A stretch of DNA of 63,674 nt, the filler included, from Octopus bimaculoides (lineage: Eukaryota): the NCBI RefSeq assembly GCF_001194135.2. It is 6 parts of 5 records of this genome, joined end to end, with 100 filler letters (N's around TTAATTAATTAA, not from the genome) between each part and the next. Parts side by side here need not be neighbours in the genome. Positions count along the whole stretch, not along the records: positions 26,654 to 37,236 come from NC_068988.1; 5 more parts are not named here. One strand, written 5' to 3'. Positions 1 through 63,674 of this stretch are shown here, piece by piece. Positions within the stretch are counted from its first letter, which is position 1, and each line of letters begins with the position of its first letter. The notes beneath the pieces are model-generated. The model made no database searches, was not told where the DNA came from, and worked only from the letters and a program-made list of their open reading frames with translations. The translations under genes were made by a program, and so were the position numbers.

Positions 1-82
1 CCGCCAGCGAGTAGATAGGGCTCTTAATTGTAGATTTTAAATATTTTAAATATATACATATATACATACATATTTATATATC

Positions 83-222
83 ATCACCATCATTTAATGT
101 CTGCTTTCCATGCTGGCATCGGTTGGACAGTTTGACAGGGGCTGGCTAGGCAAAAGCCTGCACCATACTTTGCTGTCTGTTTTGGCATAGTTTTTACAGC
201 TGGATGCCCTTCCTAACACCAG
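83..222. mobile_element. Abundant short interspersed repeat (RTE-tail-like family), copy 1
   Basis: Contains CATCATTTAATGTCTGCTTTCCATGCTGGCAT...GGATGCCCTTCCTAAC. The same sequence recurs at about 2590-2745, 23762-23960, 39470-39785 (two copies) and 41335-41535. Family assignment is inference. Confidence 0.6.
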
Positions 223-403
223 TACACACACACACTCATATATATATATATATGCATGCATACACACACACACCCATATATATGCATGCATACACATACA
301 CACACATGCACACACAATTTACAGTGTGCTAGAATGTGCAACACATTACCAGTTAATTTGGACTCATTAATTAATTTTATATTCAACTTTTATTTTTCAT
401 ATA

Positions 404-1300
404 TTGGGTCATCCCATAAATAATACGGTTTTTTAAATACTTCTTTTATATTTTAAAAGTAAGATAAACAAAGTTCTTTTATAATCTAAAATATAATTTC
501 CTTCATTTCCTACAATGCTCTTCCATCTCTCCGGTAGATTTGCAAAGCCCCTCTTCCAAAATTCACTTGTCCATGATGAAAAATACTCCTCCAGTACTGT
601 CTGACCTCGTCTACAGAATTCATATTTTTTCCACCCAAATAATTTTGAAGACTGCAGAATAAATGATAATCAGATAGGGCAATGCCTGGCAAATATGGTG
701 GGTGGGGCATCGTTTCCCATTCAAACTGCTCCAGACTTTGTAATGTCATCCTCCCTGTATGTGGGTGAGCATTAACCTGATGGAAGAACACCTTTTGTCT
801 TGAAACCAAAGATGGTCAATTTTCTTCTAGTGCTGACTTGAATGACTGGTTGATTGATCAAATCCAAGCTTCTCTGCTAGTTCCTCAACAGTTATGATGG
901 GAATTTGTTCCACCAGGGTTTGCAGGATGTCATTGTTGAACTCTTACAGATCTTCCAAGATGAGGCTCATCTTCTAAGCTGTAGTTTCCGGCTCAGAATT
1001 TCTGGAACCATTGTTGACACTGGCTTACGCTTATTGTCCGATCCCCATATACTTTTGTTGCCTTTATTGAACTCATAAAGCAAAATATGCTGAATATGCT
1101 CCTTTGTCACTTCCATTATAGCTTTGAAAAAATAACTGTTAAAATCGAACTGCACTCTTCAAAACTTGCACTAAGAATAAGGAGAAGGTAAAATTACTAA
1201 CTGCTTTTATAGCAAGTTGATGCAGATAGTTTATGCTGTCCCCTCCGGCTTTTAGTTCATGCAATTGAAAAAAAACCACATTATTTATGTGATGACCCAG
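404..1300 (-). mobile_element. Mariner DNA transposon, internally deleted
   Basis: TIRs TTGGGTCATCCCATAAATAATACGG (404-) and CCACATTATTTATGTGATGACCCAG (-1300), each flanked by TA. Minus-strand remnants include the N-terminus MEVTKEHIQHILLYEFNKG and the C-terminal HQVNAHPH...HPPYLPGIALSDYHLF (mariner HDNARPH and YSPDLAPSDYHLF motifs). Confidence 0.9.
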
Positions 1301-2890
1301 TAGTTTTAGTCCAGTCCTCATAACAAGATATAGACTAAAGTACAAAGTTTGAGTCACATTTTATACAGTAATAAGAAACAGAGAAATACTGAGAATGTGA
1401 GCCACAATCTTATGAAATGCTTGCGTATTAATGCTTAAAAATACCAAATACATATATGATTCATGTGTCCCTTCATGTATCTTTTTTATAAGAGAACCAC
1501 TATTCTGTGCATCTAATCTACTCTGTTATTCACTAAATTCTGGCAACCTCATCCAACATTCTTTAACCCTTTTACTGTGGAAATCAGATATATTCACTCA
1601 AAATTTCATTACCCTTAACTTCGGAAAGGAGTTTGATATATTGATCTTATCTTTTGTTAAAGACTGACATTTTTGAAACTTTTCTTTTTATCACTTTTGA
1701 TATATGTCAAGTCTACTGAGACAATGTTACTTGCAGAAAATACTAATTCTATTTTTTAGTGGTTATTAAACATCATTACTTGAATAAACATGAAATTTGA
1801 TTTTGCAGTTAAAGGGTTAAGAATCTTTTTAGCAGCTGAGATGATTAATAGTGGATAGTCAGCCTAGTTTTTGACAAATTTAATTTGGTCATATCTTTCT
1901 TCTTGATAGATTTCATGATATATTAGTATGAGGATAGTTCTAGCTTGTCAGCATAATCATTACAAAATATCACTCTTGCAAATTATTCCCACAAACTTCT
2001 CACATGGTCTAACACCACCACCACCTGGCACACTTGATGCCTTTAACAAGAGTTCACTCTGCTGCTAGTTTTCAATTCAGGTCACTGGTTTGATGATATT
2101 TTCCTCCATCCAGACTCAGAAACCCTGCAAAGGGCCATGGACACTGCCTTTTCTCCAGACTAGAAAGATAAAAGAAGATAAACACTCAATGTAATGGCTA
2201 TTATATCTATTCTATCTTAAAAGTAATTCAGTAAGGTCACAATTGCAGCTGCATCATAGTTTCAGCTTTATATTAATGTATCTTCAGCAGTTATCTGGAG
2301 ACATTCTAATAAGTTGAGACAGGATTAGCAAGAGGAAACATAACAATCTGTTGTTATTGTTGTTCTTTAGCTCCAGGTTAGTCTGAATTCAGCAGAATCA
2401 GAAATGAAATTACTCCAGCTATGTCATTTTGGAGAGTATCAAAGACTAGATTAATTAATATGTGCTTTTGCTGAAAAAAGATGGTAAGGTGTGATTTGAG
2501 GGATATTTAGTTGTTATTTTTAGCAAGTTGCATGTCAGTCTGCAATTGTTAGCAGTGTGGACTCTGCAAATTGCAATGTGATCAAAAGTGGTTTGGGGAT
2601 CCTTCCTAATGCAGGTAAGGAAAGGCATCCAGCCATAGAAACCACCTAAATCAAACTGGAGTCTGGTGCAGCCTTCCAGCTTGCCAACCCTGGTCAAACT
2701 GTTCAACCCTTATCAGCATGGATAATGGACGTTAAATGATGATAATGATATATATGACTCAGTGGTTTGGATGCTGTTTGCCTTCTGCCTGTCCTGTAAA
2801 CTGTTATTGTTGCTGAGTTCCAAATCAGTTCTGAATAAAGATGTTCCAATCTTGACCGTCCAATGTTTATTTGTTTGTTTTTTTTTTTTG

Positions 2891-3035
2891 AGATGGCTGT
2901 GTGGTTAAGAAGTGTCTTTTGGTACCACATTGGCTCACTCCTACTGCATGGACAAGTGTTTTCTACTGTAGCCCCAGGCTGACTAATGTTCCATGAATGA
3001 ATTTAGTTGATGAAAACCTGTGTAGAAGCCTGTTG
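2891..3035 (+). mobile_element. tRNA-derived SINE, family A
   Basis: Head GGCTGTGTGGTTAAGAAG and body GGACAAGTGTTTTCTACTGTAGCCCCAGGCT match the copies at 38015-38175 and 42429-42590. Confidence 0.65.
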
Positions 3036-3074
<39 letters not shown>

Positions 3075-4761
3075 TCAGTAAACCATACACCCAAAAGAGA
3101 AGCACACTCTAAGTTATAGAGCAGTAACTGACCATATCTATCTTTAACTGAATACTCTACTGGTAACCCTATGAACTGGCCATAACTATCTTTATCTAAA
3201 TGTGTGTGTGTGTGTTAGTGTCTTTGTGTGTGTGTTTTTATGTGAGTATGTGTGTGTCTCTGACTAGACTCTTCAAAGACAGTACATCAGCATGGTGGTA
3301 GTCCAAAAACAATCTTGCCCAGTCTGGTACCTCGGAGGGTAACTTTCTAGGTGCAATCCCATTGTCATTCATGACTGAAGGTGGTCTTTACCCTTTTACA
3401 TTTGACAAGGTAATCTGAATACTAAAGGGTTAACATTGTTGGTGCTAAGTTAGTGATGGTTGGTCAGAAGTAGATGGAGAATAATGTCTGCCAATTTTTT
3501 TTTAATTTCCTTCACCATGGATGTGTTGTTGACAATGCTTCAATTAGTATTCTCTCCAATTGTTTATCAGTTGACATCTCCCAGTTAAACCAGGGATTGA
3601 ATGTGAAATTCCTTTCCTTTTTGCCTGTTGATTTTCATTAAATAATGTAGCTTCTATACTCACAATCACGCACATATACACTTAAAATGTTAATTACACA
3701 TGCACTCATGCAAACAAATATTCTAAACCAACATATAAAAATGGACCGTTTGAAGATCAGTGAACAGGTCACAGAAGTGTGACAAAAGACTGTTTATTAA
3801 CAATGAAATATTTAAATAATAAAGAGGCTAATAATAGCTGCAACTAATGTGTGCATATTTATGATTATTGAAGAGGATATCTGAAATACATGCATATATT
3901 CATTCATGCATGCATGCATACACACACACATACATACGCACAGACACATACTGACATATGTACATACATGCATACATGCATTCATTCATTCATTCATTGG
4001 CTTTGAGAACTATATGAAAGTGAACTTTATAAATTACACACTTTTTTACTGCTCCAATTCCCTTCCCTGCTTTCTGATTTGCTGAATTGTTTTGCTTTAT
4101 TTATTCATTTGTTGATTTATTTTTATTGTTTCCTTTATAAATTGAATTGTCTTATTTCTATATTCTTTTGTTGTGTTTGAACTCAATTGAGGGAAACTAA
4201 ATCCATTCTGCTATGCATTTCTGTTTCATATATGACTTTAAAAATTATATGTTCCCTCCGATTGTCTTTTTGCATGTGTGTGTGTGTGTTAAACTGGTAA
4301 ATGTTGTCAGGTTGAATCTACAATTTAGTTTTCATTCCCATTTATAATCAAATTGCTTCATTTCAATAATACTGCTCATATCTCCAGGTAATGCATGAAT
4401 ATCACAATGTCATATTTATATTTCCCCTCTCTCTTGTAAATCTCAGCCCTTTGTCACTTTATGTTTTATTATTTTGCTAGTTTCAGTCATTGGACTGCAA
4501 TCTTTGAGTACTGTGCGGCTTGCATTTCACTAGTATGAACTTTTTAAAATATGCAGCTGTGAAACAATAGCTACTAAAATAATTCAGATTAATATCTAAA
4601 TTTGCACTATCATTTAACCACTTCAAATAAAGAACACATATGTGAAATATAAGAAAAAAAATTCTTGTTATTGACATCATAAGAATTTTATAAACTTTCA
4701 AGAGAATGTGAAATAATTCATTTTGGAACAGTTGATCTCAAAGCACTCATATTGTATTGTT

Positions 4762-5142
4762 GGCACTCCGTCGGTTACGACGTTGAGGGTTCCAGTTGAT
4801 CCGATCAACAGAACAGCCTGCTCGTGAAATTAACGTGCAAGTGGCTGAGCACTCCACAGACGCATGTACCCTTAACGTAGTTCTCGGTGATATTCAGCGT
4901 GATACAATGTGTGACAAGGCTGACCCTTTGAATTACAGGCACAACAGAAACAGGAAGTAAGAGTGAGAGAAAGTTGTGGTGAAAGAGTACAGCAGGGTTC
5001 GCCACCCCCCCCCTACCGGAGCCTCGTGGAGCTTTAGGTGTTTTCGCTCAATAAACACTCACAACACCCGGTCTGGGAATCGAAACCACAATCCTACGAC
5101 AGCGAGTCCACTGCCCTAACCACTGGGCCATTGCGCCTCCAC
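4762..5142 (-). mobile_element. tRNA-headed SINE, family B
   Basis: Close match to 42598-42925. The minus strand begins with A-box/B-box-like TGGCCCAGTGGTTAGGG...GGTTTCGATTCCC. Confidence 0.7.
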
Positions 5143-6510
5143 CAAAGCACTCATAAAGCTATAAACAACAGCATGTAAACGTCAAAGACAGCCTTTGACT
5201 TTTATTTATTTATTTATTTATTTTATTTTATCTTATTTTATTTTATTTTATTTTATTTTATTTATTTAAAGTGGTTTTTCTACCCAATATTTACATGCTT
5301 TTATTTATAGCTTTATCATCTGCTTGAAAATCCACTATTTCAAAAAAGAATTATTTCACATTCTCTTGAAAGTTTATAAAATTTTTATAACACCAACAAC
5401 CTACAATTCTTGTTGGTAAGAATGAAGTTTCTTAAATGGATAGAGAAATTCTAAGGATATATTCATGCATTTTCTTCTGGTTCATTTCATCCTAAAGACA
5501 CTCATTCTTAAAATAGTTCTTAGTTTACTTCATGAAAAAAGGAGGTTCATATAGTTCTATTATTTATTTATTTATTCAAGATTTGATGGATTAACATATG
5601 ATACTCTTGCAATCTGGGTCTTAAAAGAGATGTAGATTCAAGAAAGTTAATGCTAGACAAGTGAACTCTGTTAATTAACCCTTTAGCATTTTAACCAACC
5701 ATATCTGGCCCAAATATTCTACTTGTGTTCTAACCAACCAGATCTAGCCTATCACACCTACCCTTCGATGCCATTATAAAATATACAATCACAACATCAA
5801 AATTTCAAAGCTACAAAATAATGCATGATTAATTAAAAACAATGTAAATGCAAAATCATTACATTTGACAGAGTAATGTGAATGCTAAAGGGTTAAAGAA
5901 TCTAAAGTTTTATTTCCTATCTGATACTGCTCTATGTCTATGGCCAAGAGAGTTGACTGTTGCTACATGTAAACAGTTGCCTTGAATGAACTTGATCCAT
6001 TACTGGAAGTAGTTGTGTCAAGATAGATCTGACAAGTGTTTCTTTAACTGTTAGTGCTTTGGTTAGTTGACATCATGGGTGTAAAAATCTAACAGAAGAC
6101 TTACAGATACATGGGCTGAGATATATCTCAACTACTTAATACTGTCAACATGCTTTAAGAGCAAGAATGAGTAAATGGTGTACAATGAGAAGCAGGTCAT
6201 TCTGTTTCTGTTAAGAAGACTGTAGGATTCTTGACTAGGAACATAGTGCAGCAATAAAAGATATAAATAACTCCACCCTTCAGTTGATACATCTAATTAG
6301 GATTATTGATAACCTATCACTAGCACATGCACACATACACACATGTGTGTATGTGTGTGTGTATATATGAGAGGTATTGGTATCTAGAATACCCAAAGAG
6401 TGTCAGGTAATGCTAAGTAAGTGCTATGGACAGACTGTAGTTAAACTCTTGGTTCAATAATGATACAAGTGAAGACTCTAATGTGGGTCTTGTATTAACA
6501 TGCATATATA

Positions 6511-7464
6511 GGATCTTTGGGGTTTGACGGGCAACATTTGTTTTCTTAATGAAACACTTTCAAACTTGGGACACTGATAGAATGTGTCATATAAAACAAC
6601 TTCTCTTAACCTTCTTAACAAAATTTTGTACATCGCAAGTTATTTCATGTTAAAGTTGTCGTATTTCTGTAATTTCAACCAATCACTGACGTCTATTCAG
6701 CTGAATACAGTTACCGCTGGCCAGTCATAAAAATGTTATTCCCTGTGACATATTTCATCCGATTTAATCGTAATTTATACGCATATATTGTTTATATAAT
6801 AAATTACGCTGTGCATATCTGTGTGTGTAACAATTTTAGAGTTCGGATTCTAGAGTTAGGGTTAGTTTTAGGTTANNNNNNNNNNNNNNNNNNNNNNNNN
6901 NNNNNNNNNNNNNNNNNNNNNNNNNNNNNNNNNNNNNNNNNNNNNNNNNNNNNNNNNNNNNNNNNNNNNNNNNNNNNNNNNNNNNNNNNNNNNNNNNNNN
7001 NNNNNNNNNNNNNNNNNNNNNNNNNNNNNNNNNNNNNNNNNNNNNNNNNNNNNNNNNNNNNNNNNNNNNNNNNNNNNNNNNNNNNNNNNNNNNNNNNNNN
7101 NNNNNNNNNNNNNNNNACGTGCATTAATAATTCTGCCAGCTCCAATAACAAGTGCAGGCAGTATTCAAGTATTTTGATGGCTTTTTCCCCTTTGTTTACG
7201 AACAGTCTAATTAATCGGAAATGTCAGAACTAACGGGGATTAATAACGATATACACCGTTACAGCGCTAACTGTTTTCAACTGAATAGACATCAGTGATT
7301 AGTTGAAATTATCGAAATAAGACAATTCTTAACGTGAAATAACTTTGAATACAAAATTTTTTATCTGTTCTATACCACAAAATATACAAGTATACGAAGT
7401 TTGAAAGTGTTTCGGTATCAAAAACACTACATAAAAAATGTTGCCCGTCAAACCCCAAAGATCC
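6511..7464. mobile_element. Foldback MITE with GGATCT termini and 8-bp TSD, copy 1
   Basis: Starts GGATCTTTGGGGTTTGACGGGCAA and ends TTGCCCGTCAAACCCCAAAGATCC. CATATATA is duplicated at 6503-6510 and 7465-7472. It has long internal inverted arms and TTAGGG-like units at the centre next to the N gap. Confidence 0.9.
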
Positions 7465-7538
7465 CATATATATAATAGACAGAATGAGGTAATAAAGCCA
7501 AGGCTGTAAGAAGTTTCCAGGACATTTATAAAGAAATA

Positions 7539-7586
7539 GTCTTACAGCTGTTTCTTGGACATTGTGGATATCCCTTCATCAGAGAC
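7539..7586 (-). ncRNA. Minimal hammerhead-ribozyme-like motif
   Basis: Minus strand reads GUCU-CUGAUGA-AG-GGAUAU-CCACA-AUGUCC-AA-GAAAC-AGCU-GUA-AGAC. Both core segments are intact, stem I has 4 bp and stem III is palindromic. Confidence 0.65.
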
Positions 7587-7728
7587 GTGTGAGAAGGTTA
7601 AATAGAGGAAATATTTGAATTTGAATTATTATATCTTATTTCTGCTTTCATTCTCTTATTTCCCTCTGTATTCCCTATCTCCTCCTTTTCCATAATAATT
7701 AAAACTCAAATATTTCCTCTATTTAACC

Positions 7729-7776
7729 TTCTCTGATGAAGGCATATCCATAATATCCCAGAAACAGTTGTAAGAC
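7729..7776 (+). ncRNA. Hammerhead-like motif, degraded partner copy
   Basis: CUGAUGA at 7733-7739, GAAAC at 7761-7765, GUA at 7770-7772. Stem I is reduced to 3 bp by a small deletion. Confidence 0.5.
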
Positions 7777-8421
7777 TATTTCCTTATAAATGTCCTGGAA
7801 ACTTTTTACAGCCTTGGCTTTATTATCTCATTATGTCTAAAAATATATACATATATATATATATATATATATCCATCATGATCTATAAATAATTATATAT
7901 TTTGCACTCTAAAGTCATCTTGTCTTTATTCAGATACAGTATATGCTTTCTTGCATTATCCAATGTGTCCTTCCATTTCTGAAATGGTAGAGTATAATAT
8001 GAAGGAAATGGTTGCTATTTCTCGTAGGTGTCATAGTCACATAGAGTCTATCTCATTGGCTTATGTATACCTAAATATTTTATTATTTTGCAATGACGAA
8101 TTCAAATCCTAATTATAGCACACAAGTCTGTCATAATTTAGATTTACTAAACAAAGACCATAAGGTGCTTCAGTGACTCCGTGTGTTATGGAGTTCAAAA
8201 GAACAAAAGTGATTTAAACTTCACTACTTAACTATGATATTTATGATTATGATGACTAACTATGGAAGTGATAATCTTATGAAAATATGTTAATTGAGAA
8301 TAATATGTATTGCTCAACAGAATTTACTTATAACACATCCTTATCTGAAATTTTGGAAGAGACTGCACATATTTTTTATTGAGGGTCTTGATAGCTCTTC
8401 TGAGTCCTTTTCTATTTCTAG

Positions 8422-8550
8422 GCCCATATCAGAAAGGATCCCAGCTTCCTGAAGACAGGAAAGGAAGTACAGCTGATGGAGATATTGATGTTGCATTTAA
8501 CCATTACTCACAGCAAATCACCGATTTAGAAAATGGTAATAATTCTTGTG
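8422..8550 (+). CDS. Probable internal coding exon, possibly the linker of the rabphilin-like gene
   Basis: Acceptor ttttctatttctag and donor G|gtaagt. The 129-nt phase 1-1 exon has only one open frame: PYQKGSQLPEDRKGSTADGDIDVAFNHYSQQITDLENGNNSC. Phase is compatible with the exon at 14297. No recognisable domain. Confidence 0.55.
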
Positions 8551-10119
8551 GTAAGTCATCAAGAAAGTGTATATATAATGTCAATGCATATTCTACCTTT
8601 ACACCTACAATAGCAACAACAGCAAGTATAATTCTTACTTTCCACCATTGTTATTATCATAATAACAATAATTGACACTTATATACACCAATTCACATTA
8701 ATATTTTTCACATGATTTTTCTCTTTTGTGCTCTGAATTCATATTAAACCAACACTAATATGTCTTCTTTTTTTTCTTTATCATCAGTCTCATAGTGTCT
8801 CATGTTTTAGGATTCTGTTCTAAAGCTTTATTATAGATTTTCTTACTTCCTTTAGGAAATCTTAAAAAATAAGGACAAGATTAACAGAAATAGGTGCAGC
8901 ATTAGAATGAGACAAACACATAGTTTATTTTTAATTGAATGATTTGGTGGTTCAGCTTGAAGTCCTTCAAGCAGAAGTCCCTGATAACTTGACTTGGTCA
9001 TTTTGCCCCTAGCTGCACAGGAAGAATAAATTAAAAAATTTTACTTCTATTTTATTGACTACCACAGTCTGCAGGGTGTTTTTTGCATTACATGTGTATT
9101 ATTTATGTAATAGTTAAGTTATATATTTTGCACTTTCTTGTATTTTGTTATGACTCCCTGATCCATGGAAAAATGCTCTTGCATGAAACTGGTCCATGGT
9201 GCAAAAATGATCGGAGACCAGTGATTTAGGGAACAGATAGTAAGGAAACTTTTGTTTTAGTTCCCCATATAGCAACTAGAAGTATATCTTTCAGCCATTA
9301 AATGACTCTTTGAGCTGTCATTTACACACTGAATGCTAAGGTGCATTGCAACTCTATAAATTGGTTTAGCTTTGGAAATAAATTCAATTCAGTATGATTG
9401 ATTGTCATTGTATACAAATATAATGACAATAATGACAAACATAATGGAAAATAAATTATAGATCAAGCTACAATAATAACAATCTGTTGTAAACCAACAA
9501 CAATAACATAGAACAGCATACATTCAATATGACAATAATTACTATATCAATATAACAACAACATAATTATATTAGCAAATATAAGCAGAAACACTTATCT
9601 ATATTCATAATAATTCTATTTTCTATCAGTGGTAGAAAGCTTCTTGTCTAGTTCTGTTTGTGTTAACTATTAGATTGCACAAAGATGAACATGTGTTTAG
9701 ATAGTGTCTAATGTCTGAGAAGAATCTGAATGTTCATTACAGAAGTAGCTAATTAACTGCTATTTGCATATAGAAGTATACCAAGTGTATATTTATTTAA
9801 TAACTATACATTAGGTTTCCTGTTTATTCCCGTAAATTTTCAAGTATAAATATAATATTCAATCCAGTTATCTGCTTCTTCAGTTCTGTTTATTATTTAT
9901 TTTATTTTATTTTGCAACTTGTGAATAATAATGTTACAGCTTTCCATTGAGTTGGTCTCTAGTTTTCTGCATTCTTAATGGTGAAAGAGACAAGGGAACA
10001 TCTGTAACCAAGCTTAGGAGGATTTTTTTGAAGAGCATCTGTTTTTCCCTTTTGTATTCTTCACTGGTATATGGCAGAAGATATAAACATTAATACTTAT
10101 ATATGTGTATATATATAAA

Positions 10120-11590
10120 GAGGACAACAAATGTTAAGGCAAGACAAAAGTTATATACATTATTATTATTGGAAAAATTCAAAGCCTTACAGCTGTTTCT
10201 GGGATATCCCAGAGTATGGAATATTCCTTCATCGGAGAAAAATAGGGAAAATGAAAAGGGTATAGATTAATGAAGTGACAACTCAGAGGACAGGAGAAAA
10301 GGAATAAGGAGATGAAGAAAGAAAAGAAAAAGAAGCATAAATGTTCACAGTTCAACTTTCCTCATCATGTAGAAGTAAGTCCATTAGTCCTTAGGTGCAA
10401 TCCTGTGTAAATCCATATAGATTAAAGTCCTAATGGTGTAACTATCCAGAAATAGATGCGAACATATCAATATTCAACAACAGAATGGTAGCGGAGGTGA
10501 TTATTAAATAGTAAAAAGAAAGAAAAATAAATTGAGAGATAGAGAGAGTGAGGGAGGATATTAAGGATTGGCGTTAAGGATAAAATGAGGTATGTAAGAA
10601 TATAGTGTACAAAAATGACTAAGAAAATAAATAAATATATAAGGGTAACTAAGGAGAGAGGAAGAGAAGGTAAAGAAAGATAACATAAAAAAAAGTAAAA
10701 TGAAAGGAATTCAAAGAGAATAGTAGGTGCCAGTGGTATTTTTCTAGTCTGTAGGGGTTTGGGAGGAAATCTAGTAATAAGTGGTTGTGTCCAATTTATG
10801 GCTAAGGTCAGTGGTTGTAGAAATATTTTTAGCAATGGGAGTATGCGTGTGTAGGTAGTCATGAATGGAGAAACCAGTTGAATGCTAAATTATTTAGGAA
10901 TAAGTGTTAGAATTATATATTAGGGGATTTATTCGGTTAAGGTTTTAAAATAAAGAATTGACATTTATCTGCTAAAGTGATGAGGTCAGGTTGATAGAAG
11001 AGCTACACAGAGGTATGTGTTAACGGTCATGGAGGTTTGTATTCGAGTGTTATTCATGGAGGGTGAATTTACTTTTGGATTTATGGAAGAATTTAAAAGT
11101 GCAGAAGAATTTATATTTACACGCTGTGAAGGCTTCGTTGTGTTTATTAAGCAATTGTGGTGAGTTATGGGTTAAACTTTTGAGGGCTTCTTTTAAGCAG
11201 AGTCTACAAGTGGAGTGCTGGCCCTGATATGGGATACCAGAATCTATTATAACTCAGGAAAGTCTATACTGTATTTTTCTATTAATTAGATGGTGTACGT
11301 GGCTGGCTAGTGATGTGGAATTGCTATTCTCTTTATATTTAAATGAGTTTAAATGTGTATAATATCTTTGCTTAAAATTTGTAGTAGATCCAATGTAGTA
11401 GCTATTGGAGTTACTCACTATGTTGTGAACGGTGCATTGGTATACGATGTTGAATCTTCTGCAATGGGCTTGCAGAGAACAGTCTTTCCTAGATCTGCAG
11501 TTTGCAGCTATCAGTTCTACTATAGTTAGTTGGAAAGAGAGATGAGATAGTGCTACTAGAGGACAAGCTAAAGGTGAATCATCCGTGATA
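10120..11590 (-). mobile_element. Penelope-like element: GIY-YIG endonuclease remnant plus 3' terminal repeat
   Basis: Minus frame reads CRSRKDCSLQAHCRRFNIVYQCTV...YYIGSTTNFKQRYYTHLNSFK...TSLASHV...CRLCLKE (about 11100-11510, with a stop). There is a hammerhead-like motif with a mutated core (CCGAUGA) at about 10185-10240. Confidence 0.85.
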
Positions 11591-11649
11591 TTGCTGTTAC
11601 CATTGTCGTCATTTCTGCTATTAATATCAACGCCACCATTACCATTATT

Positions 11650-12827
11650 ATTATTATTCAGTAGTTTTATTTTTATAACGTGCTTTCACTTCACTACCGA
11701 GCGCAGCTCTGTGCGTCTTGGGTATGTGCTGTGGTTTGCTGTGGTGCTCTTATGTTTACTGTATTGAAAGTGTTTTGCATAGAATGTGTGCAGTACCCAG
11801 TAGTGCAATTTTCTGAATGTTATATATATTTGTAAGTCCTGGTATTTTTGTTATGTATTTGTCTGAATATTTTTTTATTATACCTAAGGCACCTACTATG
11901 ATAGGAATTGTTTCTGTTTTTAGATTCCACATTCGAGTTATCTCTATTTCCAGGTCTTTGTATTTTGAAAGTTTTTCCATTTCTTTTAGAGAAACGTTGT
12001 CATCTGCTGGTATTGATACATCAATTAGAAAGCATTTTTTNNNNNNNNNNNNNNNNNNNNNNNNNNNNNNNNNNNNNNNNNNNNNNNNNNNNNNNNNNNN
12101 NNNNNNNNNNNNNNNNNNNNNNNNNNNNNNNNNNNNNNNNNNNNNNNNNNNNNNNNNNNNNNNNNNNNNNNNNNNNNNNNNNNNNNNNNNNNNNNNNNNN
12201 NNNNNNNNNNNNNNNNNNNNNNNNNNNNNNNNNNNNNNNNNNNNNNNNNNNNNNNNNNNNNNNNNNNNNNNNNNNNNNNNNNNNNNNNNNNNNNNNNNNN
12301 NNNNNNNNNNNNNNNNNNNNNNNNNNNNNNNNNNNNNNNNNNNNNNNNNNNNNNNNNNNNNNNNNNNNNNNNNNNNNNNNNNNNNNNNNNNNNNNNNNNN
12401 NNNNNNNNNNNNNNNNNNNNNNNNNNNNNNNNNNNNNNNNNNNNNNNNNNNNNNNNNNNNNNNNNNNNNNNNNNNNNNNNNNNNNNNNNNNNNNNNNNNN
12501 NNNNNNNNNNNNNNNNNNNNNNNNNNNNNNNNNNNNNNNNNNNNNNNNNNNNNNNNNNNNNNNNNNNNNNNNNNNNNNNNNNNNNNNNNNNNNNNNNNNN
12601 NNNNNNNNNNNNNNNNNNNNNNNNNNNNNNNNNNNNNNNNNNNNNNNNNNNNNNNNNNNNNNNNNNNNNNNNNNNNNNNNNNNNNNNNNNNNNNNNNNNN
12701 NNNNNNNNNNNNNNNNNNNNNNNNNNNNNNNNNNNNNNNNNNNNNNNNNNNNNNNNNNNNNNNNTTTGTTTGCTGTTCTAGTTTTAGTTTGGATTTCATT
12801 TGTTTGCTGTTCTAGTTTTAGTTTGGA

Positions 12828-12830
<3 letters not shown>
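11650..12830 (-). mobile_element. R4/Dong-like non-LTR retrotransposon 3' fragment (RLE family 1), N gap inside
   Basis: KKCFLIDVSIPADDNVSLKEMEKLSKYKDLEIEITRMWNLKTETIPIIVGALG is a restriction-like endonuclease C-terminus. (AAT)n lies on both sides of the sense strand. Confidence 0.85.
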
Positions 12831-12875
<45 letters not shown>

Positions 12876-12890
12876 CGTTATCGGCATCAC

Positions 12891-13016
<126 letters not shown>

Positions 13017-13043
13017 AGTAACAGCAGCAGTAGTAGTAGCAGT

Positions 13044-13198
13044 ATACCTCTGTGTAGCTCTTCTATCAACCTAACCTCATCACTTTATAAGATAAATGTT
13101 AATTCTTTAATTTATCTTAAAACCTTAACCGAATAAATCCCCTAATATATAATTCTAACTCTTATTCCTAAATAATTTAGCATTCAACTGGTTTCTCC
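13044..13198 (+). mobile_element. Inverted partial terminal repeat of the Penelope-like element at 10120-11590
   Basis: Reverse complement of 10867-11016. Confidence 0.8.
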
Positions 13199-13359
13199 TT
13201 TTACATATATATATATATGTAAAAGGGTTATAATGCCCAATCTTTCTGCTGTTTTCATGGCTATACTGTGTTCAAAATATTACCTTCTTGTCTGTATAAT
13301 ACGATGCACATTCAATGCTTCTAAAAACTAAATAAAATGTTTGTTTACATATGTTGTTG

Positions 13360-13414
<55 letters not shown>

Positions 13415-14296
13415 ATAGTGATCTGTATATCATATTTGAAGCATATATACTGCTGAACGTCTTCTAAACTGTGATTTGTGTTGAGAAAACATCTCTTATA
13501 ACTGTATAATGTTAAAAATCACAGTAATATATCAGCAACAGATGAAAATTGCTCTGCAGTGGCATAGGTGAATCCAGATTTATGGTTTCCATTACTAATA
13601 AGGAATTTTTATTCAGCCTGCCAGCTGAATGCAACATCAGTGACCATTTAATGACTGTTTAACTATATCTGCTTGCAACCAATTTTAGCTTAGCATGTGG
13701 TGTCAGTGGTTACTTGCCATTACAGTAACATAAACAAACCAACAGTGGTTGTTAATGCATGGCACAAAGACACACACATACAGATAACTGGTTTCCACAC
13801 AATTTCCATTTATGAAAATTCACTCACAAGACATTGGTTAGCCAAGGGCTATAGTAAAAGACACCTTCCCAAGGCTCCATGCAATGGGAGTGAACCCAAA
13901 GTTGGGTGGTGGCAAAAACAAGCTTCGTAGCTGCGCAACCGTGCCTACATCTATGTTCACTTTTCATTTATTTCTTAATAGTGCTGTCTATTATGAAGTG
14001 TCAAAAAGTTTTGTCATACTTCTGTAACCTGATCAATAACACATTTCTATAGCATCTCTGTATGTGCTTAAATGGTTGCAATCACAATTGTATGATGTTA
14101 TTGTTTTGATTCCAATACACAGTTTCAGATCAAGTCGCATGTTATTCCAGTACAATTTGGAGATCTTTATAAGTGATTATCTGTCTATGTTATTGACTGT
14201 CACTCTAATACTTTATCCATATTCTATACATATCATGTAGAGAGACTAACATCAATATATTGCATTTCACAGTAAGACATTACTTATTCATTGCAG

Positions 14297-14376
14297 AGAT
14301 GCTGGGTATTCTAGAATTTTCTCTACTCTATGATGCTGATAATAATGCTCTGAACTGCACTGTGGTTAGAGGAAAG
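14297..14376 (+). CDS. RPH3A: Rabphilin-3A/DOC2-family exon encoding the start of the C2A domain
   Basis: Acceptor ttattcattgcag and donor AAG|gtaagc. Translation (E)[26 protein letters not shown] matches rabphilin [26 protein letters not shown] from memory and ends just before the expected GLKPMD. DOC2-type cannot be excluded from one exon. Confidence 0.85.
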
Positions 14377-15469
14377 GTAAGCACTGAATGATTTTTCACA
14401 TATTATTTTAAAACTCTTCACATAAAGAATGGAGCTTATTCAAATAACGAAGTGAGTCTTTAGAACTGGTTGACTAATTGTAGTTTATGTTGGCATGAAA
14501 TGGGGTGGAAATATCAAAAGATATTTTGTTTGTATGCCATGAAATAAACACTGGATTAAATGGTTTGGATAGTGCATCATATTTTAAATAAACGTGTGTG
14601 TGTGTGTGTTTGTGAATATATAGATCACAAAATGTTAGGAGTTATGAGAGGTGAATATATTTATTTAATCTCTTGATATCCATGGGATTACTGCTGTTTC
14701 ACAGCCTTCATCATGTAATAACAATTTAAGTGTATAATAAATTATTTTACATGCCTGCACCAATATGCATGCTACACATTGCACAGTACTATTGTATATT
14801 TACAAATCAATGCAGATATAGAGGGCAGGCTCTTCAGATCATCAGAACATCATAGTTATACCATTCCTACAACTCTGGGTGTACATACAAAATTATCCTT
14901 TGTATACACAATGTATGGAAGACCAGTAGTTGATAAAATTAGATTGGTATGGTCATTAAAGAATACATATAAATAATAAATATATTTGTATGTTATCAAT
15001 TAAGATGCTGGATCTAGATTTAGGGAATTGACTATTCTTAATATAAACAAAAGACAGGAAGGAGATAGAAGAAGCCAATTAGTTTAGATTAAATAAAAAA
15101 ATATTTTGAGAGTGTTTAAAAATACGTGTAAAAAAATATATATATATATATAATATACAGAAATTCAGTAAATCCAGTAGGGAACAGACAGCTGGAAATA
15201 TAAAAATTAAACCAAGGGATAGTTTTCAACAACAGTTACTTTCAATTATGATTAAAAGGTCAAATGGCTTTCAAATGCATTCTATCTCAACAAACTGTAT
15301 TGAAGTCAGCACAGCTAGCTAAGGGCAGATGCATATAAGCATTTACATACTAAAAAAAAATAATAATAATAATAAAATCTGCACAAAGACACCCACGTAG
15401 TTGTATATTCATATTCCTATTAATGTACATACATATCACACAGAGACAAACATTAGTACATGCACAAAC

Positions 15470-15500
<31 letters not shown>

Positions 15501-15643
15501 AGTTATAAACATATATAACCAAATACATACAGAAGAACATATGCACAATATAAAAATATACACCTGCACAATGTAAAAAATAAGCACATACGAAAAAATG
15601 TACGAATAGTAATATAGACATATACATATAGGCATGCACGCAT

Positions 15644-15682
<39 letters not shown>

Positions 15683-15805
15683 TTACTGCATAGATACACT
15701 CTCAAATTGATAACACCTTTATAAGCACGTTCAACTGAACAAACACCCATAGACACAATATATATATACATACATATACAGAGACATACATACATATATA
15801 CTCAA

Positions 15806-16094
15806 TATGTATCCAATAGAAGATCCATTTTTCATCACCAGTCACAAGTCTATCCAAAAAGGGTGAAATAAATTCGTGAGAATGGAGAGAAGAGCAGATG
15901 TCAACTTGGGACTTGCAGTTGCTTTCGGACAATTCATGAGGCACCCATTTTCCAAGTTTAGGAACCTTTCCAAGTTGTTGAAGATGACGATTGTATGGTT
16001 TGAACTAAGCTTTATTGCCAATTCTTCAACTGATAATGCAGGATTTTCTTCAAGTAACGCCTCAAGGAGCTTATCATCAAACTTAACTGGACAC

Positions 16095-16095
<1 letters not shown>
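15806..16095 (-). mobile_element. Mariner transposase fragment, frameshifted
   Basis: KFDDKLLEALLEENPALSVEELAIKL followed by (W)VPHELSE...FLDRLVTGDEKWIFY. Confidence 0.9.
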
Positions 16096-16133
<38 letters not shown>

Positions 16134-16186
16134 CATACATTTCATCTGTCTTTACATTCTGAGTTCAAATATGTATATTTCATATA

Positions 16187-16286
16187 NNNNNNNNNNNNNN
16201 NNNNNNNNNNNNNNNNNNNNNNNNNNNNNNTTAATTAATTAANNNNNNNNNNNNNNNNNNNNNNNNNNNNNNNNNNNNNNNNNNNN
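16187..16286. other. Artificial scaffold-join spacer
   Basis: N44-TTAATTAATTAA-N44, with stops in all six frames. Confidence 0.95.
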
Positions 16287-16289
16287 AAA

Positions 16290-16590
16290 TAAGTACCAGT
16301 TACGCACTGGGGTAGACATAATCGACTTAATCCCTTTGTCTGTCCTTGTTTGTCCCCTCTATGTTTAGCCCCTTGTGGGAAATAAAGAAATAAAAAACGT
16401 TAACACGCAGGGCGAAATGCTTAGCAGTATTTCGTCTGTCTTAACGTTCTGAGTTCAAATTCCGCCGAGGTCGACTTTGCTTTCATCCTTTCGGGGTCGA
16501 TAAATTAAGTATCATTTGCGTACTGAGGTCGATTTAATCGACTGGCTCCTTCCAAAAAAAGTTCGGACCTTGTGCCTAGAGTAGAAAAGA
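16290..16590 (+). mobile_element. SINE family C, partial tail plus near-full copy
   Basis: Contains CGTTCTGAGTTCAAATTCCGCCGAGGTCGACTTTGC...GGGGTCGATAAATTAAGTA. Further copies at about 20690-21150 (minus) and 54360-54565. Confidence 0.75.
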
Positions 16591-17565
16591 ATATATATAT
16601 TACGACCGCTTACGCTCTGAATCAAATTCCACTGAGGTCAACTTTGACTTTAATACTTCCAAGCATGACATGGTAGAATATACTGTTGTTTCGCTAATTG
16701 CTTTTTTGATCACATGTGTAGTCGCAAAGCAGACACAGATATGTTTTCACTCTCTTACCTTTGACTCAGCAGAACATTCAGGATGTGACGTCTAAGATGG
16801 CTACGCCAGCACACGGTTGGTATTCGTTTTTATTTGAGCAGACTGTAACAACGAAAATATGGAATGAATTGCCCAAAGACACAACGCATAAGCCAATCAA
16901 AAAATTGAATCTACAAGCTTCTGATCATGCGTCCAGAGAAATTAAAAGAAACAAGCAGCGAGAATTAAATGTAGGACAAGTTCATCTTTTAAATGACTGC
17001 TTCGGAACATCATAAGCAGTAAAATTTGCATCTTAGCGTGGAGAATGGGCCACGATTTTGCAAGAATAGTTAAATAGAAAAATAAATATGCCAAGAATGG
17101 AAGGTCATAAATTGTGGAGAATCTATCAAAGATTAATGGTTAAAAAAATGAGAAATATGGAAATGTCAACGTCATATATTGAAATATGATTATTTTATCA
17201 TCAAATGTAAGAATATGAAATCGAATACAAGTTATTCCAGTCGCATAAATATATTACTGCAATACAACATCAGAGATTATCGTTAATAAAACCGCCATTA
17301 CAGAAAATGAAAGCTTTCCACATACATACAAACATATGCACACACATACACACACACATATATATACACGCACATTAGCACATACATAAATACATACATA
17401 TACATACATGTATATAAGTGTATGTGTGTGTGTGTGTGTTTGAGTGTGTGTATTTATTTATATATNNNNNNNNNNNNNNNNNNNNNNNNNNNNNNNNNNN
17501 NNNNNNNNNNNNNNNNNNNNNNNNNNNNNNNNNNNNNNNNNNNNNNNNNNNNNNNNNNNNNNNNN

Positions 17566-17603
<38 letters not shown>

Positions 17604-17829
17604 AACACACACATACATTATACATATATATATAAGCATAATTACTCACACAAGGTCATATATGTATGTATGTATGTATGCGTGTGTTTATATATATATA
17701 TATCTATATATATATATATATATATGAATGATTATACGTATCTATGTATGCAAATGTATATGTATGCATATTATATACACATATGCATTATCAGTATGTT
17801 TATTATGTGCATATACCCATGGCAAATAC

Positions 17830-18540
17830 ACATTTATAACAGAGCCGCCGGATAAAACAGCTATTAAAGTCACAATCGATATCAATATGGCCGAGTGTTT
17901 AGCTCGTCGCTGCGCCATGCCCGAGCAGGAGGCGGGGGGGACTGGGGTGGATGGAGCTAGAGACTGAGCGTACGGGTGTGGACTGGATGATAAAGGAATA
18001 TACTTGATACACTCAGAAGATTGGGCTGTCAAATCAAACATGGCGGGTAACTAAATATGGTGGCCGCAAAGAAGAAACGCGCGAAAATATGGAGAGACTG
18101 CAGAAGCTGGAGAAGCGACGAACGCTTTTTTTTCCAGTCTATCGGCTAAGTAATTAACAGAACAAACGGCATTCCCTCATCCACCATTACAATCGTTACC
18201 ACTACTACCACGGCAGACATTTCTATCACTACCCCTTCATATTTCCATCCCCGTTTTATATATTTATTTAGTTTTACTTTATTACATTATTATACGTATT
18301 GTATTGTGTTTATTATTATTATTTTTTTTNNNNNNNNNNCTTTTACTTTTTTTTTTTTTTGGTGAGTTGTATTTGTTTCTTCTTTCCCTGCAGTTTTGGA
18401 GGCAGAAAATAATTATGATGCTTCAGACACTGATTATAGAGTGCCAGCCGTTGCTAGCACGTTTCGAACGCCGAGCGATAACTCAATTAGACCAACTTCC
18501 GGCCAAATCCTGGAATAACGCTCTGGATTGTTAAAACTCA
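17830..18540. promoter_or_regulatory. CpG-rich promoter-like segment
   Basis: Local CpG/GC enrichment in an AT-rich background, with YY1-like AAACATGGCG (about 18037-18046) and ETS-like ACTTCCGG (about 18495-18502). No transcript evidence. Confidence 0.35.
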
Positions 18541-18615
18541 AAAGACAATAACAATAACAAAGAAAAAAAGAACACAACAACTATAACAATAGCAACAAAA
18601 ATTTGTAATAATAGC

Positions 18616-18656
<41 letters not shown>

Positions 18657-19625
18657 TGATGATGATGATTAGGGGGAAGACAACTACAGCTACAACAGCA
18701 ACACTAAAGCGGTGGGGAAATGATATAAAAGAAGAGGCGTTACGAAATGGAATACAAAATCAATGGTAATATTGTGAGTAAGGCGAAGGGGTATGGTTAG
18801 GGGTAGGTGGGAAATGGTTGTATGGTTGAATGGCATTTTTGTTGTGAAAGTACTGACTGGATTCTTTGAATAATCTATTTGCTAACCCTTTCGCTGTTCG
18901 ATCATCTGAAAACTGTTATATTAGATTAAGCTAATGACCCCGCCATTGACAATGAAAAACAAAAGCAGTAAAAATGAAGGAATATGAAAGAAGAAAAGAA
19001 AAAAAAAGAATTACAAAAAAAATTAAAATCTAAGAAGACAAAAAAAAGAAAATAATGACAGGAAAATAGCGGAGACGAACCTGAATATTATTTGCTTTTT
19101 ACAAACATATTGTTTGAATTTCATATATAATACTTCAGACTTCGATCAGTTATGTTGATGATCAGAATGTGATTCGATTTTACAGTTATGTTTAACGTTT
19201 TTATTATAACTAATATCATTTCTCATATAATTATTATTATTACCATTATTATTGGAGAACAGAATATTCGAAGTATTGGAGAGTTAGCGGATTATCAAAA
19301 ATGGCACAAAACAATATAAACATTCATACGTGTGTATATGCATGCATAGGCACATTCACATTCTCCTGGTAGCATTTGCATGTGTAAGTTGTTTGCAAAA
19401 CATACACACATACATACACACATAAACACACATAAACGCATACATGTATGCATACATACATACATACATACATACATACGTACGTACGTAAGCATATTTA
19501 TTCCAGCACTTTTAATGACTTATTCACCCCACTTACTATTGAAGCGATCGTAACCGGAACGAAATATAATACCAGTGTCTTCACTATTTTATTAGTTCCA
19601 CACAGACGTGTGCGCGAAACCCCCA

Positions 19626-19663
<38 letters not shown>

Positions 19664-20689
19664 ATGCATATGTGTATGTGTAGTTTTGTGAAAAATAGAA
19701 GTTGTTCACTTCATCAGATGCTCGGAATGAACGTCGAGAGTGTTGATTGACAGTTTAAAAGAAAATAATTGTTGTCGCTTTATTAGCATTACAAGCATGT
19801 GATCCGAATTAGCCATTAGAAGCCGAAACATCTAGAAGCCACTTATAATTTCTTTTAGACTCTTCAATATTTGTACAATTAAATTACCTTGCACCACATT
19901 CTGAATTCCAGCCCCGCATAAGACAGTTTCTCCTTTCATTCCCTCAGGGTAGATAAAATAAATACCTGTCATGTACTGGGTGCGATGGTATAGACTAAAC
20001 TCCACTGGCTTTGTGCTTTTATTGTCATCAACTCATCAACATCATCATAATATATATTGTGAAAGAGAGCGGAGGAGGGCGGGGGAAAAAAGGGGACATG
20101 TATGGACTGTTTCTAAACGTGAGCGGAAAAAAAAGAGGAAATGTAGTCACTGTTTCTAAACACGAGCGAAATGGTTATGGTAAAGTACCTCAAGGGAGTT
20201 TTCTGCCTATTAAACAAAAATACGGTTATATTACGCCAAAATTTCAATTAAATAGAAATATCACCTCCTCGTTGTCTTTAGATTTTAAACACTCCTTCAG
20301 GGAGTTTTTGTTTACTAATTGCTTTGATAATCTCAATTAGACGAAGTTTTTCAACTGTCTATATTGCATTTCGAAGACCCTACGGTATACATCTATTTAT
20401 AATCCGTTTTTCTTTCTTTGCTTTTTTTTTGTTTTGTTTTTTGTTTTTCAAATCCCATCGGAAACTACTTTGCTTTTCATCTGCCTTGAAGTGATATTAA
20501 TTACCACTCAAAAGGGGTTGATTCAATGGACCCTTTTATGGTGCTTGTTGTCACTCCTGGGGCGGTGGTTGAACACAAAGTCGACCACGCAGTGATTTGA
20601 AATGGAAAAGGCAAAGTGATATCATAATTTTACCGAGCCGTGTCCTAATACTTATTACTTCGTTTAAATATTACTTTCAAATTGTGCAC

Positions 20690-21150
20690 AAGGCCGGCAA
20701 TTTGGGGAGAGCCTTAAGTCAATTACTTTGATCCCAGTACTTGATTGGTACTTATTTTATCGATCCCGAAAGAATGAACGCCAAAGTCAATCTCGGCGGA
20801 ATTTGAACTCAGAGCTTACAGACGGAAGAAACACCGCTAAGCATTTTGTCCGGCGCGCTAACGATTCTGCTAGATCGCCGCTTTTACCTTGTTCTGATAT
20901 TGGTTTCAAATTTTTGCATGCAGACAGCAATTTCGGTAAGAGGCTTAAATCGATTAATTCAACCACAGTGCACAAGTGGTACTTGTTCTATCGACCCTGA
21001 GAAGATGAAAGGCAAAATCGACTTCTGCGGAATTTGAACTCAGAACATACAAACGGGAAAACTGCCGCTAAGCATTTTACCCGGCGTGTTAACTATTCTG
21101 TCCTAATACTAAAATACATTTATGACGGCGGTAAGCTGGCAGAATTGTTA
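20690..21150 (-). mobile_element. Tandem copies of SINE family C
   Basis: Two stacked reverse-complement copies of the 16380-16590 repeat. Confidence 0.75.
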
Positions 21151-21293
21151 GCACGCCAGACAAAGTATTTAGCGACATTTTGTCTACCGACCAATGCCTT
21201 GTGAATCGATTTTCATGAGAGAAACTGTAGAAATACCTATTTATGTATGTATGTATGTATGTATGTATGTATGTATGTATGTATGTATGCATG

Positions 21294-21329
<36 letters not shown>

Positions 21330-21357
21330 CATCTATCTATCTACCTATCTCTCTCTC

Positions 21358-21400
<43 letters not shown>

Positions 21401-21466
21401 ATTATTTATGTATATNNNNNNNNNNNNNNNNNNNNNNNNNNNNNNNNNNNNNNNNNNNNNNNNNNN

Positions 21467-21523
<57 letters not shown>

Positions 21524-21695
21524 GTATGTGTGTGTGTGTATGTATTATGTATGTATATATATGTGTATATATATCTATATATATATGGGCACGCTAGCTA
21601 GTTAAGAAAATATTTGTAAGAGATAAAAGCTGCATTTATACTGAGAATTAATGTTTAATCGCTCTTAAACACGGAACCGAATAACCTCTTCAAGC

Positions 21696-22307
21696 TGGTT
21701 ATTCAGTGCACTCTGCACTCGATATATATCTTGCAAGCAGGTGAGAAACTATTTCATCCCCGTGACCACCAGACCGTACGGTTTCGACCTCTTTATGATC
21801 ATCCTCAATGATGGATGCTCGTCCACTAGACATTGCAGTAGTTAGTTCATCCAGTTCACAATATATAGAAAATAAGTGACATAGAGTCATTGGTCTTGCA
21901 ACAAGCACACTAGCTAGTTAAGAAAATCTCTACTAAACATTAAAACAGTATTTATACCGGGAAATAATGCTTATCGCCACCTAAACATGGGTGTTCCCTA
22001 GGAACTGACCATAGTGCTATTTTAACCAATACTGCTATTTTAACGGAGATGTACTTGCATAGCAAGCGACCTGATCTGAGATCGTGTGCTAGAACGAAAA
22101 CAATTGCAGCACAGAATTTTGTCAGTGAGCAGGTCGCGGTCTCAAAGCGACGAAAATATTTTGACAAATTAAATTTAAATGTTGAAGTGAATCTAACGGT
22201 TTTTTGTGTGTTTCTTAAATGGCTTATAAACACCTTCCACGCTGCATTTGTTTACGATTTTAACGTTTTTGCAATATATATCGGGTGCAGAGTGCACTGA
22301 ATAACCA
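21696..22307. mobile_element. Non-autonomous DNA transposon remnant with 34-bp inverted repeats
   Basis: 21696-21729 and 22274-22307 are reverse complements with one mismatch. The interior has a weak mariner-like minus-strand stretch (MSSGRASIIEDDHKEV). Confidence 0.55.
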
Positions 22308-22332
22308 AACTGGAGGAGGCGTTAAACATTAC

Positions 22333-22366
<34 letters not shown>

Positions 22367-24691
22367 NNNNNNNNNNNNNNNNNNNNNNNNNNNNNNNNNN
22401 NNNNNNNNNNNNNNNNNNNNNNNNNNNNNNNNNNNNNNNNNNNNNNNNNNNNNNNNNNNNNNNNNNNNNNNNNNNNNNNNNNNNNNNNNNNNNNNNNNNN
22501 NNNNNNNNNNNNNNNNNNNNNNNNNNNNNNNNNNNNNNNNNNNNNNNNNNNNNNNNNNNNNNNNNNNNNNNNNNNNNNNNNNNNNNNNNNNNNNNNNNNN
22601 NNNNNNNNNNNNNNNNNNNNNNNNNNNNNNNNNNNNNNNNNNNNNNNNNNNNNNNNNNNNNNNNNNNNNNNNNNNNNNNNNNNNNNNNNNNNNNNNNNNN
22701 NNNNNNNNNNNNNNNNNNNNNNNNNNNNNNNNNNNNNNNNNNNNNNNNNNNNNNNNNNNNNNNNNNNNNNNNNNNNNNNNNNNNNNNNNNNNNNNNNNNN
22801 NNNNNNNNNNNNNNNNNNNNNNNNNNNNNNNNNNNNNNNNNNNNNNNNNNNNNNNNNNNNNNNNNNNNNNNNNNNNNNNNNNNNNNNNNNNNNNNNNNNN
22901 NNNNNNNNNNNNNNNNNNNNNNNNNNNNNNNNNNNNNNNNNNNNNNNNNNNNNNNNNNNNNNNNNNNNNNNNNNNNNNNNNNNNNNNNNNNNNNNNNNNN
23001 NNNNNNNNNNNNNNNNNNNNNNNNNNNNNNNNNNNNNNNNNNNNNNNNNNNNNNNNNNNNNNNNNNNNNNNNNNNNNNNNNNNNNNNNNNNNNNNNNNNN
23101 NNNNNNNNNNNNNNNNNNNNNNNNNNNNNNNNNNNNNNNNNNNNNNNNNNNNNNNNNNNNNNNNNNNNNNNNNNNNNNNNNNNNNNNNNNNNNNNNNNNN
23201 NNNNNNNNNNNNNNNNNNNNNNNNNNNNNNNNNNNNNNNNNNNNNNNNNNNNNNNNNNNNTATATATATATATATGCTTGTATGTAAATATCATCATTGT
23301 AATTTTAGGTTATTGTTTTCGAAACCAAAAAAAAAATCGTTATTTAATACACTTTTTTTGCATAATTTAACAAAAATATTAATTTTTAATCTTTCTTTCT
23401 ATTATTTTGACAATATATTTTCCCCCCTTTTAACTTTGCTGAAATATAACGTGGATATAATATAAGGTAGAAAAACTGTAATTTTATTAGATATAGGAGA
23501 AAAATAAAGAACTTGATTATATTTGCAGACGATATATAAGGCCTATATATATATGCATGTGTGTAGGCGTGTATGTATATATGAAATAAATTCACATATA
23601 CATACATGCATGCATATATACATATATATATAGAGAGAGAGATACATATATATGTATGTATGTATGTATGTATGGATGGATGGATGGATGTATGGANNNN
23701 NNNNNNCCGGTACCATGTGGTTGGTAAGCAAGCTACTTACCACACAGCCACTCCTAATTACCATCATCATCCTCTAACGTCTGTATTCCATGCTGCCATG
23801 GGTTGGACGGTTTGATAGGATCCGATATGTTCAAGATCGGCATCATGCATCAAAGTTTTTTTTTTTTTCTTGGTATGGTTTCTATGGCTGGATGCTCTAC
23901 CAGACTGCAAGCGCTTCGCAATGTAAACTGGGCGCATTTTTCGTGTCACCTGCACAATTGAGGTCACTAAAAAGTTTGTTGCTTGTCAGCTCTATGCTAG
24001 GGGACGAAGTGATTGATTTAAAAGAAATGGAGCTCAGCAGTATAGATTCTTGAAGAGGGTCTGCATGGCAACTCACACCTAGTGAGGGAAAGGGCGAGAT
24101 AAAGAGTAAGCGAACAGTAAGGCCAGCAAGATATAGTCAATGCTAATTAATGAGACGTCTAGGGGTTTCCACAAATTACCAGGTGACTTGAAGTATTACT
24201 AGTAAAGACTATATTGGGAAGGAGAAAGAGAGGATGGGAAGACAGTCTGCCAAAGTGGGTACGGTTGAAAGGTTGATGGGAAAGAAGCCACTTGTTGGGG
24301 GAGATAGAGGGAGGCAGGAGTGAGTGGGGCGGCACAAAACAAGAATGATAAAGACCATACAGTTATCAAGGGTGGGGACTGAAGAGAGAGATGTCATAAT
24401 TGTATAGTCAGCAGGAGCCGGTGGGAGAAGAAGCAGGTCTAATGCATAGGAGGGGGTACGTCACTGCAACGTGGGTGTATGTATGTATGTATNNNNNNNN
24501 NNNNNNNNNNNNNNNNNNNNNNNNNNNNNNNNNNNNNNNNNNNNNNNNNNNNNNNNNNNNNNNNNNNNNNNNNNNNNNNNNNNNNNNNNNNNNNNNNNNN
24601 NNNNNNNNNNNNNNNNNNNNNNNNNNNNNNNNNNNNNNNNNNNNNNNNNNNATATACATATACACATACATACACAAACACAGAAACACAG

Positions 24692-24726
<35 letters not shown>

Positions 24727-25942
24727 CATACACATATAGTAGAAGAAAACACCGAGTGCTCCATTTCTCGTCCGGCTGCAATCATCAGCCGAGTGCCGCG
24801 CTTCGACAAGATTTTGGCCCATTAAGCTCAGTATCTCTCCACACAGTGGGCCCGCAAAAGCTTTCTCTCAACACTTCTTGATGGTCTTTCCATAATCACT
24901 AATCATCTCTCCCAGCAATCGGACTTTCATGTTTGGATTACCTTTGACCGTGCAGAAAGCCGCAGACAAATCCTCGTCCATTGTAGATCACCCTTTATCA
25001 GAGACACGAGGCCACTTTATCACTCGCCAGCCAGAAGCTGGAACTGTTGTAGGGGGTCTGTGGGACCCTGTGGTGTGTGTCCTGGTCCCAGTACTCTAAC
25101 GACTTATCGGCATTCACCGAGCGATTATTAGTTACTACCTTCAAGCCACACTTCATCTTTGTTTGATGGATCTTCCTTCCTTTCAAACTAAATACCTGTT
25201 GCGAAGCATTACTAGATTTGCCAAACCTTTCTCTTGGAAACATATAACGCTTGTCAATACACTGATCAGAGAGAAATTTATCAAGTGTTCTTTTGTTCTA
25301 GCTCTCAGTGTTCTATAATCAAAAACTTACAGCAAAAAATACATTGCGGACGATTTCGAGATGAAACCGGTAAACTTATAAAACCATATTACACAGACAC
25401 TTCATTATAATCTTGATTGTGTATCATTATACTCCACATTATAGCTCATAAAAAAATACTGAGAGGAGAAAAATAAAATGGGCGATTTATATTATTTATA
25501 ACAAAAAAGTCCACCGATAAGAAAATGGTTTTATAAGTAAATAGATGATGTTTGCTTATTTATTATGCTACAAGATTCTAAATCAGGGATTTACTCATTA
25601 TTGTGAATCTGATAGTTCATTAGCCAACAGGGGTAATTTGCTCTGAGGCTGGTAAACACTGATATAATTATTTTACTCACCTCTCCACCACAGTCTTCTC
25701 TCTCACACTCTGCACATTATATATATAATTAGATAGATACATACGTACACACATACATACATACATACATACATACATACATACATACATACATACATAC
25801 ATACATACATACATACATAAAACCGTCCTTCCATACAGATCTGTGTTAATCAGCATACTTTGAAAATATTTTTTTATATAATTAATAAAATATAATTTAC
25901 GAATATTGTGACTGTACCAAATAACATTTATAAAAACATTTT

Positions 25943-26003
<61 letters not shown>

Positions 26004-26013
26004 NNNNNNNNNN

Positions 26014-26062
<49 letters not shown>

Positions 26063-26342
26063 TATATACACATATATATAATAGAGTATATTTGTAAAAT
26101 TTATAAATACACACACATGCATACACACTTATACACATATTCACACATACACACTCAAACACACACTCAAACACACAGTCACACATACACACACACACAC
26201 ACACATGCACCCATTCTCTTATTTTTTCCTGTATATATATCCTTGCTCCGTCACTCTGTTCCTCTCCTATTGTAATTATATCGTCCCTTTCTTCTCTCCC
26301 CTGATCTTTCTCTATCTCTTCACATGCTTATGTGTACATGTC

Positions 26343-26405
<63 letters not shown>

Positions 26406-26553
26406 TTGTATATTTGTATCTATGTGTGTGTGTGTGTGTTTGGGTGTATCTATTTATCTATCCATCTCTTTCTATCTATTCTATATATATTTATATATGT
26501 GCGTGTGTATGTAATATATATATATGTATGTATGTATGCATGTATTTATATAT

Positions 26554-26653
26554 NNNNNNNNNNNNNNNNNNNNNNNNNNNNNNNNNNNNNNNNNNNNTTA
26601 ATTAATTAANNNNNNNNNNNNNNNNNNNNNNNNNNNNNNNNNNNNNNNNNNNN
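26554..26653. other. Artificial scaffold-join spacer
   Basis: N44-TTAATTAATTAA-N44. Confidence 0.95.
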
Positions 26654-26841
26654 TTTATGAACTGTAACCATCTACATTTTTTGTTTAACAAAATCCAGAA
26701 AAATCTTTACCACCAAATCTTATAAATTCCTCAACTTCGCATATGGAAATCGAGTTGAGTTTTTTTAGACATTATAAAGAAAAAAAGCGCGTCATATATA
26801 ACATGAAGTGTTGTACAATATTAAACGCTGTGATAAATTAC

Positions 26842-26931
26842 CGTAAGTGTTGACGAGGGAGTTATTACGAAACAGCCACCGACATCGATTCCATGAGATT
26901 CAGTCGTTAGTCGATTTAGGAAAACTAATAT
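26842..26931 (-). CDS. Gustatory-receptor-like (GRL) paralog A, penultimate exon
   Basis: Acceptor tctctttttctgtattacag and donor ACG|gtaatt. The 90-nt phase 0-0 exon reads ILVFLNRLTTESHGIDVGGCFVITPSSTLT. The final exon would fall beyond the contig end at 26654. Confidence 0.8.
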
Positions 26932-27976
26932 CTGTAATACAGAAAAAGAGAGACAACATGAACGGGGATTGTGTAAAAAGAAACGTTTACCTTGTCTGTG
27001 GCTGCACAGAATGCACATTTGTTGAATAAATTTCAACGATGGTAACTTGCGTTGATGCACAAATAATTTGCGAATACCAGCACATGGACATGTTTACCTG
27101 AACAAACGCGGGAATATGGATTAACTGCCAGTTTTTATTTAGTCAACACTATCCTATCAATAATTCACAAATCCGGACTCAGTGTTTTGTTTCTCGAAGC
27201 AATAGATATCGCCTTCCGTCTATTAGTGTTTGTATTACCCAGCTATCATGGGCTTAAAAAGAGACTTATATGGAAAGTATCTCGTCATACATCAAAGCGA
27301 TCACACGACGTTTGCATTCGTTGATTCAACAAAAAACCATCAGATTAGAAAATTACTCAGAGGACGAGATTTTATGAAAATAAATACCTATGTTAACGTT
27401 AGCAATTAACGGTTATGTCATTTTCATCAAGAATTATCCTTCTAATTTTTATATAATGCAACGTGAAATAATTTTATAAGATATATATTCATATGGCTTA
27501 TAGACTTTTATAGGATATCAGTTTATGGCTGATTTAGTGAAATTCTAATGTGTTTACTAAAATTTACTAAAACCTGCTACGCGCATTATGAAACCACGAA
27601 AGAAACGTTTANNNNNNNNNNACACACACACACACATATGCATATATACATTTCATATAAATACATATGTGTGTGCAATCATGTATGAAGCCATTTATTC
27701 TTATATATTAAACGGGAAAACAATAAGAATTAGAAGAAATATTGGCGCAAGGTTCGGGAGTTTCGTTGATTACACCGACACTATTGCTTGAATGGTAATT
27801 ATTTTATCTACCCCAAAAGGATGAAAGGCAAAGACAATGCGGGTGGCATTTCAACTCAAATAAAGGCATGAAATCGTGCTAAACATTTTGCCCTGCGTAG
27901 AAACAGCCTTCTTTTAAAGAGATATATCAAAAATATATATTAAAAGTAAGACGACGAGATCATAAAGTTTGCTTAC

Positions 27977-28045
27977 CTTTGCAATAACTTCCTGTTTTAT
28001 GTCCTGAAATTGCATAAAATGAATACTTTGTGTAATACTGTGAAC
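27977..28045 (-). CDS. GRL paralog A, antepenultimate exon
   Basis: Acceptor ttttctatttcacatctag and donor AAG|gtaagc. The 69-nt phase 0-0 exon reads VHSITQSIHFMQFQDIKQEVIAK. Confidence 0.75.
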
Positions 28046-28091
28046 CTAGATGTGAAATAGAAAATGATAATAATAATAATAATAATAATAA

Positions 28092-28545
28092 TGAAAGGTC
28101 ACAGAAAACAAGAAAGCAACCATACTCTGGGATATGCTAATACACACAGATAGAGAAATTAAGGCCAAATAGGCCAGATATAGTTGTCAGAGATCGTAAA
28201 GAAAAAAAATGCTTTCTAATTGATGTATCAATACCAGCAGATGACAACGTTTCCCTAAAAGAAATGGAGAAACTTTCAAAATACAAAGACCTGGAAATAG
28301 AGGTAACTCGAATGTGGAATCTAAAAACAGAAACAATTCCTATCATAGTAGGTGCCTTAGGTATAATAAGAAAATATTCAGACAAATACATAACAAAAAC
28401 ACCAGGACTTACAAATATATATAACATACAGAAAATTGCACTACTGGGTACTGCACACATTCTACACAAAACACTTTCAATACAGTAAACATAAGAGCAT
28501 CACAGCGCTCGGTAGTGAAGTGAAAGCACTGAATAATAATAATAA
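28092..28545 (+). mobile_element. R4/Dong-like 3' fragment (RLE family 1)
   Basis: TILWDMLIHTDREIKA/RPDIVVRDRKEKKCFLIDVSIPADDNVSLKEMEKLSKYKDL..., with a +1 frameshift near 28173. Flanked on both sides by (AAT)n. Confidence 0.9.
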
Positions 28546-28550
28546 AACTA

Positions 28551-28642
<92 letters not shown>

Positions 28643-28685
28643 CAACAACAACAACAACAATAATAATGATGATGATGATGATAAT

Positions 28686-28957
28686 ACCTCGGGTATGTGC
28701 TGTGGCTTGTTGTGACGCTCTTATTTGTTCTGTACTGAATGTTTTACATAGGATGTGTGCTGTGCCTACTAGTGCTATTTTCCGTATTAAATATACACTT
28801 GTTAGTCCTGGTACTTTTGTTATGTATCCATCTGAATATTTTTTTATCATATCTATTGCGCCTACTACGATAGGAATTGTTTCTATTTTTAGACTCCACA
28901 TTCGAGTTAGCTCTATTTCCAGATACATCGATTAGAAGCATTTTTGACGTCTTCTTC

Positions 28958-28960
<3 letters not shown>
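28686..28960 (-). mobile_element. R4/Dong-like 3' fragment, internally deleted, tail-to-tail with the previous copy
   Basis: LEIELTRMWSLKIETIPIVVGAIDMIKKYSD on the minus strand. The IPADD...KD segment is missing. Confidence 0.85.
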
Positions 28961-29017
<57 letters not shown>

Positions 29018-29699
29018 GGAAGGGGTGTGAAAATTGCCAAAATTGCGAGAGTAGCCGGTATCACTCTATCTGTAGACCTGTGAGTCGTAGAGAAAGAACT
29101 GGAGCGGGCACTTGCTCCTGGGGTGTCAGGGAAATCTAGAACAGTGGGGTTCGTCAATTATCCCTAGAGACCTTCCTGTATCAGGAGGGCCACGTCTGTA
29201 TCATCCCCCACGTCAATTTTTTTTTTAACCTTTGTATGCATATCTCTCTTCACACTCAGTGTATACAGTGTATACTTATTTGTTTTTATCATTTTTTCTT
29301 TTATAATTCCATCTTTCACCAAATGTCTACTAGAAAAAGATGGATCAGTAAAAGTGTGGCAACACATATGTCAGTGCCACAGCATTGACATATTTTACGA
29401 TTTGGCGCAAGTAAAAGATAAAANNNNNNNNNNNNNNNNNNNNNNNNNNNNNNNNNNNNNNNNNNNNNNNNNNNNNNNNNNNNNNNNNNNNNNNNNNNNN
29501 NNNNNNNNNNNNNNNNNNNNNNNATATATAATTAAAACAGTGGGGTAAAAAATTAGATATTTATTAATAGCACATTAACAGTCCACCTAGTAGTCTCCTT
29601 TATATATACATGTGTGTGTGTGTATGTGTGTGTGTGTGTGTGGCGTTAGCGACAGTGATGTAGAAGTCATTTTGCACGCCAGGAAAACAGTGTTGTTCA

Positions 29700-31103
29700 A
29701 TAGAAGTTCGACTTGGCTTAAGCAATCCAAACCCATGGTCTCCTTTGATGTAGCAATGGAGGTCTAGGACAGCGCTGATCTATGCGATCTCACCGTGTTG
29801 TATATTCTTAATACCAGTAAGAAAAAGTTCCCCTCTTTCCTTTCTGTTCTCTACGGAGATGACACCCTGGCCATCTCTAGGGGAGCTAACGGTCACACAC
29901 TAGACAATCTTAGGAAAGATCTAATTAGCACACTTGCCTCCATGGGATTAAAAATCTCCATCGGGACCAACCTCACCACCGCGAACTTCTTAGACATCAC
30001 GCTCAACATGGGCTTCGGCACATACAGGCCCTACTGCAAGCCTAATGAGAAGCTAAAGTACATTAATACAGCCTCGTGTCACCCACCCACCGTGTTCAAA
30101 AACCTGGTGAAGTATGTTAGTATGAGAATCAGGGAGCGCATCGCCTACATGCCGGGCCCCAACAACCGCAGAAGGAATCGCCACAGAAATATCATTTGGT
30201 TTGCGCCATCTATGAAGTCGAGATACTGGCCGACCCTAGCAACAGCAGCAACATCAGCAGATCCCCTAACGGTGACCACAGAAGCAGGAAGCGCGAATAG
30301 AACTAACAGCACCATGGCCAGAGACAACAACATCAACGACAGCAGCAACTTCCTTAAGGGATACATCTACGGCAGCAGGCCCGACATTGCCCGACAGCAA
30401 CAGCTTCCTTAACGGATGCATCTGCAGCAGCGGGCCCTACAGTGCCTATAGCAAAAGCAGCAGTACTATCGCCAGCAATAACACCAATAGCAGGGACAAC
30501 AGCAACGTCAGTATCCCTAACGGAAATAGCAGCAGAGATATCGCCAATGACATCTAGAGCAGCGATGACAGCATGTCCACCAATGATGATAGCAATAATA
30601 ACAACAACGGCACCTTCGCCAACACCGGCAGTGACGGCACCAACACCATCGCCACCTTCAATGACGCCAACACCAAAAATGCCAGAACCAACACCACCAA
30701 AACCAGCGACGCCAACACCTGACCACGGAGGTACATCAGCTGTTCCGGGAATTCGTTCAAATAACGCATCTCCAATCACATATACTCATTCAGGATACCA
30801 GAATGGAGATTTGTCAAGTCATTAACCAGCCACGTATGGCAGCTAGTAGACGACGGGATTCCGCACACGATATCATGGAGAATCCTAGAGAATTTAGGCC
30901 TGTACATTAACGGGACCAAACGCTGTAAATTATGCATAGCGGAACAGGCGATGATCCTCGACCAAGGGAAAATCTCGTAGCCTATTGGAAGCCATGCAAT
31001 AGCAAGGCCACTGGTGATCGATAGTCAAAGGGAGACATTCGCTTTTGTTGACATTCAGTAACGAACTCATTTCCTCCAGCATATTCTAAAGAGGCAACGA
31101 GTT
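29700..31103 (+). mobile_element. Penelope-like element: RT and GIY-YIG remnants with a low-complexity insert
   Basis: RT core/thumb VLYGDDTLAI...NFLDITLNM...YRPYCKPNEKLKYINTASCHPP. Endonuclease tail SHVWQLVDDGIPHTISWRIL...GTKRCKLCIAE at about 30830-30960. Confidence 0.85.
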
Positions 31104-31260
31104 TTGTCATCTGCTGGTATTGATACATCAATTAGAAAGCATTTTTTCTTTCTTCGTGATCTCTGACAACTATATCTGGCCTATTGGCCTTAATTTCTCT
31201 ATCTGTGTGTATTGATTGGCATATCCCAGAGTGTGGTTGCTTTCTCGTTTTATGTGACCT
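31104..31260 (-). mobile_element. R4/Dong-like fragment, duplicated counterpart of 28092-28247
   Basis: Reverse complement of the 5' part of the 28092 copy, truncated where the Penelope-like element ends. Confidence 0.85.
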
Positions 31261-31264
31261 TTTA

Positions 31265-31335
<71 letters not shown>

Positions 31336-31352
31336 TTCTATTTCACATCTAG

Positions 31353-31421
31353 GTTCACAGTATTACACAAAGCATTCATTTTATGCAATTTCAGGACATA
31401 AAACAGGAAGTCATTGCAAAG
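31353..31421 (+). CDS. GRL paralog B, antepenultimate exon
   Basis: Acceptor ttttctatttcacatctag and donor AAG|gtaagc. Reads VHSITQSIHFMQFQDIKQEVIAK, with two differences from paralog A, both synonymous. Confidence 0.75.
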
Positions 31422-31825
31422 GTAAGCAAACTTTATGATCTCGTCGTCTTACTTTTAAAATATATTTTTAATATTTCTCTTTAAAAGAAGGCTGTTTCTA
31501 CGCAGGGCAAAATGTTTAGCACGATTTCATGTCTTTATTTGAATTCACAGACCACCCGCAATGTCTTTGCCTTTTATCTTTTTGGGGTAGATAAAATAAT
31601 TACCATTCAATCAATAGTGTCGGTTTAATGGACGAAACACCCGAACCTTGCGCCAATATTTCTTCTAATTTCCCTTTTAAAATATAAGAATAAATGGCTT
31701 CATACATGATTGCACACACATATGTAGTTATATGAAATATATATATGCATATATATGTGTGTGTATCTCTCTCTCTCTCTTACTCTCTCTCTCTCTCCCT
31801 CTCTCTCTCTCTCTCNNNNNNNNNN

Positions 31826-31870
<45 letters not shown>

Positions 31871-32563
31871 CTCTTATGAGTGGTTATTTTCCCCGTCACT
31901 GTATATACATATGTGAGCTTATGCAGCTTCAAGAGATTTAACTTTATTTCTGTCCACGTACAATTCAGCACTCTCAGACACAATTATTAACGATTAAACG
32001 TTTCTTTCGTGGTTTCATAATGCGCGTAGCAGGTTTTATCAAATTTTAGTAAACACATTAGAATTTCACTAAATCAGCCATAAATTGATATCCTATAAAA
32101 GTCTATAAGCCATATGAATATATATCTTATAAAATTATTTCACGGTGCATTATATAAAAATTAGAAAGATAATTCTTGATGAAAATGACATAACCGTTCA
32201 TTGCTAACATTAATATAGGTATTTATTTCCATAAAATCTCGTCCTCTGAGTAATTTTCTAATCTGATGGTTTTTTGTTGAATCAACGAATGCAAACGTCG
32301 TGTGATCGCTTTGATGTATGACGAGATACTTTTCATGTAAGTCTCTTTTTAAAGCCCATGATAGCTGGGTAATACAAAGACTAATAGACGGAAAGCGATA
32401 TCTATTGCTTCGAGAAACAAAACATTGAGTCGGGATTTGTGAATTATTGATAGCATAATGTTGACTGAATAAAAACTAGTGTTTAATCCATATTCCCGCG
32501 TAGTATTCGCAAATTATTTGCGCATCAACGCAAGTTACCATCGTTGAAATTATTCAAAAAATG

Positions 32564-33148
32564 GGATCTTTTTTACAACGGGGGCCACATTTTTCATTAA
32601 CGAAACACTTTGAAACTTTGAACACTGGTAGAATGTGTCATATAAAACATCTTTTTCTCTTAGTCTTCTTTAATAAAAAAAAGAAATCCATAAGTTATTC
32701 CATGTTAAAGTTGTATTTCTGTAATTTCAACCAATCACTGACGTCCATTCAGCCGATATACATTAAGTGCCGACTACATAAACAAACGATTCTGAAACAA
32801 TTAACCCTAACCCTAACCCTAACCCTAACCCTACGGTTAGGGTTAGGGTTAAGGTTAAAGCAAATTTAAAATGAAAAAAGCAAATAAAACGAAGGTATGG
32901 AGATTAAATACGCTTTACACCGCTTAATCAGCCAAAGGAGTAAATGTAAACAACTGAATACTTGTCAGTGATTGGTTGAAATTATCGAAATAAGACAATT
33001 TTTTACATGAAATAAATTCGAATACAAAAATATTTTTCTGTTCTATAACACAAAATAGATAAGTATACGAAGTTTGAAAGTCTTTCCGTACCAAAAACAC
33101 TACGTAAAACATTAATGAAAAATGTGGCCCCCGTTTTAAAATAGATCC
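32564..33148. mobile_element. Foldback MITE with GGATCT termini and 8-bp TSD, copy 2, in a GRL intron
   Basis: TIR GGATCT(T/A)TTTTA(C/A)AACGGGGGCCACATTTTTCATTAA. AAAAAATG is duplicated at 32556-32563 and 33149-33156. The empty site is visible at about 27015-27022. Confidence 0.92.
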
Positions 33149-33240
33149 AAAAAATGTGCATTCTGTGCAGCCACAGACAAGGTAAACGTTTCTATTTACA
33201 CAATCCCCGTTCATGTTGTCTCTCTTTTTCTGTATTACAG

Positions 33241-33330
33241 ATACTAGTTTTCCTAAATCGACTAACGACTGAATCGCATGGAATCGATGTTGGTGGCTGT
33301 TTCGTAATAACTCCCTCGTCAACACTTACG
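33241..33330 (+). CDS. GRL paralog B, penultimate exon
   Basis: Same splice sites and peptide as 26842-26931, with three differences, all synonymous. Confidence 0.82.
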
Positions 33331-33563
33331 GTAATTTATCACAGCGTTTAATATTTTACAACACTTCATGTTATATATCACTCGTTTTTTTCTTTATAAT
33401 GATTTGGTGGTAAAGATTTTTCTGGCTTTTGTAAAAAAAAAATTGTACATGATTACAGTTCATAAAATGTATTTTATCAAAATATAATAACCCTCTTTCT
33501 AAATCATTCTATGAATTCATTGAAAATAACAGCTATTTATTTTTTCTCTTTTCTTCTTTTCAG

Positions 33564-33620
33564 ATGATAGGAAGTTTTATTACTTACATACTGGTTGTGA
33601 TCCAGACAAAATCTTTATAG
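33564..33620 (+). CDS. GRL paralog B, terminal exon with the TM7 signature
   Basis: Strong acceptor tttttctcttttcttcttttcag. Phase 0, reads MIGSFITYILVVIQTKSL-stop and contains TYhhhhhQ. Confidence 0.82.
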   Translation: MIGSFITYILVVIQTKSL

Positions 33621-33629
33621 CTGCCCTCT

Positions 33630-34270
33630 CTTCCTTATTATACATTTCCAATGGTAAATTAAATACGAAGCTCAACTTAACAACATTACCTCACCAATAC
33701 ATGAATTCGGACCACGTCCCTACAAACCTTTCTGAAGCAAGATTCTGGAAAAGATAGAAAATAGCGTGATACTGTATCGAGTTCCAGCCTCTCGTACCAG
33801 CGTTAGGTTGATTATGTAATCTTTGTTATCAGACACACATGCTGCTATTGATTTTCAACTAATTTACTTACAACTGACCATCATCTTTTGTCGAAAAGAA
33901 TATTTTTCACTTTGATTTTTCTCAATATATATTGTATTTTCCTTCCCACTCATCTGGGCAACATGTTTTTCGTTTCTCTCATTTTCAACAATATATAAGA
34001 CCGATACATCACTGGATGTATATTATAAATGTTCAACCTTACATTACGTAGTTTCATTTTTGGCTATATTTTCTTGAAATAAAATATCATGATGAATCTA
34101 GTTACTGAATTCACTTATTCATTTTACTTAATTAAAAGCCTGTACATCAGGGTAAAGAAAATTATGTCAATATAAAGCTATTTTATTTCAGGAATTACTC
34201 ATGTGTCTTATTGGATGGAATTGATATGTTTTTGAAGAAGAGCTTTGCTCGAAACGTAAAACACCCTTTC
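33630..34270 (+). mobile_element. Degenerate Penelope-like remnant ending in a hammerhead-like motif
   Basis: LYISNGKLNTKL...HQYMN resembles a PLE RT thumb. 34227-34263 reads UGUUU-UUGAAGA-A-GAGC-UUU-GCUC-GAAAC-GUA-AAACA (first core C mutated). Confidence 0.5.
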
Positions 34271-35149
34271 TTTCCTTCTCTGGTAAAAATATCCTGCTCT
34301 CAGTATTTGCACACCTTTGAAACTGCTAGCATCCATTTTCCCTCAATATGGAGCTTTGCATAACCATTCGCTCCTTCCTTTCACCGTGCTTTACTACCTA
34401 ACCATCCTTTCTGATCATGGATTTACTTAAAGACCCGATCAAACTGGATTTAATTGAACTCTCCCGCCCTCTTGGACATAATGAACCACAACAAATATTG
34501 ATGAGGAACTATCTTCCGCTGTCTAGCCTATATATCTCCGAGGACGGAATACCCAACTTACAGAGTCTTCGCTTGATATGATGCTCCAGTAGCTGGAATA
34601 TCTCAGAAACAGCTGTCAGAGGCTAATTTTACTATTTTTTTTTACTATTAGATATGTTGCTAACTTTAGATTGAATTGAATGAAATAAAATGTCCTTGTA
34701 ATGCCTTGCCTACTTTTTTGCCTTTCCTCACGATTTTCACCTGCACTTAATGGCTCAAAGATAAACGACCTTTAGACGTTTTGAACAAGATAATCACATG
34801 ACCACAACGTCAGCTGCTATTCTAGCTGACATTTTGGTGACACACCAATCTAAGCAATAGTTTAAGGAAGACGCCAAATTCCCCTGTGTTGACTTCACGG
34901 GGCTCTACGTCCCTCTCACACATAATCTCAATGCATTTTTCCACAGCAAAATCTATGTCTATAGATGGGTATCTATATATATGAATGTAATTTCACTCTT
35001 CCCATCTATTGACATAGATGTTGCCTCCTTAAACTAAGCTATGACAGTAACTATCTAGACAACCATGATCTTAGTAGATTCTGCTCCACCAGGTCACAGA
35101 GGAGAAGGCCACCAACCATCACCTCAGCAGTGAAGAAAAGCACTGCAGA

Positions 35150-35850
35150 ACGCTGGAGTGGCTGGACAATACACACCTAAGACCCTGACAACAAAAATCA
35201 GGTGAAAAGAATGATTGGATATGCAATAGGCGCTAGCATGAGAACCACATTGAAGAACCACATAGTAAAGTTTAACAGGAAATTATACATGCGGGTTCAA
35301 GGTGCAGCCATTGGTGTCGGTGTAGCTGGAGATGTGGCCAACCTTTTCATGACCAGGTGGGACAGAAAACTCAAACAATTCTTGCAGAACAGTCCACAAC
35401 TCTTTTACTTTATTGTAGGTAAGTAGAAGACATTTATATTCTAGTTGAGATCATTTCGAGAAACGGTGATGCAGAAACCGAGTGGAAGGTAATGGAGAGC
35501 ATCCAGTATGTAGCTAACATCATCGACCAAAGTATCAAGGTAACTATAGATTACCGCACTTGGCAACCTAACAATAGACACCCTGTCCTTGATACTGAAC
35601 TTTGATTAGAGACTGTGAACAACAGAATACAGCTCCTCCACTCTTATTACATGAAACCCATAGCTTCAAAATGCATTGTTCACAAAAACGCAGCTTTGAC
35701 ACTACATGAAAATCAACATACCTACAGCAGACTTAATATAATGAACAACATGTCCCCACTATGCAAACCCTATCAATCGAAGAGACACTTACAGAAATTC
35801 ATGCACCGCATGCAATTCTCTCGATATGATCAGAAAGACACGCACACATA
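35150..35850 (+). mobile_element. Penelope-like reverse transcriptase remnant
   Basis: TLKNHIVKFNRKLYMRVQGAAIGVGVAGDVANLFMTRWD...PVLDTEL...LLHSYYMKPIASKCIVHKNAA, broken by stops and frameshifts. Confidence 0.8.
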
Positions 35851-35945
35851 CACTTTTAATCTTTTACTTGTTACAATCATGCAGTTGTGGTCATGCTGGA
35901 GCACCACCATGGTTTTCTGATTTCCTCAGTCTGGAGTGTTTCACA

Positions 35946-36600
35946 TCACCACTTGTGTGTGTACCTATTTCCCAGATGTTGGTCCATTTGGTTTATGAGG
36001 GCGTTTGATTCCGCTGCCCTCGTCTGCACCTCATGTTGGGCTGTTGGTTCATCCAGTATTGTGGAGAGGAGGATGTCCAGTTCCTTTTTGAAGACATCTA
36101 CTTCCACCTTATGCTGATTTCTTAATTTTTGTGGCAGAGCATTGAAGAGATGTGGGGCTTCAAACCCTTGACTATTGCAGTACCTGGTCCTGAATTTAGA
36201 TGGAGTGGATGGTACCTTTGGTACAATACAATGACGGCCAGTTCTGGCATTTGAATAACACTCAATGCCGAAGTTGGGTAGAAACCCTTCTACGATTTTC
36301 CACATGTATATTACTGCATATCTCTTACACCTTCGCTCCAGGGAGTAAATTAATAGTTTTCTCAGCTTGTCCATGTAGCTTATCCGTTGCACTGTTCCAA
36401 TCCTTTTTAGTGTAGTGGCATTGGACTGCCTCAAGCTCCGCTGTTAGTTTGGCACTATGTGGTGACCATGACTGGGGGCAGAAGTCCAGGTGGGTGACAA
36501 CAAAGGTTCTCCACAGGGTCAACATAGTTTCTTAGTCTCTTGTCTTGAAGGACCTCCGTATCCATCCTGATAGTGGACTGCACTTTGCTGCCACCTTGCT
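35946..36600 (-). mobile_element. CR1/L2-like LINE ORF2 3' end
   Basis: LTLWRTFVVTHLDFCPQSWSP...SYMDKLRKLLIYSLERRCKRYAVIYMWKIVEG...HLFNALPQKLR...FKKELD. Confidence 0.85.
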
Positions 36601-36726
36601 AATGTGCTTATAAAATATTGCGTCATTACACATATTGATATCTAATATATACATCTAAGTGGAATCAATTAACATGCAAAATGCGAGTTATCTACAATAC
36701 GTCAGTAGCTGAATAGCTCTAGCATG

Positions 36727-36774
<48 letters not shown>

Positions 36775-37236
36775 ACTATCTCTATCTGTCTGTCTTTCTA
36801 TCTATCTATCTACATTTCTACAATGACAATATTGGTCAAGGTTACCGTGATCTTTTCCGTAGGCTTTTCTTTCCACGGCTAAACCTAAACTGTCCCCGCT
36901 TTTTACACGAGAACATTGCCGTGGTACACGATCCCTATTGATCGTTTTCTTTTTTTCTTTCTCGATCCCTTTTAACCGAACTCTCTGTCTATCTAGCTAT
37001 CTATCTATCTATCTATCTATCTATCTCTATGGACGGACGGTAGACGTGTCGGCTCCGTAAGTTTTGCCTTTTTCATGTTTTAAAAAGTTTGTTTGTAAAG
37101 TTTATTTTATATACAAAGTTGTATAACAACTTGTATACTATCTGGTGCAAGTTTTTTGCGACAGAAATCTGCCCTGTGTGGCACATTTCCAGGATATAAA
37201 AACCAATTTCGGCTTTCTAGCCATTTTTTTTTTTTT

Positions 37237-37336
37237 NNNNNNNNNNNNNNNNNNNNNNNNNNNNNNNNNNNNNNNNNNNNTTAATTAATTAANNNNNNNN
37301 NNNNNNNNNNNNNNNNNNNNNNNNNNNNNNNNNNNN
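37237..37336. other. Artificial scaffold-join spacer
   Basis: N44-TTAATTAATTAA-N44. Confidence 0.95.
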
Positions 37337-37743
37337 ATAATTTTTACCAAGCCCTTCGGTATGTAAGCACCATTATTGGTGGGGAACTTATTTAAAAGTT
37401 CATATATATTTATAAACATAATTAAGGGATCAGCAAACATTTGCTTCACCATATACCGAAGTTCAGAAATAGCAGCTAAAAAAGCTGAGACTCCAACAGA
37501 TAGCATTACTTGTAACTCACAAAGGCAAAAACAAGAAGAAAAAAACAATGAAAACTAACCATTACGAAGTTAATCGTAGACGCGTTTCTGGATTATGAGT
37601 GATAAATACTCAATTTCCTTCATCAATACGATATTCCAGTAGTAAATTCGACCATGCTAGCAAACTGTGCATGCATGAACGAGTGAACATTATGTATGTA
37701 TGTATATGAAATATATATGCGTTTTTGTTTATTGTATTGTTAG

Positions 37744-37882
37744 GTCGTGACGACAAAGTATCCCATTGCATTATCTATTACCGTCTCAATGACGTTATGA
37801 GGCAGAGTACCATGGTCTTCACGGAACAAACAGGAATTGAGAATTTATACGCATTAATGGATTATTGCTCAGATGTTAGTCG
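37744..37882 (+). CDS. RECQL: RecQ1 helicase exon: end of helicase motif VI and start of RQC
   Basis: tag|...|gtaagt. Reads (G)RDDKVSHCIIYYRLNDVMRQSTMVFTEQTGIENLYALMDYCSDVS(R), compared with human [47 protein letters not shown] from memory. Confidence 0.93.
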
Positions 37883-38014
37883 GTAAGTCTATGACAAAAT
37901 GGTAATCCATGCTTGTCATTGTTTTATTGTTCAGCTCCAGGTCAGCATTAGATTAATCATTTGAATATTAACAATGTATTCCCATCTTTGAGGTTATTAA
38001 ATATTTCTTTACGA

Positions 38015-38175
38015 AGGTGTTGGTGTGGCTCTGTGGGTAAGAAGCTTGCTTCCCAACCACGTAGTCTTGGGTTCAGTCCCACTGTGTAGCACCTTGGACA
38101 AGTGTCTTCTATTATAGCCCCAGGCTAATCAAAGCCTTGTGAGTGAATTGATAGACAGAAACTGAAAGAAGCCTC
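38015..38175 (+). mobile_element. tRNA-derived SINE, family A
   Basis: A-box-like TGGCTCTGTGGGTAAG and B-box-like GGGTTCAGTCC. Confidence 0.75.
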
Positions 38176-38178
38176 TTG

Positions 38179-38241
<63 letters not shown>

Positions 38242-38716
38242 NNNNNNNNNNNNNNNNNNNNNNNNNNNNNNNNNNNNNNNNNNNNNNNNNNNNNNNNNNN
38301 NNNNNNNNNNNNNNNNNNNNNNNNNNNNNNNNNNNNNNNNNNNNNNNNNNNNNNNNNNNNNNNNNNNNNNNNNNNNNNNNNNNNNNNNNNNNNNNNNNNN
38401 NNNNNNNNNNNNNNNNNNNNNNNNNNNNNNNNNNNNNNNNNNNNNNNNNNNNNNNNNNNNNNNNNNNNNNNNNNNNNNNNNNNNNNNNNNNNNNNNNNNN
38501 NNNNNNNNNNNNNNNNNNNNNNNNNNNNNNNNNNNNNNNNNNNNNNNNNNNNNNNNNNNNNNNNNNNNNNNNNNNNNNNNNNNNNNNNNNNNNNNNNNNN
38601 NNNNNNNNNNNNNNNNNNNNNNNNNNNNNNNNNNNNNNNNNNNNNNNNNNNNNNNNNNNNNNNNNNNNNNNNNNNNNNNNNNNNNNNNNNNNNNNNNNNN
38701 NNNNNNNNNNNNNNNN

Positions 38717-38757
<41 letters not shown>

Positions 38758-38769
38758 AGATAGAGAGAT

Positions 38770-39095
38770 ACATATGCACATACATAAAGGGTAAAGACTC
38801 CCTTTAGTCATGAATGACCACAAGATTGCTCCTAGAAAGTTCCCCTCCAAGACACATGTCTGGACAAAGTTGTTTACGGAAGGCCAGCAGTCGCCCATGC
38901 ATTCCAGCCTCCCATCTCCATGCCACCGATGTTATCCAAGGGGAAAGCAAAGGCTGATATAACTTAACACCAGTGATGTAGCATCTCATTTCTACAGCTG
39001 AGCGAACTGGAGCAATGTGAAATGAAGTGTCTTGCTCAAGCACACAGCCCAGTCTGAGAAACGAACTCACTATTTCATGATTGTGAGCCCAACAC
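38770..39095 (-). mobile_element. SINE related to family B in its central domain
   Basis: Shares ACTGGAGCAATGTGAAATGAAGTGTCTTGCTCAAG with 42806-42840. Confidence 0.55.
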
Positions 39096-39153
39096 TTATA
39101 TGATAGTTTACTGTCTATGTTTTTGTAAAATTTCTGGCGTTTTCCTCTCCTAG

Positions 39154-39251
39154 ATGCAGACGTTCCATGATTGCCCGGCATTTTGGTGAGACTTGGTCTT
39201 CTTCAGATTGTAATCGCATGTGTGATAACTGCAAAGCTGTCTCCACAAGCA
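39154..39251 (+). CDS. RECQL: RecQ1 exon: RQC zinc-binding module
   Basis: tttcctctcctag|...|gtaagt. Reads CRRSMIARHFGETWSSSDCNRMCDNCKAVSTS. Phases join correctly to both neighbouring exons. Confidence 0.95.
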
Positions 39252-39859
39252 GTAAGTGACTTTGTTATGAGATTTTTCTTTTTTAGGCTTGAAGAATTGG
39301 TTAATTACTCTAATTCTCCTCCCCTCCTTTAACCCTCCTATCTGATAGTGTTACACTGCTAAACTCAGTGGGTTTTTTAGCAATGCATTCATTGATAGTT
39401 GATGGATTGTGTGTGGTGCTGATGAAAGAGCAATGATTCTTGAAATATGCATATACACCCATTACATTATTTTCCATGATGGCATGGGTTGGATGGTTTG
39501 ACTGAGGTCTGGAGTGCCAGCAGCTGCACCAGGCTCCAATCTGATCTAGCAGAGTTTCTACAGCTAGATGCCCTTCCTAACGCCAAACACTCCTCTGCTT
39601 GTGTCAGGTAAAAAGCACTAAGTCCACTCTGCTGAGTGGTTGGTGTTAGGAAGGGCATCCAGCTGTAAAAGATTCTGCCAAAACAGTCACAGAAGTCTGG
39701 TGCAGGCTTCTGCCTGGCTGGTTCTTGTGAAACCGTCCCACCCATGCTAGCATGGAAGGTGGACGTTAAATGATGATGATGATGATGATGGTGGTGATGA
39801 TTAGTCTCTGCTACGATTCAACTTTGCTGATGTTCTGAGTCATGTCAAGATGGGAGGGA

Positions 39860-40215
39860 AAATGAGAAGGTACTCACAAATGTACTCTCATGCACACCTA
39901 CCCACCCACACAAACACACACACATACACTCACATACAACACACACACACACACACACATGCAAATACACATACACACATACAACAAACACATGCAAATA
40001 CATGCACACACACACAACAGCTATGCACTCAGACAAATATATACATACACAGACCAGCCACACATGTACATACACACAAAGTACAAACTTCACCAACACA
40101 CACACGCACACACACAGAGGCACACACATGCAACATACACATACAACACACACACACATGCACATACATACACGTACACATACTCACACACACATGCACT
40201 TGCACGCATGTATGA
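39860..40215. repeat. Degenerate CA-rich low-complexity tract in a RECQL intron
   Basis: About 350 bp of interrupted (CA)n/(CATA)n. Confidence 0.9.
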
Positions 40216-40835
40216 TGGGCTTCTTTCAGATTCAGCCTGCTAAACACACCCACAGGACTTCGGCTGGCCTGTGGTTGTAATAGAACACACTTGCCCAAGA
40301 TCAAAACATTGCTTTGCTTGCATAACACTTCAGCACGTGATGATTAATAATTGTTGTTTACAACGTGAAAACATAAACAAATAATTTGCCAAAGACATGA
40401 CCCTTTAAAACAATAATACATTAACATCATACTTAAATATTTTTAAGGTCCTTTTATTTTTTTTTTTTTTTGCACAGTATCTTTGCAGTTCTTGATTGTC
40501 CTTAATTATGTATCTGTTGAGAAAAAATCAAAGGTCATAATAAGCTATTGGTTTTCAAGAACTTTTGATTCATATCAAAGTTATGATGAGACCAATATCA
40601 TTACCATTTCCTTTCATTAAGTATTCACCACTCACAATGTGCGCTCATATACCTCTCTGTAATTACACAAGACTTCAGTTTTATATAATGTGACCAAGTG
40701 CTACTTAGATTGCATTTATGTATCTCTTAACGAACCAGCGACATGTTAACTGTTTAACTGTACCACATGCTCTTGCCACTTAAAAACCAATCGTAATATT
40801 ATTATAAAACAATGTTAATGCTTCTACACTTCCAG

Positions 40836-41105
40836 CAATTAAAACAAAGAATGTCAACAAGTATGCAGCTGATGTACTGACTTTGGTTAAACGTGGCCAG
40901 CAAATTCAACAGTTCCACACGTTGACGAAATTGGTAGATGCTTGGTTTGGTAAAGGAGTTCCGGCTCTACGAGTAAGAGAGATTAAAGCACCGACGTTAA
41001 CAAGACAGACGTGTGAGAGGATTATAGCTATGATGCTACTGAAGGGTTACCTAAAAGAAGACTTCCATTTCACTCCGTATTCTACCATCAGCTATATCAG
41101 GTCTG
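40836..41105 (+). CDS. RECQL: RecQ1 exon: winged-helix domain
   Basis: cttctacacttccag|...G|gtatgt. Reads IKTKNVNKYAADVLTLVKRGQQIQQFHTLTKLVDAWFGKGVPALRVREIKAPTLTRQTCERIIAMMLLKGYLKEDFHFTPYSTISYIRS, matching the RECQL LKEDYSFTAYATISY beta-hairpin. Confidence 0.95.
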
Positions 41106-41556
41106 GTATGTACCCTTTTTTTGTCTCCCCTTCTTTTGCTAGTTTCAGTCATAAGACTGTGGCCATACTGGGGCATTGCCTTGAAGAGTTTTTATTTGAA
41201 TGAATTGACCCCAGTACTTACTTTTTTCTTTTTTTTTTTTTTAAAGCCTGGTACTCATTCCATTGATTGTTTTTGCTGAACCACTAAGTTATGTCATGCA
41301 GTTTTGGGACACACACACATATCATCATCATCATCATCATCATCGTTTAACGTCCGCTTTCCATGCTAGCATGGGTTGGACGATTTGACTGAGGACTGGT
41401 GAAACCGGATGGCAACACCAGGCTCCAGTCTAATTTGGCAGAGTTTCTACAGCTGGATGCCCTTCCTAACGCCAACCACTCAGAGAGTGTAGTGGGTGCT
41501 TTTACGTGTGACCTGCACGAAAACGGCCACGCTCGAAATGGTGTCTTTTATGTGCC

Positions 41557-41656
41557 NNNNNNNNNNNNNNNNNNNNNNNNNNNNNNNNNNNNNNNNNNNN
41601 TTAATTAATTAANNNNNNNNNNNNNNNNNNNNNNNNNNNNNNNNNNNNNNNNNNNN
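41557..41656. other. Artificial scaffold-join spacer
   Basis: N44-TTAATTAATTAA-N44. Confidence 0.95.
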
Positions 41657-41658
41657 AT

Positions 41659-41699
<41 letters not shown>

Positions 41700-41712
<13 letters not shown>

Positions 41713-41930
41713 ATGTTTGTGTGTCTGTGTTTGTCCCCGCCCCCCAACATCACTTGACAACCGATGCTGGTGTGTTTACGTCCCCGTAACTTAGCGGTTC
41801 GGCAAAAAGAGACCGATAGAATAAGTACTAGGCTTCCAAAGAATAAGTACTGGGGTCGATTTGCTCGACTAAAGGCGGTGCTCCAGCATGGCCACAGTCG
41901 AATGACTGAAACAAGTAAAAGAGAGAGTAT
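41700..41930. mobile_element. SINE-like family D
   Basis: GTAACTTAGCGGTTCGGCAAAA...GGCGGTGCTCCAGCATGGCCACAGTC...TGACTGAAACAAGTAAAAG recurs at about 43030-43235, 53070-53250, 57820-58030 (reverse) and 62524-62580. Confidence 0.75.
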
Positions 41931-42059
41931 TAAACAAACATTTCACGACGCTCATGCCACGCGTTACAAGCTTTGCAGAGTTCATAGAGCATTGAGTAGC
42001 AATCATATTTTGATAGCCAGCATGGATCACTATGATGCTGGTAACTCTTTTTCAATATT

Positions 42060-42420
42060 CAGATAGCTTTACTATAGTCAATGCCTTTAAGAAGCTGACA
42101 ACAACGTGGTTTACAAAGATATAATCTTCCCCTAACACATGACATTATCGTTAAGACGGTGATACTATACGCAGAAAAGATTGTTCTGATTGCAATACCA
42201 AAGGTATACCAGAACCAGAAAGTATCCACATCTTTAAAAATAAAGACTACTGGTGAACATTCTGATGAAATCAGCAACCCAGTGTAAACCCAACATGACA
42301 GATATAGTTGTATGGAATGGGGAGCAAGATTTATGCACCGTTGCAGAGGCCAGTAGCCGAGCGAATGTGAATGTCTCTTGAGAAATTATACTCGCTGAAG
42401 TAGAGCTGACGCATTAGTAT
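42060..42420 (+). mobile_element. RLE-type non-LTR remnant, family 2
   Basis: Across frames: HDIIVKTV, RRKDCSD...IHIFKNKDYW, and DIVVWNGEQDLCTVAEAS (PD-type nuclease region). Confidence 0.6.
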
Positions 42421-42597
42421 ATGAGGATAGGTGCAGGTATGGCTCTGTGGTTAAGAAGTTCGTTTTGCAACCACGTGATTTCAAGTTCAATGCCATCGTG
42501 CGGCACATTGGGCACGTGTCTTGTACTATAGCCCTGGACTGCTAATGTCTTGAGTCAATTTGGTAGACAGAAACTGAAAGAACTGCGCCATACATAG

Positions 42598-42925
42598 AGG
42601 AGCACTCCGTCGGTTACGACGACGAGGGTCCCAGCTGATACGATCAACGGAACAGCCTGCTCGTGGAATTAACGTACAAGTGGCTGAGCAATCCACAGAC
42701 ACGTGTACCCCTAACGTAGTTCTCAGGGAGATTCAGCTTGACACAGAGTGTGACAAGGCCGGCCCTTTGAAATACAGGTACTACTCATTTTTGCCAGCTG
42801 AGTGGACTGGAGCATCGTGAAATAAAGTGTCTTGCTCAAGGACACAACGCGTCGCCGGGAATTGAACTCACGACCTTACGACCGTGAGCCAAATGCCCTA
42901 ACCACTAAGCCGCGCGCCTTCACGC
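42598..42925 (-). mobile_element. tRNA-headed SINE, family B
   Basis: Minus-strand head GCGCGGCTTAGTGGTTAGGGC...GTGAGTTCAATTCCC. Body matches 4762-4960. Confidence 0.75.
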
Positions 42926-42991
42926 GCCATACATACATACATACATGCATACATACATAATACATACATACATACATGCATACATACATAC

Positions 42992-43033
<42 letters not shown>

Positions 43034-43732
43034 TTGTCACCACTACTTGATAACAGCTGTTGGTTTGTTTACGTTCCAGTAACTTAGCGGTTGAGCAAAA
43101 TAGACCCATAGAATAAGTACTAAGCTTAAAAATATAAATAAGTACTAGTGTCGATTTGTTCGACTAAACCCCTCACGGCGGTGTCCCAGCATGGCCGCAG
43201 TCTAATGACTGAAACAAGTAAAACAAGTAAAAAGACATAAAAGATACTACTGTACATTGGCCAGCGTCGGAAAACAGCGTCGGAAAATAAATAACTCATA
43301 GACGCATTCTGCAGCAAAAAAGAAAGAGAGAGAGAAAAAAAGCAATAGTTGTTAATGTTAACATTTATAGCAGTTTTGACTTTACACCTTGATGTGTAAT
43401 ATTCACGTGTCATCATCGATTGGTAACGCAAGGTCAAATTGAATTAGAATGGTGGTTAGGTCTTAAGGTTAGTCACATCGAACTCGCACAGCACAGCAAA
43501 GAATTAAATATCGAAACCTTTTCCCACGATGTGCCTCATGTGACAACATATGGAGGCCTGTAAAATTCTAAGACTGAAATTGCGAAGAAGGACATTAAAT
43601 GGATAACACCAGTCAAATAATGAACTCACAAAACCCCCATACATTCGTAACAAAAAAAGGAATCGACTAGTCCCCTCCCCACAAAATTTCAGGCCTTGTG
43701 CTTTTAGAAGAAAAGACTACTACTACTACTAC

Positions 43733-43832
<100 letters not shown>

Positions 43833-43839
43833 GTTATTA

Positions 43840-43976
43840 TGTGAAAGAACAGCACACGCCATCAAAGTGACACTGGTGTACAAATATACGCAGCCCAATA
43901 TACACATCATGACTACCTGTCTGATAAGGGTACACTTAGCACATGCATTACAACCATATGTGCGCGACATGGTGAA

Positions 43977-43980
<4 letters not shown>
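43840..43980. mobile_element. Fragment of a non-coding repeat embedded in (ATT)n
   Basis: Reverse-complement match to 45230-45368. Confidence 0.7.
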
Positions 43981-44065
<85 letters not shown>

Positions 44066-44752
44066 CAGATAACAGCTGTGCAGGAAAATGTAAGTAACAG
44101 GGTGTGGTCCCGAGGTGTGCTTGCGCTATGACACTCCTAGCTTTGAATATGGATGCACATTGTACGTTACACACAGCTGTGTGTTTGAAGCACATGGCAG
44201 CGATTTCTAACCAGTTGCCTTGGCTGCAGTTCTTTATATATTTGTTTACTCTAAAAGAAGAAGCAAATAAACAAAAAAATTTTTTTTTTACCTTGATTAA
44301 CATATTAGTATATCAACAGCTGTTGTACTCTCTTGTAAATGCTGTTTTCAATCTAATCTAATTCAATATCATTTTATAGTCGTTGTATACGAACGCGACA
44401 AAAGGTTAATGGCATTTCAGAGAAATTGATTTTACATGGATTATGCTAACTTGTTTGTAAGTGGGCGAAAAGTTAAGAAAATGACAGCTAACGTGAGATA
44501 TGATGAGACACTCCAGACTACAAACCTTCTATGTTTATTGAAATTTGTGTACTATTAAGTGAGAGGCAACTCCGTAGATTCTCTGGGCTATCTGAAGGAG
44601 CAGAACTTGATTGAAGCCGTTCCAGTCGTGAACGTTCAGGTTTTTTTTTCAGGCATCATATATCGAGGACTACATCAATCAATGTCCTCTCGGTTTTTTA
44701 AGACAGAACACATTTACACGCACAGCTGTTATCTAGAATGATAATAATAGTA

Positions 44753-44790
<38 letters not shown>

Positions 44791-44811
44791 AATAATAATA
44801 ATAATAATAAT

Positions 44812-44848
<37 letters not shown>

Positions 44849-44849
44849 T

Positions 44850-45369
44850 ACCAGGTAGTGGATCTTATGGCTTCTGATTTTAATTGATTGGAAGTGTTAT
44901 CATGTACATTGTTTTGTCTTGGTATAAAAGATGGGCTACAGCAAATATTCTGCTTAATGCCACAAATTTTCTTGTCAGTTGTTTGGCCTTAACCAGTTGA
45001 GCATGTCCCTTAGTGGCTGGCGATATGTGCATCTCTGATCATGAGCAGAAGTAGTGGGGGAGAGGAATTCTTTGGGGTTTGAATAATTCACCTTTGGAAA
45101 CAGGTGCTTTGCTCAACATCCTTAAACAAACCTTCTTCGGGGACCTTTTGAGCAGGATGGGCTACTCAACCTGAAGAAAATTCTAACTGGGCCCCACCTG
45201 CAAGGTCATGTGCTGTTTATCTTGAAACAAGATCACCATGTCACGTACATATGGTTGTGATGCATGTGCCTGGTGTACCCTTATCAGACGGGTAGTCATG
45301 ATGGGTATAATGGGCTTCGTATATTTGTACCCCAATGTCACTTTGATGGCATGCACTGCTCTCTCACTC

Positions 45370-45370
<1 letters not shown>
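44850..45370. mobile_element. About 520-bp non-coding repeat embedded in (AAT)n
   Basis: (AAT)n on both sides, partial second copy at 43840-43980, no recognisable ORF. Confidence 0.6.
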
Positions 45371-45412
<42 letters not shown>

Positions 45413-45599
45413 TCTTTATTAACCACAATGGTTTACATTAAGAAAAAACCTTATGGACAGTACAGGACAAAACACAGAAAGTGTATGTGTTTGTGTATGT
45501 CTGTGTGTGTGAGGGTTTTGCGTATAAACAAGACTAACACAATTTTAGAGGAAAAAATCAACAATGTGTAGTCCTCAATAGGGAGTTCGAGGGCTGCTT

Positions 45600-45790
45600 A
45601 TGGAAAAAACCCATAAAAAACTTGACTTTGGGATAGATGCCTTTTTCCTTTCGTTTTTTTCCAACTACAGGCGAATGCTTAGGGCAAGCCCGTTCACTCG
45701 CACCACTCTCTTCACTTTCATCCACCTTTTAGCAAACTGGCTAGAAGACAACACTTCCATCTCTATCCTTAATTTCCTTTTCAAGTGAAA
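45600..45790 (-). mobile_element. Tx1/L1-like ORF2 extreme C-terminus
   Basis: FHLKRKLRIEMEVLSSSQFAKRWMKVKRVVRVNG resembles YHLKSKIGLERRCLSRGMFEKRWKAVVRKVG at about 46270-46370. Confidence 0.6.
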
Positions 45791-45982
45791 CCTGAAGGAA
45801 ATTACTATTATTAAATCTCACAACGAGAGATATTCAGCAACAGTACTTTGGAGTAAAGATTTTTTGCCAACATAACATTTGCCCCAGGATACATCGTCTC
45901 CAGCTGACTACACGACACGATCTGTGTCCTCATATTTTCGAACAAGGGAATCTAGCACCCCTACTCAGCTCAAAACAATATA

Positions 45983-46023
45983 TGTGTATCGTGATTTCCG
46001 GGTTATTTCCCTTCATCAGCACA
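45983..46023 (-). ncRNA. Minimal hammerhead-ribozyme-like motif
   Basis: Minus strand reads UGUG-CUGAUGA-A-GGG-AAAUAA-CCC-G-GAAAU-CACG-AUA-CACA. The core is intact and stems I, II and III can all pair. Confidence 0.65.
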
Positions 46024-46250
46024 GAATAATTGCTCGGCTAGAGGTGAATGTTTTATTAGGATAATTAATATCGTACATAGAGGGGACAAAACAGGACAAT
46101 ACAAACAATTATTGTTATTATGAGTTCGTATGATACTTAGTTTTTTAAAATATTGATTGATATATAATTAAAATTTGACTTTTGTGTGGGGGATTATACC
46201 TGATGGGTTGAAAAGCCCAGCGACTATACCTTTTCCCTTTCTCATGAGGA

Positions 46251-47893
46251 TTAAACAGGGTCACTTGCACCCACCTTCCTTACCACAGCCTTCCATCTTT
46301 TCTCGAACATACCTCGCGACAAGCATCTCCTCTCCAGCCCTATCTTGCTCTTCAGATGATATCTGAAGTATGTCAGCAAACCAGGGCCAGAGATGAAGGA
46401 TCCCGTCATGAGTCCTTGCAATCTGGGCTTCCACATACACTCTTTCAACACTGCAAATGAACAGAGAAAACCTCTGCCTAGGTCTGACAACACGTGTTCA
46501 ACGTAAATTATCAAGCCTGAAAGCTTCTGGCATTGTACAAAAGCGTGCTAGACGGTTTCATCGTCCAGCCCACATCTTGGATATGCCGTTGGCACTGACA
46601 TTCCGTGCCTGGATAACTTATCGCGAACAGGTAAAACGTTCCTGTAGCACTGCCAGGTCAGAGATTTTTGGTAATTATCCAAATACCCCGACCTGAAAGT
46701 TCTGCCATTGTCACAGACAGATAGCCGTTTATCTGAACGGTGGATTTGATGCCGCTATACATTGCGGAGATCCACCTACGGAAGTCCGGGCCCAGCCCTG
46801 CCGCTTCGAGAATCGCCGCCCGGTATAGGTGGTCTACTCTATCAAACGCTTTACTTTGGTCTAAATGGACCAGTGCCCCACCTTTGCCGGTTAATTTACC
46901 CAACCTGTCTAAGGTGTAGCGTATAAGGTGAAGATTGTCCTGGATCGACCTGCCTGCAATGGTGCATGACTGCGCCTTCCCTACAAACTTCTCCACGACA
47001 CGTGTCAACCTTTTTGCTAACACCTTGGCCAAAATTTTTAACTCTACATTGAGAAGAGTTATGGGCCTGTAATTATTTATAATGTCCCCCTTGCTCGGGT
47101 CCTTCTGGATCAGCGTCACCACTCCCCGACTCACAGAGCTGGGAATCCTCCCATTCTGTTGCCAGTTTGTGTAGACGTTTGCCAACAGGTATCCGAACAA
47201 GTCCGGCATGCTACGATAAAACTCATAGAGTAGACCATCCAGCCCCGGCGACTTGTCCCCGGCGCACTCGGCCAACACCTCTTTGACCTCTGCAGGTGTA
47301 ATCTGTCCTTCACAGCATTCCGTCTCACGTGCCGAGAGTCGCGGCCCACCGGCGAGGAAGCCCTTTAGGGACTCCCCACGCTCGAGCGTGTCGCTCTGCC
47401 CAAACAACCGGGCGAAATGCTGGTGAAAGGCCTTTTGCATCTTTTCCTGCCCATAGATTTTGCGCCCCTGTTCGTCAGTTAAAGACTTTATAGAGGCTTT
47501 TTTGCCCCTCTGACACTCCCCACGACGGGCCCATCCGGCAACGTTAATACCTTCTCGGCCCACTGCACGTAGCTTAGCTCTAACTCTGCGGCCTTCGTGT
47601 TTGGCTTTGAGGTGACGGTACAAGACCGTTCTCGCCGCCAGCACTCTAGATGAAGAGCCAGATTCCATAACCTCGTCTAAATTCTTAACCAATTCCCTTT
47701 CTATTCTAGATCTATCTAAACTTTGCTGATTGCTAAATCTAATAGACTCTAAACAAATAGCTCTCTTGAGGGTGTGCCACCATCTATTATTAATGATGGC
47801 GTCACATAGTGCCCTCTGTACTAAATCCTTAATCCGGGCACGGAACGAACTAACATAACTTTGGTAACAGTAAAATCTCGATTTCCGACGCAA
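46251..47893 (-). mobile_element. Tx1/L1-clade LINE ORF2, internally deleted
   Basis: 411-aa ORF with KSPGLDG, NYRPITLLNVELKILAKVLAKRL and LDQSKAFDRVDH. It jumps after VQINGYLS to the C-terminal zinc region PRCGLDDETV*HAFVQC, so the RT YADD region is missing. Confidence 0.92.
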
Positions 47894-48169
47894 AAAATTA
47901 TTCGGCTAGTGGTAGTTTCTTTATTTGAGCACACAAGCTCTTATAAAGAGGGGACGATACATGGACAGACAACAAAACACAGCGGGGTACATAAAACATA
48001 AACGAATGAAATAATGAATTATAATGATAAAATGAAATATGCAGTGTCTTACTTGCTCCCCACTCGCAGGCAGTGTCATTTAACTGTTCATTTATAACAT
48101 TTAACATACAGTTCATTGTTTACTTTTTGCATCGTTTTTCAAAAGTCACTATTTAAAATTTTAAACATT

Positions 48170-48870
48170 TTACTTACTTTCATTTACATTGTGTTCTATT
48201 AAGTCCTTAGATGTCACCACTGGTGGCAACTCATCGTATCGAACCTGTATCGGCGATATTTCGATTTTCTCTCCAAATAGCCCTTTCAACCTCTCTCCTC
48301 TCTGTCTCTCAAGCAAAACTACCTTGTAGCCCTCGCTACATTCACTCTCCGATAACTTAACTCTAATTACATGTTTCATCTTTGTAATTCTTTTCTCGAT
48401 TTCCACACATTTTTTATAGTTTATCATAGTCCTTAATGTGTTTTCCTTTTGGTATCTCTTCCCGCTTTCCATCATTATTCTCTCCTGACGTTCCTGGTAT
48501 CGGTGTCTCATCATTCTCTGTATCTCTCTCACTCGTTGTTGTTGGTATCTCTCTTTTATCTTCCTTTCTTTTCTGCACACTTATTTTCTCCTCCGTAATA
48601 ATTCTCTTTGGTATGGCTGGTCTTACACACTGAGTCTTCCTCTATGTTCTTTCTCTTTTTCAGCGGACTCTTGGATGGCGAATTCACGTTTTCTTCTCTC
48701 TTCATCTTTCTTTTTCCTACTGTATACTTTTCTCCCACATTTTCTGTACTCTTTCCGCTTACTTGCATTTGTGGCTCAACTCTTTGTTCTTCTTCTTCTT
48801 CCTGTTGCTCTTGCTCTACTTCCTCTTCGTGTTTCTGGGGACATCTCGCTTTCATGTGTCCCCGTACTCC
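48170..48870 (-). mobile_element. Possible LINE ORF1 remnant
   Basis: Zinc-knuckle-like GVRGHMKARCP followed by K/E/R-rich sequence in two broken frames, lying between two Tx1 ORF2 pieces. Confidence 0.45.
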
Positions 48871-48899
48871 GTAGATTTATTGCCGCACCGTGCTTCTAC

Positions 48900-49500
48900 C
48901 ACTCGGACTCATTGAACGACTTTCGTTCCTTCGTGTTTTGCGTTGAAGAATTGGTCGAGTGCCAATCTTGCTGCGAACACGTTGGTCGTGATGCCTTTTC
49001 TAAAAGCTTCGTCTAACTTCTTGACTAGCTCTGTCTCTACTTTGTTTCTTTCTACTGCTAGTCCTTTGCTAAACCTTATTGATTCTATTCTAATCACCCT
49101 TTTCAGGGTGAACCACCATTTATTGTTGATTATTGCCCTCATCAACACCCTTTTAACTTGTTCACTAAGCCGGTCACTGAAAGTTTTAAGCACTGGCAAC
49201 GACGTGTTCAGCTTCCAGTAACTGGGTCCCTATCTAAGAAGCCTATCTAAGTTGACTGTACAGATCACGAATTTGTGGTCTATGTAGCAGACTACTTTAA
49301 ACTGTGAACAACCTATGCTCTCCTTATCTGCTACTCTACGGAATACCCTATCTAGATACGATATGGATGACCCGATGCGGTTTGACCAGGTCCACACTGG
49401 CACATCCGGAAATCGAGTCGATACCTGTCAGACAGTTGAAATCGTCTCAGTATGTTTGCGAGGCTTTTGCACCGTACTCTCCTATTTGCTAAACTCAAAC
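48900..49500 (-). mobile_element. Tx1/L1-like endonuclease C-terminus and linker, second copy
   Basis: YLDRVF, IDHKFVICTV and GPSYWKLNTSL, then RAIINNKWWFTLKRVIRIESIRFS, which parallels the 46658-47893 ORF. Confidence 0.85.
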
Positions 49501-49571
49501 TGAGCGTGAGTCCAAGGCGAAGTCACTACACGACAGAATAGAAATCATTCGTCTTAGCTTTCACTGCTTAT

Positions 49572-50096
49572 ACTAAACACGACATTTTTGCCTTACGATA
49601 TGGAAACTTTAGACAGACCCTTCCTGTGGTTCCAAAAGGGACAAGAGCTGATGAGGTAAATGCCAGCATAAAGTCGTCCAACCTATGGAGCAGTGTGCAA
49701 AAGCTGAGAGTCACAACCAATATGAGACTGCAGCTTAGTCGTGATGATGAAGACAAAACCTTTTCAAAGCAACTGTTGAACTTCGGTAATGACACTTCGG
49801 TTGGTGAGAAGGATGGCCGGGTAAGCTTGCCTTTTGGACATATGGTATCTGATTTAAAGGAACTAATAGATAAGGTGTTTCCTAACCTGAGGAATCAGTT
49901 TATAGACCACAACTGGCTGAAAACACTGTCCATTTTAGCTCCAAGGAATGTGGAAGTTGATTTTGATCATCAAACTTCTGGAACAGTTGCCAGGTGAGTG
50001 TCACATCTACAATTTCATCGACATTGTACTCAGCATCGATGACGCTGTGAATTATCCAGTTGAATTCTTGAATAGTCTAACACCACCTGGCCACCT
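49572..50096 (+). mobile_element. Helitron PIF1-like helicase fragment
   Basis: GNFRQTLPVVPKGTRADEVNASIKSSNLW, ILAPRN and NYPVEFLNSLTPPG, with a frameshift near 49950. Confidence 0.92.
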
Positions 50097-50588
50097 GTGT
50101 GTGTGTGTGTNNNNNNNNNNNNNNNNNNNNNNNNNNNNNNNNNNNNNNNNNNNNNNNNNNNNNNNNNNNNNNNNNNNNNNNNNNNNNNNNNNNNNNNNNN
50201 NNNNNNNNNNNNNNNNNNNNNNNNNNNNNNNNNNNNNNNNNNNNNNNNNNNNNNNNNNNNNNNNNNNNNNNNNNNNNNNNNNNNNNNNNNNNNNNNNNNN
50301 NNNNNNNNNNNNNNNNNNNNNNNNNNNNNNNNNNNNNNNNNNNNNNNNNNNNNNNNNNNNNNNNNNNNNNNNNNNNNNNNNNNNNNNNNNNNNNNNNNNN
50401 NNNNNNNNNNNNNNNNNNNNNNNNNNNNNNNNNNNNNNNNNNNNNNNNNNNNNNNNNNNNNNNNNNNNNNNNNNNNNNNNNNNNNNNNNNNNNNNNNNNN
50501 NNNNNNNNNNNNNNNNNNNNNNNNNNNNNNNNNNNNNNNNNNNNNNNNNNNNNNNNNNNNNNNNNNNNNNNNNNNNNNNNNNNNNNNC

Positions 50589-51030
50589 AATAAACTGATT
50601 CGTTATGGGGTTTTCCATTCAATCAGGATGAAAAATCGATAAACCGATTCCTTATAGGATTTATAGGATTTTTCACTAAAATTAGCTACACCCTATTTTC
50701 AACCATAACTTTTATCAATTTTGATGTATTTTGTTCAAATTTGATGCCGGCATTACTTAGGACTCATGGGATCATGGGATCTTTGAATGCTTTAAGTTTT
50801 ATAAAAAAAAACAAAAAAAAAAACAATCGATGAGTAGAAAAATCGATAAACCGATTCCTTGTGAGATTTCCCAATCAAATTTCTGCAACCCATTTTCAGC
50901 CAAATGTTTACCAATTTCAACGAATTTCGCTCAAATTTGACGTCGGTGTTACTTAGTTTGGTTTGAAACAAAATGCTTGATTATTAGCTTAATAATCCTA
51001 ATTTAATCCTGGGCAACGCCGGGCTATACA
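50589..51030 (+). mobile_element. Helitron-like 3' region
   Basis: Two imperfect direct repeats starting AAAATCGATAAACCGATTCCTT, then CCTGGGCAACGCCGGG at 51008-51023, resembling a Helitron subterminal hairpin. No terminal CTAG seen. Confidence 0.5.
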
Positions 51031-52121
51031 ACGAAAGAACATACGGAAAACACACAAAGGACGTAAACACACTCTCCTTCCTCAATTTTCGGCCAAAAAT
51101 CATCACAATTTCGATGCCTTATTGATTAAAATTGTTCAATTTGGGGGCGTCACTGATATACAAATGAGCGAACATGGAAGGTAGAATGAGTCAAGTATGT
51201 AGACCGAATAGTGAAAAGGACGAGTTATGAGGACATCGAGAAAATATAGAAAAAGAAATGATAGTAATGAAAGCATCTCCTAATATAATAATGAGCGTTG
51301 TGTTATCATATATTTGTATATATATGTATATATATATATATATATNNNNNNNNNNNNNNNNNNNNNNNNNNNNNNNNNNNNNNNNNNNNNNNNNNNNNNN
51401 NNNNNNNNNNNNNNNNNNNNNNNNNNNNNNNNNNNNNNNNNNNNNNNNNNNNNNNNNNNNNNNNNNNNNNNNNNNNNNNNNNNNNNNNNNNNNNNNNNNN
51501 NNNNNNNNNNNNNNNNNNNNNNNNNNNNNNNNNNNNNNNNNNNNNNNNNNNNNNNNNNNNNNNNNNNNNNNNNNNNNNNNNNNNNNNNNNNNNNNNNNNN
51601 NNNNNNNNNNNNNNNNNNNNNNNNNNNNNNNNNNNNNNNNNNNNNNNNNNNNNNNNNNNNNNNNNNNNNNNNNNNNNNNNNNNNNNNNNNNNNNNNNNNN
51701 NNNNNNNNNNNNNNNNNNNNNNNNNNNNNNNNNNNNNNNNNNNNNNNNNNNNNNNNNNNNNNNNNNNNNNNNNNNNNNNNNNNNNNNNNNNNNNNNNNNN
51801 NNNNNNNNNNNNNNNNNNNNNNNNNNNNNNNNNNNNNNNNNNNNNNNNNNNNNNNNNNNNNNNNNNNNNNNNNNNNNNNNNNNNNNNNNNNNNNNNNNNN
51901 GGATATTACTATAATCACAAAGTGATCAAAAGATCAGCTTACTATCAGTAATTCTGCTCTTCGGAGATGAATTAAGAACCAATGGTATATATATAATATT
52001 AATTAAAACATTAGAAATATTAAAAAATTAAAAATAATAATAAAGTATATACTGTCCTTCGTATAAATTGTAAAATTAATGTGAGTATATGTGTGTGTGT
52101 GTGTAAAATGAGGAATGTGAA

Positions 52122-52162
<41 letters not shown>

Positions 52163-55100
52163 AATGGAAATGGGATGGTGAATGTTCAACGCTGAAAAGA
52201 ATCAAGCATTTCAACTCTGTTTGAGTATATGTGTGTATGTGTGTGCGTGTGCAAAGGAAGGATGTAAATGTATGTGAACATTGAAAAGTGTATTAATTTG
52301 ATTTACCATCCATATCTTCTACTATAATATTACTGTTGTGTATTTCTCCGTCACAACATATGAATGAGAAAGGAAGGGGTGATGGCAAACTTGGTAGTGG
52401 GATAATGGAAGTTCTATGGGGAAAAAAAAATTAAACAGCTTTTCAACTCTGCGTGAGTATGTGTGTGTGTGTATACAAAATGGAGTCATGTGTGCGTATG
52501 TGTGTGTGTATGTGTGTGTGTGTGTGTGTGCGTGCAATAGAAGTAGGATGGTAGACATTCAATGCTGAAAAGAAAAACCAAACAGTGTTTCAACTGCGTG
52601 TCAGTGTATGTGTGTGCGTGTACAAGGGAAGTATGTGAATGTATCTGTGATTATCATGTACCTTATTTTGTACCTTATTTATATATATAATACTACAATT
52701 AGCCGCCATTTTTGACAACACAGGATCAGCTAGTAAATAAATAATAAATGACACGGTTATTTATTTATATATACATAGAAAGCCTTTCGGTTATATAGTA
52801 GAATTAAGACATGTGAGAAAGTAACGCGGTTAGGAAAGAACGTAACCTTTTCGGACTTGTAAAAATATATGTAGAAAAACAAGACAAAACAAAGCTAAAC
52901 ACGATGTTATGTCAGGAGCTGAATAAGACCCAACTGATCGAGCGTACTGTCAGGCTCCAGAAAAGGGTGGTTGGTTTAAGAAACAAGATGGTCACAAGGT
53001 ACCCTTAAAAGAGGGGAGAGAAAGAGTGAATAATGAAGGATGCGTGTGTGTGCGTAAGTGTGTGTGTGATTGTGTTTGTTCTCACCCAGTACTTGACAAC
53101 AGGTGTTGGTTTATTTACATCCCTGTAAAGCACGCTTCGACACCGTTAGAATAGGTGCCAAACTTATAAATAAGCACTAGGCACGATTTGTTCAACTAAA
53201 CCCTTAAAGGCGGTGCCCCAGTATGGCCACAGTTCAATGACTGAAACAAAAAATTAAAGATTACAATCGTCCTAAATTTCAAAATATTTTTGTCTGAACA
53301 AAGAAAGTGAAAACTAAAAATCTCAGATTGACATATTGCTCTGAAGTTTATTCTTTGAAGTCAATTCACTCGTTAACAAGATGACAGCTTGTAGTTATAG
53401 TCTTTTCCAACAACTGTTCCATCTGAATAAATGAAACAGCTTAAAGGCATAAGTCGTTGGGTGTAACACCTAACATATTGAGCGGTCACTCCTCTCTCTC
53501 TCATAAAGTCAATGAATACGTGTTGTTATTTAGTAAGTATTGCTACAGACTGTAAATGCAATATAAACAGAAACAGCCGGGGAACAATCATATCTATACA
53601 AATAATCCTATTTATCGCTATAAACATTTAACTCTCGGTTCTTTCATCCACTTGACAATATAGTACTTTTAAAATTCAATAGGATCTAATAGATAATTAT
53701 CGATTTATCTTTGAAGGAATCAAAACAGGTTTGATGTCATAGATGTATGATTTGCTGTTGAAGAGCATTCTTGAAAATAATAGCACTTTTCTGTTAGAGT
53801 AATTAATTTTAAATAATAATGACATTTTATTGGAACATTATTAATATCTTGGGTGCCATTTATCATTGTCATAATAAATGACAAACCCAAGCGAAAAGCC
53901 GACCAGTTTGGAGAAAGCTTATCAAGCCATGCCAAAGTCATGAACAGTCATAGTCGCGACGACTGACTGCAGATAATAATTAATATCTACTATGATGCAC
54001 ACACATAAGCACATGCATCTTCCATACATTCCATACATAGACATATGCATGCAGAGGAAAGATTTTTTGCTCACCATCAGAAGATGATGCATAGCTATGT
54101 TGTCAAAAGTTTTCAGATTGCAGTAAGATAGATAACCACTGTCGTCTGTTTTGGACGAACAATTGCTATATTTGCTTTCATGTTTTAAGTATGCTTTTGA
54201 AATTCAGAACAGCAAAATACTTGATGCAAAAAGTAAGGATGAATATAAAACTTCCGTATATGATAAACTGGAAAACATAAAAACTTAACATGGGATCCAT
54301 ATCTTAAGTAGCAATCCACAAATTACATCCTGTTAATGTCGATTTGTGAGTGTAACAAGGCGACGTGCTGTAAAAATCGTTAGCACGCCGGGCAAAATGC
54401 TTAGCCGCATTTCATCCGTCTTTACGTTCTGAGTTCATATTCCACCGAGGTCGACTTTCATCTTTTCAGAGTCGATAAAATAAATATCAATTGAGCATTG
54501 GGGTCGATGTAATCGACTTACTTCCTTCCCCTAAATTACTGGCCTTGTGCCAAAATTTGAAACTAGTATCTACTTGTGAGGTAGGATTGTTTTGAATATA
54601 GACATATAAGAAGTTAGTGATATGCAGGACATATTTATCAAAGGAAAGTATACTGATAAAACAGTACAAAAATCAACGTCATAATTAACATATTGGCAAG
54701 ATCTTTACTCATATTTATTGATATTCTGGGACTTAGATTTGCTATTTTATCCACTTGCACTATTTTTCAATAAACTATCAAAACTTTATTGCTCCAGCTA
54801 AAGCGAAGATTCTGCCAGTAGTTTGCTGAGATAGAAAGTGATAGAAAAAGACTCAAACATTTCAGGAGCAAGGGAACAAAATTTGTAAGGTACATTCTTT
54901 TGTGATCCACCCACGACTTGCATCGAGGGCAAGTTATCCAGGACACCCAGAGCTTACACTGTGATTAATCTGTTGTAACGCCCTGTTTCCTGAAACCAGA
55001 TTTATCTCTCAATTATTGACTGTACAGATCCTGAATTTATTATCTGTATACGTGTTACCTGAAATTATGGATATCTATCAGAATGTACCAACTTAATTAT

Positions 55101-56419
55101 AGATATAAATGTGTTCTAGTTGATCTATGTTAGTTAGAGTACGTCATTTCTGAGTGTTGTAAAATGCCTACAGAATATCATCCTTTATCCTTTATTCTTA
55201 ATGAACACGATCTACTGAGAGCGTTCATTAAGAATATGATGGATATAACTGGAAATATATCTAGTCACGTGTCGGGTCAAAACAGCAATCAGGATTAAGT
55301 TACGACTACTCATAATATTCGTATCCAGGACAATTTCCTTGAGCAAAAGGATCGATATACTCGACTTACACCTACCCCTGGCCTTGTGCCAAAATTTGAA
55401 ACCAATATTAGAGTTCATATTGAGGATATATGGCGGATTGAACCAGATGTATTACAGTAAGGATTTTGACGTTATTAGCCTTAGGGCCTTTCTTTTCGCG
55501 ACAGGCTGACCTGCCGAGCGGTCGCATTTTCTCGTCTCCCGCTCTATTCCTCCTTCGCTTTCTCTCTGCTAAATCCTTCAGGATATTCTCCCAGTGTTGA
55601 CTACTTTGGTCTCCTGTCTGGCCCTAAAGCCTTATTTTGTTCGTTTAATTATTTCAGGTCGTTTGTATGCTCACATCCCGTTTGTTTTCTTCTCTGTCCC
55701 TCGTACATCCACTAATTGTCTCGTTTTGGAGTACAAGTTATTCCACGTTTGTATGTTAACTGCCTGTATCGCATTCTTGCTTGTAAGTTTTCTGTCTTGT
55801 TTCTCGTTTTGGCTCACTAATTTCCGGCGGCGTGCGTCGTCAGCGTCACTAGTAGGGGATTCAATGTATATGTATATATGTATATATGTGTATATGTGTG
55901 TGTGAGTGTGTGTGTGCGTTTGTGTCTGTGTGTGCATGGGCGATGCTGATCTTCCATAAAAACAACCATAGGTTGTGCGTTCGCTGGTGAGGCGACTTTC
56001 CGTCCAGACTTGTACCTCAGAGGGGAACCTCTTAGGTGCACCCATGGTCATTCGTGACCGACGGAGTCGAGTTTTATATGTATATGTATGTATGTTTGTA
56101 TGTATGTATGTATGTATGTATGTATGTATGTATGTATGTATGTATGTATGTGTGTGTGTATATATATATTATATATATATTATATATATATATATATANN
56201 NNNNNNNNNNNNNNNNNNNNNNNNNNNNNNNNNNNNNNNNNNNNNNNNNNNNNNNNNNNNNNNNNNNNNNNNNNNNNNNNNNNNNNNNNNNNNNNNNNNN
56301 NNNNNNNNNNNNNNNNNNNNNNNNNNNNNNNNNNNNNNNNNNNNNNNNNNNNNNNNNNNNNNNNNNNNNNNNNNNNNNNNNNNNNNNNNNNTATATATAT
56401 ACGGGTGTGCATGATTGTT

Positions 56420-56880
56420 TGTAGAAGAATATAACATATCATACTACCTACCCAGAAGAATTTATACCATTGTAGAAGATGCAAATATCAGGAACAAACG
56501 CCTAACAGAGCTAAAAGAATTTTTGCTCAAACAAAAATACCCGTCTCTACTTAAAGAAAATGGCATATCCATACAACAACTGAGGAATATATAAAGGAAA
56601 ATGGTCGAAGAGAAATAATTTAGAATTACAGTCTTTGATCAACAAAGACGAACGAAGGTATATCAAATGCAATACACGATAGGCTATTGCATTATTGATT
56701 ATGATTATTATCTGCTCTTTCAGGGGTGTCAGAAATATTTGCCAGATGCCAAAAGGGATCATCTTCAAATGAAAAGGTGAAATCAAGTAACACGGATTCT
56801 GCCACTAAAAAAAAGTCAGTCTGATTGTATGTAGACAAGAGGACAGTTGTTAACAGTGTTTCTGCTTCAATAGGCGTCAT
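56420..56880 (+). mobile_element. Penelope-like remnant, RT thumb and linker
   Basis: NISYYLPRRIYTIVEDANIRNKRLTELKEFLLKQKYPSLLKENGI. Confidence 0.6.
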
Positions 56881-57194
56881 CGGCAGCGTCGTTGTCCTAC
56901 GTTATTTCCAGCAGAAGGCACGATTAGATAGAAATGGAGAAAAGCACATTTTTGGGGATGAGGTAATTTACATAAATGAAACGAAAAAGGCCTCAGAGAA
57001 ATAACTCAGATTAGACAGTAGCATGTATTCGAACAGCAAAGACGAATAAGAGTATATTAAATACTATTATAGGACGGAGAAGGTAGAACAATCGCTTGAT
57101 GGCGAAAAAGAGAGATAATCTCAGAAAACAAAAGTTCTCCAAAATCATACCATTTAAGAAAAGACAACTTGATTCTTTGGAGACAAGAGTATCT

Positions 57195-57237
57195 CTATGG
57201 ACACCTGTTTCTTTCAGAATAGGCCTCATCAGCACAG
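57195..57237 (-). ncRNA. Hammerhead-like motif with degenerate stem II
   Basis: Minus strand reads CUGUG-CUGAUGA-GGCCUAUUCUGAAA-GAAAC-AGGU-GUC-CAUAG. Stem I has 5 bp and the cleavage triplet is GUC, but stem II pairs poorly. Confidence 0.5.
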
Positions 57238-58475
57238 CTGTTATCCTACCTTATCTCCAGTAGACACATAGACACTTAGAGATACATAAATATAAAACAC
57301 ACTCAATCACACACACACACACACGCACACATACACACATATTATATATGTATTATGTGTATACACATGTCTACATACATGTGTGTGTATGCATGTGTAT
57401 GTATGTATATATATATATATGTATTATATGTATGTATGTATTATGTATGTATATATGCGTGCATGCATGCATGTACACGCAGACACAGGCACACGACTCC
57501 CGAGCAGTTATATTGAAAAAGAATAATAAAATGCAAGGAACAGCTGGATGCTAAAGATGACAAGGCAATTGACATTTTGGACATAGAAGTTGAGTCTCTT
57601 CAGCTGTGCACAGCCTTTTGTCAAATTTGAATTTGAGCGACGTTCATCTGCATCTTATTTCTATAAAACAGAAAACAAAACGTTTCACTGAATTGTCAAG
57701 AATCGAATATTATATCGCATCAAACCTCGGATGACTGAATCACTTCAGGCCACATATAATGGGTTAAGACGGTCTCCGAAGTGTACAAGTTTGACTAGTT
57801 TTTGAGTCATCTTTTATCTTTAACTTGTTTCAGTCATTAGACTGCGGCCATACTGGGTCACCGCTTTGAAGAACTTATAGTACAGTACTTTTTCTTTTTA
57901 AGACTGGTACTTATTCTATCGGTCACTTTTGCCGAATAGCTAAGTTACGGAAACTTAAACACACCAACACCGGTTGTCAATCGGTGGTGGGGGGACAAAC
58001 ACAGACATAAAAACAAACACACACACACACCTTCATTATAGTACTAACCACTGTGACCCTGACCACCGACTCACCACCCAATCTAACCGCAACCTTCTAT
58101 CTTTCCTCAATAACTGCCATCTCTTCAAATAATTGCCATCCTTTTACTCACAATCTCAACTTCCAATAAGCTATTATCCCTAAATTTTGACACCAATACA
58201 CAAACTCAACAACTGACCACCCATCAATTACTATCTATCCCATCCCTCCCACTCACCTCCCAACTCTCCATCTTTACTGCCACCTCTCTTAATACACTCA
58301 TTATTAACCCCCTCCCTCTTACTGAACTAACTCTCTTATCTCCTCTCACCATTTCCTGTCTTAACACTTTACATAACCCCACTGGCCCTTCTACTTCCTC
58401 CCTCTAACAGGGCTAGCTCTCTACATTTAATCATTCCGCCTTTGAACTCTGCATTATGATTTAAATTCTAAGATC

Positions 58476-58599
58476 TTTTCTGATGACGGAGGCTCGATTT
58501 ATCCAATGTTGGTGGCTTCCATTACGGCTGTATATTGGGATGAACTACACCTACCAACATTATGATGGATCTCCGAGGCCCCAGAAACAGTTGTTGGAC
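58476..58599 (+). ncRNA. Hammerhead-like motif with a stem II of about 95 nt
   Basis: CUGAUGA at 58480-58486 and GAAAC-AGUU-GUU at 58584-58595. The intervening sequence folds back (AUCCA/UGGAU, AUGUUGGUGG/CUACCAACAU, GGAGGCUCG/CGAGGCCCC). Stem I is weak. Confidence 0.45.
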
Positions 58600-58926
58600 T
58601 TATAACACCTTTCTTCCTCCCCTTTAATTCATCGTCTAAAAGTCTCCACTTTTGATTTCTCTCATTTCGCTCATACATATATACATATTTTGTATTTCAT
58701 ACATAAAATGGTATATTTAATATATCTAATTTCTTTATACGCATAACAGCCTCCTCATCTGCTCAACTTGATCCCTTTTCTAGCCATTCTTTACCCCCAC
58801 GGAATTGATCCCCTGTAAAGACATTGTAGTCTAAGTTTGAACCATTTGAGCACTATTAAGTGTCTTCTATACTGAGAATCTCTGGATTTCATCTGTTGAC
58901 TACACAGGCACAGACACAGACACAGA

Positions 58927-59005
<79 letters not shown>

Positions 59006-59196
59006 NNNNNNNNNNNNNNNNNNNNNNNNNNNNNNNNNNNNNNNNNNNNNNNNNNNNNNNNNNNNNNNNNNNNNNNNNNNNNNNNNNNNNNNNNNNNNNN
59101 NNNNNNNNNNNNNNNNNNNNNNNNNNNNNNNNNNNNNNNNNNNNNNNNNNNNNNNNNNNNNNNNNNNNNNNNNNNNNNNNNNNNNNNNNNNNNNNN

Positions 59197-59230
<34 letters not shown>

Positions 59231-59566
59231 TACTCAAGGAAATTTCAACACTGATTTTCACGTTTTATTTACAATCTTATAATAATTTAATATAAGATAA
59301 TATGATATAATGAAATGATAGAATATTAAATGTCCATTCTGATTGAACTGATTGGTGGTGGTGGAGGCGTCGTCGGTGGTGGTGCTGGTGGAGGTAGAAG
59401 TAGCTGTGGTAATAGAACTTTAAACCCCAAAATAAGATTATTTTTACTGACTTTGCTCTTGACTTAGCTAGTATTTTCCTGCTATCGTCATCATGAGTAC
59501 CTTTAGTATCGTTGTTGTTAGTAGTAGTGGTCGTAGCAGTAGAAATAGTACCTCTAAGTATTAGTA

Positions 59567-60187
59567 TTATTGTTTATTTAGCTTGGGTTGGAATTTATTA
59601 ATAAAGTTCTTTTCTCTGATTTTTCTCTCAATTTCACTAAGACTATGTAGTTTGTAGAATGGAAACGTTATAAATATTTTCCGACCGTATGTTGCTAGAT
59701 GGTTACTCAAAGGTATCTGACGGACATCTGGGTCTGGTGTACACGTGAACGTTCTGATAATGCATTTCCAGTCTGACCTGCATATAAGTTCTTCATAATT
59801 CGAGCATTTGATGCAGTAAATTAAATTTCTGCTTTTGCCGTTCATATTTTCATTTGTGAATATTTTTCCGGTTTCTGTGTCCATATATTGGCCGGTATGT
59901 ATGAATTGGCATGTACCACATCGGTTATCATTGCATTTAGATACAGTCAATGATTGGTCTTTGTTGCTAATGTCAAACTTTGCCTTTGTTAATAATATTT
60001 TCAAGTTTTTATGCTGTATTTTACTAAGAACCATCGCTCGATCTGTGATTATATCTTTTAATTCATTACTTTGAGCAATGATCGGTAGGTTTGCTTTGGC
60101 AATGTTGAAGATATTATGGTGACATGACTTGTGTGTCACTATAAATGGCATGATTTGTTCCTGTTTTCCTCTTTGTTCAAATGTCAT
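59567..60187 (-). mobile_element. Penelope-like Cys-rich linker and GIY-YIG endonuclease remnant
   Basis: KCNDNRCGTCQFI...KSRNLIYCIKC...LSNHL...ERKIREKNFINKFQPKLNK. Confidence 0.85.
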
Positions 60188-60739
60188 GAATAGAAAGCCA
60201 TTTAAGCAATTTATTTTATGTGTATCAGTACTTCCTAGAAATTTCTCAATTTAGTGGCAAGAAAAAATCTATAAATGCTTATCATAAACAAAATGTTCGT
60301 AAACAAAGCAAAGTGTTAAAGACAAATATTTAATGTCCACATGGACGTTGTAAACTTCATGTCAATTGCTATTTAAACCTGACTTGCACATTCCTCTCAA
60401 GATTAACCAGGTGCCTGAAAGCATTAACAGATTTCTCTACAAATACGTAGGATAATTGCATTTCGTCATTCTATGAATAAATGAAGGGGCCTGTATGTAA
60501 TTTTCCAATATGCCAGAATAGTTAAATCTATTAGAATATTTCACTCTGAAATGGACTAGTCTACTTTATTGCAGGTAATACCATCAGGCTGCTGTGGGCA
60601 ACTGCAGCACCAAAAAATTGGCAAAAAGGTGGTTAATAAAAGTTAATAATAATGAATTAAAGTAAGTTCATTTTCTATTAGAAGTGAAATATCCTACGAT
60701 TTAGATACTTGTTTTTCCTCTCATACACACATACATACA

Positions 60740-60769
<30 letters not shown>

Positions 60770-60771
<2 letters not shown>

Positions 60772-61035
60772 CGGATGTTGACATAAGGCTAAAAGATCAG
60801 CGAAAAAGAAAACACCTACGCTAAAATCTATAGTTACTCTACCCAGATTATAAGTTCAGGCTTATACCAGTAATTATTGGGGCTATAGGATATGTAACAA
60901 ACTGCCTAAGTACCAACCTTAAGAAATTAGGCTTCTCAGATCTAAAAAGGAGAAGGCTGATTCGAAGACTAGAGATCCAAGCCATCACTGGAACCGTAAA
61001 AATTTGTAAAATTTTCCGGAAGTTTACCATTTAAG
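60770..61035 (+). mobile_element. RLE-type non-LTR 3' end, family 2
   Basis: YPDYKFRLIPVIIGAIGYVTNCLSTNLKKLGFS...IQAITGTVKICKIFRKFTI-stop. The 5' truncation point abuts (CATA)n. Confidence 0.75.
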
Positions 61036-61984
61036 TGTATATATGCGCATGTCTAGACATGCAGCAAAACATACAAATCTGTACCTGCAGATATACACAC
61101 ATACATACAAAAATACTCTGTTGATGTTAATATTTCAATGAAGGTGCCCTGGATCTAGGTTAGAAACTGGTTCTTTCTCTCTTGGCAAGAAATCTTGAAA
61201 TAAAACTGAATAATGACATAAATACACATAAATACATTTTTAAATATATATACACGTACATATAAATAAATAAACACGTAGTACGTACATACATACATAC
61301 ATACATACATCTTTGTTCATTAATTAATTATGCACTACACAGCTGTATCTATGAATTCATACAAAAATACAGCCAAACGTAATCATCTCCCTGCCACAAT
61401 CGTTGAATTATGAATCTTTATAATCTAAAGTACTTATAATTCAGTTCGGTCTGCTGGCGAGGGCTTGTATAAAAATTATTTCACAGTTAAAGAACGTGTC
61501 ATTCGTTTGATGCCAAGAGTAAATTTTCTCCTACGTCTTTCTAGGGTTGCGAAATTTTAATAGTCACATCTGTACTGAACAGGTGCATCGCCTGAAAATT
61601 GAGTGTCTGGTCTGGTGACCTGCTTATATATGTTAGTGTTTTCTTTTTGTTTTTGTACTCTTAATCTCTACTTAATCCCTTCTTTTTTTGTTTCGTAACT
61701 TAGAATGTGCGATAGACTGAGTGATAGCTAGATGGAAGAGTAGATAGATGGATAGGAAAAAGTAAACGGATAAATAAATATTTATGTAGGCAGAAAGATA
61801 CATCTAGCTAACTGTCTGGTACCTGTTTATCTTTTAGATAGACAGGTAGCTGAATAGACGGATGAATTAAAAACATAGATAGACATGTATGAATTAGTGG
61901 TGTATAGTTAGATGTCCAAGTAAGAAGTTAACAGCATCAGCGTCACCGATCTAATGGCATTAGTCACACCGAAGACTACGGGCA

Positions 61985-62210
61985 AAAAGAGTTTTCCTCT
62001 AGATTAGTGATTCTCAACCGGGGTGCATATAAGATTTTGTCATGTGCAATAAATTGGTTATACTTTGACAATACACAAGACATTTTAACAATTCCCAGTA
62101 ATATTTAATTATAAAAATATAATGGGGATTTTTTTAATGTTAAATAGTTATGGGGGTCCATCCAAGAGACAGTAGAATGAAGGGGTCCATAGGAAATGAA
62201 TATATAGAAA
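61985..62210. mobile_element. hAT-like non-autonomous element fragment
   Basis: Begins TAGTGATTCTCAACCGGGGT, resembling CAGTGGTTCTCAACC hAT termini. The other end was not identified. Confidence 0.35.
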
Positions 62211-62370
62211 TTGTATAGACAATAGAAGGGAATAGGGGTAGTGCTAGACATGGGTATTTATTGACAGAGTATAAATAAGAAAAGCAAAAGATGTAAATAC
62301 AGAACAAATATGGGAGATAGATAGAGAACATAAGGAACGTGTGCGCGCGCGCGCGTGTGCATGTGTGAGT

Positions 62371-62423
<53 letters not shown>

Positions 62424-62523
62424 NNNNNNNNNNNNNNNNNNNNNNNNNNNNNNNNNNNNNNNNNNNNTTAATTAATTAANNNNNNNNNNNNNNNNNNNNN
62501 NNNNNNNNNNNNNNNNNNNNNNN
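62424..62523. other. Artificial scaffold-join spacer
   Basis: N44-TTAATTAATTAA-N44. Confidence 0.95.
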
Positions 62524-62929
62524 CATAGCGGTTTGGCAAAAGACTGAAACAAAGACTGAAACAAGTAAAAGAGTAAAAGAGAACGCATATTATTCAGTCT
62601 TCCCTGTACTGAATAATCCTCACAGACGATGGCGGATCGACCTCAATATATTACCGGTATTTACGCATAATATCGTGGTTTGACGACTAGGAAGATTGAA
62701 TAAAAGAAACAAAAGTTGAACCAAGCGTGATTTTAACTCAGTAACATGCGGTACTCTGACGAATCTCCGAATCGACCAGCGGTAGCTTTTAAATACTATA
62801 ACTTGTATAACATTAAGAGACATTGTCCTGAAATTTATACTGCAATGACAGCATGCGAAAATAATTTATAAAGAAATTGCAGTGGTTATTAAATTGTTTT
62901 AAAAAGGCTTGATAAGTGATAAAAGAAAA

Positions 62930-63430
62930 AGAAAAAAAATCAGCAACAACCACTGTAGAATTAATCATGATAATTGAAAGAAAATTAAGTCAAGTGCTCA
63001 ACAAGCTACTCAGTTAATTGCTCGAACCGTATTTTTACACAGATCTAATGTGAAGTTTAAAATGAAATGGCTCTTGAGAGCATAAATCAAAGATTAGAGT
63101 CAACGCATCGTGCCAATAAGCTAAGCACGATCGTAATTAAAATACATAAAGACATAAGATTTGCAGAAAACGGATATAAAACTTCTAATGAAACATGTTC
63201 TTCTTGCTGGTAAAGGCGGGTTTGAAAGATCTAAGAAGCACTTGAATTTGCACAGCATAAAAATGACTAGTGAAGTTGCCTGTGAAAAAGTTGCTGGTAA
63301 TTGTCTCGAGCATCCGAAAATATATTGCTGAAAAAGTTGCATACCAGAGAAAGTATACAATGTAGATGAAACCACACCTTTCTTGAAGGTCAGATCAGCT
63401 AGACCATTTATTTCTAGAGAAAAAAATCAA
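62930..63430 (+). mobile_element. Tigger/pogo transposase remnant
   Basis: AGKGGFERSKKHLNLHSIKMTSEVA...EKVYNVDETTPF...FISREK matches pogo FKASNGWFERFKKR and FNVDETGLF, with stops. Confidence 0.8.
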
Positions 63431-63674
63431 CGTAATCTGATAGAAGACACCAATTATCAGCAAAAAGAGAAATCAGCCTGCCTGTATGTCGTTTCTAAGA
63501 AGTTAAGTCTTTTACAATCTATATTGAGTATCCTTCTCTTAAGTAGAGAGTATTTAATATTGTTATAAGATTTTGTGTTTGTACATAAGGATAGTGTTTC
63601 TTGAAGCATGCTTTGTTATATTAGCATGTTGATTCGAGCATATCATAAATACTTACATACATACAACATACATG

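What the first reader, a model, noticed from the sequence alone, without database searches (positions are those of the whole stretch)
26842..33620. Hidden pair of gustatory-receptor-like (GRL, 7TM ion channel) chemoreceptor genes
Seen: three short + strand exons (31353-31421, 33241-33330, 33564-33620) with canonical splice sites splice in phase 0 to give VHSITQSIHFMQFQDIKQEVIAK|ILVFLNRLTTESHGIDVGGCFVITPSSTLT|MIGSFITYILVVIQTKSL*. A minus-strand copy has the first two exons (27977-28045, 26842-26931). Established: TYhhhhhQ(F) in TM7 and phase-0 introns near the C-terminus are signatures of the insect GR/OR and GRL (7tm_7) superfamily, which has divergent members in molluscs. Inference: these are ligand-gated-channel-type chemoreceptor candidates in a cephalopod, separate from the nAChR-derived chemotactile receptors and GPCRs. 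To my knowledge they are little characterised in this group. The exons are short and buried in repeats, so annotation could easily miss them.
Basis: partly seen in the sequence, partly recalled or inferred. Interest (0 to 1): 0.85.

Follow-up and report, generated by a model that had tools for sequence, protein, structure and literature searches.

The report
Shared tail exons of octopus GRL gene
The three short exons are real: they are the shared pore-helix tail of an insect-type gustatory-receptor-like channel gene in an octopus, already annotated as an uncharacterised protein, and the "second gene" is only an inverted copy of that tail whose reality rests on an unverified scaffold join.

Summary
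The five exons translate exactly as written, have AG/GT splice sites and join in phase 0. The 71-aa peptide is 99% identical to the C-terminus of RefSeq XP_052825893.1, an uncharacterised Octopus bimaculoides protein (LOC106880719 isoform X3).

The peptide alone is below Pfam's cut-off (7tm_7, E 0.014). The family assignment still holds:
- All ten relatives tested pass the 7tm_7 cut-off.
- An octopus-only profile matches non-cephalopod GRL/GR proteins at 99.7% hhalign probability.
- The AlphaFold model of a 408-aa paralogue matches only insect OR/Orco/GR structures.

The right contig is collinear with O. sinensis LOC118764607. That locus has seven large alternative 5' exons (six intact, TM1-6), followed by one set of three small exons. 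This is the Drosophila Gr39a design, so the window holds only the shared TM7 cassette. No large exon lies in the piece.

The minus copy is a 92-97% identical inverted duplicate of that cassette and is absent at this place in O. sinensis. It joins the plus copy across a 100-N scaffold gap, exactly where synteny breaks. Its five exonic differences are all synonymous. Whether it is a real duplicate or a misplaced contig cannot be decided here.

Verdict: a new member of a known kind, of moderate interest.

The parts
31353..31421 (+). Small shared exon 1 (23 codons, VHSITQSIHFMQFQDIKQEVIAK). It encodes the cytoplasmic end of TM6 and the start of TM7a, and includes the family-invariant His.
   Evidence: AG/GT, phase 0. 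Aligns to P0005 335-357 and O. sinensis L003 75234-75302. Invariant H336 in alignment A1.
33241..33330 (+). Small shared exon 2 (30 codons, ILVFLNRLTTESHGIDVGGCFVITPSSTLT). It encodes TM7a, the loop and the start of TM7b.
   Evidence: Amino acids are 30/30 identical to O. sinensis, with only synonymous differences.
33564..33620 (+). Small shared exon 3 (18 codons plus TAG, MIGSFITYILVVIQTKSL*). It encodes pore-lining TM7b with the motif TYILVVIQ(T).
   Evidence: The only difference from O. sinensis is TAG versus TAA. T, Y and Q are invariant in alignment A1.
27977..28045 (-). Inverted duplicate of small exon 1.
   Evidence: Two synonymous differences from the plus copy, with identical splice sites.
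26842..26931 (-). Inverted duplicate of small exon 2.
   Evidence: Three synonymous differences from the plus copy.
26654..28247 (-). Left arm of the inverted repeat, cut by the edge of the piece. It contains 10 N at 27612-27621 inside the intron.
   Evidence: 92-97% identity in ungapped blocks to 31104-33466. It maps to the same single place in O. sinensis as the right arm.
31104..33466 (+). Right arm of the inverted repeat. It contains 10 N at 31816-31825 in a (CT)n run and a 585-bp MITE at 32564-33148 that the left arm lacks.
29424..29523 (.). 100-N scaffold join between the contig with the minus copy and the contig that is collinear with O. sinensis. By synteny the nearest large TM1-6 exon should lie about 3 kb beyond this point.
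   Evidence: In L003 the last large exon ends at 70966 and the collinear block starts at 74072.
33621..34180 (+). Sequence downstream of the stop codon (probable 3' UTR), conserved with O. sinensis.
   Evidence: window 33470-34180 matches L003 81173-81871 at 84%.
31393..31394 (+). In-frame internal AG acceptor (tttcag|GAC) inside small exon 1. It is the junction used by O. sinensis isoform X4.
   Evidence: P0027 reads ...LHAA|DIKPEVVAK. The sequence is shown.

Best explanation
The plus-strand exons are the three small 3' exons of a gustatory-receptor-like (GRL, 7TM ion channel, Pfam 7tm_7) locus. That locus is the Octopus bimaculoides counterpart of O. sinensis LOC118764607 and is annotated in RefSeq as LOC106880719.

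In the orthologous locus, several large alternative 5' exons lie upstream over about 65 kb. Each has its own ATG and a phase-0 GTAAGT or GTGAGT donor, and each encodes TM1-TM6. The first acceptor downstream of them is that of small exon 1.

Inferred mechanism: one large exon at a time is spliced to the shared three-exon cassette. The cassette supplies the end of TM6, TM7a and the pore-lining TM7b. The products would be channel subunits of about 390-400 aa, with different ligand-facing bodies and one common pore helix. This is how Drosophila Gr39a and Gr28b work.

The minus-strand exons are a recent inverted duplicate of the cassette only. Whether it serves a second locus cannot be decided from this piece.

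Shown here: the exons, their splice sites and conservation, family membership, and the exon-array design in the orthologue and in a neighbouring O. bimaculoides locus.

Inferred: use of that design at this locus, channel function, and a chemosensory role.
For: Identity and annotation:
- The 71-aa product equals the C-terminus of XP_052825893.1 apart from one I/L difference.

Family membership:
- Exhaustive phmmer gave 22 relatives. The full-length ones are 405-429 aa and the match lies at their C-terminal end.
- All 10 relatives scanned pass the 7tm_7 gathering score, at 27-112 bits.
- An octopus-only profile against a non-cephalopod GRL/GR profile gave hhalign probability 99.7%, E 1.3e-26, over 193 columns.
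- A mixed family profile hits Gr64a (1.9e-9), Gr43a and Orco among PDB sequences.
- The AF2 model of paralogue P0005 has pLDDT 73 and pTM 0.71. Its top 22 Foldseek hits are all insect OR/Orco/GR (TM 0.47-0.69). The next hit has E 0.42.

Synteny:
- Window 29641-36954 is collinear with L003 74072-87883.

Exon-array design:
- L003 carries 7 large exons, 6 of them intact at 318-331 codons, each ATG to GT(A/G)AGT. They are followed by one set of three small exons. Conceptual products are 389-402 aa.
- The neighbouring O. bimaculoides locus L001 has at least 10 large exons with no stop in the matched stretch (nine in open frames of 360-402 codons, one truncated at 222) plus three small exons.
- RefSeq isoforms P0003 and P0026 share the 71-aa tail but have different N-terminal halves.
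- The Gr39a design is described in PMC2204066.

Selection:
- 5 of 5 exonic differences between the two copies are synonymous (P about 7e-4). Exons 2 and 3 differ from O. sinensis only synonymously.
Against: - No large exon lies in the piece. The array is therefore inferred for this locus from the orthologue and a neighbouring locus.
- The 71-aa peptide alone is sub-threshold in Pfam, at 15.1 bits against a cut-off of 26.6.
- Of three full-length products tested (two O. sinensis conceptual isoforms and one joining an O. sinensis large exon to the window's 71-aa tail), one scored 21.2 bits and the other two had no 7tm_7 hit at E <= 0.1.
- An octopus-only profile finds no PDB sequence. The link to insect GRs runs through intermediate GRLs and through structure.
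- The only RefSeq product with these exons is a truncated 110-aa model.
- None of my six conceptual O. sinensis isoforms exists in the protein collection.
- I could examine no transcript reads.
- The last motif residue is T, not F/W.
Confidence: 0.8

Rival explanations
1. The minus copy is an assembly artefact. It would be a contig holding an allelic or paralogous version of the cassette, placed and oriented wrongly by the scaffolder next to the true locus. Only one cassette would then exist here.
For: - The two copies meet across a 100-N join, and synteny with O. sinensis breaks exactly there.
- By synteny, the place occupied by the left contig should hold the last large exon.
- O. sinensis has one copy at this place.
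- The same assembly is riddled with gaps.
- The inner ends of both arms lie in a transposon and an (AAT)n run.
Against: - The arms differ by 3-8% in ungapped blocks and by a 585-bp MITE with its own target-site duplication. That is several-fold above the under-1% heterozygosity reported for octopus genomes (PMC13218726).
- RefSeq's product has Leu where the plus copy has Ile in exon 3. This suggests a second exon-3 copy exists in the assembly.
Confidence: 0.4
2. One reading: two independent, functional GRL genes lie head to head, each with its own complete coding sequence.
For: - Both copies keep intact frames and splice sites, and all five differences are synonymous. Polarised by O. sinensis, three fall on the plus lineage and two on the minus lineage.
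- Three adjacent GRL loci exist in O. sinensis, and several exist in O. bimaculoides.
Against: - The 5' ends of both copies point into the same 3.3 kb plus gap, which is filled with transposon fragments and holds no TM1-6 exon.
- Both arrays would have to sit inside the gap.
- The duplicate covers only the cassette as far as can be seen.
Confidence: 0.15
3. The locus is decaying in O. bimaculoides. On this view the cassette is a relic no longer joined to working large exons.
For: - RefSeq's model is only 110 aa. Its large-exon remnant is shorter than the O. sinensis equivalent.
- One O. sinensis large exon already carries a stop codon.
Against: - Only synonymous changes have accumulated in exons 2-3 since the split from O. 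sinensis and between the two copies. Splice sites are conserved.
- The truncated model may simply reflect gaps in the assembly.
Confidence: 0.1

Closest known systems
Drosophila Gr39a (also Gr28b, Gr23a): alternatively spliced gustatory receptor loci
   Same: Several large 5' exons each encode six TM helices, each with its own start codon and donor. They are followed by three small shared exons that encode TM7 and the C-terminus (PMC2204066). The octopus orthologue has the same layout, including pseudo-exons.
   Different: - There are more large exons: 7 in LOC118764607 and at least 10 in O. bimaculoides LOC106880487.
- Introns of 2-20 kb are packed with transposons.
- Sequence identity to insect GRs is about 12-15%.
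- Mutually exclusive splicing is shown only by gene models, not by reads.
- Whether the design is inherited or convergent is unknown.
Lophotrochozoan and other non-insect GRLs (for example Potamilus A0AAE0VJ26 'Gustatory receptor', Lineus XP_064628567.1, Solemya, Lytechinus)
   Same: - They were retrieved by phmmer with the window's product, at E values from 8e-8 to 9e-4.
- They share the C-terminal block ...FL.RL....IG....G.F.I.......G...TY...V.Q.
- They have the same length class.
   Different: The cephalopod proteins end the motif with Q-T rather than Q-F. They score much lower against Pfam 7tm_7.
Insect OR/Orco/GR cryo-EM structures (MhOR5 7LIC, Orco 6C70, Gr64a 8JME, Gr43a 8JM9, BmGr9 8VC2)
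   Same: The predicted fold of octopus paralogue P0005 matches these and nothing else. The window's exons map to the best-predicted part, TM6 end to TM7b, where block-mean pLDDT is 83-92.
   Different: This is a prediction for a paralogue that is 44% identical over the shared region. Tetramer formation, pore and ligand are untested.
Octopus chemotactile receptors (CRs, nicotinic-receptor-derived)
   Same: They are candidate ionotropic chemoreceptors of octopus, and they are expanded in clusters (PMC11526382).
   Different: The fold is unrelated (Cys-loop pentamers). CRs have demonstrated ligands and sucker expression, whereas the GRLs have none.

Membership tests
GR/GRL superfamily (7TM ion channels, Pfam PF08395 7tm_7) | Significant sequence similarity to established GR/GRL proteins and to no other family | tested here: met
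   - Peptide alone: 7tm_7 E 0.014, below the cut-off, placed at profile positions 324-367 of 370.
- Its phmmer relatives all pass the cut-off.
- hhalign, octopus-only profile against non-cephalopod GRL/GR: 99.7%, E 1.3e-26.
- Mixed profile hits Gr64a, Gr43a and Orco only.
- Caveat: an octopus-only profile finds no PDB sequence.
GR/GRL superfamily (7TM ion channels, Pfam PF08395 7tm_7) | Protein of about 350-500 residues (criteria of PMC7746228) | tested here: inconclusive
   Only 71 codons lie in the window. The feature is met for the O. sinensis orthologue's conceptual isoforms (389-402 aa) and for paralogue P0005 (408 aa).
GR/GRL superfamily (7TM ion channels, Pfam PF08395 7tm_7) | Seven TM helices in the OR/GR fold | tested here: met
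   Tested on paralogue P0005, not on the window's own product. AF2 pTM is 0.71. The top 22 Foldseek PDB hits are all OR/Orco/GR, with E 1.5e-6 to 1.3e-4.
GR/GRL superfamily (7TM ion channels, Pfam PF08395 7tm_7) | Intracellular N-terminus (topology inverted relative to GPCRs) | not tested
   No topology predictor was run. It is implied only by the fold match.
GR/GRL superfamily (7TM ion channels, Pfam PF08395 7tm_7) | TM7 motif (T/S)Y-hhhhh-(Q/K/E)(F/W) | tested here: met
   The window reads T-Y-ILVVI-Q-T, so three of four positions are met. The last is Thr in all cephalopod members and Phe in most others.
GR/GRL superfamily (7TM ion channels, Pfam PF08395 7tm_7) | [quoted passage not shown] | tested here: met
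   Three phase-0 introns bound the three small exons. The last lies 6 codons before TY. Exact positional equivalence with insect introns was not checked.
GR/GRL superfamily (7TM ion channels, Pfam PF08395 7tm_7) | Ligand-gated cation channel activity or chemosensory expression | not testable with these tools
   No expression or physiology data are available here.
Gr39a/Gr28b-type alternatively spliced receptor locus | Several large 5' exons, each with its own ATG and donor, encoding TM1-6 | tested here: inconclusive
   None lies in the piece. The feature is met in the syntenic O. sinensis locus (7 exons, 6 intact). It is also met in the neighbouring O. bimaculoides locus (at least 10).
Gr39a/Gr28b-type alternatively spliced receptor locus | Three small shared exons encoding TM7 and the C-terminus | tested here: met
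   Window 31353-31421, 33241-33330 and 33564-33620. There is one such set per locus in L001, L002 and L003.
Gr39a/Gr28b-type alternatively spliced receptor locus | Transcripts joining different large exons to the same small exons | tested here: inconclusive
   The evidence is at gene-model level only. P0003 and P0026 (LOC118764608 X3 and X2) differ in their N-terminal 70 aa and share the 71-aa tail. A 389-aa product starts upstream of L003 and ends at the same stop codon. No reads were examined.

The most novel reading that the evidence does not exclude
Octopus GRL loci may be exon-array 'receptor generators'. Seven to more than ten alternative TM1-6 exons per locus would be spliced onto a single three-exon pore cassette. 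A cluster of a few loci would then yield dozens of ionotropic receptor subunits. That would be a second, so far undescribed, ionotropic chemoreceptor repertoire in cephalopods beside the nicotinic-derived CRs. It would use the same design as insect Gr39a/Gr28b, and the inverted second cassette in this window would be a real copy kept by selection.
Probability: 0.35. Interest if true: 0.65.

Novelty: new member of a known kind. Interest (0 to 1): 0.45.

Why it matters
Octopus contact chemosensation is currently explained by nicotinic-derived chemotactile receptors and GPCRs. I found no paper that treats cephalopod GRLs.

This locus shows that octopuses keep a cluster of very divergent GRL genes. 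Their isoform diversity (large alternative exons on one pore cassette) is almost entirely missing from current annotation.

If these genes are expressed in suckers, lips or the olfactory organ, they would add a receptor family to cephalopod sensory biology. They would also give a non-arthropod case for asking whether the Gr39a-type design is ancestral or convergent.

The window itself adds only the cassette and a doubtful duplicate.

Tried and rejected
- Word-index protein search with the 71-aa peptide found only one protein. It missed O. sinensis proteins that share a 48-aa exact run, so its silence is not informative (one search compared).
- Profile searches with alignments A1 and A2 were swamped by 8000 candidates and added little.
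- Look-up of P0001's encoding contig returned 'not on record', so the O. bimaculoides locus itself could not be fetched. The same happened for P0003 and P0026.
- Exact look-ups of ORFs spanning exon 2 of each copy were meant to find independent read assemblies. They found nothing.
- None of six conceptual O. sinensis isoforms is in the protein collection.
- tblastn of all relatives against the piece found no exon beyond the five known ones.
- Pfam on full-length products (two O. sinensis conceptual isoforms and one O. sinensis large exon joined to the window's tail) was sub-threshold or empty. Pfam on the 110-aa RefSeq product gave no 7tm_7 hit.
- An octopus-only profile against PDB sequences gave nothing.
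- Rfam and tRNA scans of the piece were empty.
- Transposon ORFs gave only a weak RVT_1 hit.
- Robertson 2015 and Albertin 2015 are not held.
- The species behind the Logan contig SRR11869391 (P0028) could not be identified.
- Rejected: chance ORFs, because of conservation and homology. Also rejected: a transposon-borne exon set, because there is one set per locus and it is syntenic.

Full report
**Observation.**
The piece (26654-37236) was read in full. Each is bounded by AG and GT (the last by AG and a TAG stop), and all junctions are phase 0.

**Gaps.**
- The two 10-N gaps (27612-27621 and 31816-31825) lie in microsatellite sequence inside intron 1 of the minus and the plus copy.
- Their flanks are collinear with the O. 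sinensis orthologue, in the same order and orientation. They break no reading frame.
- Judged from the other copy, the left gap hides about 230 bp rather than 10.
- The 100-N gap (29424-29523) is different. It separates the contig carrying the minus copy from the contig carrying the plus copy.
- Collinearity with O. sinensis starts only to its right, at 29641. The 400 bp to its left match nothing in the related loci.
- The head-to-head arrangement is therefore a scaffolding inference.

**Inverted repeat.**
- The arm 26654-28247 (cut by the edge of the piece) is the reverse complement of 31104-33466. Ungapped blocks are 92-97% identical.
- The right arm carries a 585-bp MITE (32564-33148) that the left arm lacks. 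It has 37-nt terminal inverted repeats and an 8-bp target-site duplication, AAAAAATG.
- Both arms include the same transposon fragment set in an (AAT)n run directly upstream of exon 1. O. sinensis has the microsatellite there but not the transposon.
- The duplication is therefore younger than the species split.
- The minus copy's third exon would lie about 100 bp beyond the edge of the piece.

**What the exons encode.**
- Alone, the 71-aa peptide gives only sub-threshold Pfam hits. These are 7tm_7 (E 0.014) and Trehalose_recp (E 0.032), both correctly placed at the C-terminal end of the profiles.
- The peptide is 99% identical to the C-terminus of XP_052825893.1. That is 'uncharacterized protein LOC106880719 isoform X3' of Octopus bimaculoides, 110 aa.
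- An exhaustive phmmer search with that protein found 22 relatives. They come from O. sinensis, O. bimaculoides, Sepia, bivalves, a nemertean and a sea urchin.
- The full-length relatives are 405-429 aa, and the match lies at their very C-terminus.
- All ten relatives scanned pass the 7tm_7 gathering score, at 27-112 bits.
- One O. bimaculoides paralogue is already named 'Gustatory receptor' in UniProt.
- An octopus-only profile aligns to a profile of non-cephalopod GRLs plus an insect Gr28b at 99.7% probability, E 1.3e-26, over 193 columns.
- A mixed profile hits only Gr64a, Gr43a, ORs and Orco at E up to 0.01 among PDB sequences.
- An AlphaFold2 model of the 408-aa O. sinensis paralogue P0005 has pLDDT 73 and pTM 0.71.
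- Its 22 best PDB matches are exclusively insect OR, Orco and GR structures (TM 0.47-0.69). The next hit has E 0.42.

**Caveats on the family assignment.**
- The subfamily is very divergent.
- The full-length products tested reach at most 21 bits on 7tm_7.
- An octopus-only profile finds no PDB sequence by itself.
- The TM7 motif reads TYxxxxxQT, with Thr where most members have Phe.

**Gene architecture.**
- No TM1-6 exon lies in the piece.
- The right contig (29641-36954) is collinear with O. sinensis LOC118764607 (L003 74072-87883).
- That locus has seven large exons spread over about 61 kb. Six are intact at 318-331 codons. Each starts at an ATG and ends at a phase-0 GTAAGT or GTGAGT donor. 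One carries a stop codon.
- They are followed by a single set of three small exons, which are the orthologues of the window's exons.
- Conceptual products are 389-402 aa.
- LOC118764606 has two large exons and three small ones.
- The neighbouring O. bimaculoides gene LOC106880487 has at least ten large exons with no stop in the matched stretch, then three small exons. A further small-exon set lies on the opposite strand.
- In the P0005 model the large exon covers TM1-TM6. The three small exons cover the end of TM6, TM7a and TM7b, which is the best-predicted part.
- RefSeq models give annotation-level support. LOC118764608 isoforms X2 and X3 have different N-terminal halves on the same 71-aa tail. 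A 389-aa product of LOC118764607 begins upstream of L003 and ends at the same stop codon.
- None of my six conceptual full-length isoforms is in the 15-billion-protein collection. The isoform diversity is therefore largely unannotated.

**Selection.**
- The two copies differ at 5 of 159 exonic bases, and all five differences are synonymous. Polarised by O. sinensis, three changes fall on the plus lineage and two on the minus lineage.
- About 23% of random changes would be synonymous, so P is about 7e-4.
- Against O. sinensis, exons 2 and 3 differ only synonymously. Exon 1 has four replacements. Splice sites are conserved.

**Status of the minus copy.**
For an artefact:
- The join is a 100-N gap, exactly where synteny breaks.
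- By synteny the last large exon should lie where the left contig sits.
- O. sinensis has one copy at this place.
- The assembly is gap-rich.

For a real duplicate:
- The arms differ by 3-8% and by a MITE insertion. That is well above the under-1% heterozygosity reported for octopus genomes (PMC13218726).
- The RefSeq protein has Leu where the plus copy has Ile in exon 3. This points to a second exon-3 copy in the assembly.

I cannot decide between these. As placed, neither copy has room for its own TM1-6 exons between them.

**Comparison with what is known.**
- GRLs are known in molluscs and other non-arthropods (PMC7746228).
- Alternatively spliced GR loci are known in insects.
- These exons are annotated in RefSeq. 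The finding is therefore a new, poorly annotated member of a known kind.
- I found no paper on cephalopod GRLs or on their exon-array organisation. That is the part worth following up with transcript data.
- A chemosensory role and channel activity are inferences from family membership only.

Noticed in passing
window 32564-33148: A 585-bp MITE is present in the plus copy only. It has 37-nt terminal inverted repeats (95%) and an 8-bp target-site duplication, AAAAAATG (32556-32563 and 33149-33156). Its centre is a palindrome of telomere-like repeats, (CCCTAA)n facing (TTAGGG)n, at 32799-32866.
   Followed up: partly
window 28094-28520, 28690-28940 (inverted), 31104-31263: Fragments of one transposon family are each embedded in (AAT)n/(ATT)n arrays. 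Their 3' ORF reads ...KYKDLEIEVTRMWNLK...PIIVGALG.... Many copies occur in the related octopus loci. The element may insert preferentially into AAT microsatellites.
   Followed up: partly
window 29641-30206: A reverse-transcriptase fragment (YGDD motif, weak RVT_1 hit) lies at the same place upstream of small exon 1 in O. sinensis (L003 74072-74593, 80.7% identity). The insertion therefore predates the species split.
   Followed up: partly
window 31393-31395: An in-frame AG acceptor (tttcag|GAC) lies inside small exon 1. O. sinensis isoform X4 (P0027) uses the equivalent site. That isoform drops 14 residues, including the family-invariant His.
   Followed up: no
L001 10001-80898 (O. bimaculoides CM046608.1): LOC106880487 holds at least ten large GRL exons with no stop in the matched stretch (nine of them in open frames of 360-402 codons) ahead of one set of three small exons (69542-69622, 72531-72632, 75926-75985). 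RefSeq lists products of only 273 and 187 aa.
   Followed up: partly
L001 83537-84005, minus strand: This is a third, more divergent copy of small exons 2 and 3 (VLVFLNRLTTKSYGIDVGG... / MMGSFITYILVVIQTKE*), on the opposite strand. No gene was called there. Its exon 1 would fall in an N run.
   Followed up: no
L003 56570-57550; reversed fragments at L003 49294-49665 and 37796-38153: One large exon of O. sinensis LOC118764607 carries an in-frame stop. Two partial large-exon copies lie in reverse orientation. This points to exon birth and death within the array, as described for Gr39a.
   Followed up: no
window 35516-36654: This block downstream of the gene is collinear with O. sinensis (86.9%). 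It contains a 162-codon minus-strand ORF with no Pfam hit and matches several 67-69% identical copies elsewhere in L002/L003. It looks like an old interspersed repeat.
   Followed up: no
window 36728-36810 and 36990-37030: These are (CTAT)n tetranucleotide microsatellites. The first is partly conserved with O. sinensis (36654-36815 matches L003 85801-85960 at 92%).
   Followed up: no
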